Source: Dehalococcoidia bacterium
Lineage (GTDB): Bacteria; Chloroflexota; Dehalococcoidia; Plut-88900
Assembly: GCA_965249275.1 (NCBI GenBank)
Contig: CBDFLQ010000007.1
Span: forward strand, 832,001-896,000
DNA: 64,000 bases
Reading direction: 5' to 3'
In this document: positions 1 through 64,000 of the stretch, one piece after another
Position numbering within the stretch: the first letter of the stretch is position 1
How the letters are laid out: each line of letters starts with the position of its first letter
Position numbers and translations under genes: made by a program
The notes under the pieces: model-generated
The model's database searches: none
Seen by the model: the letters and a program-made list of their open reading frames with translations, nothing else
What the model was told of the DNA's origin: nothing

Positions 1-2299
1 TGCTGTAGCCGTAGTTAGCGCTGGTTACGAACCCCGTGGGTCGGCCATTGATGAGGATGGGTTCGTTGCCCATCACGACCTTGGAGGGATCATCGATGGT
101 CATGCAGCAGAGCTTTTGGGAGAGTCCAGCTTCTCGGGCTTGGACCAGGGCGTCGCGTCCCAGGAAGGTGCCCTTTTTCATTCTGACGGCGAAGCCAATG
201 CCGGCTTCGTAGGGGTTGTACTCAGTGCTGATGTCGGAGCCCCAAAGACGGTAGCCTTTCTCGATACGAAGAGAGTCGAAGGCGGCGGCCCCCATTGCGG
301 TGACTCCGAGAGGCTGGCCAGCCTCCCAGAGGAGGTCCCATAGGCGCAGGCCAAATTCGGTCGAGCAGTAGACCTCCCAACCGAGCTCACCGGCGTAAGA
401 GATGCGGAAAGCGAGGCAGGGCACGTCTCCGAAAGTTACCTCCTGTCCAGTCAGGTAAGGGAAAGCCTCGTTGGAGAGGTCGTGGGATGTGACGAACTGG
501 GCCAGGTCTCGAGCCCTGGGGCCCCAGAGGCCGATGCAGCAGAGGGAGGAGGAGATGTCGGTGAGGGATACTGAGCCGTCGTCGGGGAGGTGGGACTGGA
601 TCCAAGCCAGATCATGGGGTGCGAAGGAGCCTCCGGTGACGATTAGGAACCGATCTTCAGCAAGGCGGGTGATAGTGAGGTCACACTTGATCTTGCCCTG
701 CTTGTTGAGTAGTGACGTGTAGGTGACGCGTCCGACGGGTCGGTCCATCTGGTTACTGGAGATCCAGTTGAGGGTATCGAGGGCTCCGGGGCCCTTGATC
801 TCGAACTTGGCGAAGCCGGTCTGATCGATCATGACGACGCGCTCGCGGGCGGCTCGATGCTCGGCATAGACTATCGGCGACCAATTTTGGGCCTCCCAGC
901 CCTCGCGGTGAGGTGCGGGATCAACGTCCAGGAGTTTTTCGTTGGCGGCGTACCACTGTGGACGCTCCCAACCTGCCACCTCGAAGAACTGAGCACCGAG
1001 TTCCTGCTGCCTTGGGTAGAAGGGGCTCAGGCGGATTCGACGGGGGTCCTCCATTTGCTGGAGGGGGTGGACGATATCGTAGACTTCCCGGTATTGCTGG
1101 GCTGAGCGGGTCTTGACGTAGGAGTCTGCGGACATGTGGGGGTGGAACCGGGTGAGGTCCGCTTCGTGGGGGTCGAATTCGGGTGAGCCGTAGACCATCC
1201 ACTCGGCAAGGGTCTTGCCTATGCCCCCGGCGTGGGCTACCCAGACTGCCTGGGCTAGCCAGAAACCCTTGACGTCGGGTGCCTCGCCCAGGAGGGGCAT
1301 GCCGTCAGTGGTGAAGGAGAACATGCCGTTGATGGGTTCGAAGATCGGGTTGTCGGCAAGGCCGGGCATGAGCTCGTCGATGGCGAGTAGGGAGTCGACG
1401 AAGAGCTCGAGATTGAAGGGCATAACGGCAGGCGTGACCCTGGCCATTTCGTAGGGGACGATGTCGTCGGCATTCACAAGGATTGGCTCATTCTGGTAGG
1501 TGCCGACCTCCATGTATTCGAAATACTCCCGTGCGTACATGGAAAAGTCCTGGTGCCGGACGCCGGGCCGGGTGATCTCCTTCGTGTGTCCGGCAAGCTC
1601 CGGTAGCGGCCCGATCTTCACAAGGGGGTGCTGCATGGGGTAGTAGGGGATTGGGACGCCGACCATACGCCCGAGTCTCGGACCCCATATGCCGCCACAG
1701 GCGACTACGTGCTCAGCCCTAATATTGCCTTTGTTGGTGACGACGGTGTCGACGCGGCCGTCCCGGGTCTCGATGTCTGTAACCTGGGTCTCGCTATAGA
1801 ATTTTGCTCCAAGAGCTTTGGCCGCGTTGGACATGGCCTCGTCGGCGCGTACGCCTTTGACCAGGCCATCGGTCGGGTTGTACATGGCCCCCAGGATGTT
1901 TTCGGAGAGGAGGGGGAATATGTCCCGAGCCTCCTTGGCAGAAATTACCTCAGCCTCGAGGCCCCAGGACTTGCCAAAGCCGACCTTGCGCTTGAGCTCC
2001 TGCAGGCGCTCGGGAGTCCAGGCGACCTCCAGCCCGCCGACCTCGTAGAAGGGGCACTGTCCATCGACCTCAAGGGATTTGAAAAGCTCTACGGAGTACT
2101 TGGCCGTCTCCGAGTAGAACTTGGAGGGGTTTATCTGGAAGATGAAGGCGGGGGCGTGGGAGGTGGAGCCTCCCGTGTCGGGGAGTGGGCCCTGATCAAG
2201 AACGACGATGTCCGTCCAGCCCAGCTTGGCTAGGTGGTACGCGACGCTGCAACCGGCAATGCCGGCCCCGATAATCACAACTCTAGCGTGGTCTATCAT
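1..2299 (-). CDS. GcvT-family FAD-dependent oxidoreductase (dimethylglycine/sarcosine dehydrogenase-oxidase-like), 3' end outside window
   Basis: Not in the ORF track because it runs off the window. Manual minus-strand translation from ATG 2299: MIDHARVVIIGAGIAGCSVAYHLAKLGWTDIVVLDQGPLPDTGGSTSHAP (GxGxxG FAD motif). Later NGMFSFTTDGMPLLG, WVAHAGG and a GcvT-like C-terminal region. Confidence 0.9.
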   Translation of the reverse strand, partial: MIDHARVVIIGAGIAGCSVAYHLAKLGWTDIVVLDQGPLPDTGGSTSHAPAFIFQINPSKFYSETAKYSVELFKSLEVDGQCPFYEVGGLEVAWTPERLQELKRKVGFGKSWGLEAEVISAKEARDIFPLLSENILGAMYNPTDGLVKGVRADEAMSNAAKALGAKFYSETQVTDIETRDGRVDTVVTNKGNIRAEHVVACGGIWGPRLGRMVGVPIPYYPMQHPLVKIGPLPELAGHTKEITRPGVRHQDFSMYAREYFEYMEVGTYQNEPILVNADDIVPYEMARVTPAVMPFNLELFVDSLLAIDELMPGLADNPIFEPINGMFSFTTDGMPLLGEAPDVKGFWLAQAVWVAHAGGIGKTLAEWMVYGSPEFDPHEADLTRFHPHMSADSYVKTRSAQQYREVYDIVHPLQQMEDPRRIRLSPFYPRQQELGAQFFEVAGWERPQWYAANEKLLDVDPAPHREGWEAQNWSPIVYAEHRAARERVVMIDQTGFAKFEIKGPGALDTLNWISSNQMDRPVGRVTYTSLLNKQGKIKCDLTITRLAEDRFLIVTGGSFAPHDLAWIQSHLPDDGSVSLTDISSSLCCIGLWGPRARDLAQFVTSHDLSNEAFPYLTGQEVTFGDVPCLAFRISYAGELGWEVYCSTEFGLRLWDLLWEAGQPLGVTAMGAAAFDSLRIEKGYRLWGSDISTEYNPYEAGIGFAVRMKKGTFLGRDALVQAREAGLSQKLCCMTIDDPSKVVMGNEPILINGRPTGFVTSANYGYS

Positions 2300-2494
2300 C
2301 GGCTCAGGCCCCTTTGTGTTACTGGTTTGTAGATTAAGCTGTGCAATTTTAACAAGGGTGGGGACGCGAGTCGACAAAATGGGAATGGGGGTGTGGTACA
2401 TTAGCGCGATGAGCAGTGTAATTGCGTTTGGCGCAGTACGAACGCGCTCCAGTTTTGCTGTTTATTGCCTCAACCGCACCATGCGTGGCAGCGC

Positions 2495-3760
2495 ATGGTA
2501 AGCGTAGCCGCGCCGACAGTGGCGCCGGAACGGGGGGAGGAAGGGTGGGGGGTGCTGGTCTACTTCACCGTGGGGCTCGCCTCGGTGCTGGTAGCGACAA
2601 CGTCGCTGGGGCTGTTCCTGCCGGACATCATCGACGACCTCGACTTATCGCCGGCAGAACAGGGGTGGCTTGGATCGTCCTTGCTTTTGGCGAACGTAGT
2701 TTTCTCGATACCAATGAACTGGTGGGTGTCGAGGTTCAGGCCCTGGAGGACGGCGGCGGTGGGGTTCTTGGCGGCATCAGGACTGATCGCCATGGCGGGA
2801 GGGGCGCCGGGGTTCGGAGCCCTGCTGCTGGCTCGGATAGGGCTGGGCATGGTCTTACAGGCGTGCCAATCTCCGCGGAACATCCTGATAATCCAGTGGA
2901 TTTCCAAGCGTCGGTTCGGGCTGGCAAACGGCTTCTCCATCTCTATAGTCGACATACTGATGGGGACCGGCACCGTATTGATCCCATTCATGCTCGGCTG
3001 GCTGGGCGGCTGGCGGCAGACGATGTTCGTGTGGTCCGGTGTAGTGCTTGCGGCAGCGTTTTTGTGGATAGCGCTCGGGAAGGACAAGGGTCGGCCTGAG
3101 CTCCAAGGGGGAGGGGAAGAGAACAATGGAACGCCGATACGGAGCATCCTCAAGTATCGGGAGGTGTGGTTAATCTGCCTGGGCATGTTCGGGATGCTAC
3201 TAGCCCGGCTGGCGTTCGGGAACTTCTGGCCCCGATTCGTGGGAGAGGAATATGGAATAGACGTAAGAACGGCGGGAGTACTCATGGGGATCGGGACTTT
3301 TGCCATGGCGCCTGCAGAATTGGGCGTGGTCGCGTTTCCCTTTTTCTCACGACACACTACTTTGGTGCTGACGGTGTGCGGGGTGGGACAGGCCCTCGCG
3401 TACATCGGCCTGATATCGACAGACTCGTTTACCCTATTAGTGTTGCTCTGGATATTCGGCGGGGTGATGTTCAGCTTCTTCCCGATATTGATGACACAGG
3501 TGTTCAACCTGCCCGGTATCACCCCGAGGGAGGTGGCTGTGGCATCGGCGACGGTGTTCACTGCCCTGTGGGGTGGCGGGGCGGTGGGACCAATACTGGT
3601 GGGATCCGTAGAACAGAGTACAGGGGACCTGGGACTGGGACTATTCATCAGTGCATTCGCGCCCCTGACGCTGGTAGCCACGGCCCTCCTGCTGGCAGGA
3701 TACAGACGGGAAAGGCCGGTAACCGGGAAAGCTGATAGGATGGGACGCCTAAGACGATAA
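2495..3760 (+). CDS. MFS transporter
   Basis: About 420 aa with roughly 12 hydrophobic segments and MFS-like motifs (LLLARIGLG; SKRRFGLANG). Start at ATG 2495 is a judgement call. Confidence 0.85.
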   Translation: MVSVAAPTVAPERGEEGWGVLVYFTVGLASVLVATTSLGLFLPDIIDDLDLSPAEQGWLGSSLLLANVVFSIPMNWWVSRFRPWRTAAVGFLAASGLIAMAGGAPGFGALLLARIGLGMVLQACQSPRNILIIQWISKRRFGLANGFSISIVDILMGTGTVLIPFMLGWLGGWRQTMFVWSGVVLAAAFLWIALGKDKGRPELQGGGEENNGTPIRSILKYREVWLICLGMFGMLLARLAFGNFWPRFVGEEYGIDVRTAGVLMGIGTFAMAPAELGVVAFPFFSRHTTLVLTVCGVGQALAYIGLISTDSFTLLVLLWIFGGVMFSFFPILMTQVFNLPGITPREVAVASATVFTALWGGGAVGPILVGSVEQSTGDLGLGLFISAFAPLTLVATALLLAGYRRERPVTGKADRMGRLRR

Positions 3761-3785
3761 AACTGGATGAAATGACACCACCGTT

Positions 3786-4646
3786 ATGTGTTTGAAGATG
3801 ATAAATGCAACTTTGAAAAGAAGCCTGGCCGGTATTGTCATCGGCTTGCTTATGGTCAGCATCGTAGCGATGGGATGTGGGGAGTCGGGTGGGGAGAAGC
3901 TGACTATAGGCGGGGACGTGCCGGAAATAGCTCAAGACGCGTCCCTGATCGACCTGGAGGCGATCCGTGGAGATTCGGAGCTGCTTAAGGAGGCGGGGGA
4001 GGTGTTGGGAGCGTTGAACCGGAGCCTGGGAAATACGGGGATTGGCAGTTCCGACTTGCGAAGTGCCGTGACATTCGTCGTAAACGACCGTCGGGTCATA
4101 CTGGTTGAGGGAGCATTCGATACAGAGGACGTAGCGAAGCGGTTGGAGGATACGGGGCACGGAGTGAGGAAGATACGGGACACGGAAGTCTGGAGCGGAG
4201 ACGCAGGGAACGTGGCGCTGATGGGGGCAGGACGTATGGCGGTGGGCTACGACTTCACGACCATGGAGACCGTACTGGTGCAATTGGAAGACGGACGTAC
4301 ACTGGACCAGGTGGGGGCAGCGAGGGAGGTGTTAGACAGGGTGCAGGGCACGACCTACATATCCCTGACAACACGATGTGAAGAAGTGGCCCCCGGATGC
4401 CGAGCCTTGGGCTTCTCGGCATCCGGGCAGGGCAGCCCAACCGGGACATTCGACCTGGTGTCGTGGTACGACACGGAAGCGGAAGCAGCGGCGGCGGAAT
4501 CAAGCCTTGCAGCCTTCTCGACCATCGAGATCCTATTCGACAGTGCCACCACCTTCACCGAAGGCCGGATGTTCACTGCCAGCGGCGAGGGTGAACTGGC
4601 CGAGATATTCCGCGGTGCAGACTCGGAGTTCAGGCTAAGGCCCTAG
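3786..4646 (+). CDS. Putative lipoprotein, unknown function
   Basis: Basic N-terminus, hydrophobic stretch, lipobox-like VAMG-C, then an acidic soluble domain. The start could be ATG 3798. Confidence 0.65.
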   Translation: MCLKMINATLKRSLAGIVIGLLMVSIVAMGCGESGGEKLTIGGDVPEIAQDASLIDLEAIRGDSELLKEAGEVLGALNRSLGNTGIGSSDLRSAVTFVVNDRRVILVEGAFDTEDVAKRLEDTGHGVRKIRDTEVWSGDAGNVALMGAGRMAVGYDFTTMETVLVQLEDGRTLDQVGAAREVLDRVQGTTYISLTTRCEEVAPGCRALGFSASGQGSPTGTFDLVSWYDTEAEAAAAESSLAAFSTIEILFDSATTFTEGRMFTASGEGELAEIFRGADSEFRLRP

Positions 4647-4655
4647 GAGCGAGTC

Positions 4656-5030
4656 CTAGGCAAGCTCGACGGTGGCGCCAGCGCCCTCGAGAGTCTTTTT
4701 CACGGTCTCGGCCTCTTCCTTGGCGACGGCCTCACGAACGGCCTTCGGGGCGCTTTCGACCAGCTCTTTGGCCTCGCGCAGGCCGAGGGTGGTGACCTCT
4801 CTGACGGCCTTGATCACGTTGATCTTGTTGGGGCCGATCTCCTTGAGGACCACGTCAAACTCGGTCTTCTCTTCGACCGGAGCGGCCTCGGCTGCTGCGG
4901 GCGCGGCGGCAACGGCAACTGGGGCCGCGGCACTGACACCGAACTCTGCCTCGATGGCCTTAACGAGCTCGGAAAGCTCTAAAACGGTCATGGCCTTGAT
5001 TGATTCGAGGAGTTCTTCCTTGGTTGCCAT
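4656..5030 (-). CDS. rplL: 50S ribosomal protein L7/L12
   Basis: [11 protein letters not shown]...[10 protein letters not shown]...[10 protein letters not shown]...[10 protein letters not shown]. Confidence 0.98.
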
Positions 5031-5051
5031 ATCTAATCTCCTTATGACGAT

Positions 5052-5585
5052 CTAGCTTGAGGTTTCTTCTTGCAATTGGTCAACACGGGCACTGAGGGCC
5101 GTGACGAGGCCCCCTATCTGGGCGCTAAGTACGTACTGAAGGGCAGAAAGGGGAGCGAGCAGTGCGCCTGCGGTCTTGGCTATCAATTCCTGCCTGGGCG
5201 GGAGGGTAGCGAGGATACCGACCTCGTTCGAGGCGAGGGAACGGGCTCCCATGACCGCTCCCTTGACGGCCAGAATACTGCGCTCCTGCCGGATGTGGTC
5301 TATCAGTACCTTGGCGGGCTCTGTAGCCTCGCCGTATCCGAATGCGATGGCAGTGGGCCCTTCGAGAAACTGTACCAATGGTTGGGCGCCGGTCTGCTCG
5401 GCGGCCCGGCGGGCGAGGGTGTTTTTGATAACCCGGTACTCCACGCCAAACTCCCGGAGCTTACGACGCAGGGCCATCATCTCCGGCATAGCCAAGCCCC
5501 GGTAATCGGTGGCGATGGCTATGGTGCACCGACCCAGCAGATCGGCTATCTCCCGGACTTGCTGTTCTTTCTTTTCTGTGGCCAT
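5052..5585 (-). CDS. rplJ: 50S ribosomal protein L10
   Basis: DYRGL, VIKNTLARRA and LEGPTAIAF motifs; lies upstream of rplL. Confidence 0.97.
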   Translation of the reverse strand: MATEKKEQQVREIADLLGRCTIAIATDYRGLAMPEMMALRRKLREFGVEYRVIKNTLARRAAEQTGAQPLVQFLEGPTAIAFGYGEATEPAKVLIDHIRQERSILAVKGAVMGARSLASNEVGILATLPPRQELIAKTAGALLAPLSALQYVLSAQIGGLVTALSARVDQLQEETSS

Positions 5586-5612
5586 TAATTTACCGCCTTC
5601 AGTTTATCTTCT

Positions 5613-5756
5613 CTAAAAATACAAAACCCCCGGGGCGCAGCCCAAGGGATTTTTCAAGCCCGATCCAGTGGAGCGAAAGATCAGGTATTTGGCGAATCAC
5701 CTGGGCAGGCTGAACAATTAAGGCTCCGGGGAGCCGCCCGCCGTCTGCGGCGAACT
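5613..5756 (-). promoter_or_regulatory. L10 leader (r-protein autoregulatory RNA) with a terminator-like hairpin
   Basis: The minus strand reads CCGCAGACGGCGGG...TTAA...CCTGCCCAGG, matching the L10_leader pattern, followed by hairpin CCCTTGGGC..GCCCCGGGGG and a U-rich tract, between rplA and rplJ. Confidence 0.8.
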
Positions 5757-5798
5757 ATTTAGTTGCGTTAAGTAACTAGGTTTGCCTCTTTAGCGGGA

Positions 5799-6515
5799 CT
5801 ATTCACTCGCGCTGAGGGTCATGGCAGACTGGACGTCCATGTTGATGCCCGGTCCGTGGGTTGTGGATACGGATATGTTCTTGATGTATTGACCCTTGGC
5901 TCCGGAGGGTTTGGCCCTTACCACCGAGTCCATAAAGGAGGACAGGTTTTCGAGGAGGTCGTCCTTTTCGAAGCTAGCTTTACCGAGGGGAGCGTGGATG
6001 ACGGCGGTGCGGTCAAGCCTATATTCGATCTTTCCCTTGCGGGAGTCGGAGATGGCCTTAGGCAGATCGGGCTGCTGGACAACGGTGCCGGAGCGGGGGT
6101 TGGGCATGAGGCCTCGGCGTCCAAGGATTCGGCCAAGCTTACCGATTTTGCTCATCATCTCAGGGGTGGCAATAGCGGTGTCGAATTCGACCCAGCCACC
6201 TTCAATACGCTGAATAATATCGTCGGCGCCCACGAAGTCAGCGCCGCTTTGCTCAGCTAAAGTGGCGCCTTCACCTTGGGCAAATACCAAGACTCGGACC
6301 TGCTTGCCTGTGCCGTTTGGGAGCATGGCAAGGCCACGCACCTGCTGGTCGGCATGGCGGGGGTCGAGGCCCATTCGCATGTGAATTTCAACCGTCTCGT
6401 CGTACTTAGCCTTGGCGGTCTGCTTGGCCAGATCGACGGCCTCATCGGGGGTGTAGGCCTTGGTCTTGTCGACCAACGCCGCAGCCTCTTCGTATCTCTT
6501 GCCTCTCTTAGCCAT
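5799..6515 (-). CDS. rplA: 50S ribosomal protein L1
   Basis: DPRHADQQVRG, LPNGTGK, LGRRGLMPNP. Confidence 0.98.
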   Translation of the reverse strand: MAKRGKRYEEAAALVDKTKAYTPDEAVDLAKQTAKAKYDETVEIHMRMGLDPRHADQQVRGLAMLPNGTGKQVRVLVFAQGEGATLAEQSGADFVGADDIIQRIEGGWVEFDTAIATPEMMSKIGKLGRILGRRGLMPNPRSGTVVQQPDLPKAISDSRKGKIEYRLDRTAVIHAPLGKASFEKDDLLENLSSFMDSVVRAKPSGAKGQYIKNISVSTTHGPGINMDVQSAMTLSASE

Positions 6516-6551
6516 TAGGGTGTTCTCTCTTATCTGGAGGGTTGTCCGGGA

Positions 6552-6974
6552 CTAGACAACCTCGATTCCCATGTTACGGGCGGTGCCTTCAATTATACGC
6601 ATAGCGCCTTCCAGGTCATTGGCGTTGAGGTCCTTGAGCTTGGTCTCGGCGATCTCCCGGATTTTGTCTCGGGGGATACTGCCGATTATCTCCTGGCCTG
6701 ACAGGCTGCTGCCCTTCTCGACGCCCGCTGCGCTCTTGATGAGAACCGCGGCGGGTGGAGTCTTGGTGACAAAGGAGAAGGATGCGTCCTGAAAGACGGT
6801 AAGCTCTACAGGGACGATGGTACCGGCCTGGGCGGAGGTGCGAGCGTTGTACTCCTTGCAGAAGCCCATGATGTTGACCCCGTGCTGACCGAGGGCCGGT
6901 CCGATGGGGGGCGCCGGGGTTGCTTTGCCCGCCTCGATTTGGAGCTTGAGTACGGCCTTAATTCTCTTTGGCAT
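6552..6974 (-). CDS. rplK: 50S ribosomal protein L11
   Basis: [28 protein letters not shown]. Confidence 0.98.
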
Positions 6975-7001
6975 TTTCTTTAGTCCGGCCCGTTGGGCGG
7001 G

Positions 7002-7559
7002 TTACAGCTTCTCTACTTGCAAATAGTCCAATTCGACGCCCGTGTCTCGTCCGAAGAATGAAACGAGGACCCGTATCTTCCCCTTATCGGGGTAGAGGTC
7101 ATCGACGGTGCCGATGAAATCAGAGAACGGCCCATCTATTATGCGAATTTTCTCGCCTTTGTCCAGGCCGACTTTAACGCGAGGGGCTTCGGCTTCCATC
7201 TGTACGACAATGGCGTTGACCTCGTCGTCTTCGAGAGGGACGGGGCGAGGCGGGTCGCCTGAGGTTACGAAACCGGTTACGCCGGGAGTATTCCTGACCA
7301 CATACCAGCTGTTATCGGTGAGGGCCATGTTAACCAGGATGTAGCCGGGGAAAACTTTCTTGGAGACCGTTCGGCGCTGGCCCTCTCGGATGTCGAGCTC
7401 TTCCTCGGTGGGCACCAGCACCTCAAAGATTTCGGCGGAGGCGTCCATGGACTCAATTCGGTGCTCAAGGTTGTTCTTGACGCGGTCCTCGTAGCCGGCG
7501 TAGGTGTGGACTACGTACCAGCGGTGGTCGAGCTTTGTTGTCTTGGATTGTGAAGTCAT
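7002..7559 (-). CDS. nusG: Transcription termination/antitermination factor NusG
   Basis: WYVVHTYAGYE, FPGYILV, VRNTPGVTGF, KOW motif IIDGPF. Confidence 0.98.
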   Translation of the reverse strand: MTSQSKTTKLDHRWYVVHTYAGYEDRVKNNLEHRIESMDASAEIFEVLVPTEEELDIREGQRRTVSKKVFPGYILVNMALTDNSWYVVRNTPGVTGFVTSGDPPRPVPLEDDEVNAIVVQMEAEAPRVKVGLDKGEKIRIIDGPFSDFIGTVDDLYPDKGKIRVLVSFFGRDTGVELDYLQVEKL

Positions 7560-7620
7560 GTCTGTCTACTCTGCCCTCACCATTCGGCTAATCGGCAGGT
7601 GTGTCTTGATCAATGTTGCT

Positions 7621-7854
7621 CTAGAACAGGAGGAGGTCCATGAGCATGGAGAAACCTTCGTCGACGATTCCCAGGAAAGCGCCCATGGCAACGGAGACGA
7701 TCACGACCATGGTTGTTAGGCGCTTGGTCTCTTCCTTGGAAGGCCAGTTGACCTTGCGCAGCTCGGCTATGGCCTCGGCTATAAAGCGGAAACGGCCTAG
7801 GAAAGGCCCGGAAGCCGACATCCTAGCCCGGGCCGGAAGGGTGAAGCGTCTCAT
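7621..7854 (-). CDS. secE: Preprotein translocase subunit SecE
   Basis: ELRKVNWPS motif plus one transmembrane helix; directly upstream of nusG. Confidence 0.95.
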   Translation of the reverse strand: MRRFTLPARARMSASGPFLGRFRFIAEAIAELRKVNWPSKEETKRLTTMVVIVSVAMGAFLGIVDEGFSMLMDLLLF

Positions 7855-7889
7855 TCAGTTTCCCTGTGCGCGGTTCGTCTCACGTAGCT

Positions 7890-8057
7890 TTATCTAGTCT
7901 CCCGATGGAGCTTGTGGCCCCGGCAGCGGGGGCAGAACTTGGACAACTCCATACGTCCCGAGTCGTTCCTCCGGTTCTTGCTGGTGGTGTAGGTCCTCTC
8001 CCGGCAGTCGGTACAGGCCAGGTTAACTATTATTCGTACGTCTTTTCCTCTAGCCAT
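7890..8057 (-). CDS. rpmG: 50S ribosomal protein L33 (Zn-ribbon, C+ type)
   Basis: Below the ORF-track cutoff. Manual translation: MARGKDVRIIVNLACTDCRERTYTTSKNRRNDSGRMELSKFCPRCRGHKLHRETR*. Confidence 0.95.
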   Translation of the reverse strand: MARGKDVRIIVNLACTDCRERTYTTSKNRRNDSGRMELSKFCPRCRGHKLHRETR

Positions 8058-8095
8058 CGCTCAATTTCCCTTTGCTCCCAGTGGGGCCGGGTAAG

Positions 8096-9295
8096 CTAGT
8101 TGCTCACCTTGGTGAACACACCGGCGCCGACAGTCCTGCCGCCTTCCCGGATGGCGAAGCGGAGCTCCTGCTCAATGGCAACGGGTGTTAAGAGCTTGAT
8201 GCCCATGGTGATGTTGTCGCCGGGCATGACCATCTCGGTGCCTTCGGGTAGAGCGATCTCGCCGGTGACGTCGGTGGTACGGATGTAGAACTGGGGCTTG
8301 TAACCGGGGAAGAAGGGGGTGTGTCGTCCACCCTCCTCCTTGGTAAGGACGTAGACCTCGGCGTCGGAGGCCATGTGCGGGTTGATGGAGCCGGGTTTGG
8401 CAAGGACTTGCCCTCGCTCAATTTCGTCCCGCTCGACGCCCCTGATGAGGCAACCTACGGCATCGCCGGGCTCGGCGTAGTCGAGGGTCTTGTGGAACAT
8501 CTCGACGCCGGTGACGGTCGTCCTCCTAGTCTCACCAAATCCGACGATCTCGACCTGGTCTCCAGTCTTGACGGTGCCACGCTCGACGCGGCCGGTTACC
8601 ACTGTTCCGCGGCCCTTGATGCTGAATACGTCTTCAATAGGCATGAGGAAGGGCAGGTCGGAAGGCCTTTCGGGGAGGGGAATGTAGCTGTCGACGGATT
8701 TCATCAGTTCCAGGATGGGCTGGTATTCGGGGGCGTTGGGGTCGGTGGAATCGGACTCGAGGGCCTCTAGGCCACTGCCCCGGATGATTGGGATTTCCTC
8801 GCCGGGGAAGTCGTACTTGGACAGGAGCTCACGGAGCTCAAGCTCTACGAGTTCGAGCAGCTCTGGGTCGTCCATCTGGTCCGTCTTGTTGAGGAAGACG
8901 ACGATGTATGGTACGAGAACCTGCCGGGCAAGGAGGATGTGCTCCCGTGTCTGGGGCATGGGGCCGTCGGGTGCGGAGACGACGAGGATAGCACCGTCCA
9001 TCTGGGCTGCACCGGTGATCATGTTCTTGATGTAGTCGGCGTGGCCGGGGCAGTCGACGTGAGCATAGTGACGCTCAGTAGTCTCATACTCTACGTGGGT
9101 GATGGCGATGGTGAGGCCTCGGGCCTTCTCCTCAGGGGCGTTGTCGATGGAATCGTAAGGACGGAAGGCGGCGCCACCCTGCATGCCAAGCACCTTGGTG
9201 ATGGCAGCGGTAAGAGTGGTCTTGCCGTGATCGACGTGACCGATAGTGCCCACGTTGACGTGGGGCTTAGTTCTTAGGAAACGTTGTTTAGCCAT
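8096..9295 (-). CDS. tuf: Elongation factor Tu
   Basis: [21 protein letters not shown]. Start set at ATG 9295 with a GGAG SD; the longer ORF runs into the tRNA. Confidence 0.99.
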
Positions 9296-9313
9296 TTTAT
9301 GACTCTCCTGTAG

Positions 9314-9388
9314 TGGAGCCCACAACCGGATTTGAACCGGTGACCCCGTTCTTACCAAGAACGTGCTCTACCACTGAGCTATGTGGGC
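9314..9388 (-). tRNA. tRNA-Thr(GGT)
   Basis: GCCCACATAGCTCAGTGGTAGAGCACGTTCTTGGTAAGAACGGGGTCACCGGTTCAAATCCGGTTGTGGGCTCCA folds as a cloverleaf; CCA is encoded. Confidence 0.97.
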
Positions 9389-9429
9389 CTACTGAATGCT
9401 CCTTTTCACACTATTATAGATTCTTTTGA

Positions 9430-9515
9430 TGGTGGAGGGGGCAGGATTCGAACCTGCGTAGCCTTTCGGCAGCGATTTTACAGACCGCCGGTTTTAACCG
9501 CTCACCCACCCCTCC
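9430..9515 (-). tRNA. tRNA-Tyr(GTA)
   Basis: GGAGGGGTGGGTGAGCGGTTAAAACCGGCGGTCTGTAAAATCGCTGCCGAAAGGCTACGCAGGTTCGAATCCTGCCCCCTCCACCA, with a long variable arm. Confidence 0.96.
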
Positions 9516-9580
9516 GCAATGACGTGCTCCTGTTTATGGCACCTGATGGATTTGTTTGTTGGAGGTTTTTTGACGCGGGT

Positions 9581-9656
9581 TGGAGCCCGAGAGGGGAGTC
9601 GAACCCGCTAACCTGCCGATTACAAATCGGCTGCGCTGCCATTGCGCCACTCGGGC
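9581..9656 (-). tRNA. tRNA-Thr(TGT)
   Basis: GCCCGAGTGGCGCAATGGCAGCGCAGCCGATTTGTAATCGGCAGGTTAGCGGGTTCGACTCCCCTCTCGGGCTCCA. Confidence 0.96.
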
Positions 9657-9807
9657 AGAAGGATGCGGGCTGTTTCCTCCATGATGATTTTACCGGGGCG
9701 TCAGCGCGAACACACGACGCCCGATATACAATGTCCTAGACTCTAAAGTACCTCCTACGAAGGGCCCGCAGAAGGTACAACAAAGAACTCCCTTAAATCT
9801 AGGAAGC

Positions 9808-9837
9808 AGTATAGGAAATTGGCGCGTAGAAAGTCAA
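9808..9837 (-). promoter_or_regulatory. Sigma70-type promoter of the tRNA-tuf operon
   Basis: TTGACT-18 bp-TATACT on the minus strand. Confidence 0.65.
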
Positions 9838-9863
9838 GGCTCAGTTGGAATTTGTTCCGGGGG

Positions 9864-10238
9864 TTGGACTCCCAGGCCACCGTCTACTACGACGGCGCAT
9901 GCGGCCTGTGCAGGGGAGCAGTGAAGTGGATGGCTAAAGCGGACTGGTTTCAGAGGGTGAAGTGGACACCTGGGCAGGAGTTGAGCAGTTTCCCAAGTGG
10001 CCTGACCCCGGCCGATCTGAACGAGGCTATGTACCTAGAAGACTCCCAGGGCCGGTTGCACGGTGGCTTCTTCGCCGTGAGGCGGTTGGCACTAATATTG
10101 CCTCCGCTACTTCCACTGGCCCCATTTATGTGGCTACCGGGGGCGCGATTCCTGGGGGTGCGCGTGTACGCGCTTATCGCCCGGAACCGGGGCTGCCTTC
10201 TGGGAACGGTAAGAGAAGGCGGGAAGCCTCCTCGGTGA
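9864..10238 (+). CDS. DCC1-like thiol-disulfide oxidoreductase (DUF393)
   Basis: YYDGACGLC (DxxCxxC) and C-terminal YALIARNR. Start uncertain (TTG 9819 or 9864). The 3' end overlaps larC convergently. Confidence 0.8.
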   Translation: MDSQATVYYDGACGLCRGAVKWMAKADWFQRVKWTPGQELSSFPSGLTPADLNEAMYLEDSQGRLHGGFFAVRRLALILPPLLPLAPFMWLPGARFLGVRVYALIARNRGCLLGTVREGGKPPR

Positions 10239-11391
10239 CAATGCGGTAGACGTCTCTGAGTGAAATCCCCAACTCGGCGGCTATTGCGGCACAATCATCG
10301 TGCTCAGGCGAGACGGAGACCGGGTTACCGTTCTGGATTTTCAGCTTGACTCGCACGAGCCCAATACTCGTGGCAACCTTCTCTATTCTGCGCTCGGCCT
10401 CATAGCGAAGGACTTCCCGTACCCGGACACCGAGGGTAGAGGTCTCTTCGAGGAGATCGTGGATTATGGCCTCCCGATGGCCGGGGTCGGAAAGGACACT
10501 AACCATGATGGCAGGGCGCCCCTTTTTCATATGGATGGGCGTGAACCAGACGTCCCGGGCCCCAGTCTCAAACAGCCGGTCCATAAGATAGGGGTAAATC
10601 TCGGGGTTCATATCGTCTATGTTGGTCTCTATTATGATAAGCGGTCGAGCTCCGGAATAGGACTGCACCTGGCCCAGCCAGAGGCCCAGGACGTTTGGGT
10701 ATTCACCCATATCCTTTTGGCCGATACCGTAGCCTGCTGCTTCCACCCTCATCTCCGGCTGCGCGAATTCGGAGAGGGCGGTCATTATGGCAACTCCGGT
10801 TGGGGTGGACAGTTCGGTGGCGGGAGCGTGGGGTGAGGCGAGAGCGAAGGGCGCGTTGGCAAGAGCCATAAGCTCTACGGTTGCGGGTGCGGGGACGGGG
10901 AGCCGCCCGTGTTCCGCCTTTACGGTCCCGCTTCCTGGCGGTATCGAAGAGCAGTAGACTTGCTCCACACCGAGGAGCTCCAGGCCACAAGCAGTGCCAA
11001 CGATATCTACTATGGCATCGACGGCGCCGACCTCGTGGAAGTGGACCTGATCTATCTCGACGCGGTGGACTCGGGACTCGGCCTGGGCAAGTCGGCGGAA
11101 TATCCTGGTCGCCTTTTCTTTCACAGAGGGGGCGAGGCGGCTTTCGTTTATCAGTGAAAGGATATCATTGAGGTTGCGGCGGGGTTGGGGAGCGGCCGAT
11201 GTTTTCACGCTGACTCGGGTGCCGGAGATTGCGGAACGGGAGTCCGGAGAGGCTTCGATGTCGTAGCCCTGAACGCCAAGCTTTGAAAGCTCGTTGCGGA
11301 GGGAGTCGATGGATAGGCCGACATCTACTAGGGCCCCGAGGACCATGTCGCCGCTGACGCCGCCAATGCAGTTAAAGTAAGCAGCTTTCAT
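10174..11391 (-). CDS. larC: Nickel pincer cofactor biosynthesis protein LarC (nickel insertase)
   Basis: GVSGDMVLGAL, VHFHEVGAVDAIVD, HGRLPVPAPAT, TPTG, ETNIDD, MKKGRP, ETSTLGVR, PEHDDC. Start at ATG 11391, overlapping the upstream stop (ATGA). Confidence 0.95.
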   Translation of the reverse strand: MKAAYFNCIGGVSGDMVLGALVDVGLSIDSLRNELSKLGVQGYDIEASPDSRSAISGTRVSVKTSAAPQPRRNLNDILSLINESRLAPSVKEKATRIFRRLAQAESRVHRVEIDQVHFHEVGAVDAIVDIVGTACGLELLGVEQVYCSSIPPGSGTVKAEHGRLPVPAPATVELMALANAPFALASPHAPATELSTPTGVAIMTALSEFAQPEMRVEAAGYGIGQKDMGEYPNVLGLWLGQVQSYSGARPLIIIETNIDDMNPEIYPYLMDRLFETGARDVWFTPIHMKKGRPAIMVSVLSDPGHREAIIHDLLEETSTLGVRVREVLRYEAERRIEKVATSIGLVRVKLKIQNGNPVSVSPEHDDCAAIAAELGISLRDVYRIVTEEASRLLLPFPEGSPGSGR

Positions 11392-12164
11392 GCCGGCACC
11401 AGAACCATTTGTCTCATGCCCCATTCTATGTCGGAGTCTCCACCGGAGGCATCTTCGGCCATATGTTGAAGGTCGTTGTGGAGGGATTTCAGAAACCATG
11501 TGCTGTACAGGGATATTGCGGGGTGGGTGGCGCCCCAGGCCGATATGTTCATGGAGAACATGGCAGCAGCATCGCGGTTGGACACGGGGAGGCAGCGAAT
11601 GCCGTCCGAGGTGATTTTGAGGGGTGCCTCGTCCGGCAGGTTGGTAAGTTGGGCCCCGGCACATAGGGCCGTACCTTGGGCGTCCAGGACTCGGGCCAGA
11701 GTGGTGAGATAGGAGTCCAGGACGGGATTGTCGGTATGGATCCAGTCCACTTCCTCCACAAGTAGAGCACCTTCAGTTGAGAGTTGGGAGACCCAACTGA
11801 CCAGGGCTTGTATTGGGTTTGGGAGATGGGGAAGCAGGAAGCGGCAGAAGATGAGGTCGGCGGAGGAAATTGGGAAAGGTACAACAGTGACATCGTGGTT
11901 GATGAAGGAGACGCGAGACGGAGACGACCGCAACGCGGAAGATACGAATTGAGAAGATTTGTCCAGTCCGACGATTTTCTCGAAGGGGAGAAGGTCGGCG
12001 ATGAGTCGGGTAGTGTGGCCCGTCCCACAACCCAAGTCGAGGGCAAGGTTAGTGCCGGAGGGCTCAAAGTTGGCAAGGAATTCGCGGGTCGGCGCCTCGA
12101 AAGTGCGGGCAAGGATTTCCAGCCTGCGTTGCGCCCTTTCTGAATCTCCGAATAGATAGCTCAT
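11388..12164 (-). CDS. Class I SAM-dependent methyltransferase
   Basis: Motif I LDLGCGTGHTT, GLDKS, ADLIFCRFLL. Confidence 0.9.
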   Translation of the reverse strand: MSYLFGDSERAQRRLEILARTFEAPTREFLANFEPSGTNLALDLGCGTGHTTRLIADLLPFEKIVGLDKSSQFVSSALRSSPSRVSFINHDVTVVPFPISSADLIFCRFLLPHLPNPIQALVSWVSQLSTEGALLVEEVDWIHTDNPVLDSYLTTLARVLDAQGTALCAGAQLTNLPDEAPLKITSDGIRCLPVSNRDAAAMFSMNISAWGATHPAISLYSTWFLKSLHNDLQHMAEDASGGDSDIEWGMRQMVLVPA

Positions 12165-12199
12165 GGCAGGGGAGGAGTGGGGCGGAGCCGAGAGTAAAA

Positions 12200-13069
12200 C
12201 TACCCCCTGCTCTTAGCAGAAGAGACGGGGGCTCCAGAATGCTTCCGGGAGAGTTGCAGCACCTCGTTGAGGCTGCCGGACCGGAAACCCGACATGTCCA
12301 AAGTTACGTAGGTGTACCCGAGGGTGCGGAAGTGCCGGACCAAGTCTCGGCGCACATCCTGTTTGGCTAGAAGGCTGAAACCGGCGTCGTCAACCTCTAT
12401 CCTGGCGATGCGGTCGTGGTGCCGGACGCGCAGGTCTCGGATACCGAGGTTTCGCAGGTAGTCTTCGGCTGCCTCGATCTGGCGGAGAACTTCAACTGTC
12501 ACCTTGTCGCCATAAGGGACACGGGAGGCAAGGCAGGCCATGGCGGGCTTGTCCCAGGTGGGAAGCCCGCGCTCTTTGGAAAGCTGCCTGATCTCGCTCT
12601 TGGTAAGTTCGGCTTCGCAGAGGGGGCTGCGTACATTGGAACGGCGGGCGGCGTCTAGGCCGGGGCGGAAGTCTCCCAGGTCGTCGGAGTTGGTGCCGTT
12701 TGCCACCCAGTCGAAACCTTCCTGCTCTGCGATTGGGAGCAGACGAGAGTAGAGCTCACCCTTGCAGAAGAAGCAGCGCTGAGGACTGTTCTCCTGGTAG
12801 CGGGGGTCCTGGGTCTCAAAAGTATCTATGATGCGGTGTTGGAATCCGAATTGGCTGGCGATGGATTGGGCGTCTTTTAGCTCGGAGCGGGGGATGCTGG
12901 GGGAGTCGGCGGTTATGGCAAGGGCACGGTCTCCCAGCGCTGCGTGGGCTTCGACGGCTAGAAATGCGCTATCGACACCACCTGAGTAGGCAACAACTAC
13001 AGATTCCATGTCCTCCAGGATTCGGTGGAGTCGGGCAGCTTTTTCGGATGTATCTGCAGCTGTGGTCAT
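12200..13069 (-). CDS. larE: ATP-dependent sulfur transferase LarE (PP-loop)
   Basis: SGGVDS PP-loop, RCFFCK, DDLGDFRPG, WDKPAMACLASRVPYG. Confidence 0.95.
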   Translation of the reverse strand: MTTAADTSEKAARLHRILEDMESVVVAYSGGVDSAFLAVEAHAALGDRALAITADSPSIPRSELKDAQSIASQFGFQHRIIDTFETQDPRYQENSPQRCFFCKGELYSRLLPIAEQEGFDWVANGTNSDDLGDFRPGLDAARRSNVRSPLCEAELTKSEIRQLSKERGLPTWDKPAMACLASRVPYGDKVTVEVLRQIEAAEDYLRNLGIRDLRVRHHDRIARIEVDDAGFSLLAKQDVRRDLVRHFRTLGYTYVTLDMSGFRSGSLNEVLQLSRKHSGAPVSSAKSRG

Positions 13070-14451
13070 GTTTTCGGGCTCCGGGTCTCTAATGCGGCCC
13101 TCGCTGCTTCGGCGAGATTGGACACCTTAATAAGTTCCATCTTATCGGGCGCTGTGAATCCCTTGGGAGTCGACGTGGGTATTATACCCGTATCAAGGCC
13201 AAGCTGGGTGGCTTCCTGGAGGCGTCGGGACAGATGGCTCGCAGAGCGCAATTCACCCCCCAACCCGATCTCACCAACGGCGATAAGACCGTCTCGAACG
13301 GGTCTATCCTTCAGGCTGGACAGGATCGCAAGGGCCACGGCGAGATCGGCGGAAGGTTCCCGGATTCGGATTCCACCTATAACGTTGACAAGAACGTCCT
13401 GGTTGGAGAGTCGGGCGCCCAAACGCTTGCTAAGGACGGCGGTGATGAGAAGAAGGCGATTGACGTCTATGCCGTTGGCGGTGCGCCGGGGGAGGTTGAA
13501 GGGAGTCATATTGGTGAGGGCCTGGACCTCGACCAGAAGAGGTCGGGTGCCTTCCATGACTGGGACGATGACGGAGCCGATCCCGCCTGATTTGTGCTCG
13601 GATAGGAGGGCTCGGGAGGGATCCAGGACATCGATTAGCCCGGATTCCGACATTTCGAAAATACCAACCTCATTTGTGGACCCGAAGCGGTTTTTCTCAC
13701 CGCGCAGGAGCCGGTACGGGCTATAGACGTCGCCTTCGAGATAGAGGACAACGTCTACCATGTGCTCCAGCATTCGGGGACCGGCAATGTTCCCTTCCTT
13801 GGTCACGTGCCCAGAGATCATGACGGGAATGCCCGAGTTCTTGCTCCATTCCATGAGACGCCAGGTGGCTTCCCTAATCTGTCCGACGCTTCCGGGAGTA
13901 CTCCCGACTTCGCTAAGAAAAACGGTCTGAATGGAATCAACGATAGCCAGGTTGGGGGAAGTCTCGTCCATATAACGCAGGGCGGCATCCAAGTCATTGG
14001 AGGCGTTGACAAAGAGATTGTGCCCCGTGATACCGAGCCTGGTAGCCCGCATCCTGATCTGTTGCTCAGACTCCTCGCCGGAGAAGTAGAGGACCCGAGA
14101 CCCTCGTCCGGCGATATCGGCTGCGGCCTGGAGAAGCAGCGTCGACTTGCCGATGCCAGGTTCGCCACCAAGAAGGACGAGAGAGCCGGGGACTATACCG
14201 CCACCCAATACGCGAGAGAACTCGGCGGAGGTCAGGGATATACGGTCATGGCCTGTAGTGGTAACGGAGGCGAGCTCTACTGGGGGTCGGGCGATGGGTG
14301 GGGGGCCTGATGAGCCGGGTCGAGAGGCCCGTTGGACGACTTCCTTCAAGCTGTTCCAAGTGCCGCACCTGGAGCATCGGCCTTCCCAGCGGGGGCTATC
14401 CGCCCCGCATTCGTTGCAGACATAGGTGGCCTTGGATTGGGCTTTCGGCAT
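13066..14451 (-). CDS. radA: DNA repair protein RadA/Sms
   Basis: N-terminal C4 zinc finger, Walker A GEPGIGKST, KNRFG motif. Confidence 0.97.
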   Translation of the reverse strand: MPKAQSKATYVCNECGADSPRWEGRCSRCGTWNSLKEVVQRASRPGSSGPPPIARPPVELASVTTTGHDRISLTSAEFSRVLGGGIVPGSLVLLGGEPGIGKSTLLLQAAADIAGRGSRVLYFSGEESEQQIRMRATRLGITGHNLFVNASNDLDAALRYMDETSPNLAIVDSIQTVFLSEVGSTPGSVGQIREATWRLMEWSKNSGIPVMISGHVTKEGNIAGPRMLEHMVDVVLYLEGDVYSPYRLLRGEKNRFGSTNEVGIFEMSESGLIDVLDPSRALLSEHKSGGIGSVIVPVMEGTRPLLVEVQALTNMTPFNLPRRTANGIDVNRLLLITAVLSKRLGARLSNQDVLVNVIGGIRIREPSADLAVALAILSSLKDRPVRDGLIAVGEIGLGGELRSASHLSRRLQEATQLGLDTGIIPTSTPKGFTAPDKMELIKVSNLAEAARAALETRSPKT

Positions 14452-14482
14452 TGGCTTGTGTGGTTACGGCGTGGTTAGAGGT

Positions 14483-14518
14483 GAAATAAAGGAGGGAAGC
14501 CCCGTGGGGCTTCCCTCC
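14483..14518 (-). terminator. Intrinsic terminator after clpC
   Basis: GGAGGGAAGCCCC-AC-GGGGCTTCCCTCC inverted repeat followed by TTTATTTC on the minus strand. Confidence 0.75.
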
Positions 14519-14547
14519 AGATTCTCAAATTAACGAGGGGGCGTGGC

Positions 14548-17004
14548 TCAGGTTTTAGCCAGCTCGGCGACGGGGCCGACAGTAATCTCCCCGCCGTCGA
14601 CGTCAATGAAGACAGTGTCTCCGGGGCCAAAACGACCCTGCAGCAGTTGCTCGGAGAGGGGGTCTTCGATGACATCCTGAATGACGCGTTTCAGAGGTCT
14701 GGCACCGAAGGTGGGATCGTAGCCCCGGACTGCGAGGAGCTCCTTCGCGCCATCGGAAATCTCCAGGCTAACACCCTTTTCGGTCAGATTGGCCCGTACC
14801 TCATCAAGGAGGAGGTCCACGATCTGCAGAATGTGGTCCCTGGTGAGGGCGTGGAATACCACTATGCCATCAATACGGTTAAGGAACTCAGGTCGGAAGA
14901 AGCGCTTGACCTCGGTAAGAACCTTGTCCTTCATCCGCTCGTATGACTCGCGGGAGGCCTCATTTTCGTCCATTGTGATCGAGAAGCCGAGGGAGTTATC
15001 GCGCTTAATAAGCTCGGCGCCGATGTTGCTTGTCATGACGACAATGCTGTTCCGGAAGTCGACCTTGCGGCCTTTGGCATCGGTCAAATGGCCATCATCG
15101 AATATCTGGAGGAGCAAGTTGAAGACGTCCGGGTGAGCCTTCTCGATTTCGTCCAGAAGGATGGCCGAGTAAGAGCGTCGGCGGACTGCCTCGGTGAGCT
15201 GACCACCCTCCTCATAGCCGATGTATCCGGGAGGAGCCCCGACCAGTCGAGCGACGGCGTGGCGCTCCATGAACTCGGACATGTCGATCCTGATAAGGGA
15301 TTCCTCGGAGCCGAACATGAACTCGGCGAGGGCACGGACTAGATAGGTCTTACCAACACCGGTGGGGCCGAGGAAGATGAAGTTTCCTATGGGCCGGCGG
15401 CGGTCCTTGAGACCGGCCCGCGCTCTGCGTACGGCCTTCGCGACGACATTAATTGCCTCGTCCTGGCCTATGATCTTTTCGTGAAGGGCCTCCTCCATCT
15501 TGAGGAGGCGCTCGATTTCCTCGGTGGCGAGTCGGGTGACGGGAATGCCCGTCCACATACTGACAACCTCGGCAACATCGTCGGCGGTGACATTGGGCCT
15601 GTCCTGGGTCCGCTCGGACTTCCACTCGGTCTCCATGCCTTCCAATTCATCGGCGAGGGACAACTCTTGCTCCCGTAGTTGGGCAGCAGCCTCGTATTTC
15701 TGGGACTGGATGGCAGTCTCTTTGTCCTTCTTGACCGATTCAAGAGCCAGCATGGCATCTTTGAGGTAGACGGGCATGGTCGAGTTGCGGATACGAACTC
15801 GGGAGGAAGCCTCGTCTATAACGTCGATGCCCTTGTCCGGAAGAAAGCGGTCAGTGATATATCGGGAGGCGAGGTTAGCAGCCTCCTGGATCGCTTCGTC
15901 GGTGATATTCAGGTCGTGGTGGTCCTCATATCGGGTCTTCAGTCCTCGGAGGATTTCTATGGTCTCCTCAACAGAGGGTTCCTCTACCCTGATGGGTTGG
16001 AAACGGCGTTCCAGGGCAGGGTCCCTTTCCACTTGCTTACGGTAGTCGTCCAGGGTAGTAGCACCGATGCACTGGAGTTCGCCGCGGGCAAGGGCGGGCT
16101 TGAGCATGTTGGCGGCGTCTACTGCGCCTTCGGCGGCACCCGCGCCAACGATGGTGTGCATTTCATCAATAAATAGGACACAGTTGCCGGAGCTCTTTAT
16201 CTCATCGATCACCTTGCGAAGGCGCTCTTCGAACTCACCGCGGTACTTGGTTCCAGCTACCAAGGCGCCGACGTCAAGGGTGACCAAGCGTTTCCCCTGC
16301 AGGGTATCTGGGACATCAGATGACGCAATTTGCTGGGCAAGGGCCTCGACAATGGAGCTCTTGCCCACACCCGGCTCGCCGATGAGAACAGGATTGTTCT
16401 TGGTTCGCCGACTGAGGATTTGGATGACCCTTTCGATTTCCTTACTGCGTCCGATGACGGGATCCAAGACCCCGTTTCTGGCCTTCTGGGTCAAGTCGAC
16501 GCCTAGCTGGTCAAGGGTCGGGGTCCGGGCGGCACCACGAGAGGACTGTGCCTGGGACTGAGACTGGCTGAGAAGCCGGGTGGTCTCGGCGCGGGCTTTT
16601 TCGAGATTGACGCCTAAGCTTTCAAGGACACCGGCTGCTACTCCGTCACCCTCCCGGAGGAGGCCGATGAGGAGGTGCTCGGTGCCAATGTATTGATGGT
16701 TGAGACGTCGGGCTTCGTCTACGGAGAGCTCAATTACCTTTTTGGCCCTGGGGGTGAGGCCGATCTCGCCGCTGGCGGCTCTCTCCCCGCGACCGATGAT
16801 GAACTCGACGGCAGACCTGACCTTGTTGAGCTGTACGCCGAGATTTACCAATACCTTGGCCGCGACGCACTCTTGTTCCCTAACCAAGCCGAGGAGAATA
16901 TGCTCGGTGCCTATATAGTTGTGGTTGAACTGTTGGGCTTCCTCTTGCGCCAGGGAAAGGACTTTTCGTGCGCTTTCGGAAAACTTCTCAAATCTACTGG
17001 CCAT
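14548..17004 (-). CDS. clpC: ATP-dependent Clp protease ATP-binding subunit ClpC
   Basis: Two Clp-N repeats, two AAA+ modules (GEPGVGKS; GPTGVGKT), short UVR-type middle domain, SLGF ClpP-binding loop. Confidence 0.96.
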   Translation of the reverse strand: MASRFEKFSESARKVLSLAQEEAQQFNHNYIGTEHILLGLVREQECVAAKVLVNLGVQLNKVRSAVEFIIGRGERAASGEIGLTPRAKKVIELSVDEARRLNHQYIGTEHLLIGLLREGDGVAAGVLESLGVNLEKARAETTRLLSQSQSQAQSSRGAARTPTLDQLGVDLTQKARNGVLDPVIGRSKEIERVIQILSRRTKNNPVLIGEPGVGKSSIVEALAQQIASSDVPDTLQGKRLVTLDVGALVAGTKYRGEFEERLRKVIDEIKSSGNCVLFIDEMHTIVGAGAAEGAVDAANMLKPALARGELQCIGATTLDDYRKQVERDPALERRFQPIRVEEPSVEETIEILRGLKTRYEDHHDLNITDEAIQEAANLASRYITDRFLPDKGIDVIDEASSRVRIRNSTMPVYLKDAMLALESVKKDKETAIQSQKYEAAAQLREQELSLADELEGMETEWKSERTQDRPNVTADDVAEVVSMWTGIPVTRLATEEIERLLKMEEALHEKIIGQDEAINVVAKAVRRARAGLKDRRRPIGNFIFLGPTGVGKTYLVRALAEFMFGSEESLIRIDMSEFMERHAVARLVGAPPGYIGYEEGGQLTEAVRRRSYSAILLDEIEKAHPDVFNLLLQIFDDGHLTDAKGRKVDFRNSIVVMTSNIGAELIKRDNSLGFSITMDENEASRESYERMKDKVLTEVKRFFRPEFLNRIDGIVVFHALTRDHILQIVDLLLDEVRANLTEKGVSLEISDGAKELLAVRGYDPTFGARPLKRVIQDVIEDPLSEQLLQGRFGPGDTVFIDVDGGEITVGPVAELAKT

Positions 17005-17060
17005 GTGACGCTCCCAACTGGACGAAGGTTACTACGTCCAATAAGTGGGTTATTGCCGTA

Positions 17061-18260
17061 CTAGTCGTCATAATCTCCGTCCCCCATGTCGGACGAGCCG
17101 TAGAACTCATCCCGGTAGCGCTCAGCGAAACCGTATGATCCGACCTGCTTAAGGCTGAGGGCGAGGCGTCTTCTTTCGGGCTCTATTCTCAAGATTTTAA
17201 GGGTCAACTCCTGGCCCTCGGAGACGATGTCGGAGGGGTGACGCACAGGGCCGTCACTTAACTCTGAAATATGGACTAGCCCTTCTATCGCGGGGTCTAG
17301 CCGGGCAAAGGCGCCAAAAGTGGTGACCTTGGTTACGGTTGCCGTGACGGTCTGACCAACGTGGTATTTTTCGTGGATCGACTCCCAAGGCTCGGGGTGG
17401 AGGCGCCGAAAGCTCAGGGCGACTTTCATGGACTCTCGGTCTACTCTAAGGACAAAGACGTCAACCTCATCGCCGATGGCGAGGGACTTTTCGGGAGGCT
17501 CTACCTGGCCCCAAGAGAACTCAGAGAGGTGAACTAGTCCATCTACCCCGCCGATATCTACGAATGCGCCGAATTCCCGAATGCCCGTAACTCGCCCTTT
17601 GCGGACCTGGCCGGTCTCCAATTCAGCGAAGAGAGCTTGCCGCTGCGCTTCTCTCTGTTGCCGCATTACCTGCTTTTCGGAAAGGATGAGGCGGTTGCGA
17701 CGCCGGTTGATTTCGATGACTCTTAGCTTTAGCTTATTGCCTACGAGGTCGGAGAGCGGATTGCGGGTTGGGTCGGCTGAGGGATCGAAGACGATGGGGC
17801 TGGACAGCTGCGACATGGGGACGAATCCCCGTACGCCCTCTACGTTGACCAGAAGGCCACCTTTGTTGAAGTCAACGGCCTCGCCTTCTATGACGTCTCC
17901 GTTGTCGAAGTTCTCCTGGAGTACGTGCCAGCCCTTCTCACCTTGGGCGCGGTCTACGGAGAGGTAAATCTGGCCTTCGCTCTCGTCGGACTGGACTACG
18001 TATACGAGGACGTCGTCACCGAGGCTGAGGGCCTCGATCTCCTCGGCGGAGAAGGTGCGCATCTCACGGACGGGGACCATACCCTCGGTCTTTGCGCCGA
18101 TATCGACCAGGAGGCCCTCCCGGTCTTTCTGAACGATGACCCCCTTGACTATGTCGCCGCGTCTAATGGTGGCGACATTTTCGGCCTCGTCCAGAAGTTG
18201 CTGCATTCCGTAGGAGGAACTGTCTTGGGGTTCGGTCTCTTGTCCTTCGGAATTGTTCAT
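17061..18260 (-). CDS. rpsA: 30S ribosomal protein S1 (four S1 domains)
   Basis: Repeated S1 motifs (FGAFVDIGGVDGLVHLSE; FGAFARLDPAIEGLVHISEL). Confidence 0.88.
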   Translation of the reverse strand: MNNSEGQETEPQDSSSYGMQQLLDEAENVATIRRGDIVKGVIVQKDREGLLVDIGAKTEGMVPVREMRTFSAEEIEALSLGDDVLVYVVQSDESEGQIYLSVDRAQGEKGWHVLQENFDNGDVIEGEAVDFNKGGLLVNVEGVRGFVPMSQLSSPIVFDPSADPTRNPLSDLVGNKLKLRVIEINRRRNRLILSEKQVMRQQREAQRQALFAELETGQVRKGRVTGIREFGAFVDIGGVDGLVHLSEFSWGQVEPPEKSLAIGDEVDVFVLRVDRESMKVALSFRRLHPEPWESIHEKYHVGQTVTATVTKVTTFGAFARLDPAIEGLVHISELSDGPVRHPSDIVSEGQELTLKILRIEPERRRLALSLKQVGSYGFAERYRDEFYGSSDMGDGDYDD

Positions 18261-18273
18261 AAGCTTGTATTCA

Positions 18274-18302
18274 ATTATATTTAACCCTTGGTTGGGTGTA
18301 AA
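18274..18302 (-). promoter_or_regulatory. Sigma70-type promoter immediately upstream of rpsA
   Basis: TTTACA-17-TATAAT ending 13 nt before the ATG. A second candidate, TTGCAT-18-TACAAT, lies at 18336-18365. Confidence 0.7.
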
Positions 18303-18555
18303 GGTAAGACAGTGTTACCGAAATGAGGATAAGGCATTGTATGGGGTTTAGGTTTCGGAATGCAAGGGGGAAAGGATGTCCCTCTGCCTGCTCCCGGAGA
18401 GGTTATTTTGGACATGGGTAAACGCAGTGGGTTTTTCACGTCCGAAAGGAAGTGGAAGCCCCCTGGCAATTATTTGAAGAATCAAGCAGCTAGTACATAT
18501 TTTGACACATCGTCAGCGATATGAAGAATGGTCAGAGGTTGAGGACAAGGAGGTT

Positions 18556-18584
18556 TTGCGCGGGTATAGGGGCTGTGTTATACT
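18556..18584 (+). promoter_or_regulatory. Promoter of rpsO-pnp
   Basis: TTGCGC-17-TATACT with an extended -10 TG. Confidence 0.65.
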
Positions 18585-18614
18585 GCGCCCCGAAAACTAG
18601 GAGATTTAGATTTT

Positions 18615-18878
18615 TTGGACCCACAGCTAAAGCAAGAAATAATCGGTTCGTACCAGCTTCACGAAAGCGACTCAGGGTCGGCAGAAGTGCAGATAGCCCT
18701 ACTGACAAACAGGATAGGGTCTATCACCGGGCACCTGAGAATTCACAAGCACGATTATCACAGCCAGCGGGGTCTGCTTAAACTTGTTGGCCAACGCAGG
18801 CGGCTTCTCGAGTATCTGAACCGTGAGGATGTGGCGCGCTACCGCTCCATGATCTCCAGGTTGGGACTGAGAAGATAG
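18615..18878 (+). CDS. rpsO: 30S ribosomal protein S15
   Basis: [38 protein letters not shown] start with an AGGAG SD. Confidence 0.98.
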
Positions 18879-18907
18879 ATCTGCGCACGGCCTGATACGG
18901 ACCATAC

Positions 18908-21160
18908 TTGACATCAGCTAAAACTTTTCAACGAGACTTGGGCGGCCTACCCCTCTATTTAGGCACAGGAAAACTCGCAAATCAGGCCCATGGCGCGGTT
19001 ACCGTCGTATACGGCGATACCGTAGTCTTGGTAACTGCTTGCGTATCGGCGCAACCCCGACCTGGCATCGACTTCCTCCCTCTTACCATCGACCTTGAAG
19101 AACGGCACTACGCGGCCGGCAAGATTCCCGGCAGCTTCTTCAAAAGGGAAGGGAGACCGGGGGTCGATGCCATTCTCACGGGGCGAATGATCGATCGGCC
19201 ACTTAGGCCGCTTTTCCCCAAGGGATTACGCAACGACGTCCAGATAATCGCCACCGTGCTTTCGACAGACCGGGAGCACGAGCCCTCTATACCGGCGACA
19301 ATCGGGGCATCCGCGGCGCTTTCCATATCTGAGATACCGTTCGACGGGCCGATCGGCGGGTCCCGTGTGGGTTACATCGACGGGGAATTCGTGCTGAACC
19401 CCACTTACACTCAACTTCTTAAGAGCGATCTAGACCTGGTGGTCGTCGGGAATAAGGATGCGGTAGTGATGGTGGAGGCAGGCGTCAACGAGTTGCCCGA
19501 TGACCTGGTCTTGGAAGCCGTGAAGTTCGGGCAGGAAGCTAATCTAATAGTCATCGATCTGCAGGAAGAGATGGTCTCGGCCTGCGGTAAGACCAAGATG
19601 AAGTTGTCCGCGACAGCGGCTACTAACCCCGCACTTGAAAAGGCGGTGCTGGACCTGGTCGGCGAACGGCTGAGGTCGACCAGCAAGGTGGTTAGGCGTG
19701 AGGAGCGGGAGTCGGCGATAGAGGACCTGGAGAAGGAAGCTGCCTCCATACTGGCGGATAAGTTCCCCGGTGAGGCAGTGGGGGATGTCGTGCGGGCGCA
19801 GGTGAAGAAGATAGTCCGAACGAACATCCTGGACACGGGTACAAGGCCGGATGGCCGAGATCTGGAAGAGTTTCGCCACATCGAATGCGAGGTGGGGCTA
19901 CTTCCAAGGACTCACGGCAGCGGGCTATTCACCCGGGGCCAGACCCAGGTGCTATCGGTGACAACCCTTTCGTCCGCTGGCGATGCCCAGAAGATTGATA
20001 ATATCAGCCAGCACACCAGAAAACGGTTCATGCACCACTACAACTTCCCGCCCTACAGTGTGGGGGAGACGGGAAGGATAGGTTCGCCGGGACGCAGGGA
20101 GATAGGCCACGGAGCCTTGGCCGAGAAGTCGCTCATTCCAGTGATACCCAGTGAAGAGGACTTCCCCTACGCCATAAGACTGGTGTCGGAAGCCCTCAGC
20201 TCGAACGGCAGCACTTCGATGGCCAGCGTTTGTGGCAGCAGTCTGGCACTCATGGACGCAGGCGTGCCGATATCCCGTCCGGTGGCGGGTGTTGCCATGG
20301 GCCTGATCACCGATGAGAACGGCCGATACTCGGTGTTGACGGACATTGCGGGCATCGAGGACTTCATGGGAGACATGGACTTCAAGGTTGCCGGCACCTC
20401 AAAGGGGATGACGGGCTGGCAGATGGACCTGAAGATCAAAGGTCTCAGCTTCGAGATAATGGAGAAAGCCCTCAAACAGGCCGTCGCAGGCCGGATGCAC
20501 GTCCTGGACCTGATGAACAAAACGATCCAGCAGGCCCGTCCTGACCTCAGCGAGTACGCCCCGCGGATGACGAAAGTAACCATCGACAAAGAGAAGATCG
20601 GTCTGGTGATCGGGCCAGGTGGCAAGACCATAAGGTCGATCGTCGAGACTACTGGGGCGACCATAGACGTTGAGGACGACGGCACCGTGATAATCGGCTC
20701 GTCCAACGCTGAAGCTGCCAAACGGGCCGCGGATATGATACGGGGTTTGACCAGAGAGGTTGAGGTAGGGGAGCAGTACACCGGCAAAGTGGTGCGAATT
20801 ATGAACTTCGGGGCGTTCGTGGAGATTCTGCCGGGCAAGGACGGACTGGTGCACATCAGCGAACTGGCTGACTACCGGGTGGAGTCGGTGGAGGACGAAG
20901 TCAAAGTAGGTGATGAGATCTCGGTGCTGGTAACGGAGATTGACTCGATGGGGCGGATAAACCTGTCCCGGAGGGCCGTGTTGGAAGGCGGATCGGGACT
21001 CGGACCGGAAGATGGCCGATCTAATTCGGGAGACCGTAATTCCGGGTCGGGCGGGGGCTACAGGTCGGGGAACCGCGACAGAGGACCCCAAGACCGGCGT
21101 CCGCCACGTGGCGACAGGCCGCAGAGCAGATTTTCGGGGAACCGGGACCGGAGACGGTAG
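18908..21160 (+). CDS. pnp: Polyribonucleotide nucleotidyltransferase
   Basis: DFLPLT, GKIPGSFFKREGRP, HGSGLFTRGQTQ, RREIGHG, GDMDFKVAG, KH and S1 domains. Confidence 0.98.
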   Translation: MTSAKTFQRDLGGLPLYLGTGKLANQAHGAVTVVYGDTVVLVTACVSAQPRPGIDFLPLTIDLEERHYAAGKIPGSFFKREGRPGVDAILTGRMIDRPLRPLFPKGLRNDVQIIATVLSTDREHEPSIPATIGASAALSISEIPFDGPIGGSRVGYIDGEFVLNPTYTQLLKSDLDLVVVGNKDAVVMVEAGVNELPDDLVLEAVKFGQEANLIVIDLQEEMVSACGKTKMKLSATAATNPALEKAVLDLVGERLRSTSKVVRREERESAIEDLEKEAASILADKFPGEAVGDVVRAQVKKIVRTNILDTGTRPDGRDLEEFRHIECEVGLLPRTHGSGLFTRGQTQVLSVTTLSSAGDAQKIDNISQHTRKRFMHHYNFPPYSVGETGRIGSPGRREIGHGALAEKSLIPVIPSEEDFPYAIRLVSEALSSNGSTSMASVCGSSLALMDAGVPISRPVAGVAMGLITDENGRYSVLTDIAGIEDFMGDMDFKVAGTSKGMTGWQMDLKIKGLSFEIMEKALKQAVAGRMHVLDLMNKTIQQARPDLSEYAPRMTKVTIDKEKIGLVIGPGGKTIRSIVETTGATIDVEDDGTVIIGSSNAEAAKRAADMIRGLTREVEVGEQYTGKVVRIMNFGAFVEILPGKDGLVHISELADYRVESVEDEVKVGDEISVLVTEIDSMGRINLSRRAVLEGGSGLGPEDGRSNSGDRNSGSGGGYRSGNRDRGPQDRRPPRGDRPQSRFSGNRDRRR

Positions 21161-21192
21161 CACGGCAACCCTGAGACCAGGGAGGAAACGCC

Positions 21193-21993
21193 GTGGCAAT
21201 TCTCAAAGTAGCTGTTCAAGGGGCAACCGGTCGCGTAGGCACGGAGATACTCTCCGCAGTATGCAACCATCCAGCGATGCGCGTGGAGGGTGCAGTCTCC
21301 CTGGACGCCGACGGCTCGCCCTTATCGCTTCCAGATAACTCGGGGACTGTGCCCCACACTCTGGACTTTCCATCCCTTCTTCAACACGTCAAGCCCGACG
21401 TAGTGGTGGACTTTAGCCAGACTGAGGGTGCCCTCGCGACGGCACGATATGCCATAGAGAACGGTGTGCACGTTGTGATAGGAACCTCCGGGTTGACGGG
21501 GGAGCAAGTGTCGGAGCTGGACGCGCTGTGCCAACAGCATGGGGTGGGTGGGGTGATAGCGCCGAATTTCGCCCTGGGGGCGGTTCTGATGATCCACATG
21601 TCCAAGATTGCGAGCAAGTACTTCGACTACGCAGAGGTCATCGAGCGACACCACGAGACAAAGATAGACGCTCCATCGGGCACGGCGCTGGCGACTGCCG
21701 AAGATATGGTGAAGGCCAAGGGCAAACCGTTCAAACTTTCGGTAACCGAGAAAGTTAACCTGGCCGGGTCCCGAGGCGCGGAGGTCGGTGGAGTGGCAGT
21801 GCACAGTCTGAGGCCACAGGGCTCGGTAGCTCACCAAGAGGTGATATTCGGGGGTCTGGGCCAGACCCTAACCATTCGACACGACACCTCTGGCAGGCTT
21901 TGCTACATGCCAGGTGTGCTCATGGCGCTGGAGGCTGCGCCCAAGCGAGTAGGGATAGTCTTCGGACTCGACGCCCTTCTGGGTCTTGACTAA
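21193..21993 (+). CDS. dapB: 4-hydroxy-tetrahydrodipicolinate reductase
   Basis: GATGRVG, VIGTSG, APNFALG, ERHHETKIDAPSGTA. Confidence 0.96.
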   Translation: MAILKVAVQGATGRVGTEILSAVCNHPAMRVEGAVSLDADGSPLSLPDNSGTVPHTLDFPSLLQHVKPDVVVDFSQTEGALATARYAIENGVHVVIGTSGLTGEQVSELDALCQQHGVGGVIAPNFALGAVLMIHMSKIASKYFDYAEVIERHHETKIDAPSGTALATAEDMVKAKGKPFKLSVTEKVNLAGSRGAEVGGVAVHSLRPQGSVAHQEVIFGGLGQTLTIRHDTSGRLCYMPGVLMALEAAPKRVGIVFGLDALLGLD

Positions 21994-22063
21994 ATCCTGC
22001 CAGGTTCTATTATTCCACCCTATAGATATACGCGCGCCTCGCGCTGAGGCCTGAGATATAGAT

Positions 22064-23128
22064 ATGTCAAGAGAAGCTAGCGTAGCAATAGCCGGCGCCA
22101 CAGGCCTGGTGGGCCGGCAGTTCATCAGCATTCTGGAGGAACGGAATTTCCCGATGTCCTCCATCCGCTTGCTGGCCTCGGAGCGGTCCGAAGGCAAGAT
22201 AATGCGGGTCAACGGCGATAAGGTGGAAGTGGAGCGACTGCACGAAGGTTCATTCGAAGGGGTGGACATCGTGTTGTTTTCCGCGGGGTCGGGAGTGAGC
22301 CGCAAGTATTCCCCGATAGCGGCGGAATGCGGTGCGATAGTGGTGGACAACAGCAAGGCTTTCAGGATGGAAGAGACCGTCCCCTTAGTAGTCCCCGAGG
22401 TAAACGGCAGTGACGCCCTTCAGCACCAGGGAATCATCGCCAACCCCAACTGCTCGACGATTCAGTTAGTCGTGGCTCTGAACCCGATCCACCAGGTAAA
22501 CCCGATCAAGAGGGTCATCGTAGACACCTATCAATCGGTGTCGGGAGCCGGGGAGGCCGGGGTACGGGAGTTGGAGGAGCAAGCGAAAGCAGCTGTGTCG
22601 GGCGGGGAGGCCAAGGCCGAGAAGATGCCCCACCCGATAGCGTTCAACGTGATACCGGAAATCGACACACTGCTGGACAACGGATATTTCAACGAAGAGT
22701 GGAAGATAGTGCAGGAGACCCGCAAGATAATGCACGCTCCTGAGATGGCGATATCGGCGACGGCGGTGCGGGTGCCCGTTTACGTGAGCCATAGCGAGGC
22801 CGTACACCTGGAACTCACAGAACCCATGAGCCCGGACGAGGTAAGAGAAATCCTTGCCCGTGCCCCGGGCGTCACAGTGATAGACAACCCTGCAGCAAGC
22901 CAGTATCCGCTTCCTGCCTCAGCGGCAGGAACCGACGACGTCTACGTTGGCCGGATCAGAAAAGATGTATCCCACCCTAACGGTATTGCCATGTGGGTGG
23001 TGGCAGACAACGTTCGCAAGGGCGCGGCTTTGAATACGGTGCAGATTGCCGAGATACTGGTCTCGGGGGGAGAGAATGGGTCTGTAGCATCTGGTCTCGT
23101 TCCAGTTGGCCGAGCCACGTCCCTCTAG
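22064..23128 (+). CDS. asd: Aspartate-semialdehyde dehydrogenase
   Basis: GATGLVG, ANPNCSTIQ, YQSVSGAG, DNVRKGAALN. Confidence 0.97.
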   Translation: MSREASVAIAGATGLVGRQFISILEERNFPMSSIRLLASERSEGKIMRVNGDKVEVERLHEGSFEGVDIVLFSAGSGVSRKYSPIAAECGAIVVDNSKAFRMEETVPLVVPEVNGSDALQHQGIIANPNCSTIQLVVALNPIHQVNPIKRVIVDTYQSVSGAGEAGVRELEEQAKAAVSGGEAKAEKMPHPIAFNVIPEIDTLLDNGYFNEEWKIVQETRKIMHAPEMAISATAVRVPVYVSHSEAVHLELTEPMSPDEVREILARAPGVTVIDNPAASQYPLPASAAGTDDVYVGRIRKDVSHPNGIAMWVVADNVRKGAALNTVQIAEILVSGGENGSVASGLVPVGRATSL

Positions 23129-23237
23129 TAATCGAAGTTGATATGCCGCCCTCTGCGAACCAGGCACGGGCGGCATAGTGCATAATGGAGGCCGTAAGGC
23201 CTGCTAGTGACCGCAACGTAGCGAAGGGAGGGAAAAG

Positions 23238-24140
23238 ATGGTGGAGATAGGAAGACTGCTCACCGCTATGGTGACCCCATTTGATAAATCCGGGGAGGTC
23301 GACTACGACGCGGCGAAACGCTTGGCCTCGGCCCTAATCGACTCAGGCAGTGACGGCTTGGTGGTCACGGGAACAACCGGGGAATCGCCGACACTTACGT
23401 CGGAGGAGAAGATCCAGCTCTGGGCGGAGGTGAAGGCGGAGATTGGCGACCGGGGATCGGTGATAGCAGGGTCGGGCAGCTACTGCACCGCCGAATCGGC
23501 GGAGCTTACCCGAGAAGCGGAGAAGGTGGGAGCGGATGGTGCGCTTCTGGTAGTGCCTTACTACAACAAACCCCCGCAGGACGGGCTGTACGAGCACTTT
23601 GCCTATATAGCGAGAAGTACGTCGCTCCCTTGTATCATCTACAACGTGCCGAGCCGCACGGTGACGAACATCCAGGCCGACACGGTGGTCAAGCTCAGCG
23701 AGATCGACAACATAGTCGGCATTAAAGAAGCCAGCGCCGACTTCGAACAGATAACGAAGATAATTTCGGGGGTCGGGCCCGCATTCAAGGTGTGGAGCGG
23801 GAACGACGGCGACACCCTGCCGATCATGGCGCTGGGTGGATACGGCGTTGTGAGCGTTTTGTCCCATCTGGTTGGGGTTCAGATCAAAAAGATGATTGAC
23901 AGCTTCGTAGACGGCGGCAATGAAGTAGCCGCAGGGATTCACGGCAGGCTTCTGCCCCTGGTGAACAGCATGTTCGTCGTATCCAACCCGATCCCGCTAA
24001 AGTATGCGATGCGAATGATCGGGTTTGACGTCGGGGGGACGAGGCTGCCTTTGATCGGGCCGGACGAAGCCACGGGGGCCAAGATCATGGCCGAGGTGGT
24101 GAAGCACACCATGGACTTGCCCATTCCGGCAAAAGTCTAA
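23238..24140 (+). CDS. dapA: 4-hydroxy-tetrahydrodipicolinate synthase
   Basis: GTTGESPTL, PYYNKP, YNVPSRT, GIKEAS. Confidence 0.97.
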   Translation: MVEIGRLLTAMVTPFDKSGEVDYDAAKRLASALIDSGSDGLVVTGTTGESPTLTSEEKIQLWAEVKAEIGDRGSVIAGSGSYCTAESAELTREAEKVGADGALLVVPYYNKPPQDGLYEHFAYIARSTSLPCIIYNVPSRTVTNIQADTVVKLSEIDNIVGIKEASADFEQITKIISGVGPAFKVWSGNDGDTLPIMALGGYGVVSVLSHLVGVQIKKMIDSFVDGGNEVAAGIHGRLLPLVNSMFVVSNPIPLKYAMRMIGFDVGGTRLPLIGPDEATGAKIMAEVVKHTMDLPIPAKV

Positions 24141-24162
24141 GCAAAAGGATAGATAAAGCACC

Positions 24163-24189
24163 GAAGGGGTCGGCAATGCCGACCCCTTC
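24163..24189. terminator. Hairpin (probable terminator) between convergent dapA and purA
   Basis: Perfect 12-bp stem GAAGGGGTCGGC-AAT-GCCGACCCCTTC. Confidence 0.7.
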
Positions 24190-24221
24190 ATCGTTTTCGG
24201 AATGTTGGAGTAGATGTTGGG

Positions 24222-25514
24222 TCAGGGAAGAGGGCGGAGGAAGATGGACTCCTCGCGGCGGGGCCCCACGGCAATCAGATCGATGGGCGCGGAGATTAGT
24301 TCCTGGATACGCTCCACGTATTGGCGTGCTTGCGGGGGCAAGTCCTCAAAGCTGCGTGCTTCTCGGGTGGAGGTGAGCCAACCTGGGAGCTCTTCGTATA
24401 CAGGCTGACACTTGGCCAGGGCTGCGGCGCTGGCTGGTGGGTCGGTGAGCACGGAGCCGTTAAGCCGGTAGCCGGTGCAAATCTTAAGAGTCTCCATTTC
24501 ATCTAGGACGTCCAAACGGGTCAGGGCGACTGAGGTGTAGCCGTTTATCATGGAAGAATAGCGGCCCAGAACGGCGTCAAACCATCCGCATCGCCGAGGG
24601 CGGCCGGTGGTAGTGCCGTACTCGACGGCCTTCTCGCGAATGTGATGGCCGATCTCATCGAGGAGCTCGGTAGGGAAGGGTCCGGTCCCCACCCGAGTCG
24701 AGTAGCTCTTATAAACGCCAATCACAGAGCCAACCATTCTCGGGCTCAGTCCAGCGCCTTGGGCAGACCCCGCAGCTATGGGCGCCGACGAGGTGACGAA
24801 GGGATAGGTCCCGAAGTCGGGGTCCAGCAGGGCACCCTGGGCACCCTCCATGATGACGAGAGCGTCTTCCTCTGCGGCTTTGCGGATTGCGATCTCGGTC
24901 TGTCCTATAAAAGGCCGAAGTCTTTCGCCGTATTCACGATATTCTTCGAAGATGTCTTCAAGGGACAGGGGATCGACACCGTAGAGCTTGGTGAGCAGGG
25001 TATTCTTGTAATTGAGGGCTTCTTCCAAGCGTTCGCGGAAGGGGTCGGGGTCCAGGAGTTCCCCGACACGGATTCCGAGTCGGCCGGTCTTGTCCATGTA
25101 AGCTGGGCCAATGCCCTTTTTGGTAGTGCCAATGGCCTTTGCCCCTCGGGCCGCTTCCTCCAACTCGTCTAGAAGGATGTGGTAGGGCATGATGAGGTGG
25201 GCGCGGTCGCTAATAAGGAGACGCTTGCCCGGCGTTAGGTCTACGCGATGGTCTTCCAGGTCTTTGATTTCTGAGAGAAGAGCCGGAGGGTGGATTACGA
25301 CGCCGTTGGCAAGCACGCAGGTGGCCTTCGGGTTAAATACACCTGCGGGAACCATGTGGAGTTTGAACTCCCCATAGGCGTTCATAACGGTGTGGCCGGC
25401 GTTGTTACCGCCACCATACCTGACTATAAAGTCGGCATCCTCAGAGAGGAGATCGACGATTTTACCTTTGCCTTCGTCGCCCCATTGGGCGCCGACAATT
25501 GCTACTACTGGCAC
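24222..25514 (-). CDS. purA: Adenylosuccinate synthetase
   Basis: GAQWGDEGKGK, GGNNAGHT, GTTKKGIGP, GTTTGRPRRCGW. GTG start at 25514. Confidence 0.98.
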   Translation of the reverse strand: MPVVAIVGAQWGDEGKGKIVDLLSEDADFIVRYGGGNNAGHTVMNAYGEFKLHMVPAGVFNPKATCVLANGVVIHPPALLSEIKDLEDHRVDLTPGKRLLISDRAHLIMPYHILLDELEEAARGAKAIGTTKKGIGPAYMDKTGRLGIRVGELLDPDPFRERLEEALNYKNTLLTKLYGVDPLSLEDIFEEYREYGERLRPFIGQTEIAIRKAAEEDALVIMEGAQGALLDPDFGTYPFVTSSAPIAAGSAQGAGLSPRMVGSVIGVYKSYSTRVGTGPFPTELLDEIGHHIREKAVEYGTTTGRPRRCGWFDAVLGRYSSMINGYTSVALTRLDVLDEMETLKICTGYRLNGSVLTDPPASAAALAKCQPVYEELPGWLTSTREARSFEDLPPQARQYVERIQELISAPIDLIAVGPRREESIFLRPLP

Positions 25515-25665
25515 CTTAGGTCCTTTCGTATTCGGTCTCGGGTCCGGGCCGTCGGGGAGTATAACACGGGTGCGCCCCTCCCCCCACCCCAGCACACGAT
25601 TTTAAGCATTAGAGGGTGCTACGCGTTGCTTGAAATTGCGAACCCATATAGCTTTTTAATGTAGC

Positions 25666-25693
25666 TTGACAGGCAAAGAAGGCTAGTTATACT
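25666..25693 (+). promoter_or_regulatory. Candidate promoter for the NEW3/ABC operon
   Basis: TTGACA-16-TATACT. Confidence 0.6.
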
Positions 25694-25914
25694 CAATAGT
25701 GACTGGACCGCAAAGTCGATTTCGAGCCGAAGACTCACAATCTGGCGCTTCTTAAGTCAAAAATCAACAAATAAAGCCGTAACTATTAGCGCGCTAAAAC
25801 GTTATAGGGACGTGAGTGGTGTTGAAGTAGCGTTGACATACAGCTTAAATAATACTCGGACACTTGGGATGGGTGGCGGTTGTCTTGATTGGTGGGGTCT
25901 TAGTAGGAGGGACC

Positions 25915-27141
25915 ATGCTCTCTAGGTATTTGTTTACATCAGTCCTGTTGATAATTCTGGCCCTGACGCTTGCGCTGCCCTCGGCGGCGTTAGCGCAGGA
26001 TGCGGAAGAGGAGGTAGAGCCGTGCCCTGCAGGGATCACCCTGGAGCTCCCGGCAACGGGTATCAGCCTTGAGGCTATAACCACCACAGCAAACCTGGAC
26101 ACCGTGTTGTGCAACGGCACAGACGGACCAATGCTTGTCAACTTGGAAGCTAGCGGGATGCCGGCAGACTGGACCGCTAAATTCAGGCCCAGGGTCGGGA
26201 GCTTTCTCATAACGAGCATTTTGCTGGACGCAGGACAGCGTACGGACTTGCAGCTGAGGATCCGTGGCCCGAGAGACCAGAGCGCCGCAGACTTTACACT
26301 AACTATGCAGGCTACTTCGGGGTCTGGGGATGTCCTGGTAGAGAAAACGCTGAGAGTACAGAGAGTGGAGGGCGAACCTGCAGACCCGGGGCAGGTCACG
26401 GTAACGGCCAGCTACCCCTTCCTGAGCGGGCCGACTTCCACCCTCTTCGAGTTTGAGATGGCTGTTGTGAACAATACACCCGAGGACGTATCTCTCAACC
26501 TGGGCGCATTGTTCCCGCAGGGGTGGACAGTGCAGTTCCTCCCGGCATTCGGGGCGGAGAGATTGATAACTAACGTAAGCATAGTGGCACAGCTGAACCA
26601 GCGGATTAAGGTGCGGGTATTCCCCCCGGCGCTGGCACCGGCGGGAGATTACCCGATTCTGGTCCGGATGTCGGATGAGGAGGAGATCTACGTTAAGGAG
26701 GTGCCCCTGCAGGTGACTCTCACCGGCGCCTTCGACGTTTTCATGACCACTCCCGACGGACGGCTGAACGTGAACGCAGATGCAGGCAGCGCACAAGCGG
26801 CGACGGTGCGCATGGTGAACACCGGCACCGCTGACATCGAGAATCTGCGGCTGATCGCAGACACCCCCGCCGGCTGGGAAATCGAGTACCAGACTGCGAA
26901 CGTGGAGTCGCTGCCCGTAAACAACCGGATCGACGTGCCGTTGACCATCACGCCCCCGGGCGACGCGGTTCCCGGTGACTACCTGGTCACCCTGCGAGCT
27001 CGCAACAACGACGTGCAGGACCAGGTCTCGTTGAGAATAACGGTTGAGAAGTCGACGATCTGGCAGTGGGTTGGAATTGGCATACTGGTTGCGGTAGTCA
27101 TAGCCCTGGTTGGAATGTTCGTGCGGCTGGGCAGGCGATGA
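25915..27141 (+). CDS. Secreted, membrane-anchored NEW3/Ig-like repeat protein associated with an ABC transporter
   Basis: Signal peptide (ALA-QD), three repeats with PxGW...AGDY motifs, C-terminal TM ending GRR. SD GGAGG before ATG 25915. Confidence 0.8.
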   Translation: MLSRYLFTSVLLIILALTLALPSAALAQDAEEEVEPCPAGITLELPATGISLEAITTTANLDTVLCNGTDGPMLVNLEASGMPADWTAKFRPRVGSFLITSILLDAGQRTDLQLRIRGPRDQSAADFTLTMQATSGSGDVLVEKTLRVQRVEGEPADPGQVTVTASYPFLSGPTSTLFEFEMAVVNNTPEDVSLNLGALFPQGWTVQFLPAFGAERLITNVSIVAQLNQRIKVRVFPPALAPAGDYPILVRMSDEEEIYVKEVPLQVTLTGAFDVFMTTPDGRLNVNADAGSAQAATVRMVNTGTADIENLRLIADTPAGWEIEYQTANVESLPVNNRIDVPLTITPPGDAVPGDYLVTLRARNNDVQDQVSLRITVEKSTIWQWVGIGILVAVVIALVGMFVRLGRR

Positions 27142-28067
27142 GCGGACCGATAATCGAGACCGAAGGACTGACCAAGAAGTACGGAAACTTCACCGCCGTC
27201 GACAGCCTGGACTTGAGGCTGGAAGAGGGAGAAGTCTTCGGCTTCCTGGGGCCTAACGGGTCCGGGAAGAGCACGACGATACTGATGATCCTCGGGCTTA
27301 CGGAGCCGACGGAAGGGTGGGCACGAGTGTCGGGATTCGACCCGACTCGTAACCCGCTGGCCGTGAAGAGGAACATAGGGTATCTGCCGGAGTCGATAGG
27401 GTTCTACAACGACCTGTCCGGCCGGGAGAATTTGCAGTACACGGCGCGTCTGAACAGCATGCCGCGGGAAGACAGCGACCGGCGCATAGATGACTTACTC
27501 GAGCAGGTTGAACTGTCGGCGGCGCCCAGCCAGCCGGTGGGCCAATACTCGAGGGGAATGCGGCAGCGGCTGGGGTTGGCCGACGTCCTGCTTAAGCAGC
27601 CTCAGCTGGTGATTCTGGACGACCCCACACTGGGCCTGGACCCGGCCGGAGTCAACTGGTTATTACAGCTGATCAAAGAGATGAGCGACGAGCAGGGGAT
27701 AACCGTGTTCATATCCTCCCACCGCCTCCATGAAGTGCAGCGGATATGCAACCGAGTCGGGATAATGTCCCACGGGAAGATGGTACTGGAGGGGCCGGTT
27801 GACGAACTGATGAACCGGCAAGAGGAAGGTTATCAACTCGATCTGGAAGTGGACAAAGTGACGCCACAGTTGTTGGAAGCGTTACGGGGATTACCGACGG
27901 TAGAACGGTGCGAGGCGCTGGGTAACATGATTACGGTGTCATCCAAAGAACAGGTTCGAATACAGGCCCTATCCGTGGTGCAGGCTCAGAATGTGGACCT
28001 GCTCCAGTTGCAGACCCGCAATCGGAGTCTGGAAGAAATCTACCTGAGGTATTTCCAGGAGGTCTAG
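27138..28067 (+). CDS. ABC transporter ATP-binding protein (ABC-2 type)
   Basis: GPNGSGKST, YSRGMRQR, ILDDPT. ATGA overlap with the upstream gene. Confidence 0.93.
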   Translation: MSGPIIETEGLTKKYGNFTAVDSLDLRLEEGEVFGFLGPNGSGKSTTILMILGLTEPTEGWARVSGFDPTRNPLAVKRNIGYLPESIGFYNDLSGRENLQYTARLNSMPREDSDRRIDDLLEQVELSAAPSQPVGQYSRGMRQRLGLADVLLKQPQLVILDDPTLGLDPAGVNWLLQLIKEMSDEQGITVFISSHRLHEVQRICNRVGIMSHGKMVLEGPVDELMNRQEEGYQLDLEVDKVTPQLLEALRGLPTVERCEALGNMITVSSKEQVRIQALSVVQAQNVDLLQLQTRNRSLEEIYLRYFQEV

Positions 28068-28068
28068 C

Positions 28069-28989
28069 ATGATAGCTATCTTCTGGAAAGAGATGGCCGA
28101 TCACTTCGGCAGGAGGAGATTCGTCTTCCTGTTGGCTTTGGTATTCCTTGCGATAATCTGGGCCCTTTCAGTGATATTCGGGACGGTGGAAAAAGCGGCT
28201 AGCAGCCGGGAAGAGTTCCTGTTCCTGAGGGTCTTCTCATCGAGCAGCGACGTACTCCCGTCACTACTCTTCTTCATCAGCTTCTTCGGGCCACTGGCAG
28301 GGATAATCCTGGGGTTCGACAGCATCAATAGCGAACGGTCCCAAGGCACATTGGCCAGGATCCTGTCCCAGCCCGTGCACCGGGATGAGGTGTACAACGG
28401 AAAGTTTTTGGCAGGACTTACCACCTTAGCCGTTATTCAAGTATCGACGATACTGGCGATTGTCGGGGCTACGATGGCTTCCCTGGGGATAGTCCCGGAC
28501 GGCGAAGAGATAGTCCGCTTAATAGGGTTCGCCATCGTTTCGATAGCGTACCTGGGCCTATGGCTCGCAGTCTCAATGTCGTGCTCGATATTCTTCAGGA
28601 GCACGGTAGTCTCAGCCATGGTAGCGATAGGGCTGTGGCTGCTTTCGACATTCTTCCTGATTCTGGTTGCGGGAGCAATAGCAGACTTCTTCGTCGGGGA
28701 GGTGGATAGCCAGGAATTGGCTATTGAACACTTCAACCTGGAAACGTGGATATCGCGTATTTCTCCATCGTTCCTGTTTTCGGAGGCGTCGGACACGTTG
28801 CTAAACCCGACAGTCCGGAGCCTTGGGGTGTTACTGCAGGACCAGACATCGGGTCTGCTGAGCAGCCCGATATCGGCCGTACAGAGCTTACGGCTGGTGT
28901 GGCCGCACATCGTGGCTATGATATCGGCGGTGGTGGTGTTCCTGGCAGTCTCGTACACGAAGTTCATGCGTGAGGAAATAAGGTCGTAA
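28069..28989 (+). CDS. ABC-2 type transporter permease
   Basis: GFDSINSERSQGTLARILSQPV motif; multiple TM segments. Confidence 0.9.
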   Translation: MIAIFWKEMADHFGRRRFVFLLALVFLAIIWALSVIFGTVEKAASSREEFLFLRVFSSSSDVLPSLLFFISFFGPLAGIILGFDSINSERSQGTLARILSQPVHRDEVYNGKFLAGLTTLAVIQVSTILAIVGATMASLGIVPDGEEIVRLIGFAIVSIAYLGLWLAVSMSCSIFFRSTVVSAMVAIGLWLLSTFFLILVAGAIADFFVGEVDSQELAIEHFNLETWISRISPSFLFSEASDTLLNPTVRSLGVLLQDQTSGLLSSPISAVQSLRLVWPHIVAMISAVVVFLAVSYTKFMREEIRS

Positions 28990-29034
28990 CGCACCTGGGG
29001 ACTAGCATATTCTCCCCTTCGGCCTTTTGAAATG

Positions 29035-29075
29035 AAGCATCGGGCGGTTGGCTAAGCCAACCGCCCGATGCTTTT
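29035..29075 (+). terminator. Intrinsic terminator after the ABC operon
   Basis: Perfect 18-bp stem AAGCATCGGGCGGTTGGC-TAA-GCCAACCGCCCGATGCTT followed by T residues. Confidence 0.8.
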
Positions 29076-29250
29076 ACTCACACTCTCCGAGACTCAGGTG
29101 ACCCCCCGTGGGCAAAATTGCCCGTATACTTTCCAACTGTTGTCAGTACGCTGGCCAGTCTCTACAGTAGTCGCAGAAATAATCGGAGTCGGATAAGAGA
29201 CAGGAATATCAGAGCGGAGGTCGGCCGTCTTAGGATCTGTACGACAGACT

Positions 29251-30972
29251 GTGAAGGGGATTAGGTGGGAGAACGGTAAAGCGCGCCTTGTAGAGGGGTG
29301 GAGGCGGTGGGAGGGGAACACGCTGCTACTGCTTTCGCCGGTGATTCTACTGCTGGCGATTTTCTTCGTATGGCCCTTGGTGCAGGTCCTGGAAGCCAGT
29401 TTTGGTGGTCGGGGGCCTTTCACTCTTGAGTTGTACGACAAGGCCATCTTTGGCCAGATAGCCCAGAACTGGTGGGAGATAACCATCGAGCAGACGATAG
29501 TTACCACCGGGTTCTGCCTGATCTTAGGTTACCCATTGGCCTACTACCTGGCATCAAGCACGGGCTGGAGGCGGACGCTGGTCCTGATAGCGGTAGTGGT
29601 GCCATTTCTCACTCACTTCGTGGCGCAGACCTCAGTGTGGAGGGTGATTCTCGGGCGAAGGGGCTGGATAAATGAGTCTCTGACAGGCCTCGGCATCATC
29701 GACGAGCCGCTGGAAATTCTGTTTACCAGCTTAGCGGTCGAAATCAGCATGGTCCAGACCCTGCTCCCGTTCATGGTGTTATGCATCTATGCAGGCATGC
29801 GGGGGATCCCGAGGGCGTTCATGATGGTGGCCCAAACCCTTGGCGCCGGGCCCCTGCGAGCCTTCTTGAGGGTGTACCTACCTCTAAGCATGCCGGGGGT
29901 TTGGGCGGGGATTCTGCTAGTTGCAGTGCTGACCATCGGGTCATTCGCCGCCCCCGACATTTTGGGTAATATCCCTCAGCGAGGGATCGCGTCACATCTA
30001 CGGGGCGGGGGCCAGTTCAATTCAGCGCTGGCGATGGTCACCCTGGCAGGGGTCTTGATACTCTATCTGGCGTTTGTGCGATGGGTCGGCTTCAGGCCGC
30101 TGTACCAAGCCGGGGAGGCATTGACGGGCCTAAAGGGAGAGGAGCAGGGGCGGCCCTCGGGGCGACGATTTCTGCTCGGGGGTGGGGTGGGGTTGATCTG
30201 CGCCTACCTACTTCTGCCGCCCGTGGCGGTGGTATTCCTGTCCTTCAGTGCCTCGTCCTTCATCAGATTCCCGCCTCGGGAGTTTTCTTTTAAGTGGTAC
30301 GGGGAGTACTTCACCTCGGCAGACCCCCTGCTTCATTGGTTCGGTGCCACGGTGAGAAGTGTGGAAATAGCAGTGTTGGTAGTAGTGTTTACACTGGCGT
30401 TGGGAGGCATAGTCTCGTATGCACTCGTGCGGTCTCGGCTGCCGGGGAGGGGGCTGATTAACAGCTTCTTCATCGCGCCATTGATAGTGCCGACAGTCGT
30501 GACCGCAGGGGCGATATTTCACCTGTACTTCTACAGCACGGTGCTCCGGCACCTGCTGGGGACTACACCAGGTATGGTAATACCGCACACGGTACTCGCC
30601 CTTCCCTACGTGATCATCATCCTGACGGCTACGCTTCGGAGCATAGACCCGATTCAAGAGCGGGTTGCTATGAGCCTGGGAGCGAATCGGCTGACGACAC
30701 TGCGTCGAATACTGCTGCCCCAGATATACCCAGGTCTGGCCCTCGCGGGTTTTTTGGCCTTCCTGGTGTCGTTCAACGAAGTGATAGTGGCGCTGATCCT
30801 GAAGACACGGGACTTCCAGACCCTGCCGATGAACATGTGGGCAGGCAGAACCGCCGAGTTTGCCCCCATGATGGCAGCAGTATCTGTACTAGTTCTTATC
30901 GGGGCAGGGATATTGCTGGGCGTGGTCTGGTCCATAAGACGCCGGATGGCAAGCCAGCTCAGCGACCCATAA
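29251..30972 (+). CDS. Fused double ABC permease (PotB/PotC-like)
   Basis: Two binding-protein-dependent permease domains, each with an EAA-like loop (VAQTLGA..LPLSMPG; VAMSLGA..LPQIYPG). Confidence 0.85.
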   Translation: MKGIRWENGKARLVEGWRRWEGNTLLLLSPVILLLAIFFVWPLVQVLEASFGGRGPFTLELYDKAIFGQIAQNWWEITIEQTIVTTGFCLILGYPLAYYLASSTGWRRTLVLIAVVVPFLTHFVAQTSVWRVILGRRGWINESLTGLGIIDEPLEILFTSLAVEISMVQTLLPFMVLCIYAGMRGIPRAFMMVAQTLGAGPLRAFLRVYLPLSMPGVWAGILLVAVLTIGSFAAPDILGNIPQRGIASHLRGGGQFNSALAMVTLAGVLILYLAFVRWVGFRPLYQAGEALTGLKGEEQGRPSGRRFLLGGGVGLICAYLLLPPVAVVFLSFSASSFIRFPPREFSFKWYGEYFTSADPLLHWFGATVRSVEIAVLVVVFTLALGGIVSYALVRSRLPGRGLINSFFIAPLIVPTVVTAGAIFHLYFYSTVLRHLLGTTPGMVIPHTVLALPYVIIILTATLRSIDPIQERVAMSLGANRLTTLRRILLPQIYPGLALAGFLAFLVSFNEVIVALILKTRDFQTLPMNMWAGRTAEFAPMMAAVSVLVLIGAGILLGVVWSIRRRMASQLSDP

Positions 30973-32728
30973 CGTAAGTCTCGCGGCGGGGGTCTGCTCC
31001 TCCCATCAATACTCCGTTTTCGTGGTCAACTACTATTGCGGAGACCGAAGAGGTGTGGGCCTGGGACCACTCGTGTAGGGTTTCGACGTCATGGCCTCTT
31101 CTTTGGAGTTCAGCGCGGGTCTCGGCGGATATCCGACCCTCAACCCGTAGCCTTCCCGGGAGGTAGGTGTGGGGCCAGAAGGAGTTGGGGTAGTTCCAGG
31201 ACGTGACCCTGGGCGCTTCTATGGCCTGCTGTGGCCTCATTCCGAAAACGGCGATATTGAGGAAAGTCTGGATCATGCCCTGGGGCTGGGCGTCGCCGCC
31301 GGGACAGCCGAAAGGCATGAAGAGTTTGCCGTTCTTGAAGGCTATAGCGGGATTGGGTGTGAGGCGGGGACGCTTCCAAGGCCCGAGGCTCGACGGGTTG
31401 TCGGGTTCCAGCCAGCTCTGATAACCCCTACCCGACATCACGAGGCCCAGGCCGGGGACAACGGGGCTTTCGGATACGGGGTCGGAGGGAGTCGCAGAGA
31501 AGGCATTGCCCCATTTGTCGACGACGCACGTGTAACTGGTGTCGGCGGCTGAGGCACCGGCGACGGGAACAGGCTGAGCGCCTGCGGAATTCACGACAAT
31601 CCTATCCCCCTTAGGAGGACTCTGGAATGGCCAGGGGTTGCCGGGTTCGGGCATCCGGCCCGGTGTACGAGACATGTCGATGTCGGAACGGCGGGATCTC
31701 GTATATCCCTTAGACAATATCCCCTCGATGGGTACGTCTATGAAATCGGGGTCTCCGTAGTAGTGGTGGCGGTCTGCGAAGGCCCGGTCCATAGCCTCGG
31801 TGTAGAGATGCAAGTAGTCGGCTGAATTGTGGCCCAGGGCTTCCAGGTCGTCGTCCTCCAGCATCTGGAGCACCTGCCCGACCACCGGGCCCTGGCACCA
31901 GGGGCCACAAGTGTAGATGGTGTAGTCCCGGAAACTTGCGCTCACTGGTGGCTCAACCTTCACGGTGAAGTCGTGGATGTCCTGGTAGGTAATGAGGCCG
32001 TCCTGCTCTTCGCTGAAGCGGGCCATTTCGTGGGCGATGTCTCCCTTGTAGAAATAGTCCCGTGCGGCGCGTAGCGCCTCCGGTCTACCGAGATGAGCAT
32101 TGGCGGACTCGACATCTGCGAGGCGCTGGAAGGTACGACCTAGGTCGGACTGGACAAATATACTGCCAACCGGGGGGACTCGGCCATCGGGCATGAAAAT
32201 CTCTCGGGTGGAGGGCCAGCGGCCAAGGGTGCCGTTGACCGGGTCGGCATCCTCCAGCAAGCCTCCGTAGGTGACGGGGTTCATTGGAAATCCGTCTCGG
32301 GCGAGCTGGAGGGCCGGGGTAACGACTTCCCCGAAGGTCTTGGTCCCATATCGTTCCAGGGCGGTGAGCCAGGCGTCGGGGGCGGCGGGCACGATGCTCT
32401 GGAGGATCCCCTTAGGGATTTCGCCGCCTGCGTGCTCCATGTAGTAGCCGATGTTGGCAGATCGGGGCCAGCGGCCCAGGCCGCTAATGGTGATCACGGA
32501 ATTCGACGCGGCTAGATAGATCATGATGGGCGCTACGCCACCGAAATTGGTGCTTTCCGGCAGGAGAACGTTGATGGCAATGCCAGCGGCCACTCCCGCA
32601 TCAACGGCGTTGCCTCCCTGCTCCAGAATACGGTACCCGGCCTCGGCGGCAAGGTAATGGCCGGCAGCGACCATGTGGGTGGTTCCCATGAAAGTGGGCC
32701 GAAGGCTTTCGATACCGGGATAAGTCAT
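30959..32728 (-). CDS. Gamma-glutamyltransferase family (Ntn hydrolase)
   Basis: GGNAVDAGVA, autocleavage site DTSYTCVVD..GN, PGGDAQPQ, GGADPRR. Confidence 0.92.
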   Translation of the reverse strand: MTYPGIESLRPTFMGTTHMVAAGHYLAAEAGYRILEQGGNAVDAGVAAGIAINVLLPESTNFGGVAPIMIYLAASNSVITISGLGRWPRSANIGYYMEHAGGEIPKGILQSIVPAAPDAWLTALERYGTKTFGEVVTPALQLARDGFPMNPVTYGGLLEDADPVNGTLGRWPSTREIFMPDGRVPPVGSIFVQSDLGRTFQRLADVESANAHLGRPEALRAARDYFYKGDIAHEMARFSEEQDGLITYQDIHDFTVKVEPPVSASFRDYTIYTCGPWCQGPVVGQVLQMLEDDDLEALGHNSADYLHLYTEAMDRAFADRHHYYGDPDFIDVPIEGILSKGYTRSRRSDIDMSRTPGRMPEPGNPWPFQSPPKGDRIVVNSAGAQPVPVAGASAADTSYTCVVDKWGNAFSATPSDPVSESPVVPGLGLVMSGRGYQSWLEPDNPSSLGPWKRPRLTPNPAIAFKNGKLFMPFGCPGGDAQPQGMIQTFLNIAVFGMRPQQAIEAPRVTSWNYPNSFWPHTYLPGRLRVEGRISAETRAELQRRGHDVETLHEWSQAHTSSVSAIVVDHENGVLMGGADPRRETYVMGR

Positions 32729-32759
32729 GGCGGTTCTCCTTTTTCTCGAGGATGAGGGT

Positions 32760-34091
32760 CTAGGACCCGACACCCTCCGATACGGCGCGTATGGCTTCCT
32801 CCATAATGGCAAGAGCCTTGTCTATCTCCGGCTCGCCGATGACTAGGGGAGGAGCGAGGCGGATCACGGGCGTGCCGTGAGTCGTGAACAGTATAAGGCC
32901 CTTTTGGAGGCAGTAGCTGGTGATTTGGTCCATCAGGTCGGGGGCGGGGTGAGCCGAGGATTTGTCAGTGACGATTTCAAGACCCAGTAGTAAACCCACG
33001 CCCCGCACATCCCCAACGATCTCGTATTGGTCACGCAAAGTCTCGAGGCCCGTTCGAAAATAGTCTCCCATAACCTCCGCCCTCTCGACCAGGCCCTCGG
33101 ACTCTATGATCTCCAAGTTGGCCAGGCCGACGCCGCAGAGGAAGGGGTCGCCACTGTGCGAGGTGCTCTGAGCATAACCTCCCTCCTCCAGCTTGCGAGC
33201 GACAGACTCGGAGACGACGGTCGCGCTCAGGGGCACGGCCCCGCCGAGGCTTTTGGAAAGGGTCATGACGTCGGGGACGACGTTGTGGTGCTCGGCGGCA
33301 AACCATTTACCTGTTCGCCCCAGACCGGTGAGGGCCTCGTCCATGATGAGAAGAGCGCCTCTCTCGGTGCAAAAACGACGGAGGGCCTGCACGTACTCTG
33401 AGGGCGGGACGACGATGGGGCCACCGAGGACCGGCTCGATGATCACTGCGGCGGGCTCGCCGGTGGTATTCAGGTCGATCATTTCTACGGAATAGTCGAA
33501 GCAAACCAGAGAGCATCCGTCCTGCCGTGAACAGAAGCGGCAGCGGTAGGAGTTGGGTGTGGGGAGAAATGTGACGCCAGGCAGGCCAGGGCCGTATTCG
33601 GGGTGGCCCCGACGGTAGCCGCGGCCCGTGACGCTCCATGCGGCAAGTGAGAGGCCGTGATAGCTTTCCGATAAAGATATCAGTTCATGCCTTCCTGTGG
33701 CGAAACGGGCGATGCGGATGGCGGTCTCCACGGAGTCGGAGCCCGTGCAGCCGTAAAAGGGCTTTTGCAGGTCCCCCGGAGTAAGTTCAGAGAGGCGTTT
33801 GGATAGGGCAACTTCCTGCGGGGTGGTGAAAGATGAGCCCGTCTGCATTAGGAGTGCCGACTGACGGGTCACGGCTTCCAGGAGTCGGGGGTGGCTGTGG
33901 CCCACGGAAACGCAGAGCTGGCCCGACATCATGTCCAGGTACTCCTTGCCTTCCACGTCCCAGAGGGAGCAGCCCAGGCCCCTTGCGGGGACTATAGGGA
34001 ACTTTTGCCAGGTGTTGAGTGTCCAGCGCTCCCCGGCCTCAATCCATTGCTCGTTGGTTGTCAGATCGAGTCCGTGGGTGCTTCCTACCAT
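32760..34091 (-). CDS. Class III PLP-dependent aminotransferase
   Basis: WDVEGKEYLD, SYHG, DEALTGLGRTG, SKSLGG (PLP lysine). Confidence 0.93.
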   Translation of the reverse strand: MVGSTHGLDLTTNEQWIEAGERWTLNTWQKFPIVPARGLGCSLWDVEGKEYLDMMSGQLCVSVGHSHPRLLEAVTRQSALLMQTGSSFTTPQEVALSKRLSELTPGDLQKPFYGCTGSDSVETAIRIARFATGRHELISLSESYHGLSLAAWSVTGRGYRRGHPEYGPGLPGVTFLPTPNSYRCRFCSRQDGCSLVCFDYSVEMIDLNTTGEPAAVIIEPVLGGPIVVPPSEYVQALRRFCTERGALLIMDEALTGLGRTGKWFAAEHHNVVPDVMTLSKSLGGAVPLSATVVSESVARKLEEGGYAQSTSHSGDPFLCGVGLANLEIIESEGLVERAEVMGDYFRTGLETLRDQYEIVGDVRGVGLLLGLEIVTDKSSAHPAPDLMDQITSYCLQKGLILFTTHGTPVIRLAPPLVIGEPEIDKALAIMEEAIRAVSEGVGS

Positions 34092-34182
34092 AATCTGCTC
34101 CTCTCAGAGTGTGTTTGTCGGAGGTTTCGAGAGTATTATATTGCGCTTGACGGGTGAACGCTTGTTATGAAAAGAAGATGAC

Positions 34183-35223
34183 ATGCCGATAGGCGAACTA
34201 TCAGTCCTGGCGTCGGCGCTTCTGTTCTCGATGACGGGAATTGTGCAGAAGACGCTGGTGTCCAGGTTCAGGCCGCTGACGCTGGGCGCTCTGGGGTCTG
34301 GGGGAGGGGCATTAGCGGGACTAATCTTATCGCTGACCATTGCCGACATCGGAGAGCTTACCCGTATCCCGACTCTTTACCTGGTCCTCGGAATTCTTGG
34401 CGGGATTATTAACATCGGGCTGGGCGAGCCGCTGTACCTGCTGTTCCTGAGAAACGTGGACATCAGCAAGGCGTGGCCGATGGTGGCTGGACTGCTATCG
34501 AGCTATTCGCTGCTATCGGGGATATTCGTTCTGGGAGAGACGCCTTCTCGCTACGACATACTGGGAGTGGTGGTAATAGCGATGGGGGTATACCTGCTTA
34601 GCTTTGGCCAGCGCAGGTACACGGATAAGAACCAAGCCTCGTGGCTGGGGTTTAAGGGTGTGCTTCTGCTGGCGCTGGTGGCAGCGTTCTGGGTATCAGG
34701 TCTTACGATTCAGGGGTTCGCTCTGCGTCACATGGACCCACCACTGCTGAACATGACCCGGCTTTCGGCAGTATGTATTTTCCTGACTGTGATGTCCGGG
34801 CTGGGAGTTAACGACATACTGCTGCCGAGCGAAGAGGACGCTGCTTTGGGTTTCGGAAGACGGGTCAAGAAAGCGCTCTCCCAGGGACTCGTTGCGCGCA
34901 CCGTGCGTCGAGTCCTGAAACTTGAAGGGTCTATAGCTCATCAAGACTCGGACCGCAGGAGGAGGCGCTTCCGGTCCGGATGGTCGTACCGGATGTCAGG
35001 CGTGGCAGTAACGAACGGGAGCATATCTCTGGGCGTCGCCAGCATGTTGTTCCTGGTCGGGGTACAAAGAGCGGGCCTTTCGATAGCGGCAGCGCTATCG
35101 TCGACACAGATATTCTGGACGACGACGCTGTCGGCGATAGTGCTAAGGGAGCGCGTGAACCCGGCAGGGATAGCAGGGGTGCTCACTCTGTTCGGAGGGA
35201 TACTTCTAATCCTGCTATTGTGA
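34183..35223 (+). CDS. DMT/EamA family transporter
   Basis: Two EamA repeats (..FVLGET..; ..IVLRERV..) with about 10 TM segments. Confidence 0.8.
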   Translation: MPIGELSVLASALLFSMTGIVQKTLVSRFRPLTLGALGSGGGALAGLILSLTIADIGELTRIPTLYLVLGILGGIINIGLGEPLYLLFLRNVDISKAWPMVAGLLSSYSLLSGIFVLGETPSRYDILGVVVIAMGVYLLSFGQRRYTDKNQASWLGFKGVLLLALVAAFWVSGLTIQGFALRHMDPPLLNMTRLSAVCIFLTVMSGLGVNDILLPSEEDAALGFGRRVKKALSQGLVARTVRRVLKLEGSIAHQDSDRRRRRFRSGWSYRMSGVAVTNGSISLGVASMLFLVGVQRAGLSIAAALSSTQIFWTTTLSAIVLRERVNPAGIAGVLTLFGGILLILLL

Positions 35224-35261
35224 GCAGGGCTGGCTATACAGCGCCCTGTTCTCTGCCCGCC

Positions 35262-35606
35262 TCACTCCGTGAAAGTGTCGCGATCCAGGAGCAGGAAGAC
35301 CTCGCCCCACTGAGAAGCATCTTCGAGGGCCCAGTCGCCCGCCGAGTCCTGGGGCCGGAGGCGAATGCCCTCTTCTCCGCCATAGACGAGCAGGGCGGCC
35401 CCTTCACCGGAGTCATCAACCAGAGCGGCGAAGGCGGTTACAGCGCCCTCGGAAGACCAGCCGACTACCTCGTATACGCCTTCAGTTCCGTCGGGCGCGA
35501 AGGCGGCGACTTTCGAGATGGGCCTCGGGTCTCCGATGGTCTGGAAGCTGCGGGTCACGTCGAAAAGGCTATTCTCCGATTCTTCTACTTCTAATACTAG
35601 CAGCAC
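35262..35606 (-). CDS. Hypothetical protein (third gene of the sulfite reductase unit)
   Basis: 114-aa acidic ORF with a GGAG SD, co-oriented and closely spaced. Confidence 0.65.
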   Translation of the reverse strand: MLLVLEVEESENSLFDVTRSFQTIGDPRPISKVAAFAPDGTEGVYEVVGWSSEGAVTAFAALVDDSGEGAALLVYGGEEGIRLRPQDSAGDWALEDASQWGEVFLLLDRDTFTE

Positions 35607-35628
35607 GGGGAGTCTCCGGGTATTTGGG

Positions 35629-35997
35629 TTAGGCCTCTATACTGCGCATGCCTGAACGCTGCATCTGGGCAGTTGCAAGGTACTGTTCGAGTAGGACGCG
35701 GGCTTCGGGCTTGCGGAGGTCCAGGGATGAGATGGCAATGGCCCGGTAGAATACCCCAGCCGGGACTTGAACGGACGTAGAGGAGCCCGACTCAGGCAAT
35801 TCCGCGCCTAGGGCTTCGGCCATGAACTCGGCTTGTAACTCTCCGACTCCCGTTGCGTGGCACTTGGTCACGGCACGGCCGCGGTGCAAGAGGGTTACGC
35901 CGGACTTCGACCGCTTGAGGGTGAGAGGAATGGCAGCGCGCGGTTTTTCGAGGATTTCCTCGGCGTAGTCCTGGGCCCGGGAGCGGCTTATGCCCAT
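35629..35997 (-). CDS. Hypothetical protein immediately downstream of sulfite reductase
   Basis: ORF MGISRSRAQDYAEE...; ATG 35997 lies 7 nt after the reductase stop (alternative start 36030). Confidence 0.65.
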   Translation of the reverse strand: MGISRSRAQDYAEEILEKPRAAIPLTLKRSKSGVTLLHRGRAVTKCHATGVGELQAEFMAEALGAELPESGSSTSVQVPAGVFYRAIAISSLDLRKPEARVLLEQYLATAQMQRSGMRSIEA

Positions 35998-36004
35998 GCA
36001 GGCC

Positions 36005-37837
36005 TTATACCATGCACTCTCCCTCGCCACGCTCGACCTTGAACATACGGGTCTTTCCCCAGTCCATGTAGGTGTTGAGGCTCTCCTTGTTCAAGGGGCC
36101 CGTCTCCTTGTAGGCGCCTGCGAGGGTTTCAAAGGGCTCGGTGCCGACGCGGTCGACGAAGCGGTTGAATACCTCCTGGGGCTCGCGCTCGTTCTGGTAG
36201 AAGTGGACGATGTCCTGCACGAGGCTTGGGACCTTCTTGGCAGGGATCTTTGTCTTTACTCTCTTGCCAAACCGGGCGTCTTCATCGCTGCCGAAGCTGC
36301 CGCCGATGAAAAGCTCATAGGAGGGAATCTGGCTCTTGTTGGCGCCACGGGTAGCTGCTCCGTGGAATCCGATGTTTGCGATGTGATGCCGGGCGCAGCC
36401 ATTGGGGCAGCCACTGATCTTCACGTGGAGGGACCTGACTAGCGGGTCCTCATAGGCCGCCTCCCTAAGGGCATCGCCGACGGCCTGACCCAAGCCCATT
36501 GAAGATGTTATGCCGAGCTTGCAGCTGTCGGTGCCGGGGCAGGAGACCACATCCGTAATCTCTCCCGCTCCTGCTTCCCCGAGGCCTGCGTTCTTAAGCT
36601 GACGCCAGACTTCTTTCAGTACGCCGGTGGGGACCCACCGGTAAACCACGTTCTGCTCCACGGTGGTGCGGATGCGGCCACCGGCAAAGTCGCGTGCGAT
36701 GCGGCTCAGAATGGGGAACTGCTCGGTGGAGATATCGCCGAGAGGAAGCTTGACGGTGACGACGTTGTAACCTTCCTGTTTCTGGGGGCGCACGTTGCTC
36801 GAGACCCACCGGTCGAAGACGGGAGACCTCTGCCCGTTGCTCTCTACAGGCACAAGGGCGGGGGGCTCGTCAATGAGCTCAGGAGGGAGTTCCATGAGGG
36901 GCTCGGGATCGTAGGACTCCTGGGCCCAGGGTTGCTTCAACTCTTCTTCGACCTGCTCACGGAAGGCGTCGATGCCTACCCGGTCGATGTAGAACTTGAT
37001 CCGGGCCTTCATTCGGTTACGGCGGAGTTCGTCCGTGCGGTTAAAGATGCGGACTACGGCCTCGCTGACCCGGAGGAAGTCCTCGACGGGGACAAAGTCG
37101 TAGAGGGTGTAGGCGAGTCGGGGCATGATGGAGGTGCCGCCGCCGGTGATCATTTCGAAGCCGCGGCGCTCGACGCCATTCTCGTCGATCCGGACCCTGG
37201 GCTTGAAGGCGAGGTCATGGATGGCGGTGACGACACAGTCGTCATTGCAAGAGGCGAAGGCTACTTTGAACTTTCGGGGGAGCGCCTGGGCCTGGGGGTG
37301 TCGTACGAACCAACGTGCGAAGGCCGCTAAGTAGGGGCCTACGTAAAAGGGCTCGTCGGGGGTGACGCCGGAAAGGGGGCAGCCGATGACGTTTCGCACG
37401 GTGTTGCCGCAGGCCTCACGGGTAGAAAGACCTGCCTCACCGAGTATGCGCAAGACGTCAGGGGTGTCTTCCAGATTTACGAAGTGAAGCTGGATGTTCT
37501 CCCGGGTGGTGACGTGCCCCTTGTTGAGGGGAACGTACTTATCGACGATTTCGCCTACGGCATCCAGCTGGTCAGCAGTGAGGCTGCCGGCAGGCATCTT
37601 GATACGGATCATGTGGACGTCCGGCTGGCGCTGGCCGTAGATGCCGCGGACGAGCCTATAGGCAGTGAATTTCAGGGGGTCTTCCCAGCCGCCCTTCTGG
37701 AAGCGGGTTACCTCGGTTTCGAAGTCAGATACTTCCTGGGGCAGGTAGGGAATGATTCCCTTTGAGTAATCAAGACCGGCCTTGTCTTTTATGGAAAGAT
37801 CTCTTTCGACAGTAGTCATTTCGCCCTGAACTCCCAT
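36005..37837 (-). CDS. Siroheme/[4Fe-4S] sulfite (or nitrite) reductase, ferredoxin type
   Basis: GIYGQRQ, TTRENIQLH, ACGNTVRN, LPRKFK, ligands CPGTDSC and GCPNGC. The Cys-rich leader upstream favours assimilatory sulfite reductase. Start is 37837 or 37819. Confidence 0.9.
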   Translation of the reverse strand: MGVQGEMTTVERDLSIKDKAGLDYSKGIIPYLPQEVSDFETEVTRFQKGGWEDPLKFTAYRLVRGIYGQRQPDVHMIRIKMPAGSLTADQLDAVGEIVDKYVPLNKGHVTTRENIQLHFVNLEDTPDVLRILGEAGLSTREACGNTVRNVIGCPLSGVTPDEPFYVGPYLAAFARWFVRHPQAQALPRKFKVAFASCNDDCVVTAIHDLAFKPRVRIDENGVERRGFEMITGGGTSIMPRLAYTLYDFVPVEDFLRVSEAVVRIFNRTDELRRNRMKARIKFYIDRVGIDAFREQVEEELKQPWAQESYDPEPLMELPPELIDEPPALVPVESNGQRSPVFDRWVSSNVRPQKQEGYNVVTVKLPLGDISTEQFPILSRIARDFAGGRIRTTVEQNVVYRWVPTGVLKEVWRQLKNAGLGEAGAGEITDVVSCPGTDSCKLGITSSMGLGQAVGDALREAAYEDPLVRSLHVKISGCPNGCARHHIANIGFHGAATRGANKSQIPSYELFIGGSFGSDEDARFGKRVKTKIPAKKVPSLVQDIVHFYQNEREPQEVFNRFVDRVGTEPFETLAGAYKETGPLNKESLNTYMDWGKTRMFKVERGEGECMV

Positions 37838-37853
37838 GTTTCTTTATTGCAAT

Positions 37854-37891
37854 AAAAAACGCCCCTTCGATTACACTTAATCGTAGGGGCG
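37854..37891 (-). terminator. Attenuator terminator in the 5' leader of sulfite reductase
   Basis: CGCCCCTACGATTA-AGTG-TAATCGAAGGGGCG-TTTTTT, ending 16 nt before the first reductase ATG. Confidence 0.85.
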
Positions 37892-37923
37892 CAACGCTAT
37901 GCCAAGCTGGATTAGCGCCGGCC

Positions 37924-37974
37924 CTATTGCCGGCACATACAGACGCAAGAATCAAGCCAATATCTGTTATTCAT
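37924..37974 (-). CDS. Putative Cys-rich leader peptide MNNRYWLDSCVCMCRQ
   Basis: A 16-codon ORF between promoter and terminator, with TGC-GTC-TGT-ATG-TGC near the stop. Confidence 0.75.
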   Translation of the reverse strand: MNNRYWLDSCVCMCRQ

Positions 37975-37983
37975 CGGTGCTGA

Positions 37984-38012
37984 AGCTTAGCGTTGTTTAG
38001 GAGTGATGTCAA
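37984..38012 (-). promoter_or_regulatory. Sigma70-type promoter of the leader/sulfite reductase operon
   Basis: TTGACA-17-TAAGCT, ending 9 nt before the leader ATG. Confidence 0.75.
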
Positions 38013-38065
38013 ACGTGGGCAGGTCTATCGATGGCGCTGGCAATGGCAAGGGCGTGCCAGGACAA

Positions 38066-39262
38066 CTAGAACGCGACCTCTCGTAACTCGTCCGACTCCG
38101 TAGTGATAAGGTCAGACCCCGTCTCCGTAACTACATGGGTGTCCTCCCACAGCAGGTGCAACTCCTTATCCCCGATGCCTGGCTCCGTGCTTATGACAGT
38201 GCCTACTTCCAGCACCGTATGGTCGGTGGGTGTCACACTGGGAGGCTCCGTGAACTGTATTCCTTGCCCGTGACCCATGCGGCTCCCACCCGTGAGTCTT
38301 TCAGGGTTGTCCGTCTCAACTCCCAAGTCTTTCATAGCTTGCACACCGGCACTGTGAATGTCCGCCGCCTCGACGCCCGGTCGCAGGGCCTCTACCATGC
38401 GGCGGTTCACTTCGAGGAGTTGATTGTAGAGACGTTTCTGCCTATCTGTGGGCGGACCCAGGGAGACCATACGTGGGTAGTCGACGGTATACATCCCGAC
38501 CCGGGCCCCGGTGTCGATGCCCAGTATGACGCCCGGTCTCAGAGGCCTGTCATAGTGAAATGCGTGCTTAGCTCCGGGAAGCTCGGACTGGATGTCGAAC
38601 TGGAAATGGACGAAGGACGTGCCGTCGGCACCTTCATCTAGTACCAGCTTCTGGAACTGGCGCGCCAACTGGCGTTCGGTTACTCCGGGAGTCAAATAGT
38701 CTGTATACAGGCGATGTCGAGCCCTGGCGGTAATGCGAGCCGCCTCACGCATGTATGACACTTCCTCCTCCGACTTGACCATGCGAGTCTTGATGATGAC
38801 GTCCGCGGCGTCAACGAACCGGGCCTCGGGCATCGAGCCGACGATGCTCAGGTAGTCCCCGACCGGCACACCCATCCTCTGCTCCTGACCCAACTCCGCA
38901 CCGATGCGACCAGCGCTCAGTCCCCTGTCCCGCAGAGCCTCTTCAACCAGCTCGTATGGGAACTGGAGGACATCGAAGTAGTCCCGGATGTCGGCGATAT
39001 ATGTGCTCTGCTCGATGTTGTCCCTGCCTTGGGAAACGATTATCGGATCTCCTACGGCGGGCAAAATGAAAGCCGAGGGTCGGGCCAAAGATTCGTTGGG
39101 GCCGATGCTTGGGGCAGCACCCACAAAGTAGTGGAAGTTGTGTTCTCCCGTAATCAGCAGCGCGTCCAAGTCGTTTTGTGCCATCAGCAAGCGGGCTCGG
39201 GCGAGTCGGCGGTCCATCTCTTGTCGGGAGAACATGGGGTAGGTCGGGTTTGACTGTGCCAA
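38066..39262 (-). CDS. M24 family (Xaa-Pro) peptidase-like protein
   Basis: Creatinase-like N-domain and metal ligands D-D-H-E-E (IDTG, VDYPR, GHGQG, TEPG, WEDT). TTG start after AAGGAG. Confidence 0.88.
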   Translation of the reverse strand: MAQSNPTYPMFSRQEMDRRLARARLLMAQNDLDALLITGEHNFHYFVGAAPSIGPNESLARPSAFILPAVGDPIIVSQGRDNIEQSTYIADIRDYFDVLQFPYELVEEALRDRGLSAGRIGAELGQEQRMGVPVGDYLSIVGSMPEARFVDAADVIIKTRMVKSEEEVSYMREAARITARARHRLYTDYLTPGVTERQLARQFQKLVLDEGADGTSFVHFQFDIQSELPGAKHAFHYDRPLRPGVILGIDTGARVGMYTVDYPRMVSLGPPTDRQKRLYNQLLEVNRRMVEALRPGVEAADIHSAGVQAMKDLGVETDNPERLTGGSRMGHGQGIQFTEPPSVTPTDHTVLEVGTVISTEPGIGDKELHLLWEDTHVVTETGSDLITTESDELREVAF

Positions 39263-39489
39263 AGGAACTCCTTCACTAAATTCTTGCCATTTACCGAAAT
39301 CGAAGGTTAACCCCACGGTGTGAAGCGTGCAACTCACTCAGTTTCCCGAAGGACTATGGAAGAGCCCATGACAATGGCGAGTGGTCTCGCAATCACCTTG
39401 TCAGAATAGCGCTACACCAAATTCCCCAAGATGCGTTGTGATAGGATGCACTCTGATGGGATCTGTATGGATTAAAGGGGTGCCTTAGC

Positions 39490-39711
39490 ATGAAAAAAGA
39501 GCTCTCTGTGAGCGTTTGGCAAGAAGGCTAGTGGTCCGTGGCTCAGGCTCTGGAAACGGACGTGGCCAGCCAAGGCCATTCCGTAGAAGAGGCTCTTGCC
39601 AATCTACGCGAGGCATTGGAATTGCATTTTGAGGCATCTGTTGCCACAACCTCACGCGAGATCCGGCGCATTGAGATAGAGGTTGCCGCCAGTCACGCTA
39701 CGAACAATTAG
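39490..39711 (+). pseudogene. HicB-family antitoxin interrupted by an in-frame TAG
   Basis: MKKELSVSVWQEG*WSVAQALETDVASQGHSVEEALANLREALELHFE..., a HicB-like signature. TAG at 39529-39531; no hicA adjacent. Confidence 0.75.
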
Positions 39712-40824
39712 ATGAAAATAGAACGTGTCGAAGTCCGAGTTGTCGCTCCCCAAGTCCAGCGGTTTACCTGGTCCCACGACCTCCCCGACCAGTTCGCCAC
39801 CAACACCCTGGTCCGTATCTTCACTGACGAGGGTGTCGAGGGCGTGGGTGGTGCATGGAACGGCACCTCCTTCGACTATGACCGCTATACCGCAGAAACA
39901 CTGCGCCACCTCTCCCCGACCCTAGTGGGTCGTGACCCGTTAGACCGGGAGGCTCTTCGTCGGGATCTGTGGCCTCGGGTCTTTCCGATACCTCCCCAGG
40001 CCCTCGCCGCAATCGACATCGCGTTGTGGGACCTGGCCGGGAAGGCGGCGGGCATGCCTCTCTACAAGCTAATCGGAGCCACCAGAGACCGAATCCCTTC
40101 CTATGCGAGCACTCCCATGCTGGATGACGTACCCGCATATCTGGACTTCGTGGAGACTCTGCTAGACCAGGGCTTCAACGCCGTCAAATTCCACACATGG
40201 TGTATACCGGAGCAGGATGCAGCCCTGGCCCGCGCAGTCCGGCAGAAGCATCCCAGCAAGGACATAGCGTTCATGTTGGATGCGGAGAACAACTACGACA
40301 GGGAATCCGCTCTCAGGGTTGCTAAAGAGCTGGAAAGCCTGGACTTCACCTGGTTCGAGGCTCCCCTCCCCGACTACGACCTCGAAGGCTACCGAGCTTT
40401 GGCAGAGGCAGTCGAGATGCCGGTGCTCCCATCTGGGAACTGGATTATGGACCTGACAACTTTCGAAAGCGCGGTGAAGTCGGGGTGCTGGCGGTCGTCC
40501 CGGACGGATGCGCTGATTCTCGGGGGCGTAACTCCTCTACACAAGGCCGTCGAGATTAGCGAGTCCGCAGGCATCAATTGCGAGATCATGTCCTGGGGAT
40601 TCAGCCTGAACTCGACCGCCAACCTCCATCTGATGCTCACCACCGACAGCTGTTCCTACTTCGAGCAGACTATGCCATACGAGCCTTACGAGTACGGCAT
40701 GATAGACGTCGTCCGAACCCAAGTGGATGGATACGTCTACGCCCCAGAAAAGCCGGGACTAGGTCTGGATGTTGACTGGGAGGCGATGGAGCACGCCACA
40801 ATCCACAGTTTGACCTTCCCCTAG
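39712..40824 (+). CDS. Mandelate racemase/muconate lactonizing enzyme family (enolase superfamily)
   Basis: AAIDIALWDLAGKAAGMPLYKLIG, MLDAE, WFEAP, PEKPGLG. Confidence 0.9.
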   Translation: MKIERVEVRVVAPQVQRFTWSHDLPDQFATNTLVRIFTDEGVEGVGGAWNGTSFDYDRYTAETLRHLSPTLVGRDPLDREALRRDLWPRVFPIPPQALAAIDIALWDLAGKAAGMPLYKLIGATRDRIPSYASTPMLDDVPAYLDFVETLLDQGFNAVKFHTWCIPEQDAALARAVRQKHPSKDIAFMLDAENNYDRESALRVAKELESLDFTWFEAPLPDYDLEGYRALAEAVEMPVLPSGNWIMDLTTFESAVKSGCWRSSRTDALILGGVTPLHKAVEISESAGINCEIMSWGFSLNSTANLHLMLTTDSCSYFEQTMPYEPYEYGMIDVVRTQVDGYVYAPEKPGLGLDVDWEAMEHATIHSLTFP

Positions 40825-42410
40825 TCGCGCTCGTACTTCCTACCCAACTCTTCCTCCCACCTCAAGTACTCTATCGCCCCCGCGAAGTTGCGCCCAGACC
40901 CGGTAGCCACCAGGTCATCCGGGGGTGTCAACACACCTGCCAGACCTTTTTCCAACGGATGACCCTCCGCAACCCAAGCCCGCGTACCTCCATCCAACGA
41001 CGCCACGCTTTCATACCCCATATCCACCAACGCCAGTCCAGCGAGTATCGATTCACGGCCCTCGGGGCTCACAAGCACTACGGGTGTCGACTTGGAGGGC
41101 ACAATGCTGTCCGCGAGGAGCTCCAGGGAGCCCCGAGGCGCCCATCGGCTGCCCGGCGGGTGTCCTTGCGAGAACTCCGCACTCGTCCCGATAAACAGCG
41201 CTACGGCGGACTCTTTCATCATCCTAGCCACATCTCTCGGGGGCAGTGAGGAGACACGGGTGCGAGCTTCTTCGAAGGTGGCGGGTCCTGCATCGCGGGA
41301 ATCCGATTCAAGCTCCAATCCCGCTTCCTTCCATGCCTTCGTGCCGCCCTCTACCACGTGAACGTTCGGGTATCCCATCTGCCTGAAAAAGGAGCCCGTC
41401 ACCGAGGCCCTAGCTATTCCGTCGCAGCAAAAGACGATCTGCCCTGCCTTCACCCCAACCACGTTGTCGCTCTCCTGGACGGCCTGACCTCCCGGATGCC
41501 ACCAGAATCCCGGAATATGGCCTGCTTCGAATTCATCGCGCGTTCTCACATCCACGAGATAGACGTTCTCGTCACGCCGCTCCGACAACAACCTTTGCAG
41601 CCCGTCGGGCGTCAAATAGTTCACTCCGTCTTCAGTCGCCACTCTTCGGCCGAATGCCTCAGCCCTCCCCAATGCCTCCACCGATGGCGCATTCAGGGTC
41701 ACCCGGCCCGACCCATTCTCCAAGTCAAAACCAGCCAACTGCCACCCCATCGTTCCGTTCCGCAGCCCGTAGATTTGCTTCACGCCCATACGCTGCAAAA
41801 GGCCCGTACCAACTATGCTCCGGGTACGGCCCGCACAATGCACAACCACCGGGGTATCCTCGGTATCCATCAGGTCCCAGATACGCAAGGCGATCTCCCC
41901 ACCGGGAAGGCTGCGGCTGCCCGGAATACAGAAATTGTGGTGTTCCTCCGGGGTCCGGGAGTCGACCATGACGAACTGCTCGCCGCGGGAGATCCAGCCT
42001 TCAAGCTCCTCGGCGGTTATCTCCGGCACCTGCTGTTCAACCTGCAACCGTTCTCCGAAGTCTTTGCTCAGAACGTTGACACCCCACTCGGACCCGTAAC
42101 CGAGGGATGTCCAGCGGTTGATCCCACCCTCCAACACCGACCCATTCTCGTATCTCATGCGTTCCAGCGTGCCAAGGGCCAACGCTGCTCTCCTACCGTC
42201 GTCATCGCAGACTACAATCCTAGTCGCCCTATTGGGTACAAGGCGAGGGAGCCGGTACTCAATGAGCCGTCGTGGAAGTGGGCAGGCGCCGGGGATGTGG
42301 GCGAGGTTATATTCTCCGTGCTCACGCACGTCCAACAGGGCGATGGGAGCGCCTTGGTTCAGCAGGGATGCAAGCTCTTCAGAGGCAGTGATTTTAGGCA
42401 TCTCTGGCAT
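40821..42410 (-). CDS. Multi-domain rhodanese (four rhodanese repeats) sulfurtransferase
   Basis: Repeated DVR...HIPG...(L)xGGxxxW units; active-site-like VHCAGRTRS in repeat 2. Confidence 0.9.
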   Translation of the reverse strand: MPEMPKITASEELASLLNQGAPIALLDVREHGEYNLAHIPGACPLPRRLIEYRLPRLVPNRATRIVVCDDDGRRAALALGTLERMRYENGSVLEGGINRWTSLGYGSEWGVNVLSKDFGERLQVEQQVPEITAEELEGWISRGEQFVMVDSRTPEEHHNFCIPGSRSLPGGEIALRIWDLMDTEDTPVVVHCAGRTRSIVGTGLLQRMGVKQIYGLRNGTMGWQLAGFDLENGSGRVTLNAPSVEALGRAEAFGRRVATEDGVNYLTPDGLQRLLSERRDENVYLVDVRTRDEFEAGHIPGFWWHPGGQAVQESDNVVGVKAGQIVFCCDGIARASVTGSFFRQMGYPNVHVVEGGTKAWKEAGLELESDSRDAGPATFEEARTRVSSLPPRDVARMMKESAVALFIGTSAEFSQGHPPGSRWAPRGSLELLADSIVPSKSTPVVLVSPEGRESILAGLALVDMGYESVASLDGGTRAWVAEGHPLEKGLAGVLTPPDDLVATGSGRNFAGAIEYLRWEEELGRKYERD

Positions 42411-42437
42411 TGAGAATGTGCAGATACGGCAGACCGG

Positions 42438-43022
42438 CTATTCGTTGTCGTACTTGGACTTGCTCTGGAAGTCGACTTTGGCGCCGGTCGCCATATCGAA
42501 ACGGCACCGCTCGATGTTGCTCAGGTCCTGGCCGTAGACGTGGATTTCCACCGTGGGCCGGGAGTCAGGATTGTCGATCTGGTGTATTTCGTCGATACCG
42601 GGGATGAGCAGGCTAACCTCGCCGGGCTTGGACACTGCATCCCGGTCTTTCTCCAACCGCCCGAAGCCAGGCCGATCTTCGTCGGAGTGCCACCGGAACC
42701 GGATCTCGTTGAGCGTGTTGTCCAGGACACCGATCATGCCCCAGACGTGGTGGTCATGCGGGTCGACATGGTCGCCCGGACCCCACACCTCCGCAGAGAC
42801 CAGCAGGATGTCGGAACGGTGGAGAAGGTACGAGCCGTGAATCCGACCGCCACCCTTGCTGGAAGGGACCCGATACTCCTGAGGTATGCAGTTCGGGTTG
42901 TTAATCAACCTCTCCAGGAAAGAAGAGCCTTTATCCAGCACTGCCGATTCATCAACGCCCTTAGACTGGAGTTCCCTAATGTCGTACACGAACTGGTCCA
43001 GAGTGTAACTGCTTGTAGCCAT
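42438..43022 (-). CDS. Cysteine-dioxygenase-like (thiol dioxygenase) cupin
   Basis: VWGPG..PHDHHVWG, EIHQI and IHVYG: the 3-His cupin motifs. Confidence 0.85.
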   Translation of the reverse strand: MATSSYTLDQFVYDIRELQSKGVDESAVLDKGSSFLERLINNPNCIPQEYRVPSSKGGGRIHGSYLLHRSDILLVSAEVWGPGDHVDPHDHHVWGMIGVLDNTLNEIRFRWHSDEDRPGFGRLEKDRDAVSKPGEVSLLIPGIDEIHQIDNPDSRPTVEIHVYGQDLSNIERCRFDMATGAKVDFQSKSKYDNE

Positions 43023-43270
43023 GCGATTCCTCCCACTAACTTGCTTACGGCTGCATAGGCCATCTTATGCAATTGTACACGCTTTTGTGCTTCATCAACC
43101 AGCCAAGAGGTGAAAAGACGGCATGAAAACGCTAAAAATAGGCTCAGTTTTGCCCTACTAAATCGACCTGTTACAATAGTATTAGTATTGAATGGACGTT
43201 CCCGAATACTCCGTGCCCACAAAAAGAACTGGGTGTCCCGTGGAGACTGGAAGCATAGAAAGGATCGAAA

Positions 43271-44077
43271 ATGGCTAAGAGAAGATCCAGGTTTGTGCCC
43301 CCCAAGGGCGCCATGACCGTTAAAGAAGCCGCCGAATCCACGGGCTACAGCGTGGCCCGAATATCGAAACTGTTGGGTGAAAACAGGATAGTAGGCACTT
43401 TCAAAAGGAAGGGCCGGAGGCTTATCCCAACGCCCATAAAATTCCTCACGACCAAGGGTGAAGAGAAGCTACTCGACAAGGCTCAACGTGGAAAGTCCGA
43501 CTCGGTGGTCGACCCTAACGAAGTCCGGGTCACGGGTGAGAACTCCTTCATCCGCCTCGCCCCCTCCGAGGGCGCTGATTTCACTACGGTGATCAGCCAC
43601 TGGCGAGTCCTCTTCTCTCCAGCAGGCCCGGGCCACGCACTTTTCATGCGTTCGGACCTTACCGATGACAAGGTAGTCGCATACTCCGACAACGTTGCGC
43701 TGGCGCGGTGGTTGCAAGAAGAGATCGAATCCATGATCAATCCGCCTTTCGCCGACACTTCAGTACGGATAATTGAGGCGGAATTCGAGCGGGAAGGCGA
43801 CGTCCGATCCTACTCCACGGAGCGCATCGAATCTCGAGATGAGGACATTGCCCTCACCTGGTACGACACCATGACTCCCTTCGCGATACACGCACCGCCC
43901 GGGACTGGGGGCCGAAGCCACGGCGTCTACAGCATCATGACTCCTGCCCGTCGGGCCCAAGTGGTGATTAACGGTGAGTATGCGTCCGGTAATGCCCAGA
44001 CCGCCCAGCGCGACGGCACTCCATCCACCACGGCCTGCCTGGCCTGGTCTGAGTCCTGGGTCAGGCCGCGTACGTAG
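43271..44077 (+). CDS. Hypothetical protein: N-terminal excisionase-like HTH fused to an unknown domain
   Basis: MTVKEAAESTGYSVARISKLL...RI.G is HTH_17-like; SD AAGGA; upstream TTGCCC-16-(TG)TACAAT. Confidence 0.7.
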   Translation: MAKRRSRFVPPKGAMTVKEAAESTGYSVARISKLLGENRIVGTFKRKGRRLIPTPIKFLTTKGEEKLLDKAQRGKSDSVVDPNEVRVTGENSFIRLAPSEGADFTTVISHWRVLFSPAGPGHALFMRSDLTDDKVVAYSDNVALARWLQEEIESMINPPFADTSVRIIEAEFEREGDVRSYSTERIESRDEDIALTWYDTMTPFAIHAPPGTGGRSHGVYSIMTPARRAQVVINGEYASGNAQTAQRDGTPSTTACLAWSESWVRPRT

Positions 44078-44104
44078 GCCACACATGGTGGAAAACGTTT
44101 GGTG

Positions 44105-46051
44105 ATGCCTCTCATACCTCGCAAGGTGTTGTTCGGCAACCCGGATAAGGCTTCGCCGCGTCTAAGCCCTGACGGTCTGCATATAGCTTTTCTGGCGCCT
44201 GTCGAGGGAGTCCTTAACGTCTGGGTAGGCCCAGCGTCGAACCCTATGGCAGCCGAGCCGCTGACGCGAGACTCCGGACGGGGTATCAGGCTCTACTTCT
44301 GGGCCTTTACCAACCGCCACGTAATCTACCTTCAGGACAAAGAAGGAGACGAGAACTGGCGCGTCTACACCGTAGAACTCGAATCTCGGGAAGTCCTAGA
44401 CCTCACGCCATTGGAGAATGTTCAAGCACAGGTCGTTGGAATCAGTTCTGATCATCCGGACGAGATAGTTGTCGGGCTGAACGACCGCAATCCCCAGTAC
44501 CACAACCTGTACAGGATCGACGTATACACGGGTGAGAGAACACTGCTCCAGCAAAACGACCGCTTTGCTGAGTTTCGCATTGACGATGATTATCGTGTGA
44601 GATTCGGAACGGTGATGACTCCCGACGGCGGCAGCGAGGTGTTCGAAGCGGATGGGCAGGGCCGGTGGGATACCTTCATGCAGGTGGGCATGGAGGATGC
44701 GCTCACAACAGCTCCAGTGGGTTTCGACAAGCCCGGTAGTACGCTCCATCTGATCGACTCCCGGTGCCGCAACACGGCAGCTATGGCCTCCATAGACCTC
44801 GACACCGGCGTCGAGACGGTCATCGCAGAGAGCGAACTGGCAGATGTGAGCGACGCCATGATCCACCCTGTGACCAATGCCATTGAGGCCGTCGCTTTCA
44901 CCCACCAGAGAAAAGAATGGCATGTTCTGGCCGAGTCGGTGTCCGAGGACTTGAATTTTCTCAAGCCAAAGGAGGATGGTGACGTCGAAGTAGTGAGCAG
45001 GACGCTGAAGGACGACATGTGGATAGTGGCCTATATGTTGGATGATGGCCCAGTCAAGTACCACCTCTACCACCGCTCCACCCGACAACTTGAATATCTG
45101 TTTTCCAACAATGCCGAACTGGAAACGGTGCCTCTCGCCAAGATGCAACCTGTGATCATTAAATCCAGGGACGGGCTAGACCTGGTGAGCTACTACTCTC
45201 TGCCGGCAGAGAGTCAAGGAAAGGACCCCCGATTCCCCACCCATCCCCTTCCCACCGTGCTGCTAGTACACGGAGGGCCCTGGGCACGGGCTGACTGGGG
45301 GTACGATCCCCATTCTCAATGGCTCGCTAACCGGGGCTATGCTGCGCTAGTAGTCAACTTCCGTGGTTCGACCGGCCTGGGCAAGAACTTCATTAACGCG
45401 GGAAATATGGAGTGGGGTCGCAAGATGCACGACGACCTGCTCGACGCGGTGAACTGGGCTATTGATTTCGGGGTAGCCGATCCCGAGAAGATTGCCGTGA
45501 TGGGAGGCAGTTACGGTGGCTACGCTGCATTGGCCAGTTTGACGATTACGCCTGATGTTTTCGCATGTGCAGTCGACATCGTCGGCCCATCCAACCTGAT
45601 AACGCTTCTGGAGTCGTTTCCGCCATATTGGCAGCCGATGATAGAGCTATTCACCAGCCGCGTCGGGGACCATAGGACTCCCGAGGGCCGAGCCTTGCTC
45701 CAGGAGAGGTCACCCCTCAGCTACGTGGACCGCATTAGGCAACCTTTGCTGATAGGCCAAGGCGCCAATGACCCTCGGGTCAAGGAAGCAGAATCTGCGC
45801 AGATCGTTCAAGCCATGGGCGAACGGAACATACCCGTCACATACGTCCTGTATCCCGACGAAGGGCATGGTTTCGCCCGGCCCGAAAACAGGCTCTCTTT
45901 CTACGCCATTGCCGAGGCGTTTTTGGCACAGCACCTCGGGGGCCGGTTCGAGGAAATTGGAGATGACTTAGCAGGGTCGTCAGCGTCAGTTAAGCAGGGC
46001 ATCCACGAAGTGTCGGGTGTCGCAGAGGCCCTTTCCAAACAAAAGGCGTAA
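44105..46051 (+). CDS. S9 family peptidase (dipeptidyl aminopeptidase/acylaminoacyl peptidase)
   Basis: VHGGPW, GGSYGG (Ser), GANDPRV (Asp), DEGHGF (His). Confidence 0.94.
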   Translation: MPLIPRKVLFGNPDKASPRLSPDGLHIAFLAPVEGVLNVWVGPASNPMAAEPLTRDSGRGIRLYFWAFTNRHVIYLQDKEGDENWRVYTVELESREVLDLTPLENVQAQVVGISSDHPDEIVVGLNDRNPQYHNLYRIDVYTGERTLLQQNDRFAEFRIDDDYRVRFGTVMTPDGGSEVFEADGQGRWDTFMQVGMEDALTTAPVGFDKPGSTLHLIDSRCRNTAAMASIDLDTGVETVIAESELADVSDAMIHPVTNAIEAVAFTHQRKEWHVLAESVSEDLNFLKPKEDGDVEVVSRTLKDDMWIVAYMLDDGPVKYHLYHRSTRQLEYLFSNNAELETVPLAKMQPVIIKSRDGLDLVSYYSLPAESQGKDPRFPTHPLPTVLLVHGGPWARADWGYDPHSQWLANRGYAALVVNFRGSTGLGKNFINAGNMEWGRKMHDDLLDAVNWAIDFGVADPEKIAVMGGSYGGYAALASLTITPDVFACAVDIVGPSNLITLLESFPPYWQPMIELFTSRVGDHRTPEGRALLQERSPLSYVDRIRQPLLIGQGANDPRVKEAESAQIVQAMGERNIPVTYVLYPDEGHGFARPENRLSFYAIAEAFLAQHLGGRFEEIGDDLAGSSASVKQGIHEVSGVAEALSKQKA

Positions 46052-46077
46052 CCGACGCTCGCAACGCTGGACACCCG

Positions 46078-47274
46078 CTACTTAAACAGCGCCTCCGGGT
46101 GCTCGATCAACTGCTTCAACCGGCGCAAGAAGGCGGAAGCCGGTGCGCCATCCACAACCTGGTGATCGACGGTCAGGCTCAGCGTCGCCGTCTCTCTCGC
46201 GACTATCTCATCACCGACGACTACAGCCTTTTTAGCGACTCTGCCTACTCCCAGGATCGCGCTCCGGCCCGGGTTGAGAAGGGGTGTGAACCCGTCAACA
46301 GTACCGAGAACCGTGAGTATGAATGTGCCGCCGGTCATTTCGTCGGCCTTTAGCTTGCCGTCTCGCGCCCGTCCGGATACGTCTTTTCTCTCGGATGCGA
46401 GCTCTTTCACGGTCTTTGCCTGCACGTTCTTGATGACGGGGACAATCAATCCCTCATTAAGGGCTACTGCTATTCCAATATCGACCTGGTCGAAGTAGTA
46501 CACCTTGCCGTCCGAGAGAACGGTGTTGAGCTGGGGGTTCTTGAGCAGGGCTTCGGCGCAGGCCTTCATGATGATGTCTGTCGCTGAGAGAGAGGCTTCG
46601 CTTCCTCGGGAATGTTCTCGGCGGAGGGCCGTGGCCTGTGTCATGTCCACGTCCAAGTGGAAAGAAAGCTGCGCCGCGTTGGACACGCTTCGGCGCATGT
46701 TGGTGGCGATGGCCTTCCGTATGCCGGCAAGGGGTACGATTCTGGAAGGAGTCGGGAGACCGGAGGGTAACACCGCCTTTTCGCTCTTCTCAGGTGAAGG
46801 GGCCGACGCCTGGCCTTCGGCGTAGGTCTTAACGTCAGCCTCTACGATACGACCTCCCGGCCGAGCCGGAGGCACCAGGGCGATATCTATTTCCAGCTTG
46901 GCCGCGAGTTTACGGGCGCTGGGCGCTGCCCTAACGTCCCCGCTAGCCTGAGTCCGGGTACCGCGCGTTGTGGTGGTAGACGCCGCGGTTGCAATTACGT
47001 CAACAGATTTCGGGGCAGGGGGCTCGGGTACGGACTCCCCTTCCTTCAGAATATGGGCGATGAGTTCCTCAATGGGGACTACGTCACCCTCGTTGACCAC
47101 GGGATGGAAAACCCCTGATTCAGGAGCTTCAAGCTCGTAGGAGATTTTCTCCGTGGTGATCTCTGCCAGGGGCTCGCCCTGCTGGACGGTGGAACCGGGA
47201 CCCTTGTGCCATTTGGCAAGAGTTCCCTCGGTCATAATCATCCCGAGCTGAGGCATTCGGATGGGGGTCGCCAT
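46078..47274 (-). CDS. Dihydrolipoamide acyltransferase (E2) of a 2-oxoacid/acetoin dehydrogenase complex
   Basis: Lipoyl domain (ITTEKIS), E3-binding AAPSARKLA, catalytic DHQVVDG. Confidence 0.92.
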   Translation of the reverse strand: MATPIRMPQLGMIMTEGTLAKWHKGPGSTVQQGEPLAEITTEKISYELEAPESGVFHPVVNEGDVVPIEELIAHILKEGESVPEPPAPKSVDVIATAASTTTTRGTRTQASGDVRAAPSARKLAAKLEIDIALVPPARPGGRIVEADVKTYAEGQASAPSPEKSEKAVLPSGLPTPSRIVPLAGIRKAIATNMRRSVSNAAQLSFHLDVDMTQATALRREHSRGSEASLSATDIIMKACAEALLKNPQLNTVLSDGKVYYFDQVDIGIAVALNEGLIVPVIKNVQAKTVKELASERKDVSGRARDGKLKADEMTGGTFILTVLGTVDGFTPLLNPGRSAILGVGRVAKKAVVVGDEIVARETATLSLTVDHQVVDGAPASAFLRRLKQLIEHPEALFK

Positions 47275-47301
47275 ATATCTCTCTACACCCGGAGTCCGGG
47301 G

Positions 47302-48363
47302 CTATTCCATCAACCCCTTGGCCGCCTCGACGATGGCGTCTTTTGAGGGGTTGTAGAGGCTTTCCAAGGCCCGGCTATAGGGGATCGGGGCGTGGGGTGG
47401 CGTGAGCCTTACCGGCGGAGCGTCCAGGTAGTCAAATGCCTGCTCTATAACCAGGGCCGAGATATCGCCAGATATGCCGCAGCGCGGATAGTCTTCATCT
47501 ACGATAATTACCCGCCGCGTCTTTTGCACCGAGGACAGAATCGTGTCTTCGTCCAGCGGCGACAGAGAGAGCACGTCCACGACTTCGGCGCTCACACCTG
47601 CCTTTTCCAACTCTCCGGCCGCGGCCATGCCCACCGCGGTAGTGTGCCCAATCCCGACTATGGTGACGTCTGTCCCCTCTTTCACCACATCCGCCTTACC
47701 TATCGGCACAATGTATGGCTCTTCCGGCACGTCGGAGCCTCTGAGGGGCTCAAAATCGAAGCCTTGGCTGCTCATGAGACGCTTGTGGATGAAGTAGATA
47801 ACCGGATCGTCGTCACGTATCGAGGCCGCCAGCAGGCCCTTGGCAGTGTACGGGTCCGACGGTACAACGCACTTAAGACCCGGGAAGTGAGTGAACACCG
47901 AATACAGCGTCTCCGAATGCTGTGCCGCCTGCCCGCCTCGGATGCCAATGCTAGTCAGGATAGTCAGAGGCAGCGTTACCTTACCCCCGAACATGTAATG
48001 CATCTTGGCTGCGTTGTTGGTTATCTGGTCGGCGCAGACACCGAAGAATCCGACGAACATAAGCTCAGCTATGGGCCGGAGGCCCGTGGCCGCCATTCCA
48101 ACCGCCGCGCCGATGAATCCTGTCTCGGAGATCGGTGTGTCCCGCACTCTTTCGGAACCGTACTTGGTGATCAGCCCTTTAGAATACCCGAAAGCACCAC
48201 CCCAAGCGTCTATTATGCCTTGATCCTCCTTGCCCGCACCGCCCGCTACATCCTCCCCCATAAAGATCACGGAGGGATCTCGACCCATCTCCTGGTCAAG
48301 GGTCTCGTTGAGAGCCCTCAGGTAGCTGATTCGCCGGTTGGATTTGACGCTGGTAGATGCCAT
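47302..48363 (-). CDS. E1 beta subunit, acetoin dehydrogenase-like (copy 2)
   Basis: GEDVAGG..DAWGG, DTPISETGF, AAQHSE. Confidence 0.92.
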   Translation of the reverse strand: MASTSVKSNRRISYLRALNETLDQEMGRDPSVIFMGEDVAGGAGKEDQGIIDAWGGAFGYSKGLITKYGSERVRDTPISETGFIGAAVGMAATGLRPIAELMFVGFFGVCADQITNNAAKMHYMFGGKVTLPLTILTSIGIRGGQAAQHSETLYSVFTHFPGLKCVVPSDPYTAKGLLAASIRDDDPVIYFIHKRLMSSQGFDFEPLRGSDVPEEPYIVPIGKADVVKEGTDVTIVGIGHTTAVGMAAAGELEKAGVSAEVVDVLSLSPLDEDTILSSVQKTRRVIIVDEDYPRCGISGDISALVIEQAFDYLDAPPVRLTPPHAPIPYSRALESLYNPSKDAIVEAAKGLME

Positions 48364-49433
48364 TACGCCTCCAGGACCTCAACCGCAGCCTCTAATATTT
48401 TTTCCTTGGTCGGGGCAAAGAGGCGCTCCAACATGATGCTATAAGGCACTGGGGAATGAGGCGGGCACACTCTTCTCGGCGGTGCGTCCAGATAGTCGAA
48501 GGCCTTCTCACCTACAAGGGCGGAGATGTCGGTCGCCACGGAGCACCGAGGGTAGTCCTCGTCAGCGATCAATATCCGTCGAGTCTTTTTCACCGACGTC
48601 AAAACCGTCTCTTCGTCCATCGGAGAAATGGAAAGCAGGTCTATCACCTCGGCGTTAACACCCTGCCGTTCAAGGATGTCGGCGGCCTGCAGGCACAAGC
48701 CCGTCGTGTACCCGATCCCGACCATCGTAATGTCGTCACCCTGTCGGGCCACATTCGCCTTGCCTATCGGCACAACGTAAGGCTCTTCAGGCACGATCCA
48801 CTCCTCGGAGGGTCGGAGGCCTGCCCGAGTCCTGCCAAGGAGCAGTTTGTGGAGGAAGATCATGACCGGGTCGTCGTCCCGTATGGCAGCGGTCATCAGG
48901 CCCTTGGCCGTGTATGCGTCCGACGGGACTACGCACTTCAAGCCGGGAAAGTGGGCAAAAATCGAGTAAAGGCTCTCCGAATGCTGGGCCGCTGCTCCTG
49001 CCCCCGTTCCAATGTTCGTAATAATGGTGATGGGCAGGGTCACTTTTCCGCCGAACATATAGTGCATCTTCGCGGCGTTGTTGGTGATCTGGTCGGCACA
49101 GACTCCGTAGAAACCGACGAACATCAACTCCACGATCGGCCGCAGGCCCGTGGCCGCCGCCCCCACCCCCGCCCCGATGAAGCCCGTCTCCGAGATGGGT
49201 GCGTCGAGCACTCTCTGGGAACCGAACTTGCCGATCAGGCCCTTCGTCAGCTTAAACACACCTCCCCACGCATCTTCGAAACCCTGGTCCTTCTTGCCCG
49301 GCGCCCCCGCCACGTCCTCCCCGATCACTATGACCGACGGGTCTCGCTCCATCTCCTGAGCTATTGCTTCGTTGATGGACTGGACGAAGCTTATCCTGCT
49401 CCGTTCCGTAGTCTGTGTTTCAGCCGTTACCAT
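48363..49433 (-). CDS. E1 beta subunit, acetoin dehydrogenase-like (copy 1)
   Basis: GEDVAG..DAWGG, DAPISETGF, AAQHSE. Start ATG 49433 (or 49466). Confidence 0.92.
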   Translation of the reverse strand: MVTAETQTTERSRISFVQSINEAIAQEMERDPSVIVIGEDVAGAPGKKDQGFEDAWGGVFKLTKGLIGKFGSQRVLDAPISETGFIGAGVGAAATGLRPIVELMFVGFYGVCADQITNNAAKMHYMFGGKVTLPITIITNIGTGAGAAAQHSESLYSIFAHFPGLKCVVPSDAYTAKGLMTAAIRDDDPVMIFLHKLLLGRTRAGLRPSEEWIVPEEPYVVPIGKANVARQGDDITMVGIGYTTGLCLQAADILERQGVNAEVIDLLSISPMDEETVLTSVKKTRRILIADEDYPRCSVATDISALVGEKAFDYLDAPPRRVCPPHSPVPYSIMLERLFAPTKEKILEAAVEVLEA

Positions 49434-49472
49434 ACTGTTCACCTTTACCAGTAACTGCCCTGTCAATTCTCC

Positions 49473-50456
49473 CTAGTAGCTCACGTACACGTCGGCCAGC
49501 AGTTCTTCAGGGTCAGGCCAAGGGCTGTCATCCGCGAATTGCACCGCTTCGTCCAACGACACCAATACTGATGAGTCGATCGACTCCAGTTCCTCCCCGG
49601 TACTCAGCTCCTCATCCAGCAACCTGGTCTTGTATGTGATTATGCAGTCCCGGCTGCGGTAGTATTCTTCCTCTTCCTTGGTGCGATACCGAGAGGTATC
49701 GTCAGCGCCGAAGTGGCCGTAATATCTGTAGGTCTTGGCCTCGATGATGCTCGGCCCCTCTCCGGCCCGAGCCCTCTTCACCGCCCTCTCCATAGCTGCG
49801 GAGACATCCAGCACATCCTGCCCATCCACCGTCTCTCCCACAATCCCGTAAGCTGAGGCCCGATTAGCCACCGACCCGCCTGCCAAAGAGTATTCAACGG
49901 GAGTGGATTCGGCGTAACGGTTGTTTTCGCAGACGAATATCACGCCCAGATTCCAGATGGCTGCCAGGTTCATGGTTTCGTGGAGTGCACCCTGATTGGC
50001 GCCCCCATCCCCGAAGAAAACGACGGCGACTTGGTCCGTGCCCCGTATCTTTGCGCTTAGAGCCGCACCCGCTGCCACAGGAACGTTGGACCCAATTACC
50101 CCGTTGGCTCCCAGCATCCCGACGCTCTTGTCGGCGATGTGCATGGTGCCGCCCTTGCCCTTGTTCGTCCCGGTGGCCTTACCCATAAGCTCGGCCATCA
50201 TCTCCTTCATGTCGACGCCTTTTGCCAAGCAGTGGTGATGACTTCTGTGATTACCCAACAGGTAGTCGTCCTTACGGAGATATCTGCAGATTCCTACGGC
50301 CACCGCCTCCTGGCCCACCGAGGAATGTATCCCTCCGACGGGCTTCCCTGCGTCGGCCTCACGCCGAGCCCTCTCCTCGAATTCCCGGATGGTGACCATC
50401 CCTTCGTAAAGGGATAGCGCCGTTTCTTTATCCGGCATGGCGTGAACTTCAGTCAT
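49473..50456 (-). CDS. TPP-dependent E1 alpha subunit, acetoin dehydrogenase-like
   Basis: GQEAVAVG, HRSH, TPP motif FFGDG...ENN, YRYYGH. Confidence 0.93.
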   Translation of the reverse strand: MTEVHAMPDKETALSLYEGMVTIREFEERARREADAGKPVGGIHSSVGQEAVAVGICRYLRKDDYLLGNHRSHHHCLAKGVDMKEMMAELMGKATGTNKGKGGTMHIADKSVGMLGANGVIGSNVPVAAGAALSAKIRGTDQVAVVFFGDGGANQGALHETMNLAAIWNLGVIFVCENNRYAESTPVEYSLAGGSVANRASAYGIVGETVDGQDVLDVSAAMERAVKRARAGEGPSIIEAKTYRYYGHFGADDTSRYRTKEEEEYYRSRDCIITYKTRLLDEELSTGEELESIDSSVLVSLDEAVQFADDSPWPDPEELLADVYVSY

Positions 50457-50625
50457 GGTGACACCTCGTCGCGGCTCGAATGCGAAACCTCCCGTCCTCC
50501 GATAGCCATCATACTTAGGCCGAATTTAGCCGTCAACAATCGCTCTCCATTCCCTAAGGCTAAACATTCCCTCTTACATAGGGGTGTACAATATAAGAAC
50601 AGATAATCATAGACCCGGAGGAACC

Positions 50626-50931
50626 ATGCGAATTGATGTGGTCACCATAGACGTCAAGCCGGAGTACCGGGAAAAATTCATCGCCGAGACCATACTCAAC
50701 GCCAAGGGTTCCGTTACCGAACCGGGCTGCTCCAGGTGGGAAGTGCTGGTAGACACGGACAACCCTACACGCTTCTATCTCTACGAGGTCTACGCGGACT
50801 CCAACGCCGAGGATGCACACATAAAGACCCCACACTTCCAGCGTTGGGAAAAGGCCACGGAGAACTGGTTCGCAACGCCCTACGAAGTTGCCGTCTGCAA
50901 CAGCGTATACCCTGAAGATGAGAAGTGGTAG
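50626..50931 (+). CDS. ABM/LsrG-like dimeric alpha-beta barrel protein (putative quinol monooxygenase family)
   Basis: N..GSVTEPGCSRWEV...RFYLYEVY...AH..TPHF; SD GGAGG. Confidence 0.85.
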   Translation: MRIDVVTIDVKPEYREKFIAETILNAKGSVTEPGCSRWEVLVDTDNPTRFYLYEVYADSNAEDAHIKTPHFQRWEKATENWFATPYEVAVCNSVYPEDEKW

Positions 50932-50975
50932 TCACATCTGGTTCGTTATGTTAAATACGTGCCCCGCAATTTAGT

Positions 50976-51449
50976 ATGGACTCGCAGACGCTTATTGATG
51001 CCATTGGAGGCCGCCGCTACCGGATTACTCACCCGCGCCGACGGGTGATCGCGAGCATAGCGGAGAAAGACACCAACTTCACAGCCGAAGAGCTCCACGC
51101 GGAGCTAAATGGTGTTGGAAGGGCCACGGTCTACCGGACGATAAAACTGCTGGTTGAGCAAGGCCTCCTTTGCAAGATAAGCCTCCCGGACGGATCGCCC
51201 CGTTACATGTTGACCATGAGCGGGCACCATCATCACCTCGTCTGCGTATCCTGTGGTCTCGTCTCCGAGTTCCACGAGTCGGAGATTGAGCAGCTTCTTT
51301 CTGAGTGGGAAGCCTCCGGCAAGGGCACAGTAGTCGGGCACCGGATTGAGGTGTACGTGGTGTGCACCGCCTGCCAGACGCGACTCGGGGGCCCTGCCAA
51401 CTTCCGAACCCTATTCCCCCACCCCGTCATATCTGATCAGGAGAACTAA
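50976..51449 (+). CDS. Fur-family transcriptional repressor
   Basis: RITHPR, GRATVYRTI, HHHHLVCVSCG, C-terminal CTAC. Confidence 0.92.
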   Translation: MDSQTLIDAIGGRRYRITHPRRRVIASIAEKDTNFTAEELHAELNGVGRATVYRTIKLLVEQGLLCKISLPDGSPRYMLTMSGHHHHLVCVSCGLVSEFHESEIEQLLSEWEASGKGTVVGHRIEVYVVCTACQTRLGGPANFRTLFPHPVISDQEN

Positions 51450-51511
51450 AAGGCGAATCTCGCTCTTTTGTCTCTCCGCATACCTTATTTCGACCCTTCC
51501 CAAGGAGCGTA

Positions 51512-52426
51512 ATGGACAAAGACCTGCTTTCCATGGCCGACCTCACCGGGCCCGAGGTCTGGGACCTTATGCACAGCGCTGTTGAGCTAAAAAAACAGCG
51601 CAATTCCCGCGTTCTTGAAGGCCGGGCCTTGGCCCTGGTCTTCGAGCTGCCCTCTCTTCGCACGAGAGCCAGCTTCGACGTAGGGATGCGGCAGCTGGGC
51701 GGCCAGTGCATCTACCTGTCTCCGCAGGAGATAGGGCTCGGGACGAGAGAGCCAGCGTCGGACGTGGCCCGCGTGCTGAGCCGTTACGTTGACGGCATAG
51801 TTGCCCGCACACGTCGGCACCAGACCGTCGTAGACTTGGCTAACTTCGCCTCGGTACCCGTGATCAATGGCCTTTCCGACGGTGAGCACCCGTGCCAGGT
51901 CCTCGCCGATCTGCTAACCATCTACGAACATAAGAGCAAGCTCGAGGGCCTAAACATCACCTATGTCGGCGACGGCAACAACATGGCGGCCAGCCTATCC
52001 CTGGGAGCAATGCTAGTCGGGGCTAACTTAACTATGGCAGCGCCCGAAGGCTATCTCCTTCCTCCCGAGACCGTCAGTACAATAAAGGAGCTCGGCGCCA
52101 AGAGTGGAGGAGTTTTCGACATTAACCCCGACCCCGCGCAGGCAGTGTCCGGCGCCGATGTTATCTACACTGACGTCTGGACAAGCATGGGCCAGGAGGC
52201 AGAATCAGAGCGGCGGCTGCGAGACTTTGCCGGATACCAAGTCAATGCTGAGCTTTTGTCTCATGTCGGCGATAACGCAATATTTATGCACCCGCTCCCT
52301 GCCCACCGCGGCGAGGAGGTATCCGACGAAGTAATGGAGCACCCCTGCTCCGTAGTCTTCGATCAGGCTGGAAACCGACTCCATGCCCAGAAAGCAGTGT
52401 TGGCGCGGCTTCTAGGCCAGTCTTAG
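51512..52426 (+). CDS. argF: Ornithine carbamoyltransferase
   Basis: PSLRTRASF, HPCQ, GDGNN, DVWTSMG, HPLP. Confidence 0.95.
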   Translation: MDKDLLSMADLTGPEVWDLMHSAVELKKQRNSRVLEGRALALVFELPSLRTRASFDVGMRQLGGQCIYLSPQEIGLGTREPASDVARVLSRYVDGIVARTRRHQTVVDLANFASVPVINGLSDGEHPCQVLADLLTIYEHKSKLEGLNITYVGDGNNMAASLSLGAMLVGANLTMAAPEGYLLPPETVSTIKELGAKSGGVFDINPDPAQAVSGADVIYTDVWTSMGQEAESERRLRDFAGYQVNAELLSHVGDNAIFMHPLPAHRGEEVSDEVMEHPCSVVFDQAGNRLHAQKAVLARLLGQS

Positions 52427-52459
52427 TCCGGCAAGCGCTCTGGGAGTATTCACGTTCAG

Positions 52460-53773
52460 ATGTCTATAGTAGCCATAGTAGGCCGTCCTAACGTCGGGAA
52501 GTCGACGCTGTTCAACAAATATGTTGGGCGGCGGATGGCCATCGTGTCCGACACACCGGGCACCACGCGGGACCGGGTCGCAGCTCAGATCACCATTAAC
52601 GGCAAGAGTCTAATCCTGGTAGACACCGGAGGCCTGGATCTCCGCCAGGAAGATGAAATTCACCTGGGCGTAACGGACCAGATAAAAACCGCTCTTGCAG
52701 AGGCCGCAGCGATCTTGTTCATGGTGGACGGTAGAGACGGCCTGACTGCAGCCGACGAAGACCTCGCCGACCTGCTGCGGATGTCGGACAAGCCCGTCGC
52801 ACTAATTGTGAACAAGATCGACAACGCTCGTAGAGAGGCGTCATTACAGGACTTCTACCGGCTAGGCATGGGCGACCCGACCCCGATAAGTGCATACCAC
52901 ACAAAAGGGCTGGACCAGGTCACAAGTTGGATAGACGCCAACCTAGATGCTCCGGAACCAGATCCGCAGTCCGGCGCCATGAAGGTCGCCATCGTGGGTC
53001 GGCCCAACGTTGGGAAATCGTTGCTGCTGAACACTCTATTCGGGCAGGACAGGGTTATCGTCAGCGAAATTCCGGGCACCACTAGGGACGCTATCGATAC
53101 CGTACTGGACTACGAAGGTGAAAGCATCGTCCTCATAGACACCGCGGGTGTCAGGAGGCGGGGCAAGATCGGCCACGGAATAGAGAAATACAGCGTCCTT
53201 CGCACCATGGGGGCAATCTACCGGGCAGACGTGGTGCTGCTGGTAGTCGACGCCTCGGAGCTTATGACTGCGCAGGACATGCACGTTTGGGGCTACGCCA
53301 AGGATGCTTACCGGGGAATGGCAGTGGTGGTGAACAAGTGGGACCTGGCCGATGAGCTGGAGCTCGACATTAAGTCCACCCAACCCTATATCCAAGATCG
53401 GCTTCGCGCCGGTGAATACGTACCCATCCTGTACACCTCCGCGTTGTGTGGTCAAGGCATCTCCGAGCTAATGCCCACAGCCCAAAGCATATTCAGAGAG
53501 AGAGGGAAAACGGTCACCACGTCGGCGCTGAACAGGATGCTGACCAGGGCCGTGACCGCCAGCCCACTGCCCCGGGCCCGGGGCAGACGATTGAAGCTCT
53601 TCTATTTGACTCAGACCGGCACGCACCCCCCCACCTTCACATTCTTCGTCAACGATCCTGCGCTGGTGCACTTCTCCTATCAACGGTTCCTGGAGAACCG
53701 CATTCGTGACGAGTTCGGATTCAAAGGGACGCCTATTCAACTGAAATTTCAGAGGAGAACTCGCAACGAATGA
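52460..53773 (+). CDS. der: Ribosome biogenesis GTPase Der
   Basis: Two GRPNVGKS G-domains and a KH-like C-terminus. Confidence 0.97.
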   Translation: MSIVAIVGRPNVGKSTLFNKYVGRRMAIVSDTPGTTRDRVAAQITINGKSLILVDTGGLDLRQEDEIHLGVTDQIKTALAEAAAILFMVDGRDGLTAADEDLADLLRMSDKPVALIVNKIDNARREASLQDFYRLGMGDPTPISAYHTKGLDQVTSWIDANLDAPEPDPQSGAMKVAIVGRPNVGKSLLLNTLFGQDRVIVSEIPGTTRDAIDTVLDYEGESIVLIDTAGVRRRGKIGHGIEKYSVLRTMGAIYRADVVLLVVDASELMTAQDMHVWGYAKDAYRGMAVVVNKWDLADELELDIKSTQPYIQDRLRAGEYVPILYTSALCGQGISELMPTAQSIFRERGKTVTTSALNRMLTRAVTASPLPRARGRRLKLFYLTQTGTHPPTFTFFVNDPALVHFSYQRFLENRIRDEFGFKGTPIQLKFQRRTRNE

Positions 53774-54393
53774 AGGCCTTATTCTTAGTGTTGCTAGGTT
53801 ACCTGATCGGAGGGATACCGACAGGAAAAATAGTTGTCAAAAAGTCGAAGGGCCTGGATATTCAGAAACGCGGAAGCGGAAATATAGGCGCGGCCAACGT
53901 CTACCGTGTCGCCGGGCCCTCGGCCTCGACAGTTGTCTTGCTAACCGACACTTTCAAGGGCCTCCTGCCCGTACTTATAGCAAGGAAGGCCACCGATTCG
54001 AGCCTGGTGCACGCTTTGGTTGGACTCGCGGTTGTGCTGGGACACATTTGGCCGGCATTGCGCGGGTTCAAAGGTGGTAAGGGCGTGGTCACGAATCTCG
54101 GGGCACTGCTGGCCCTGGCCCCCGTGCCGGGGCTTATCGCGGCCCTGACCGGTGGTTCAGTAATGGCGAAGTTCCGGATATCGTCCCTGGGCTCCCTCTC
54201 CGGAACTGCAGTCGGAGCGACATGCCTCCTAATCGCCGTGCTGGTCGGCAAGAGGCCGAAGTCATATTTGCTTCAAGCCCTCATCCCGACCGTGATCATC
54301 TTCTACGCTCACCGCGAGAATTTCAGCAGGCTCCTATCCGGCGCCGAGAACAGGTTGGAGTTCGAGCCCGAGGAAGAGCAGGACCAGTCCTAG
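53770..54393 (+). CDS. plsY: Glycerol-3-phosphate acyltransferase PlsY
   Basis: GSGNIGAANV, FKGGKGV, HRENFSRL. ATGA overlap with der. Confidence 0.94.
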   Translation: MKALFLVLLGYLIGGIPTGKIVVKKSKGLDIQKRGSGNIGAANVYRVAGPSASTVVLLTDTFKGLLPVLIARKATDSSLVHALVGLAVVLGHIWPALRGFKGGKGVVTNLGALLALAPVPGLIAALTGGSVMAKFRISSLGSLSGTAVGATCLLIAVLVGKRPKSYLLQALIPTVIIFYAHRENFSRLLSGAENRLEFEPEEEQDQS

Positions 54394-55271
54394 GTTCGAC
54401 TGAACACCAGGGCCAACCAATCATCTCGTATGGCCCGGGACTTGATAGAGGCGCCTTTAGCCTCGAATGCCTCCTCGACAGCCGTGGCTTGATCTTCGAG
54501 AAGCCCACTTAACACCGCAACTCCGTTCTCGGACAGCGAGTTTACGATATGCGGCGCTAGTCCTACTATCGGGTTCACGGTGATGTTGGCGACTATTACA
54601 TCCCATCCGGGATCAGGGTTGGCAGGGTCGTGCCAGAGCGTCCCTTCTGCGACTTCCACAATCTCTCCAACATCGTTAGCTGCCACGTTCTGCCGGGCCA
54701 CCTCAACCGCTACTGGATCCACGTCCAGGGCCGTCACCTTCGCCGCACCAAGCTTGGCAGCGCCTATGGCCAGTATCCCCGACCCGGTGCCCACATCCAT
54801 GACGCGCATCCCCGTCTCTACAATTCCATCCAAGGCATCCAGACACATGCGGGTGGTGGGGTGCACACCCGTCCCGAAGGCCATGCCGGGGTCCAGGTTG
54901 ATCACGACTTCGTTATCAAGCGGCTGATAGGCAAGCCATGTCGGACAGACTACGACTCTCTTGCCTACATGCTGGATAGTGAAATGCTTTCGCCAGGCTC
55001 GGGCCCAATCTTCTCCCTCTAAGAGTCGGTACTGCAGAGGCCCGACAGGCCGGAGCAGCCCCAAAAGCCTGACCACGACCTCCATGTCCGCCTTCAACTT
55101 CTCTTGGGCGTCGTCATTGGGGGCGTAGGCCCTGACTATCAGCCGGCTTTGCTCGCTGGGTGGGCCTTGCTGCTCAACGACTATCCTCCCACATCCATAT
55201 CTCCGAAAGGCCTCGCAGACCGGCTCCGTAGACTCAGCATCTACTTCAACCGAAAACTCTACTAATTCCAT
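54390..55271 (-). CDS. prmA: Ribosomal protein L11 methyltransferase
   Basis: LDPGMAFGTGVHPTT, DVGTGSGILAI, VANI. Confidence 0.95.
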   Translation of the reverse strand: MELVEFSVEVDAESTEPVCEAFRRYGCGRIVVEQQGPPSEQSRLIVRAYAPNDDAQEKLKADMEVVVRLLGLLRPVGPLQYRLLEGEDWARAWRKHFTIQHVGKRVVVCPTWLAYQPLDNEVVINLDPGMAFGTGVHPTTRMCLDALDGIVETGMRVMDVGTGSGILAIGAAKLGAAKVTALDVDPVAVEVARQNVAANDVGEIVEVAEGTLWHDPANPDPGWDVIVANITVNPIVGLAPHIVNSLSENGVAVLSGLLEDQATAVEEAFEAKGASIKSRAIRDDWLALVFSRT

Positions 55272-55316
55272 CGTGTTTCTTTAGTCTGCCGTGGGTTCAG
55301 GCGTGGCCGGTATAGC

Positions 55317-55353
55317 GGGAGGCCCGACCCTGCAATGCAGGGCCGGGCCTCCC
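55317..55353. other. GC-rich hairpin between dnaJ and prmA
   Basis: GGGAGGCCCGACCCTGC-AAT-GCAGGGCCGGGCCTCCC with no U tract; possible stability or pause element. Confidence 0.55.
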
Positions 55354-55378
55354 GGCGGCGTTCAGTTCAATCTCTCGC

Positions 55379-56500
55379 TCACCGGAACACTTCCCTGATT
55401 TTTGCAAATATCCCCCTGCCATTCCGGCTAGAGACCCCGGGCCTGTCCAGGGTCAGGGTTAGCTGGCGGAACAGCTCCTCTTCTTCCTTATTCAAGGAAT
55501 CGGGCGTCCTTACGTTTATGTTGACGATCTGGTCACCCCTCCCCCCGCCCCGTAACCGGTAAGCACCGCGGCCTTTCAACCTGAGCGCCGTACCAGTCTG
55601 GATGCCCGATGGCACTTTGAGCATGACAATGCCATCTATGGTAGGAACTTCCACCTCGTCCCCGAGGGCCGCCTGGGCAAAGTTGACGGAGTATTCAAGC
55701 ACGACTTCGTCGCCATCCCGGCTAAAGTACTCATGCCTCTGTACCTTGACCGTTACGTAAAGGTTGCCCGGAGCTCCGCCGCGTGTCCCTGCGTCGCCCT
55801 CTCTGGTAAGCCGGACCTGAGTGCCATCCTCCACACCAGCGGGAATCTGCACAGCTATCTTTCTGAACATCTTCGTCCGCCCCACCCCACGGCACTGGCT
55901 GCAAGGCGTGGGTACGACACGCCCCTCGCCGCGGCATTGGTCGCAGGCAGTGACGTTAACAAACTGACCAAACAGGTTCTGCTGTACTCTCCTGACGCTC
56001 CCACTGCCGTTGCAGGTTGAGCAGGTGACAACCTCTGTGCCGGGTTCCGCTTTGGACCCGCGGCACGTCTTACAGACCTCAGTCCTCTGCACTTCAACGT
56101 TGCGCTCGGTGCCGAAAACAGCGTCCTCAAAGGAAATCGTTACCGTCTGGTGGATGTCCGCGCCGCGCTGGGGCCCGGACTTGGCGCCGGCATTGGAGCC
56201 GAAGAAGGCTTCGAAAATATCCCCGAACCCCCCGAATCCGCCCATGCCTTCAAATCCTCGGCCGTATCCGCCACCCGCCGTTCCTGCGTGTCCAAACCTG
56301 TCATAGGCGGCCCGCTTATCCGGGTCGCTAAGGACTTCGTAAGCCTCGTTGATCTCTTTGAACCTGTCCTCGGCATCGGGGCTCTTGTTTCGGTCGGGGT
56401 GGTACCTGAGCGCGAGCCGGCGAAACGCCTTCTTAATCTCCTCAGGAGTGGCGTTCCGTTGCACTGACAGCAGGTCGTAGTAGTCGGCCTTAGTAGTCAT
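55379..56500 (-). CDS. dnaJ: Chaperone DnaJ
   Basis: HPD J-domain, G/F region, four CxxCxGxG repeats. Confidence 0.98.
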
Positions 56501-56550
56501 AAGATGTTAATTATCTCAGGTTAGAACAATCGTCGTTTGCAATAAGAGCC

Positions 56551-57132
56551 CTATGCAGACTCTTGTTGCCCTTCTCCCGAAGCGGCTTCCTCCTCCGCTT
56601 CGCCCTGCCCTACTTTCACCATGGCTGGCCGTATAACACGGTCGTGGAGCTTATATCCTCTCTGAAACTCCTCGACTATCTTGCCCTCCGGGCCGTCACC
56701 ATGCATCACGGCCTCGTGCAGATTCGGGTCGAAATCCTCACCAAGGGCCTTGATTTCCGAAAGGCCCGCGGCCTCCAAGGTTGCACCGAGCTTCCGCTCT
56801 ATCAGGAACAGGCCCTCGACCCAAGTCATGCCAAGAATGCTGTCGGGAATCGTCAATCGAGCCCGCTGGAAATCGTCAACCAAGTTTAGCATACTGCCGA
56901 TCAGGGCAGCGTTGGCGAATTTAGCCAGGTCCTGCTTCTCCTGGTCGACTCTCTTCTTATAGTTGGAAAGATCGGCCTGGGCCCTTTGCCAGTTGGCCAA
57001 GTTCCGGTCTGCCCGTTCCTTCTCCTGTTCCAGGGCCAAGGCCAAGTCCTCTGTTATTTCCTGGCCTTCCGACTCCTTCTCGCTATCCTGCTCGGCTTTG
57101 GGGTCCTCGGTTTTGTTTGTGGCGTCGTTCAT
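56551..57132 (-). CDS. grpE: Nucleotide exchange factor GrpE
   Basis: RAQADLSNYKKR, FDPNLHEAV, GYKLHDRVIRPAMVKV. Confidence 0.96.
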   Translation of the reverse strand: MNDATNKTEDPKAEQDSEKESEGQEITEDLALALEQEKERADRNLANWQRAQADLSNYKKRVDQEKQDLAKFANAALIGSMLNLVDDFQRARLTIPDSILGMTWVEGLFLIERKLGATLEAAGLSEIKALGEDFDPNLHEAVMHGDGPEGKIVEEFQRGYKLHDRVIRPAMVKVGQGEAEEEAASGEGQQESA

Positions 57133-57144
57133 TTTATGGCTGGA

Positions 57145-58164
57145 TCAGCGGGGGAAGCTCTCCTGTATGGAGTCGCTCATCAGATGTGCAAGATAGTTTA
57201 CTGCGGGAATGTTGCGCCGGTAGGCCATCCGCTTGGGACCAAACACCCCGATCACGCCCTTTATGCCGTCCGCAGCGCCATATTCGGATACGATAAGACT
57301 GAAGTGGCGCATCCTGGAGACCCTCACTTCGCCGCCAATGGCCACCCGGATCCCCGGCCCCGAGTAGACCTGCTCCATTATATTCTTGAGCCGACCCCTC
57401 TCCTCCAGGATTTCCATCATATCCCGCAGGATTTCCGCCTCGGCCAGTTCCGGTTGTTCGAAGATTTGCTGGAGACCTTCAAATAGGGGGTCTTCCAGGT
57501 CCCGCTGTTCCTCTTCTTCCATGAGTCCCTTGACCAGCCGGACCACATTCTCCTCCAACGGTGAAAGCTCGAGATCAGTATTCCCAATAGCCGACGGGGC
57601 TACGCCCTCGAAAAGGTGGTTGAGTTTATTGCTGACACGCGTCAATTCATTCCTGGGTACGTCCTGCTCTAATGAAATCATCTGGCGTAGTATCTTGGCG
57701 CCCCAAAGGACCACCAGGGTCATTACCATAAGATCTTGGACAGGGACGAGTTCGATGCGCTTCAGCCTGACCCGTGAGGGTTTTGGAGCAGTGGTTACTG
57801 CGAGGCTGCCGGTGAGTCTGGAAAGAGCCTCGGCTGCAGACCTTGCCCACCCTTCCTGGTCCATGGCCACGTGTACCAGCCGCCGCTTGATGTGACCCTT
57901 CTCCCTGGGACCGAGCACTGGGTTAGCGAGAAACTGCCTGATATATGTCCGATACCCCAAGTCGGTGGGCAGCCCCCCGGCAGAGGCGTGGGGTCTGGTG
58001 ATATACCCATCCTGTTCGAGGGTGGCCATCTCGGAGCGGACGGTGGCCGGGCTCAGGGCCTTGCCCCATTTTTTGGCGATGTGCTGGGAGCCCACGGGCG
58101 TGACAGTATCAATATGCCCCTCGACGATGGCATTGAGCACAGATTCTCTTCTTGCGGTTAACAA
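57145..58164 (-). CDS. hrcA: Heat-inducible transcription repressor HrcA
   Basis: PVGS, SPATVRSEM..LE..GY, PHASAG..PTDLGYR, GPKRMAY. TTG start. Confidence 0.95.
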   Translation of the reverse strand: MLTARRESVLNAIVEGHIDTVTPVGSQHIAKKWGKALSPATVRSEMATLEQDGYITRPHASAGGLPTDLGYRTYIRQFLANPVLGPREKGHIKRRLVHVAMDQEGWARSAAEALSRLTGSLAVTTAPKPSRVRLKRIELVPVQDLMVMTLVVLWGAKILRQMISLEQDVPRNELTRVSNKLNHLFEGVAPSAIGNTDLELSPLEENVVRLVKGLMEEEEQRDLEDPLFEGLQQIFEQPELAEAEILRDMMEILEERGRLKNIMEQVYSGPGIRVAIGGEVRVSRMRHFSLIVSEYGAADGIKGVIGVFGPKRMAYRRNIPAVNYLAHLMSDSIQESFPR

Positions 58165-58209
58165 AAAGGCCTCCTTGTAAGAGGTAGGGCCGTCCGCCTA
58201 AATACAGGT

Positions 58210-58236
58210 TTGGCACCCCGAGATTTGGAGTGCCAG
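58210..58236 (-). promoter_or_regulatory. CIRCE element (HrcA operator)
   Basis: CTGGCACTC-N9-GGGTGCCAA against consensus TTAGCACTC-N9-GAGTGCTAA, between the promoter and hrcA. Confidence 0.9.
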
Positions 58237-58245
58237 TTACTATCG

Positions 58246-58274
58246 AATTTATCAGCAGGTGTTAGATGTGTCAA
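58246..58274 (-). promoter_or_regulatory. Promoter of the hrcA operon
   Basis: TTGACA-17-TAAATT just upstream of CIRCE. Confidence 0.75.
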
Positions 58275-58341
58275 GTTGAACGGCAGTGTTGCGCCTGCCA
58301 ATCCGCTTTTCTATACTTTCAGAAGAAAGAAAGGTGAAGAG

Positions 58342-59007
58342 TTGGATATTATCTGGTTTGGTAGAAGGTGCTTTTCGATTCGGTCTCGTGACTTGGGGGT
58401 CGTGACGGACCCGTATGATCAAGTGCACGACAAGGTGGTGCGTGCCCCCTTCGTTAAAGCCGTAACATGGAGCGGTCCGCCTACCGGTCCCCCTTCCCTA
58501 TTCACACCGGAGGCCCAACTCGAACCCTCGAACGGGCGGTCATGGAGAGAAATCAGGGGCCCTGGTGAGTACGAAATCTCGGAAGTGTTGATTACGGGAG
58601 TCGGGACAGCGTACCAGAACACACTGGATGAGGATGGTGTCGGGGCTACGGGTAGGAATACCGTTTACGCCATAGAGGTAGAGGGCATTATAGTGTGCCA
58701 CCTCGGGGACCTGCAGAAGCCGTTGGATTCGGGGCAGGTGGAACGACTGGGAGACGTGAGTGTACTGGTCATGCCCATTGGTACGGCTGAGAGTGTGAAG
58801 GCGTCGGTGGAAACGGCCAGGGTCCTGGAACCACGTATAGTGGTGCCGATGGACTATCCGGGTCCAAGCTCATCGGAGTCCGAGGCGTTAGCCCGGTTCG
58901 TGAAGGAGATGGGGGTCCCGGCGCCCGAGGGCCAGCGACGTCTCCACGTGACGGCGTCCAGCATGCCGGACCAGACGCAAGTGGCGCTGCTGGAGAGTTC
59001 GGGATAA
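58342..59007 (+). CDS. Metallo-beta-lactamase-fold protein with degenerate metal site
   Basis: TDPY, GPGEYEI, CHLGDL, LEPRIVVPM motifs. TTG start after AAGGTG; promoter TTGCGC-17-TATACT at 58289-58317. Confidence 0.75.
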   Translation: MDIIWFGRRCFSIRSRDLGVVTDPYDQVHDKVVRAPFVKAVTWSGPPTGPPSLFTPEAQLEPSNGRSWREIRGPGEYEISEVLITGVGTAYQNTLDEDGVGATGRNTVYAIEVEGIIVCHLGDLQKPLDSGQVERLGDVSVLVMPIGTAESVKASVETARVLEPRIVVPMDYPGPSSSESEALARFVKEMGVPAPEGQRRLHVTASSMPDQTQVALLESSG

Positions 59008-59031
59008 CGGAAGGTTGTACGGGCAGTGCCC

Positions 59032-59961
59032 CTACAACCTTGGCAGCACCTGCTCCGCCAAAAGCTCGGCCTGTTCCTTAGGGTCGAACGCCGGAGCCAG
59101 CAGCACCAGATCTATCCCTTCCGCCATCACTTCGCGTAATCCCTCCGCCACCTCCTCTCGGTCTCCGTACACTGCAACCTTGGAGGCAAGAGTCGGGTCT
59201 CCGTAGATAAACCCCATCATCTCTTCAAGTTTGCGTAGTGCCCTTGGCTTGTTTGAGTCCAGCGCCAGATACACCCGCTTCGAAAGAGGAAACTGGGCCT
59301 GACTCTTGCCTTCTTCCTCCATGAACCCCCTCAATATGCGTACGTGCTCCCGGAATTCCTCCGTCGATGTAGCACCCGAACCCATCCACCCATCCCCCGA
59401 CTTCACCGACCTCCGGAGAGCAGGCAAGGCCCGGGACCCGAACCACACGGGCGGGTGAGGCTTCTGGGCAGGTCTGGGGCTGATTGATACTCCTTCCATA
59501 TCCCAGAACTTCCCATTGAACGTCACGCTCTCCTTAGTCCAAAGCTCCTTCATCAGCTCCAGCCCCTCGACGAATCGAGTCAGCCGGTCTTCCGGCTTCA
59601 TCCCGAATGCCGGGTAGTGCTCGCGGTGCACTCCTACAGTCACCCCGAGGATGAACCTCCCATTAGATAGTTGGTCCAGGCTGGCAACGGCCTTCGCTAG
59701 GAATATCGGGTTCCAGAATGCTGATGTCAGCGCCGAGACCCCCAACTTCACCTTCGAGGTCAGCGCCGCTGCATAGGAAAGCAACGGGAACGGCTCAAGG
59801 TTAGGCACTCGGCTGAACACTCCTTCGCCTACCCACGCGCTGTCGTAGCCCAGTTCTTCCAAGCGAGTTAGGAAGTCGCCTATGTATCGGGTATCAACAA
59901 CACCGTCCGGGAATTTCTGGGGAATCGCAACGCCGAACTTGGTCGTGCTACTATCTGTCAT
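59032..59961 (-). CDS. LLM-class flavin-dependent oxidoreductase (luciferase-like)
   Basis: EELGYDSAWVGE, LAKAVASLDQLSNGRFILG, PRPAQKPHPPVWFG. Confidence 0.92.
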   Translation of the reverse strand: MTDSSTTKFGVAIPQKFPDGVVDTRYIGDFLTRLEELGYDSAWVGEGVFSRVPNLEPFPLLSYAAALTSKVKLGVSALTSAFWNPIFLAKAVASLDQLSNGRFILGVTVGVHREHYPAFGMKPEDRLTRFVEGLELMKELWTKESVTFNGKFWDMEGVSISPRPAQKPHPPVWFGSRALPALRRSVKSGDGWMGSGATSTEEFREHVRILRGFMEEEGKSQAQFPLSKRVYLALDSNKPRALRKLEEMMGFIYGDPTLASKVAVYGDREEVAEGLREVMAEGIDLVLLAPAFDPKEQAELLAEQVLPRL

Positions 59962-61687
59962 TCGTATTTCCGAGTCCTCTCAGTTTATTGGTCTTCGCTG
60001 AGTCCAGGGTCAGGGCTTCGGGGTGGATGTCAACTTTGTATATTTCTCTGGCAGCGTCTACCGACACGTAGCCGTCAAGCACGTCTCTCAACACGGCCTC
60101 AGGGTCACGTTCCTCAGGAATCCCATACCCACCTGACCCCGACAACGTAGTGCTCACAACATCATTGGCCCGCAGGCGGTATGTCCCCTTGGAGTGGAAT
60201 GGCTCTTCGGCGGGGGTGTCGGGGTTGCGTAGCGTGCGGCCTAACGGCCCTCCCGTTCCACCAAGTAAACCCTGCGGATGGGTGATCTGCCGGTCGGTCA
60301 AGTTGGAGAAAACCACGTCGCCGGTAAGGACGCGGACGTCCTTGCGCATGGCCGTGCCACCCCGATAACGGCCCGGGCCTCCGCTGTCGGTCACGAACTG
60401 GAGACGGTCAATCATCACCGGGTAGGTCGCCTCCACCACTTCGACAGGGATGTTCTCCAGGTTGAACGCCGAGCAGAGCCCGTCCGCCCCATCCTTGGTA
60501 GGCCGTGCTCCAACCCCACCGATGATCATTTCGTAGTACACGAAAGGTTTGCCTGACTTGGGGTCAATCCCTCCATAGTTCGGGTTGGCCCAATGAGAGC
60601 TGTTGGCTATGACTCTGTCGGGGGCGGCCTTGGACATTGCCAGCAGGATGGTGTCTACCATGCGCTGCTGCATTATGGCTCGGGGCCCGACCGCAGCCGG
60701 AGGCCGCGGATTAAACAGGCTTCCCTCCGGGGCGATCACCTCAATGGGCCGGATGCAGCCCGCGTTTTGGGGCACCCTGTCCTGCACCGTGAGGGCCTTA
60801 AGCGTAAAGTAGGAGTAGGCCCTAGTGTAGTTGAACGTGGAGTTCAGGCCAGATCGCGTCTGGGGACTGCTCCCCGTGAAATCGACCGTTAAGCCACCAT
60901 ATTTCACTCGGACAGCCACCTTAACCGTCAGTGGGCCCGTGTCCTGGCCGAAGTCGTCGAAATAGTCCTCGGCTTCGTACACTCCCTCCGGTAACTCTCG
61001 GATCGCGCTCCGCATGGATTCCTCAGACCGAACTAGGATTTGGGACATGCACTCCCGCAGCGTATCCATCCCATACGACTCTGCCAACCCCACCACACCT
61101 GCCTCCCCGATCCTGTTGGCATTCCTCTGTGCCTGCAGGTCCCCCATCACCTTGTCCGGCACCCGCACATTGGACTCCAGCATCCTCAACACCTCGCGGT
61201 TGGGTCGGCCCCCGTGATAGATGCGGGTAGGCAGGAACCTGATGCCCTCCTGGTAAAGGTCCAGGCTATCGACCGCCTGAGAACCCGGGCCCGCTCCTCC
61301 CACGTCGACCATGTGGGCACAGTTTGCAGCGAACCCCAGAAGCTCTCCATTTAGAAAGATGGGGCTTACCTGGAAGAAGTCGGGGAGGTGGCCCGACCCG
61401 AGGTACGGGTCATTCAGCAGTATGGAGTCCCCTTCCTCCAGTTCCTCGACCGGGTATTCTTCGATGATGTGCTTGACTACGAAGGGCATCGACCCGAGGT
61501 GACCGGGACTAAAGTTCCCTTGGGCGATCAGCCTCCCCTGCGCGTCGAACAGTGCGGTGGAGAAGTCTCGTCCTTCCCGCACCCCGAGGGAGTAGGCAGA
61601 GCGGCGCAATGCAGTGCCCATCTCCTCGGCTATCGAAACCAGGCCGTTCCAGACCACGCTGAAAGTTACCGTATCTATCTCGCTCAT
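59951..61687 (-). CDS. Hydantoinase B/oxoprolinase family protein
   Basis: EEMG..LRRSAYS..REGRDFS, NDPYLGSGHLPD, DSGGPGRYRGG, GSGGYG. Confidence 0.93.
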   Translation of the reverse strand: MSEIDTVTFSVVWNGLVSIAEEMGTALRRSAYSLGVREGRDFSTALFDAQGRLIAQGNFSPGHLGSMPFVVKHIIEEYPVEELEEGDSILLNDPYLGSGHLPDFFQVSPIFLNGELLGFAANCAHMVDVGGAGPGSQAVDSLDLYQEGIRFLPTRIYHGGRPNREVLRMLESNVRVPDKVMGDLQAQRNANRIGEAGVVGLAESYGMDTLRECMSQILVRSEESMRSAIRELPEGVYEAEDYFDDFGQDTGPLTVKVAVRVKYGGLTVDFTGSSPQTRSGLNSTFNYTRAYSYFTLKALTVQDRVPQNAGCIRPIEVIAPEGSLFNPRPPAAVGPRAIMQQRMVDTILLAMSKAAPDRVIANSSHWANPNYGGIDPKSGKPFVYYEMIIGGVGARPTKDGADGLCSAFNLENIPVEVVEATYPVMIDRLQFVTDSGGPGRYRGGTAMRKDVRVLTGDVVFSNLTDRQITHPQGLLGGTGGPLGRTLRNPDTPAEEPFHSKGTYRLRANDVVSTTLSGSGGYGIPEERDPEAVLRDVLDGYVSVDAAREIYKVDIHPEALTLDSAKTNKLRGLGNTNDR

Positions 61688-61697
61688 TGCCTTACGT

Positions 61698-63761
61698 CTA
61701 TTCTTCAATCTCGACCAGGATGTTGCCGAAACGATCAAGGGTGGCTTTGTCTCCCGGCAGGAGCACGACTGTCGATTCCTCTTCTTCAACAATGGCAGGC
61801 CCGGTGATCACGGCGTCTCTCCCCAACCCCGTTCTCGCGTACACGGGGGTATCCACGAAGCCCCCCACTTCAGGGAAGTAGGCCGGTCTACGGGAAACGG
61901 GCACTGGGTCAGACCCACTTGGTAGTAACTCGGGCCACCGGAACTCACCCCTGGAATGAATAGCCCTTAGCTTCCAGCCCGTGGCCCGTACTGGCTGGTC
62001 GGGCTGCGCGTACCCGAAGGTCTCCGCATATTTTTCGTGAAAAGCAGACCTGAGATCATCTACGCCTTCGGCGTCGAGGGGGACTGGGGGCAGGGGTACG
62101 TCAATGTCGAATCCCTGTCCCTCGTAGTGCATATCCGCAGACGCTGCGAACTCTACGCCATCCGTCACACCATTCTCCCGCATAATGGCTCGGCCTCCGG
62201 CCAACATCTCCTCATAGACCACGTTCACAGGGCCCAGCATGGACTCGTCGAGAGCAGTATCAAAGGTACGAGCGAGGTCGAAGACCGTATCTGCAGCCAA
62301 CAGTCCCGCCGCGGACCCGACTCCCGCCCCCGATGGCAACAGAACTCGAGAAATACCCATCTCTCGGGCCAGCCGGGAGGCATGAACAGGGCCCGCTCCA
62401 CCAAACCCGACAAGAGTGTAGCGACGGGGGTCCTTTCCCCTCTCGACCGTCGCCAGTCTGATGGCTCTCCTCATGTTGGAATTCACCACCGTATGCACGC
62501 CCCACGCCGCCTCTTCCATCGACAGGCCCAGCGGCTTCGCCAACCGTTCCTCGATACCGTTCTCCGCCGCCGCCTTGTCCAGCTTCATGCGTCCGCCCAG
62601 GAAATAGCCAGGATTTAAGTAACCCAATACCAGGTCTGCATCGGTGACCGTAGGTTCCACTCCTCCGGCGCCGTAGCAGATAGGGCCGGGACTCGCGCCT
62701 GCGCTATCCGGGCCAACGGCGATGGTTCCCATCTCTACCCTCGCTATACTGCCCCCACCCGCTCCGATCTCCACAAGGTCGATACCCGGTACACTGATAG
62801 GCAACCCACTGCCCGACTGCATCTTCATACGGCCGATCTCGATTTGGGAGGAAGTAGAGGGTGAACCGTTCTCAATGAGGCACACCTTGGCCGTCGTGCC
62901 TCCCATATCGAATGAGATCATGCGCTCAAGGCCCAAGGCCCCGCCTATGCTCGCGGCCATCAGCGCCCCTGCCGCCGGCCCCGACTCTATGACTCGCACC
63001 GGAGCATGGTTGATGATTTCAACCGTTGCGGTCCCGCCGTTGGCTTGCATCACCTGCAGGGGTCTGCTGTAACCCTGATTGCTCAAGGTGTCCTGAAATC
63101 CCCTCAAATATCCGCGAACCGCAGGCATCACGTAGGCGTTGGCGACCGCCGTGCTGGTGCGTTCATATTCCCGCCACTGGGGTGATATGTCACTGGACAG
63201 AGTAACCAGCGCCGAAGGGATTGTATCGAGGATGATCTCCCGCACCCGGCGCTCGTGGGCCGGGTTGGCGTAGGAGTGGAGAAGGGCCACTGCGAAGGAC
63301 TCGACTCCCAAGGCACCGAGCCTCTCAACTGCCTCGATGACACTATCCTCATCGAGAGGTTTCCAGACCTCGCCGGAGTGGGTCATCCGTTCATCCACCT
63401 CCCGGATGAAACGCCGAAACAGTAAAGGCTGCACCTTATCGAGGAACAAGTCGTAGATGTTAACCCGCAGCTGGCGCTGTATAAGAAGCACGTCTCGAAA
63501 CCCCTGAGTCGTGAGGAGACCCGTGACGGCGCCCTTGCGCTCGACCATCAGGTTGGATGCGACTGTAGTGGCATGGACCACCTGTTCCATCTCAGAGATC
63601 CCGCGCCCTTGCAGCACTCCTTCCAGCCCCTCGATAATTCCGGCGGTCAGGTCGGAGGGCCGGGTCGGGTGCTTGCCGACAGTAAGCCTGCCGGTCTCCC
63701 GGTCCTGGAGGACATAGTCGGTGAAGGTTCCGCCGACATCTATTCCGAGTCGATATCGCAA
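61698..63761 (-). CDS. Hydantoinase A/oxoprolinase family ATP-dependent subunit
   Basis: GIDVGGTFTD, ESGPAAG, FDMGGTT, IGAGGGSI, FGGAGP. TTG start. Confidence 0.94.
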   Translation of the reverse strand: MRYRLGIDVGGTFTDYVLQDRETGRLTVGKHPTRPSDLTAGIIEGLEGVLQGRGISEMEQVVHATTVASNLMVERKGAVTGLLTTQGFRDVLLIQRQLRVNIYDLFLDKVQPLLFRRFIREVDERMTHSGEVWKPLDEDSVIEAVERLGALGVESFAVALLHSYANPAHERRVREIILDTIPSALVTLSSDISPQWREYERTSTAVANAYVMPAVRGYLRGFQDTLSNQGYSRPLQVMQANGGTATVEIINHAPVRVIESGPAAGALMAASIGGALGLERMISFDMGGTTAKVCLIENGSPSTSSQIEIGRMKMQSGSGLPISVPGIDLVEIGAGGGSIARVEMGTIAVGPDSAGASPGPICYGAGGVEPTVTDADLVLGYLNPGYFLGGRMKLDKAAAENGIEERLAKPLGLSMEEAAWGVHTVVNSNMRRAIRLATVERGKDPRRYTLVGFGGAGPVHASRLAREMGISRVLLPSGAGVGSAAGLLAADTVFDLARTFDTALDESMLGPVNVVYEEMLAGGRAIMRENGVTDGVEFAASADMHYEGQGFDIDVPLPPVPLDAEGVDDLRSAFHEKYAETFGYAQPDQPVRATGWKLRAIHSRGEFRWPELLPSGSDPVPVSRRPAYFPEVGGFVDTPVYARTGLGRDAVITGPAIVEEEESTVVLLPGDKATLDRFGNILVEIEE

Positions 63762-63867
63762 CTAAAGCTCCATTGGAAAGCCGCCAAGTGTTTCGACGCC
63801 CATTATACCCACCCGGCCTCCAACCAAAGTGGTATCATCAACTCACACTTCCCCCAGGAGGATCCCG

Positions 63868-64000
63868 ATGCCAGACTACAAAATCACCGTAGGAAACGCA
63901 GAAGTCCTCTCCCTCACCGACGGCGCAGACCGAGCCCCTGCCACCACCCTTTTCCCAAAAGTAGCTCTCTCAGAGTGGGACGCTTACCCCGGCCTGGTCG
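63868..64000 (+). CDS. Partial CDS, probably an MBL-fold hydrolase N-terminus (runs off window)
   Basis: AGGAGG SD followed by MPDYKITVGNAEVLSLTDG...FP....WDAYP. Confidence 0.55.
   Translation, partial: MPDYKITVGNAEVLSLTDGADRAPATTLFPKVALSEWDAYPGLV

Follow-up and report, generated by a model that had tools for sequence, protein, structure and literature searches.

A putative cysteine-responsive leader-peptide attenuator upstream of a NirA-family reductase gene in Dehalococcoidia

The locus described here lies within the window, by which we mean the whole 64-kb stretch of Dehalococcoidia DNA that was analysed. On the minus strand it comprises an M24 peptidase gene that ends at 38066, a short putative leader, a gene for a siroheme-type reductase and, directly 3' of the latter, a conserved small ORF (Table 1). 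The reductase carries NIR_SIR domains and its top NCBIfam rows are the NirA family and ferredoxin-nitrite reductase, both under their own cut-offs, while among solved structures the closest are those of plant nitrite reductases and of M. tuberculosis NirA; judged by homology, its substrate is either sulfite or nitrite. Translation probably begins at the ATG at 37819 and not at 37837, because the consensus of the homologues begins at M7 and the earlier ATG is missing in two of the relatives (L001 and L002). The small ORF found no match in Pfam (E up to 10) or in the protein Atlas. By tblastn it lies immediately 3' of the reductase and on the same strand in five relatives (L001, L002, L028, L037 and L043), between a few hundred and roughly 1,000 nt farther downstream in three more (L004, L005 and L003) and at about 2.6 kb in L033, and we consider that it is probably co-transcribed with the reductase.

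The leader measures about 120 nt, most of which is taken up by a short ORF and a terminator. Its promoter is located between the peptidase gene and the terminator hairpin and joins a TTGACA -35 box to a -10 box that agrees with TATAAT at just three of six positions. Direct reading of the window revealed no Shine-Dalgarno sequence ahead of the leader ORF, which we predict to be leaderless or nearly so. Near its end the encoded 16-residue peptide has the Cys pattern C-V-C-M-C, its three Cys codons all falling within codons 10-14 and none of them consecutive, and the terminator hairpin ends 39 nt before the reductase ATG. On both strands of the window this is the sole short ORF (4-40 aa) to start 6-11 nt past a good -35/-10 pair, and a covariance model built from relatives (R1) finds a single match in the window, at the leader. 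The other CxCxC clusters of the window were rejected as off-frames of coding regions. Promoter and terminator were identified by direct reading and custom scripts, and a generic promoter/terminator scanner run on the window reported neither of the two; in the case of the terminator its interrupted stem is one possible reason. An initial annotation had placed the promoter, the 16-codon ORF, its Cys codons, the helices and the U6 tract, and all of these were borne out to the base.

Table 1 Features of the leader and of the genes that follow it, with positions counted along the window
Feature	Position	Strand	Remarks
-35 box TTGACA	38012-38007	minus	same hexamer and relative position in most leader-bearing loci
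-10 box TAAGCT (TAnnnT type)	37989-37984	minus	17-nt spacer from -35 box; 9 nt ahead of leader ATG
Leader ORF MNNRYWLDSCVCMCRQ	37974-37924	minus	16 codons plus TAG; ATG at 37974
Leader ORF stop TAG	37926-37924	minus	
Putative regulatory codons Cys10 TGC, Cys12 TGT, Cys14 TGC	37947-37945, 37941-37939, 37935-37933	minus	
Segment 1 GUGCCGGC	37936-37929	minus	5' arm of helix 1:2, within codons 13-16
Segment 2	37926-37913	minus	begins at stop codon; partners segment 1 (through 37922-37915) or segment 3 (through 37924-37913)
Segment 3	37899-37884	minus	3' strand of predicted antiterminator (37899-37887); overlaps 5' arm of terminator
Helix 1:2, GCCGGC/GCCGGC	37934-37929 with 37922-37917	minus	extendable to 8 bp (37936-37929 with 37922-37915)
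Helix 2:3	37924-37913 with 37899-37887	minus	12 bp, one bulge
Predicted intrinsic terminator (helix 3:4 and U6)	37892-37854	minus	interrupted stem 37892/91-37860/59, then U6 at 37859-37854
NIR_SIR reductase, siroheme-type (NirA/ferredoxin sulfite-nitrite reductase family)	37819-36005	minus	604 aa
Conserved small ORF, no known family	35997-35629	minus	directly 3' of reductase

Three mutually exclusive helices can be drawn within the leader, with energies of -16.9 kcal/mol for helix 1:2, -21.7 kcal/mol for helix 2:3 and -21.9 kcal/mol for helix 3:4, the stem of the terminator, and the stop codon of the leader ORF falls within the loop of helix 1:2. Folding of the entire leader gives -50.1 kcal/mol (z = -2.97), a stability that none of 200 shuffled sequences attained. 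When folded as a growing transcript, helix 1:2 appears first, helix 2:3 is the MFE structure at 95-113 nt, and helices 1:2 and 3:4 together are the MFE structure at full length.

The regions upstream of 78 reductase loci were compared, 62 from Chloroflexota and 16 from other phyla including Thermoleophilia. About 37 of the 62 Chloroflexota loci have the same layout ahead of the orthologous reductase, with the element absent from about 25 of those scanned, and none of the 16 loci from other phyla has it. A promoter-anchored scan, which is unbiased, recovered a short ORF in 37 of the 78 loci, with at least one Cys in 35 and at least two in 28. In 35 of the 78 loci a short ORF with a C.?C pattern occurs within the 300 nt ahead of the reductase, compared with 7 in the reverse complement and a mean of 7.2 (maximum 14) in 100 rounds of dinucleotide shuffling, and in 17 of the 78 there is a triple-Cys ORF, compared with none in the reverse complement and 0.4 (maximum 3) in shuffles. 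The spacing of the elements is also similar among relatives: the distance from the -10 box to the start codon is 8-10 nt in 32 of the 37 promoter-anchored ORFs, the most frequent length is 16 codons (15 of 37, with peptides of 11-25 aa), and the stop lies a median of 34 nt (IQR 30-36) from the terminator. In 30 of the 37 leaders the hairpin is followed by a U-rich tail, with 5 or more T among 8 nt, and in L004 and L005 the hairpin is very strong with no U tract. The hairpin stands 22-184 nt from the gene. Some relatives have consecutive Cys codons (CCCC in L009 and L041, CCC in L004) and four loci form a single-Cys subfamily (L024, L028, L037 and L043). The genes upstream of the leader vary widely in family among the relatives and are often divergent, and by its distribution the leader is tied to the reductase and not to its upstream neighbour. 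No match at the Rfam 15 gathering level, T-box, SAM riboswitches and known leaders included, was obtained in the region, and a search at E up to 10 gave just the chance-level rows Srn266, Spot_42 and KCNQ1OT1, far under their cut-offs.

Across the 37 leaders TGY makes up 105 of 609 codons in the ORF frame, whereas the two alternative frames have 24 and 2 of 572. Cys thus accounts for 17% of the codons (62 TGT and 43 TGC), in most leaders 3-7 codons ahead of the stop, and the peptides have no common motif other than Cys. Within the group to which the window belongs there are 4 synonymous versus 23 non-synonymous differences, the N-terminal residues drifting while the Cys codons, the frame and the length are all retained, and in the remaining multi-Cys groups the figures are 0 versus 24 and 4 versus 15. 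The single-Cys subfamily, whose peptide begins MRFEDDLFHLC, has 30 synonymous versus 9 non-synonymous differences, an excess which suggests that the frame is translated. At the nucleotide level, an alignment of 24 leaders (A2) has an invariant TGT codon and conserved stretches CTGCnnCTGTA, TAGGGG and GCGCCCC in the Cys region, and the G-rich stretch past the stop is nearly invariant among the relatives. The Met codon that the initial annotation had pointed to within the Cys cluster is unconserved even in the closest relatives, being ATC in L002, and on this account we discarded the idea that the leader senses Met as well as Cys.

Comparison of the window with L002 revealed compensatory changes on both sides of all three helices, namely a C-G to U-A change in helix 1:2 by way of a synonymous TGC to TGT substitution, a C-G to U-A change in helix 2:3 and two compensatory pairs in the terminator. 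The register of helix 1:2 varies among the subfamilies (column sums 84, 82, 81 and others), which makes a single global alignment a poor test of helices 1:2 and 2:3, and we therefore relied on hand-checked close relatives and on a partner-swap test in which duplex energies of cognate and swapped arms were compared over the 37 leaders with 5000 permutations. Cognate arms paired more stably for helix 1:2 (-14.8 versus -12.5, 0 of 5000 permutations as low), helix 2:3 (-14.7 versus -12.8, 3 of 5000) and helix 3:4 (-21.5 versus -14.3, 0 of 5000), whereas the control pairings 1:3, 1:4 and 2:4 had no cognate difference (1122, 3345 and 4361 of 5000), and since the loci are phylogenetically related these permutation counts and the p-values overstate independence. 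In a further alignment (A5), which was fitted with model R1 to the very structure on which pairing was afterwards scored, paired cells amount to 77% compared with 63.7% in shuffles (0 of 500) and the covariation score is 0.348 compared with 0.154 (0 of 500), slid controls scoring 0.04-0.12. Six of the seven pairs of helix 1:2 vary on both sides in A5 with 60.5% of cells paired, a proportion that reflects the difference in register between subfamilies. Model R1 and A5 improved the terminator columns and not the 1:2 register, A5 was not used for helix 2:3 because the invariant GGG/CCC core alone aligns across subfamilies, and RNAalifold applied to a MAFFT alignment recovered the terminator in part only. 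The initial annotation had looked to the upstream regions of orthologous reductases as a check on its proposal, and what they contain is in its favour, with conserved in-frame Cys codons and compensatory changes in the helices.

We think it likely that the element is a ribosome-mediated leader-peptide transcription attenuator which reads the supply of charged tRNA-Cys, and that the reductase is very probably raised when cysteine is short. This is the trp/his-type reading put forward at the outset, and it is supported by the conservation of ORF, Cys codons, promoter spacing, terminator and alternative helices across Dehalococcoidia/SAR202. From the arrangement of these elements we infer the position of the transcription start, leaderless translation, ribosome stalling and the response to cysteine. 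Transcription would start at or a few bases from the ATG of the 16-codon ORF, and translation would proceed without a Shine-Dalgarno sequence. With Cys-tRNA plentiful the ribosome would reach the UAG and cover segment 1 together with the 5' part of segment 2, leaving segment 3 free to pair with segment 4, and RNA polymerase would terminate at U6, short of the reductase gene. With Cys-tRNA scarce the ribosome would stall when its A site holds the codon for Cys10 or Cys12, so that segment 1 is covered or melted while segment 2 is free and may capture segment 3 once this is transcribed. As helix 2:3 almost matches the terminator in stability and forms earlier, the terminator would be pre-empted, with read-through leading to transcription of the reductase and probably also of the small ORF after it.

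Folding under a ribosome constraint, which had likewise been suggested as a check, bears out this scheme only in part. When the full leader was folded to equilibrium under a ribosome mask no switch emerged, the terminator dominating wherever the ribosome was placed, both for the window and for most relatives, and the switch model consequently depends on a kinetic argument. In place of equilibrium folding of the full leader, a ribosome-position model was run on transcripts truncated before segment 4, in which the pairing of segment 3 was 0.53 with the A site on Cys codons versus 0.37 with the A site on the stop, and segment 3 was more paired for the former in 23 of 33 leaders. In aggregate this modelled effect is modest. 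For the window itself the cut transcript adopts helix 2:3 even without a ribosome and the ribosome-position profile is almost flat up to Cys14. It also counts against attenuation that the window has just three Cys codons and that these are non-consecutive, as do the four single-Cys loci, the hairpins of L004 and L005 with no U tract and the Chloroflexota loci from which the element is absent. With regard to the predicted leaderless start, leaderless genes are predicted to be rare in Chloroflexi according to PMC3160421, which gives 4 of 12 genomes and a share of about 4.7% of genes.

Several other explanations of the leader were weighed. The nucleotide-level conservation of the Cys region in A2 and the resemblance of the conserved alternative helices to a riboswitch expression platform are what would be expected if a riboswitch or protein-binding leader drove the terminator by RNA alone, with the short ORF incidental. 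We regard this as improbable, as even the relaxed Rfam search gave no match, TGY is enriched in the ORF frame alone, the start is held at a fixed distance from the -10 box with ORF length kept while the N-terminus drifts, the synonymous excess of the single-Cys subfamily indicates that the frame is read, and a leader of this size has no room for an aptamer. It is likewise unlikely, if somewhat less so, that the ORF senses cysteine and that the output is translational attenuation, as for M. smegmatis Ms5788A, or Rho-dependent polarity. There is precedent in mycobacteria, where a stalled ribosome is described as exposing the Shine-Dalgarno sequence of the gene that follows (10.1101/834739), and in the actinobacterial Cys leaders, which have no terminators (PMC1262725), and the very strong hairpins of L004 and L005 that lack a U tract would suit such an output. 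The window hairpin, however, is followed by U6 and ends far enough from the start codon, at 39 nt, that the ribosome-binding site is not covered, most leaders carry a U-rich tail, and the range of distances from hairpin to gene is a poor fit to masking of a Shine-Dalgarno sequence.

A functional Cys-rich micropeptide, for example a metal- or redox-active one, next to a plain constitutive or partial terminator would account for peptide-level conservation in the MRFEDDLFHLC subfamily, but in the multi-Cys groups everything except the Cys codons drifts, the peptides are short and share no motif beyond Cys, and a free-standing peptide gene has no need of a stop codon in the loop of helix 1:2 or of a segment 2 that co-varies with both of its partners; we consider this very unlikely. 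The presence of the M24 peptidase gene upstream on the same strand raises the question as to whether the ORF arose by chance beside the terminator of that gene. The promoter separates the peptidase gene from the hairpin, the leader persists where the upstream gene is of another family and often on the opposite strand, and both the enrichment over shuffles and the occurrence of just one promoter-anchored short ORF in the window argue against coincidence, the probability of which we would put close to nil.

Attenuation by a translated leader is well known from other bacteria. Classical attenuators (trp, his, leu, thr and pheA type) control amino-acid operons of Proteobacteria and of some Actinobacteria and Firmicutes. 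The leader in the window resembles them in having codons for the putatively sensed residue near the end of the ORF, three exclusive helices, a U-tract terminator and a stop adjoining segment 2, and the genes they regulate are biosynthetic, a likeness that we propose for the reductase. It differs in that it would sense cysteine, in that its Cys codons are interleaved as C-x-C-x-C and do not form a run, in the missing Shine-Dalgarno sequence and a start 9 nt past the -10 box, with leaderless translation predicted, and in its host, a member of the Chloroflexota. CysB, CymR and the T-box and S-box/SAM riboswitches are protein-based or tRNA/ligand-binding systems and serve the same physiological purpose of raising sulfur assimilation when cysteine is short; of these, T-box and SAM riboswitches were sought in the region with Rfam and not found. 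With respect to phylogenetic range, a 2010 survey describes leader-peptide systems as known until then solely from Proteobacteria and Actinobacteria and itself added Firmicutes (PMC2965389).

The closest parallel on the side of the ORF is the mycobacterial 'Cys ribulon' of leaderless polycysteine short ORFs described by Canestrari et al. (10.1101/834739). Like these, the leader in the window is an unannotated, predicted leaderless short ORF with C-terminal Cys codons that lies ahead of a gene which may serve cysteine or sulfur assimilation, a Cys-stalled ribosome is proposed to relieve attenuation, and multiple loci are possible, L023 having two copies. The mechanism at Ms5788A is translational, with a duplex that sequesters the Shine-Dalgarno sequence belonging to the following gene, and the authors leave that at other loci undetermined (10.1101/834739); in earlier comparative work no terminator was seen behind the actinobacterial Cys leaders (PMC1262725). 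Unlike the mycobacterial leaders, that in the window has a hairpin and U tract far from the next start codon, and it lacks the two or more consecutive Cys codons by which the mycobacterial ORFs were defined (10.1101/834739), although some of its relatives have such runs.

The closest parallel on the side of the terminator is uORFC-8-2, found before cysS in Rhodobacterales and predicted to be a ribosome-mediated attenuator (Brewer et al. 2021, PMC8632094). Both have conserved UGC/UGU Cys codons in the uORF followed by a terminator stem with a U run. The Rhodobacterales element controls a Cys-tRNA synthetase in alpha-proteobacteria, and its Cys codons form a tandem pair at about positions 14-15, inside the first stem, whereas that in the window precedes a NIR_SIR reductase in Chloroflexota and has non-tandem Cys codons at 10, 12 and 14; the two are set apart here on the published description of the motif (PMC8632094). 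The initial annotation had stated that no classical Cys attenuator was known in Chloroflexota, and this holds for the literature that we searched, in which no Cys leader was found for Chloroflexota or SAR202 nor ahead of any sulfite reductase, but a terminator-type Cys attenuator had been predicted elsewhere, in the form of the Rhodobacterales cysS leader, and the novelty therefore lies in the phylum, the gene and the family and not in the principle. What we describe looks like an undescribed attenuator family in a phylum new to Cys leaders.

The neighbourhood of the reductase in relatives bears on its substrate. In L023 a second copy of the leader, with five Cys codons and a terminator, lies between the reductase and a PAPS-reductase gene (cysH), and HemD genes neighbour the reductase in L051, L059 and L074; the PAPS-reductase neighbour with its own Cys leader and the HemD neighbours would favour sulfite. 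A bolder extension, which we offer as a rather doubtful one, is that the element in the window belongs to a ribosome-read cysteine regulon spanning the Dehalococcoidia, a 'Cys ribulon' whose origin would be separate from that in mycobacteria and which would include a second mechanistic class. In this second, single-Cys class the conserved MRFEDDLFHLC peptide might work in the manner of a nascent arrest sequence and make the ribosome sensitive to a single Cys codon, or it could sense something other than tRNA charging.

SAR202/Dehalococcoidia are an abundant and largely uncultured marine group for which, to our knowledge, hardly any regulation has been described, and the leader provides a concrete and testable candidate regulatory element for their sulfur assimilation. 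If the reading given here is correct it would extend leader-peptide attenuation to another phylum and would join two features that are usually separate, a promoter-abutting and probably leaderless Cys ORF of the mycobacterial kind and a complete terminator/antiterminator like that of the enteric trp and his leaders. It would also constitute independent, regulation-based evidence that the NirA-like reductase acts on sulfite in cysteine synthesis rather than in nitrite reduction, and the covariance model could serve to map the cysteine regulon across Dehalococcoidia genomes.

The promoter, the 16-codon ORF and the three mutually exclusive helices that led the initial annotation to propose a cysteine-sensing attenuator ahead of the reductase are all present on the minus strand when read from the sequence. 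The leader folds better than 200 of 200 shuffles (z = -2.97), and in folding of the growing transcript hairpin 1:2 forms first, the antiterminator 2:3 takes over as minimum-energy fold when segment 3 has been transcribed, and the combination of 1:2 with the terminator 3:4 wins at full length. Across both strands of the 64 kb this is the sole short ORF starting 6-11 nt past a good -35/-10 pair, and an Rfam search of the leader matched no family. The Met codon placed within the Cys cluster did not hold up as a feature, as it is not conserved and reads ATC in the related locus L002.

Features of the leader, the reductase surroundings and the second leader of the related locus L023
Feature	Position	Strand	Remarks
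-35 box TTGACA	38012-38007	minus	read from sequence
-10 box TAAGCT	37989-37984	minus	17 nt past -35 box
Leader start ATG	37974	minus	9 nt past -10 box
Leader ORF, 16 codons, MNNRYWLDSCVCMCRQ	stop TAG 37926-37924	minus	
Helix 1:2, 8-bp hairpin across ORF end	37936-29 with 37922-15	minus	-16.9 kcal/mol
Helix 2:3, 12-bp alternative pairing	37924-13 with 37899-87	minus	-21.7 kcal/mol
Terminator stem (helix 3:4)	37892-37859	minus	-21.9 kcal/mol
U6 tract after terminator stem	37859-37854	minus	
Small ORF after reductase	35629-35997	minus	window
Second ORF downstream, 114 aa	35262-35606	minus	conserved in L001 and L002 only
L10 leader / tRNA regions	5612-5768 and 9317-9656	minus	Rfam
L023 second leader	L023:4731-4925		model R1 match, E = 0.017

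A reductase alignment with 28 of 120 homologues listed was used to fetch 80 loci (L-numbered here) from species-representative genomes, 63 of them Chloroflexota by record label and mostly Dehalococcoidia/SAR202 MAGs, the other 17 being Actinomycetota, Nitrospinota, Binatia and one record with an odd label. We scanned the 300 nt before the reductase in the 78 loci with enough flank and found a short ORF with the pattern C.?C in 35, against 7.2 ± 2.5 in dinucleotide shuffles (maximum 14 over 100 rounds) and 7 in the reverse complement, and a triple-Cys short ORF in 17 (shuffles 0.4, maximum 3; reverse complement 0); 300-nt stretches elsewhere in the same loci gave 7.4% and 0.7% respectively. A promoter-anchored scan blind to Cys (start codon 5-15 nt past the promoter, ORF of at most 45 aa) returned a short ORF in 37 of the 78 loci, 35 with Cys and 28 with at least two, and in 32 of these 37 leaders the start codon lies 8-10 nt past the -10 box. 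Counting L003 and four leaders for which no promoter was detected, the comparison of upstream regions suggested at the outset shows the Cys leader recurring in about 37 of 62 scanned Chloroflexota loci and in none of 16 scanned loci from other phyla. About 25 Chloroflexota loci do not carry the element, although their intergenic gaps measure 100-470 nt. As the genes 5' of the leader come from many unrelated families and frequently lie on the opposite strand, the comparison indicates that the element accompanies the reductase rather than serving a neighbouring gene as its terminator. In L012 a four-codon M-A-C-C-stop ORF, which may be a decayed leader, sits within the predicted promoter's spacer (2880-2900), and a hairpin follows further on. 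In three loci (L008:1935-2570, L010:1854-2552, L011:1903-2532, all minus strand) a Rex-like redox-sensing repressor with Put_DNA-bind_N and CoA_binding domains diverges from the Cys leader, and a further level of regulation could reside in the intergenic region between them.

In the 37 leaders TGY makes up 105 of the 609 ORF-frame codons, compared with 24 and 2 out of 572 for the two alternative frames, a contrast somewhat inflated by the set having been picked in part for Cys content. Both Cys codons are used (TGT 62, TGC 43), chiefly 3-7 residues ahead of the stop, and the modal length is 16 codons (15/37). Between the window, L001 and L002 the non-Cys positions differ by 4 synonymous and 23 non-synonymous changes while frame, length and Cys codons are fixed, and the other multi-Cys groups drift in the same manner, which is how a leader peptide looks when only its regulatory codons matter.

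The terminator begins a median of 34 nt after the leader stop (IQR 30-36), and in 30 of 37 leaders at least 5 of the 8 nt that follow it are T. Since helix 1:2 varies in register between subfamilies, co-evolution was tested without an alignment, by comparing the duplex energy of a segment with the partner from its own locus and with that from another locus. Own partners were preferred for 1:2 (-14.8 vs -12.5 kcal/mol; 0/5000 permutations as low), 2:3 (-14.7 vs -12.8 kcal/mol; 3/5000) and 3:4 (-21.5 vs -14.3 kcal/mol; 0/5000), and not for the control pairings 1:3, 1:4 and 2:4 (1122, 3345 and 4361 of 5000), these counts overstating independence in that the loci are related. Compensatory changes on both sides occur in all three helices between the window and L002: C-G to U-A in 1:2, through a synonymous TGC-to-TGT change in Cys14, C-G to U-A in 2:3, and U-A to G-C and A-U to G-C in 3:4. 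A covariance model of 1:2 plus 3:4 (R1), built from 24 leaders, has one match in the window and recovered the leader where expected in 31 loci, of which 8 lay outside the seed. In its alignment, which is fitted to the structure scored on it, 77% of cells are paired against 63.7% in shuffles (0/500) and the covariation score is 0.348 against 0.154 (0/500), falling to 0.04-0.12 with partners slid; helix 1:2 is only 60.5% paired.

A ribosome with its A site on Cys10 or Cys12 and a downstream reach of about 12 nt would cover segment 1 and leave segment 2 free, and with its A site on the stop codon it would cover the 5' half of segment 2, the same geometry as in the trp and his attenuators. Equilibrium folding with the whole terminator showed no switch, as expected when 2:3 is no more stable than 3:4. 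In transcripts cut before segment 4 (33 leaders, four with a displaced stop codon dropped) mean segment 3 pairing was 0.53 with the ribosome on the Cys codons, 0.37 on the stop and 0.43 with no ribosome, Cys exceeding stop in 23 of 33. L009, L037 and L002 show this effect clearly. The window shows it weakly: there 2:3 already forms with no ribosome and disappears only when the ribosome is at Cys14 or beyond. As equilibrium shows no switch and the cut transcripts respond to ribosome position, the element is very probably a kinetic, ribosome-mediated transcription attenuator sensing Cys-tRNA, a reading supported in silico by the conserved ORF, Cys codons, terminator and helices; the transcription start site, leaderless initiation, stalling and cysteine response are inferred.

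By domain and family matches the gene downstream of the leader is a siroheme NIR_SIR reductase. Its most likely start is ATG 37819, where its homologues begin (MTT...); the ATG at 37837 that opens the longest ORF is absent from L001 and L002 and is probably unused. By homology it groups with ferredoxin-nitrite reductases and M. tuberculosis NirA, so that homology leaves sulfite versus nitrite undecided. NirA of M. tuberculosis is a sulfite reductase. In L023 a second Cys leader separates the reductase (stop at 4743) from a PAPS-reductase (cysH-like) gene (4945-5670). The ORF of this leader (4731-4856) contains five Cys codons (...GTCSCMCSCCF...), and a hairpin and UUUUAUUUU come after it; as its ATG overlaps the reductase stop, translational coupling without a promoter of its own is suggested. 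In L051, L059 and L074 the gene next to the reductase is a uroporphyrinogen-III synthase homologue. Both associations make sulfite, reduced for cysteine synthesis, the favoured substrate. Right behind the reductase, on the same strand, the window, L001, L002, L028, L037 and L043 have a small ORF of about 122-133 aa. In L004, L005 and L003 this ORF sits farther downstream, by a few hundred to about 1,000 nt, and in L033 it is some 2.6 kb away; the window copy has no match in Pfam, NCBIfam or Atlas and probably shares an operon with the reductase. Further sulfur and thiol genes are encoded near the reductase, both on the minus strand: one for a protein with four rhodanese domains (40821-42410) and one for a gamma-glutamyltranspeptidase (30959-32812); sat, cysH and cysK are absent from the 64-kb window. 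Elsewhere in the window a ribosomal protein L10 leader precedes the L10 gene (Rfam 44.1 bits, just at cut-off) and three tRNA genes adjoin tuf, the nusG, L11, L1 and L10 region being an ordinary ribosomal gene cluster.

Variant leaders were also found. In L014, L021, L026 and the second leader of L023 the stop codon is shifted downstream and the ORF runs through segment 2 (for example ...CACIRGHLGAGADAG), with Cys codons and helices kept. In this altered geometry the ribosome that ends translation there would melt the antiterminator instead of parking on it. L004 (2822-2943) and L005 (2821-2939) have a Cys leader (MDYSRRQDCACCCWP and a relative) followed by a very strong hairpin (-27 to -37 kcal/mol) that lacks a U tract and is either a different output (Rho-dependent or roadblock) or a decayed terminator. 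Whereas the peptide of multi-Cys leaders drifts, a single-Cys subfamily upstream of the reductase in L024 (2806-2853), L028, L037 and L043 is conserved at the amino-acid level (MRF[E/P]DDLFHLC[T/M]...). When codons 1-12 are compared pairwise, 33 are identical, 30 differ synonymously, AGA/AGG to CGT for Arg among them, and 9 differ non-synonymously. This pattern points to amino-acid-level selection on the peptide, which may act as an arrest-type nascent peptide or include a nascent-peptide component.

Leaderless polycysteine short ORFs precede cysteine genes in mycobacteria, the dissected case working by Shine-Dalgarno unmasking with the mechanism of the others open (10.1101/834739), Cys leaders in Actinobacteria are without terminators in earlier comparative work (PMC1262725) and a terminator-type Cys uORF is predicted before cysS in Rhodobacterales (PMC8632094). 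In a 2010 survey leader peptides were known only in Proteobacteria and Actinobacteria, to which the survey added Firmicutes (PMC2965389), and leaderless genes are predicted to be rare in Chloroflexi (PMC3160421). Full-text searches of a literature collection without most subscription journals yielded no Cys leader in Chloroflexota/SAR202 or before a sulfite reductase. The window leader is real and widely conserved and its principle is already known; the least familiar aspect is the single-Cys subfamily of its relatives.
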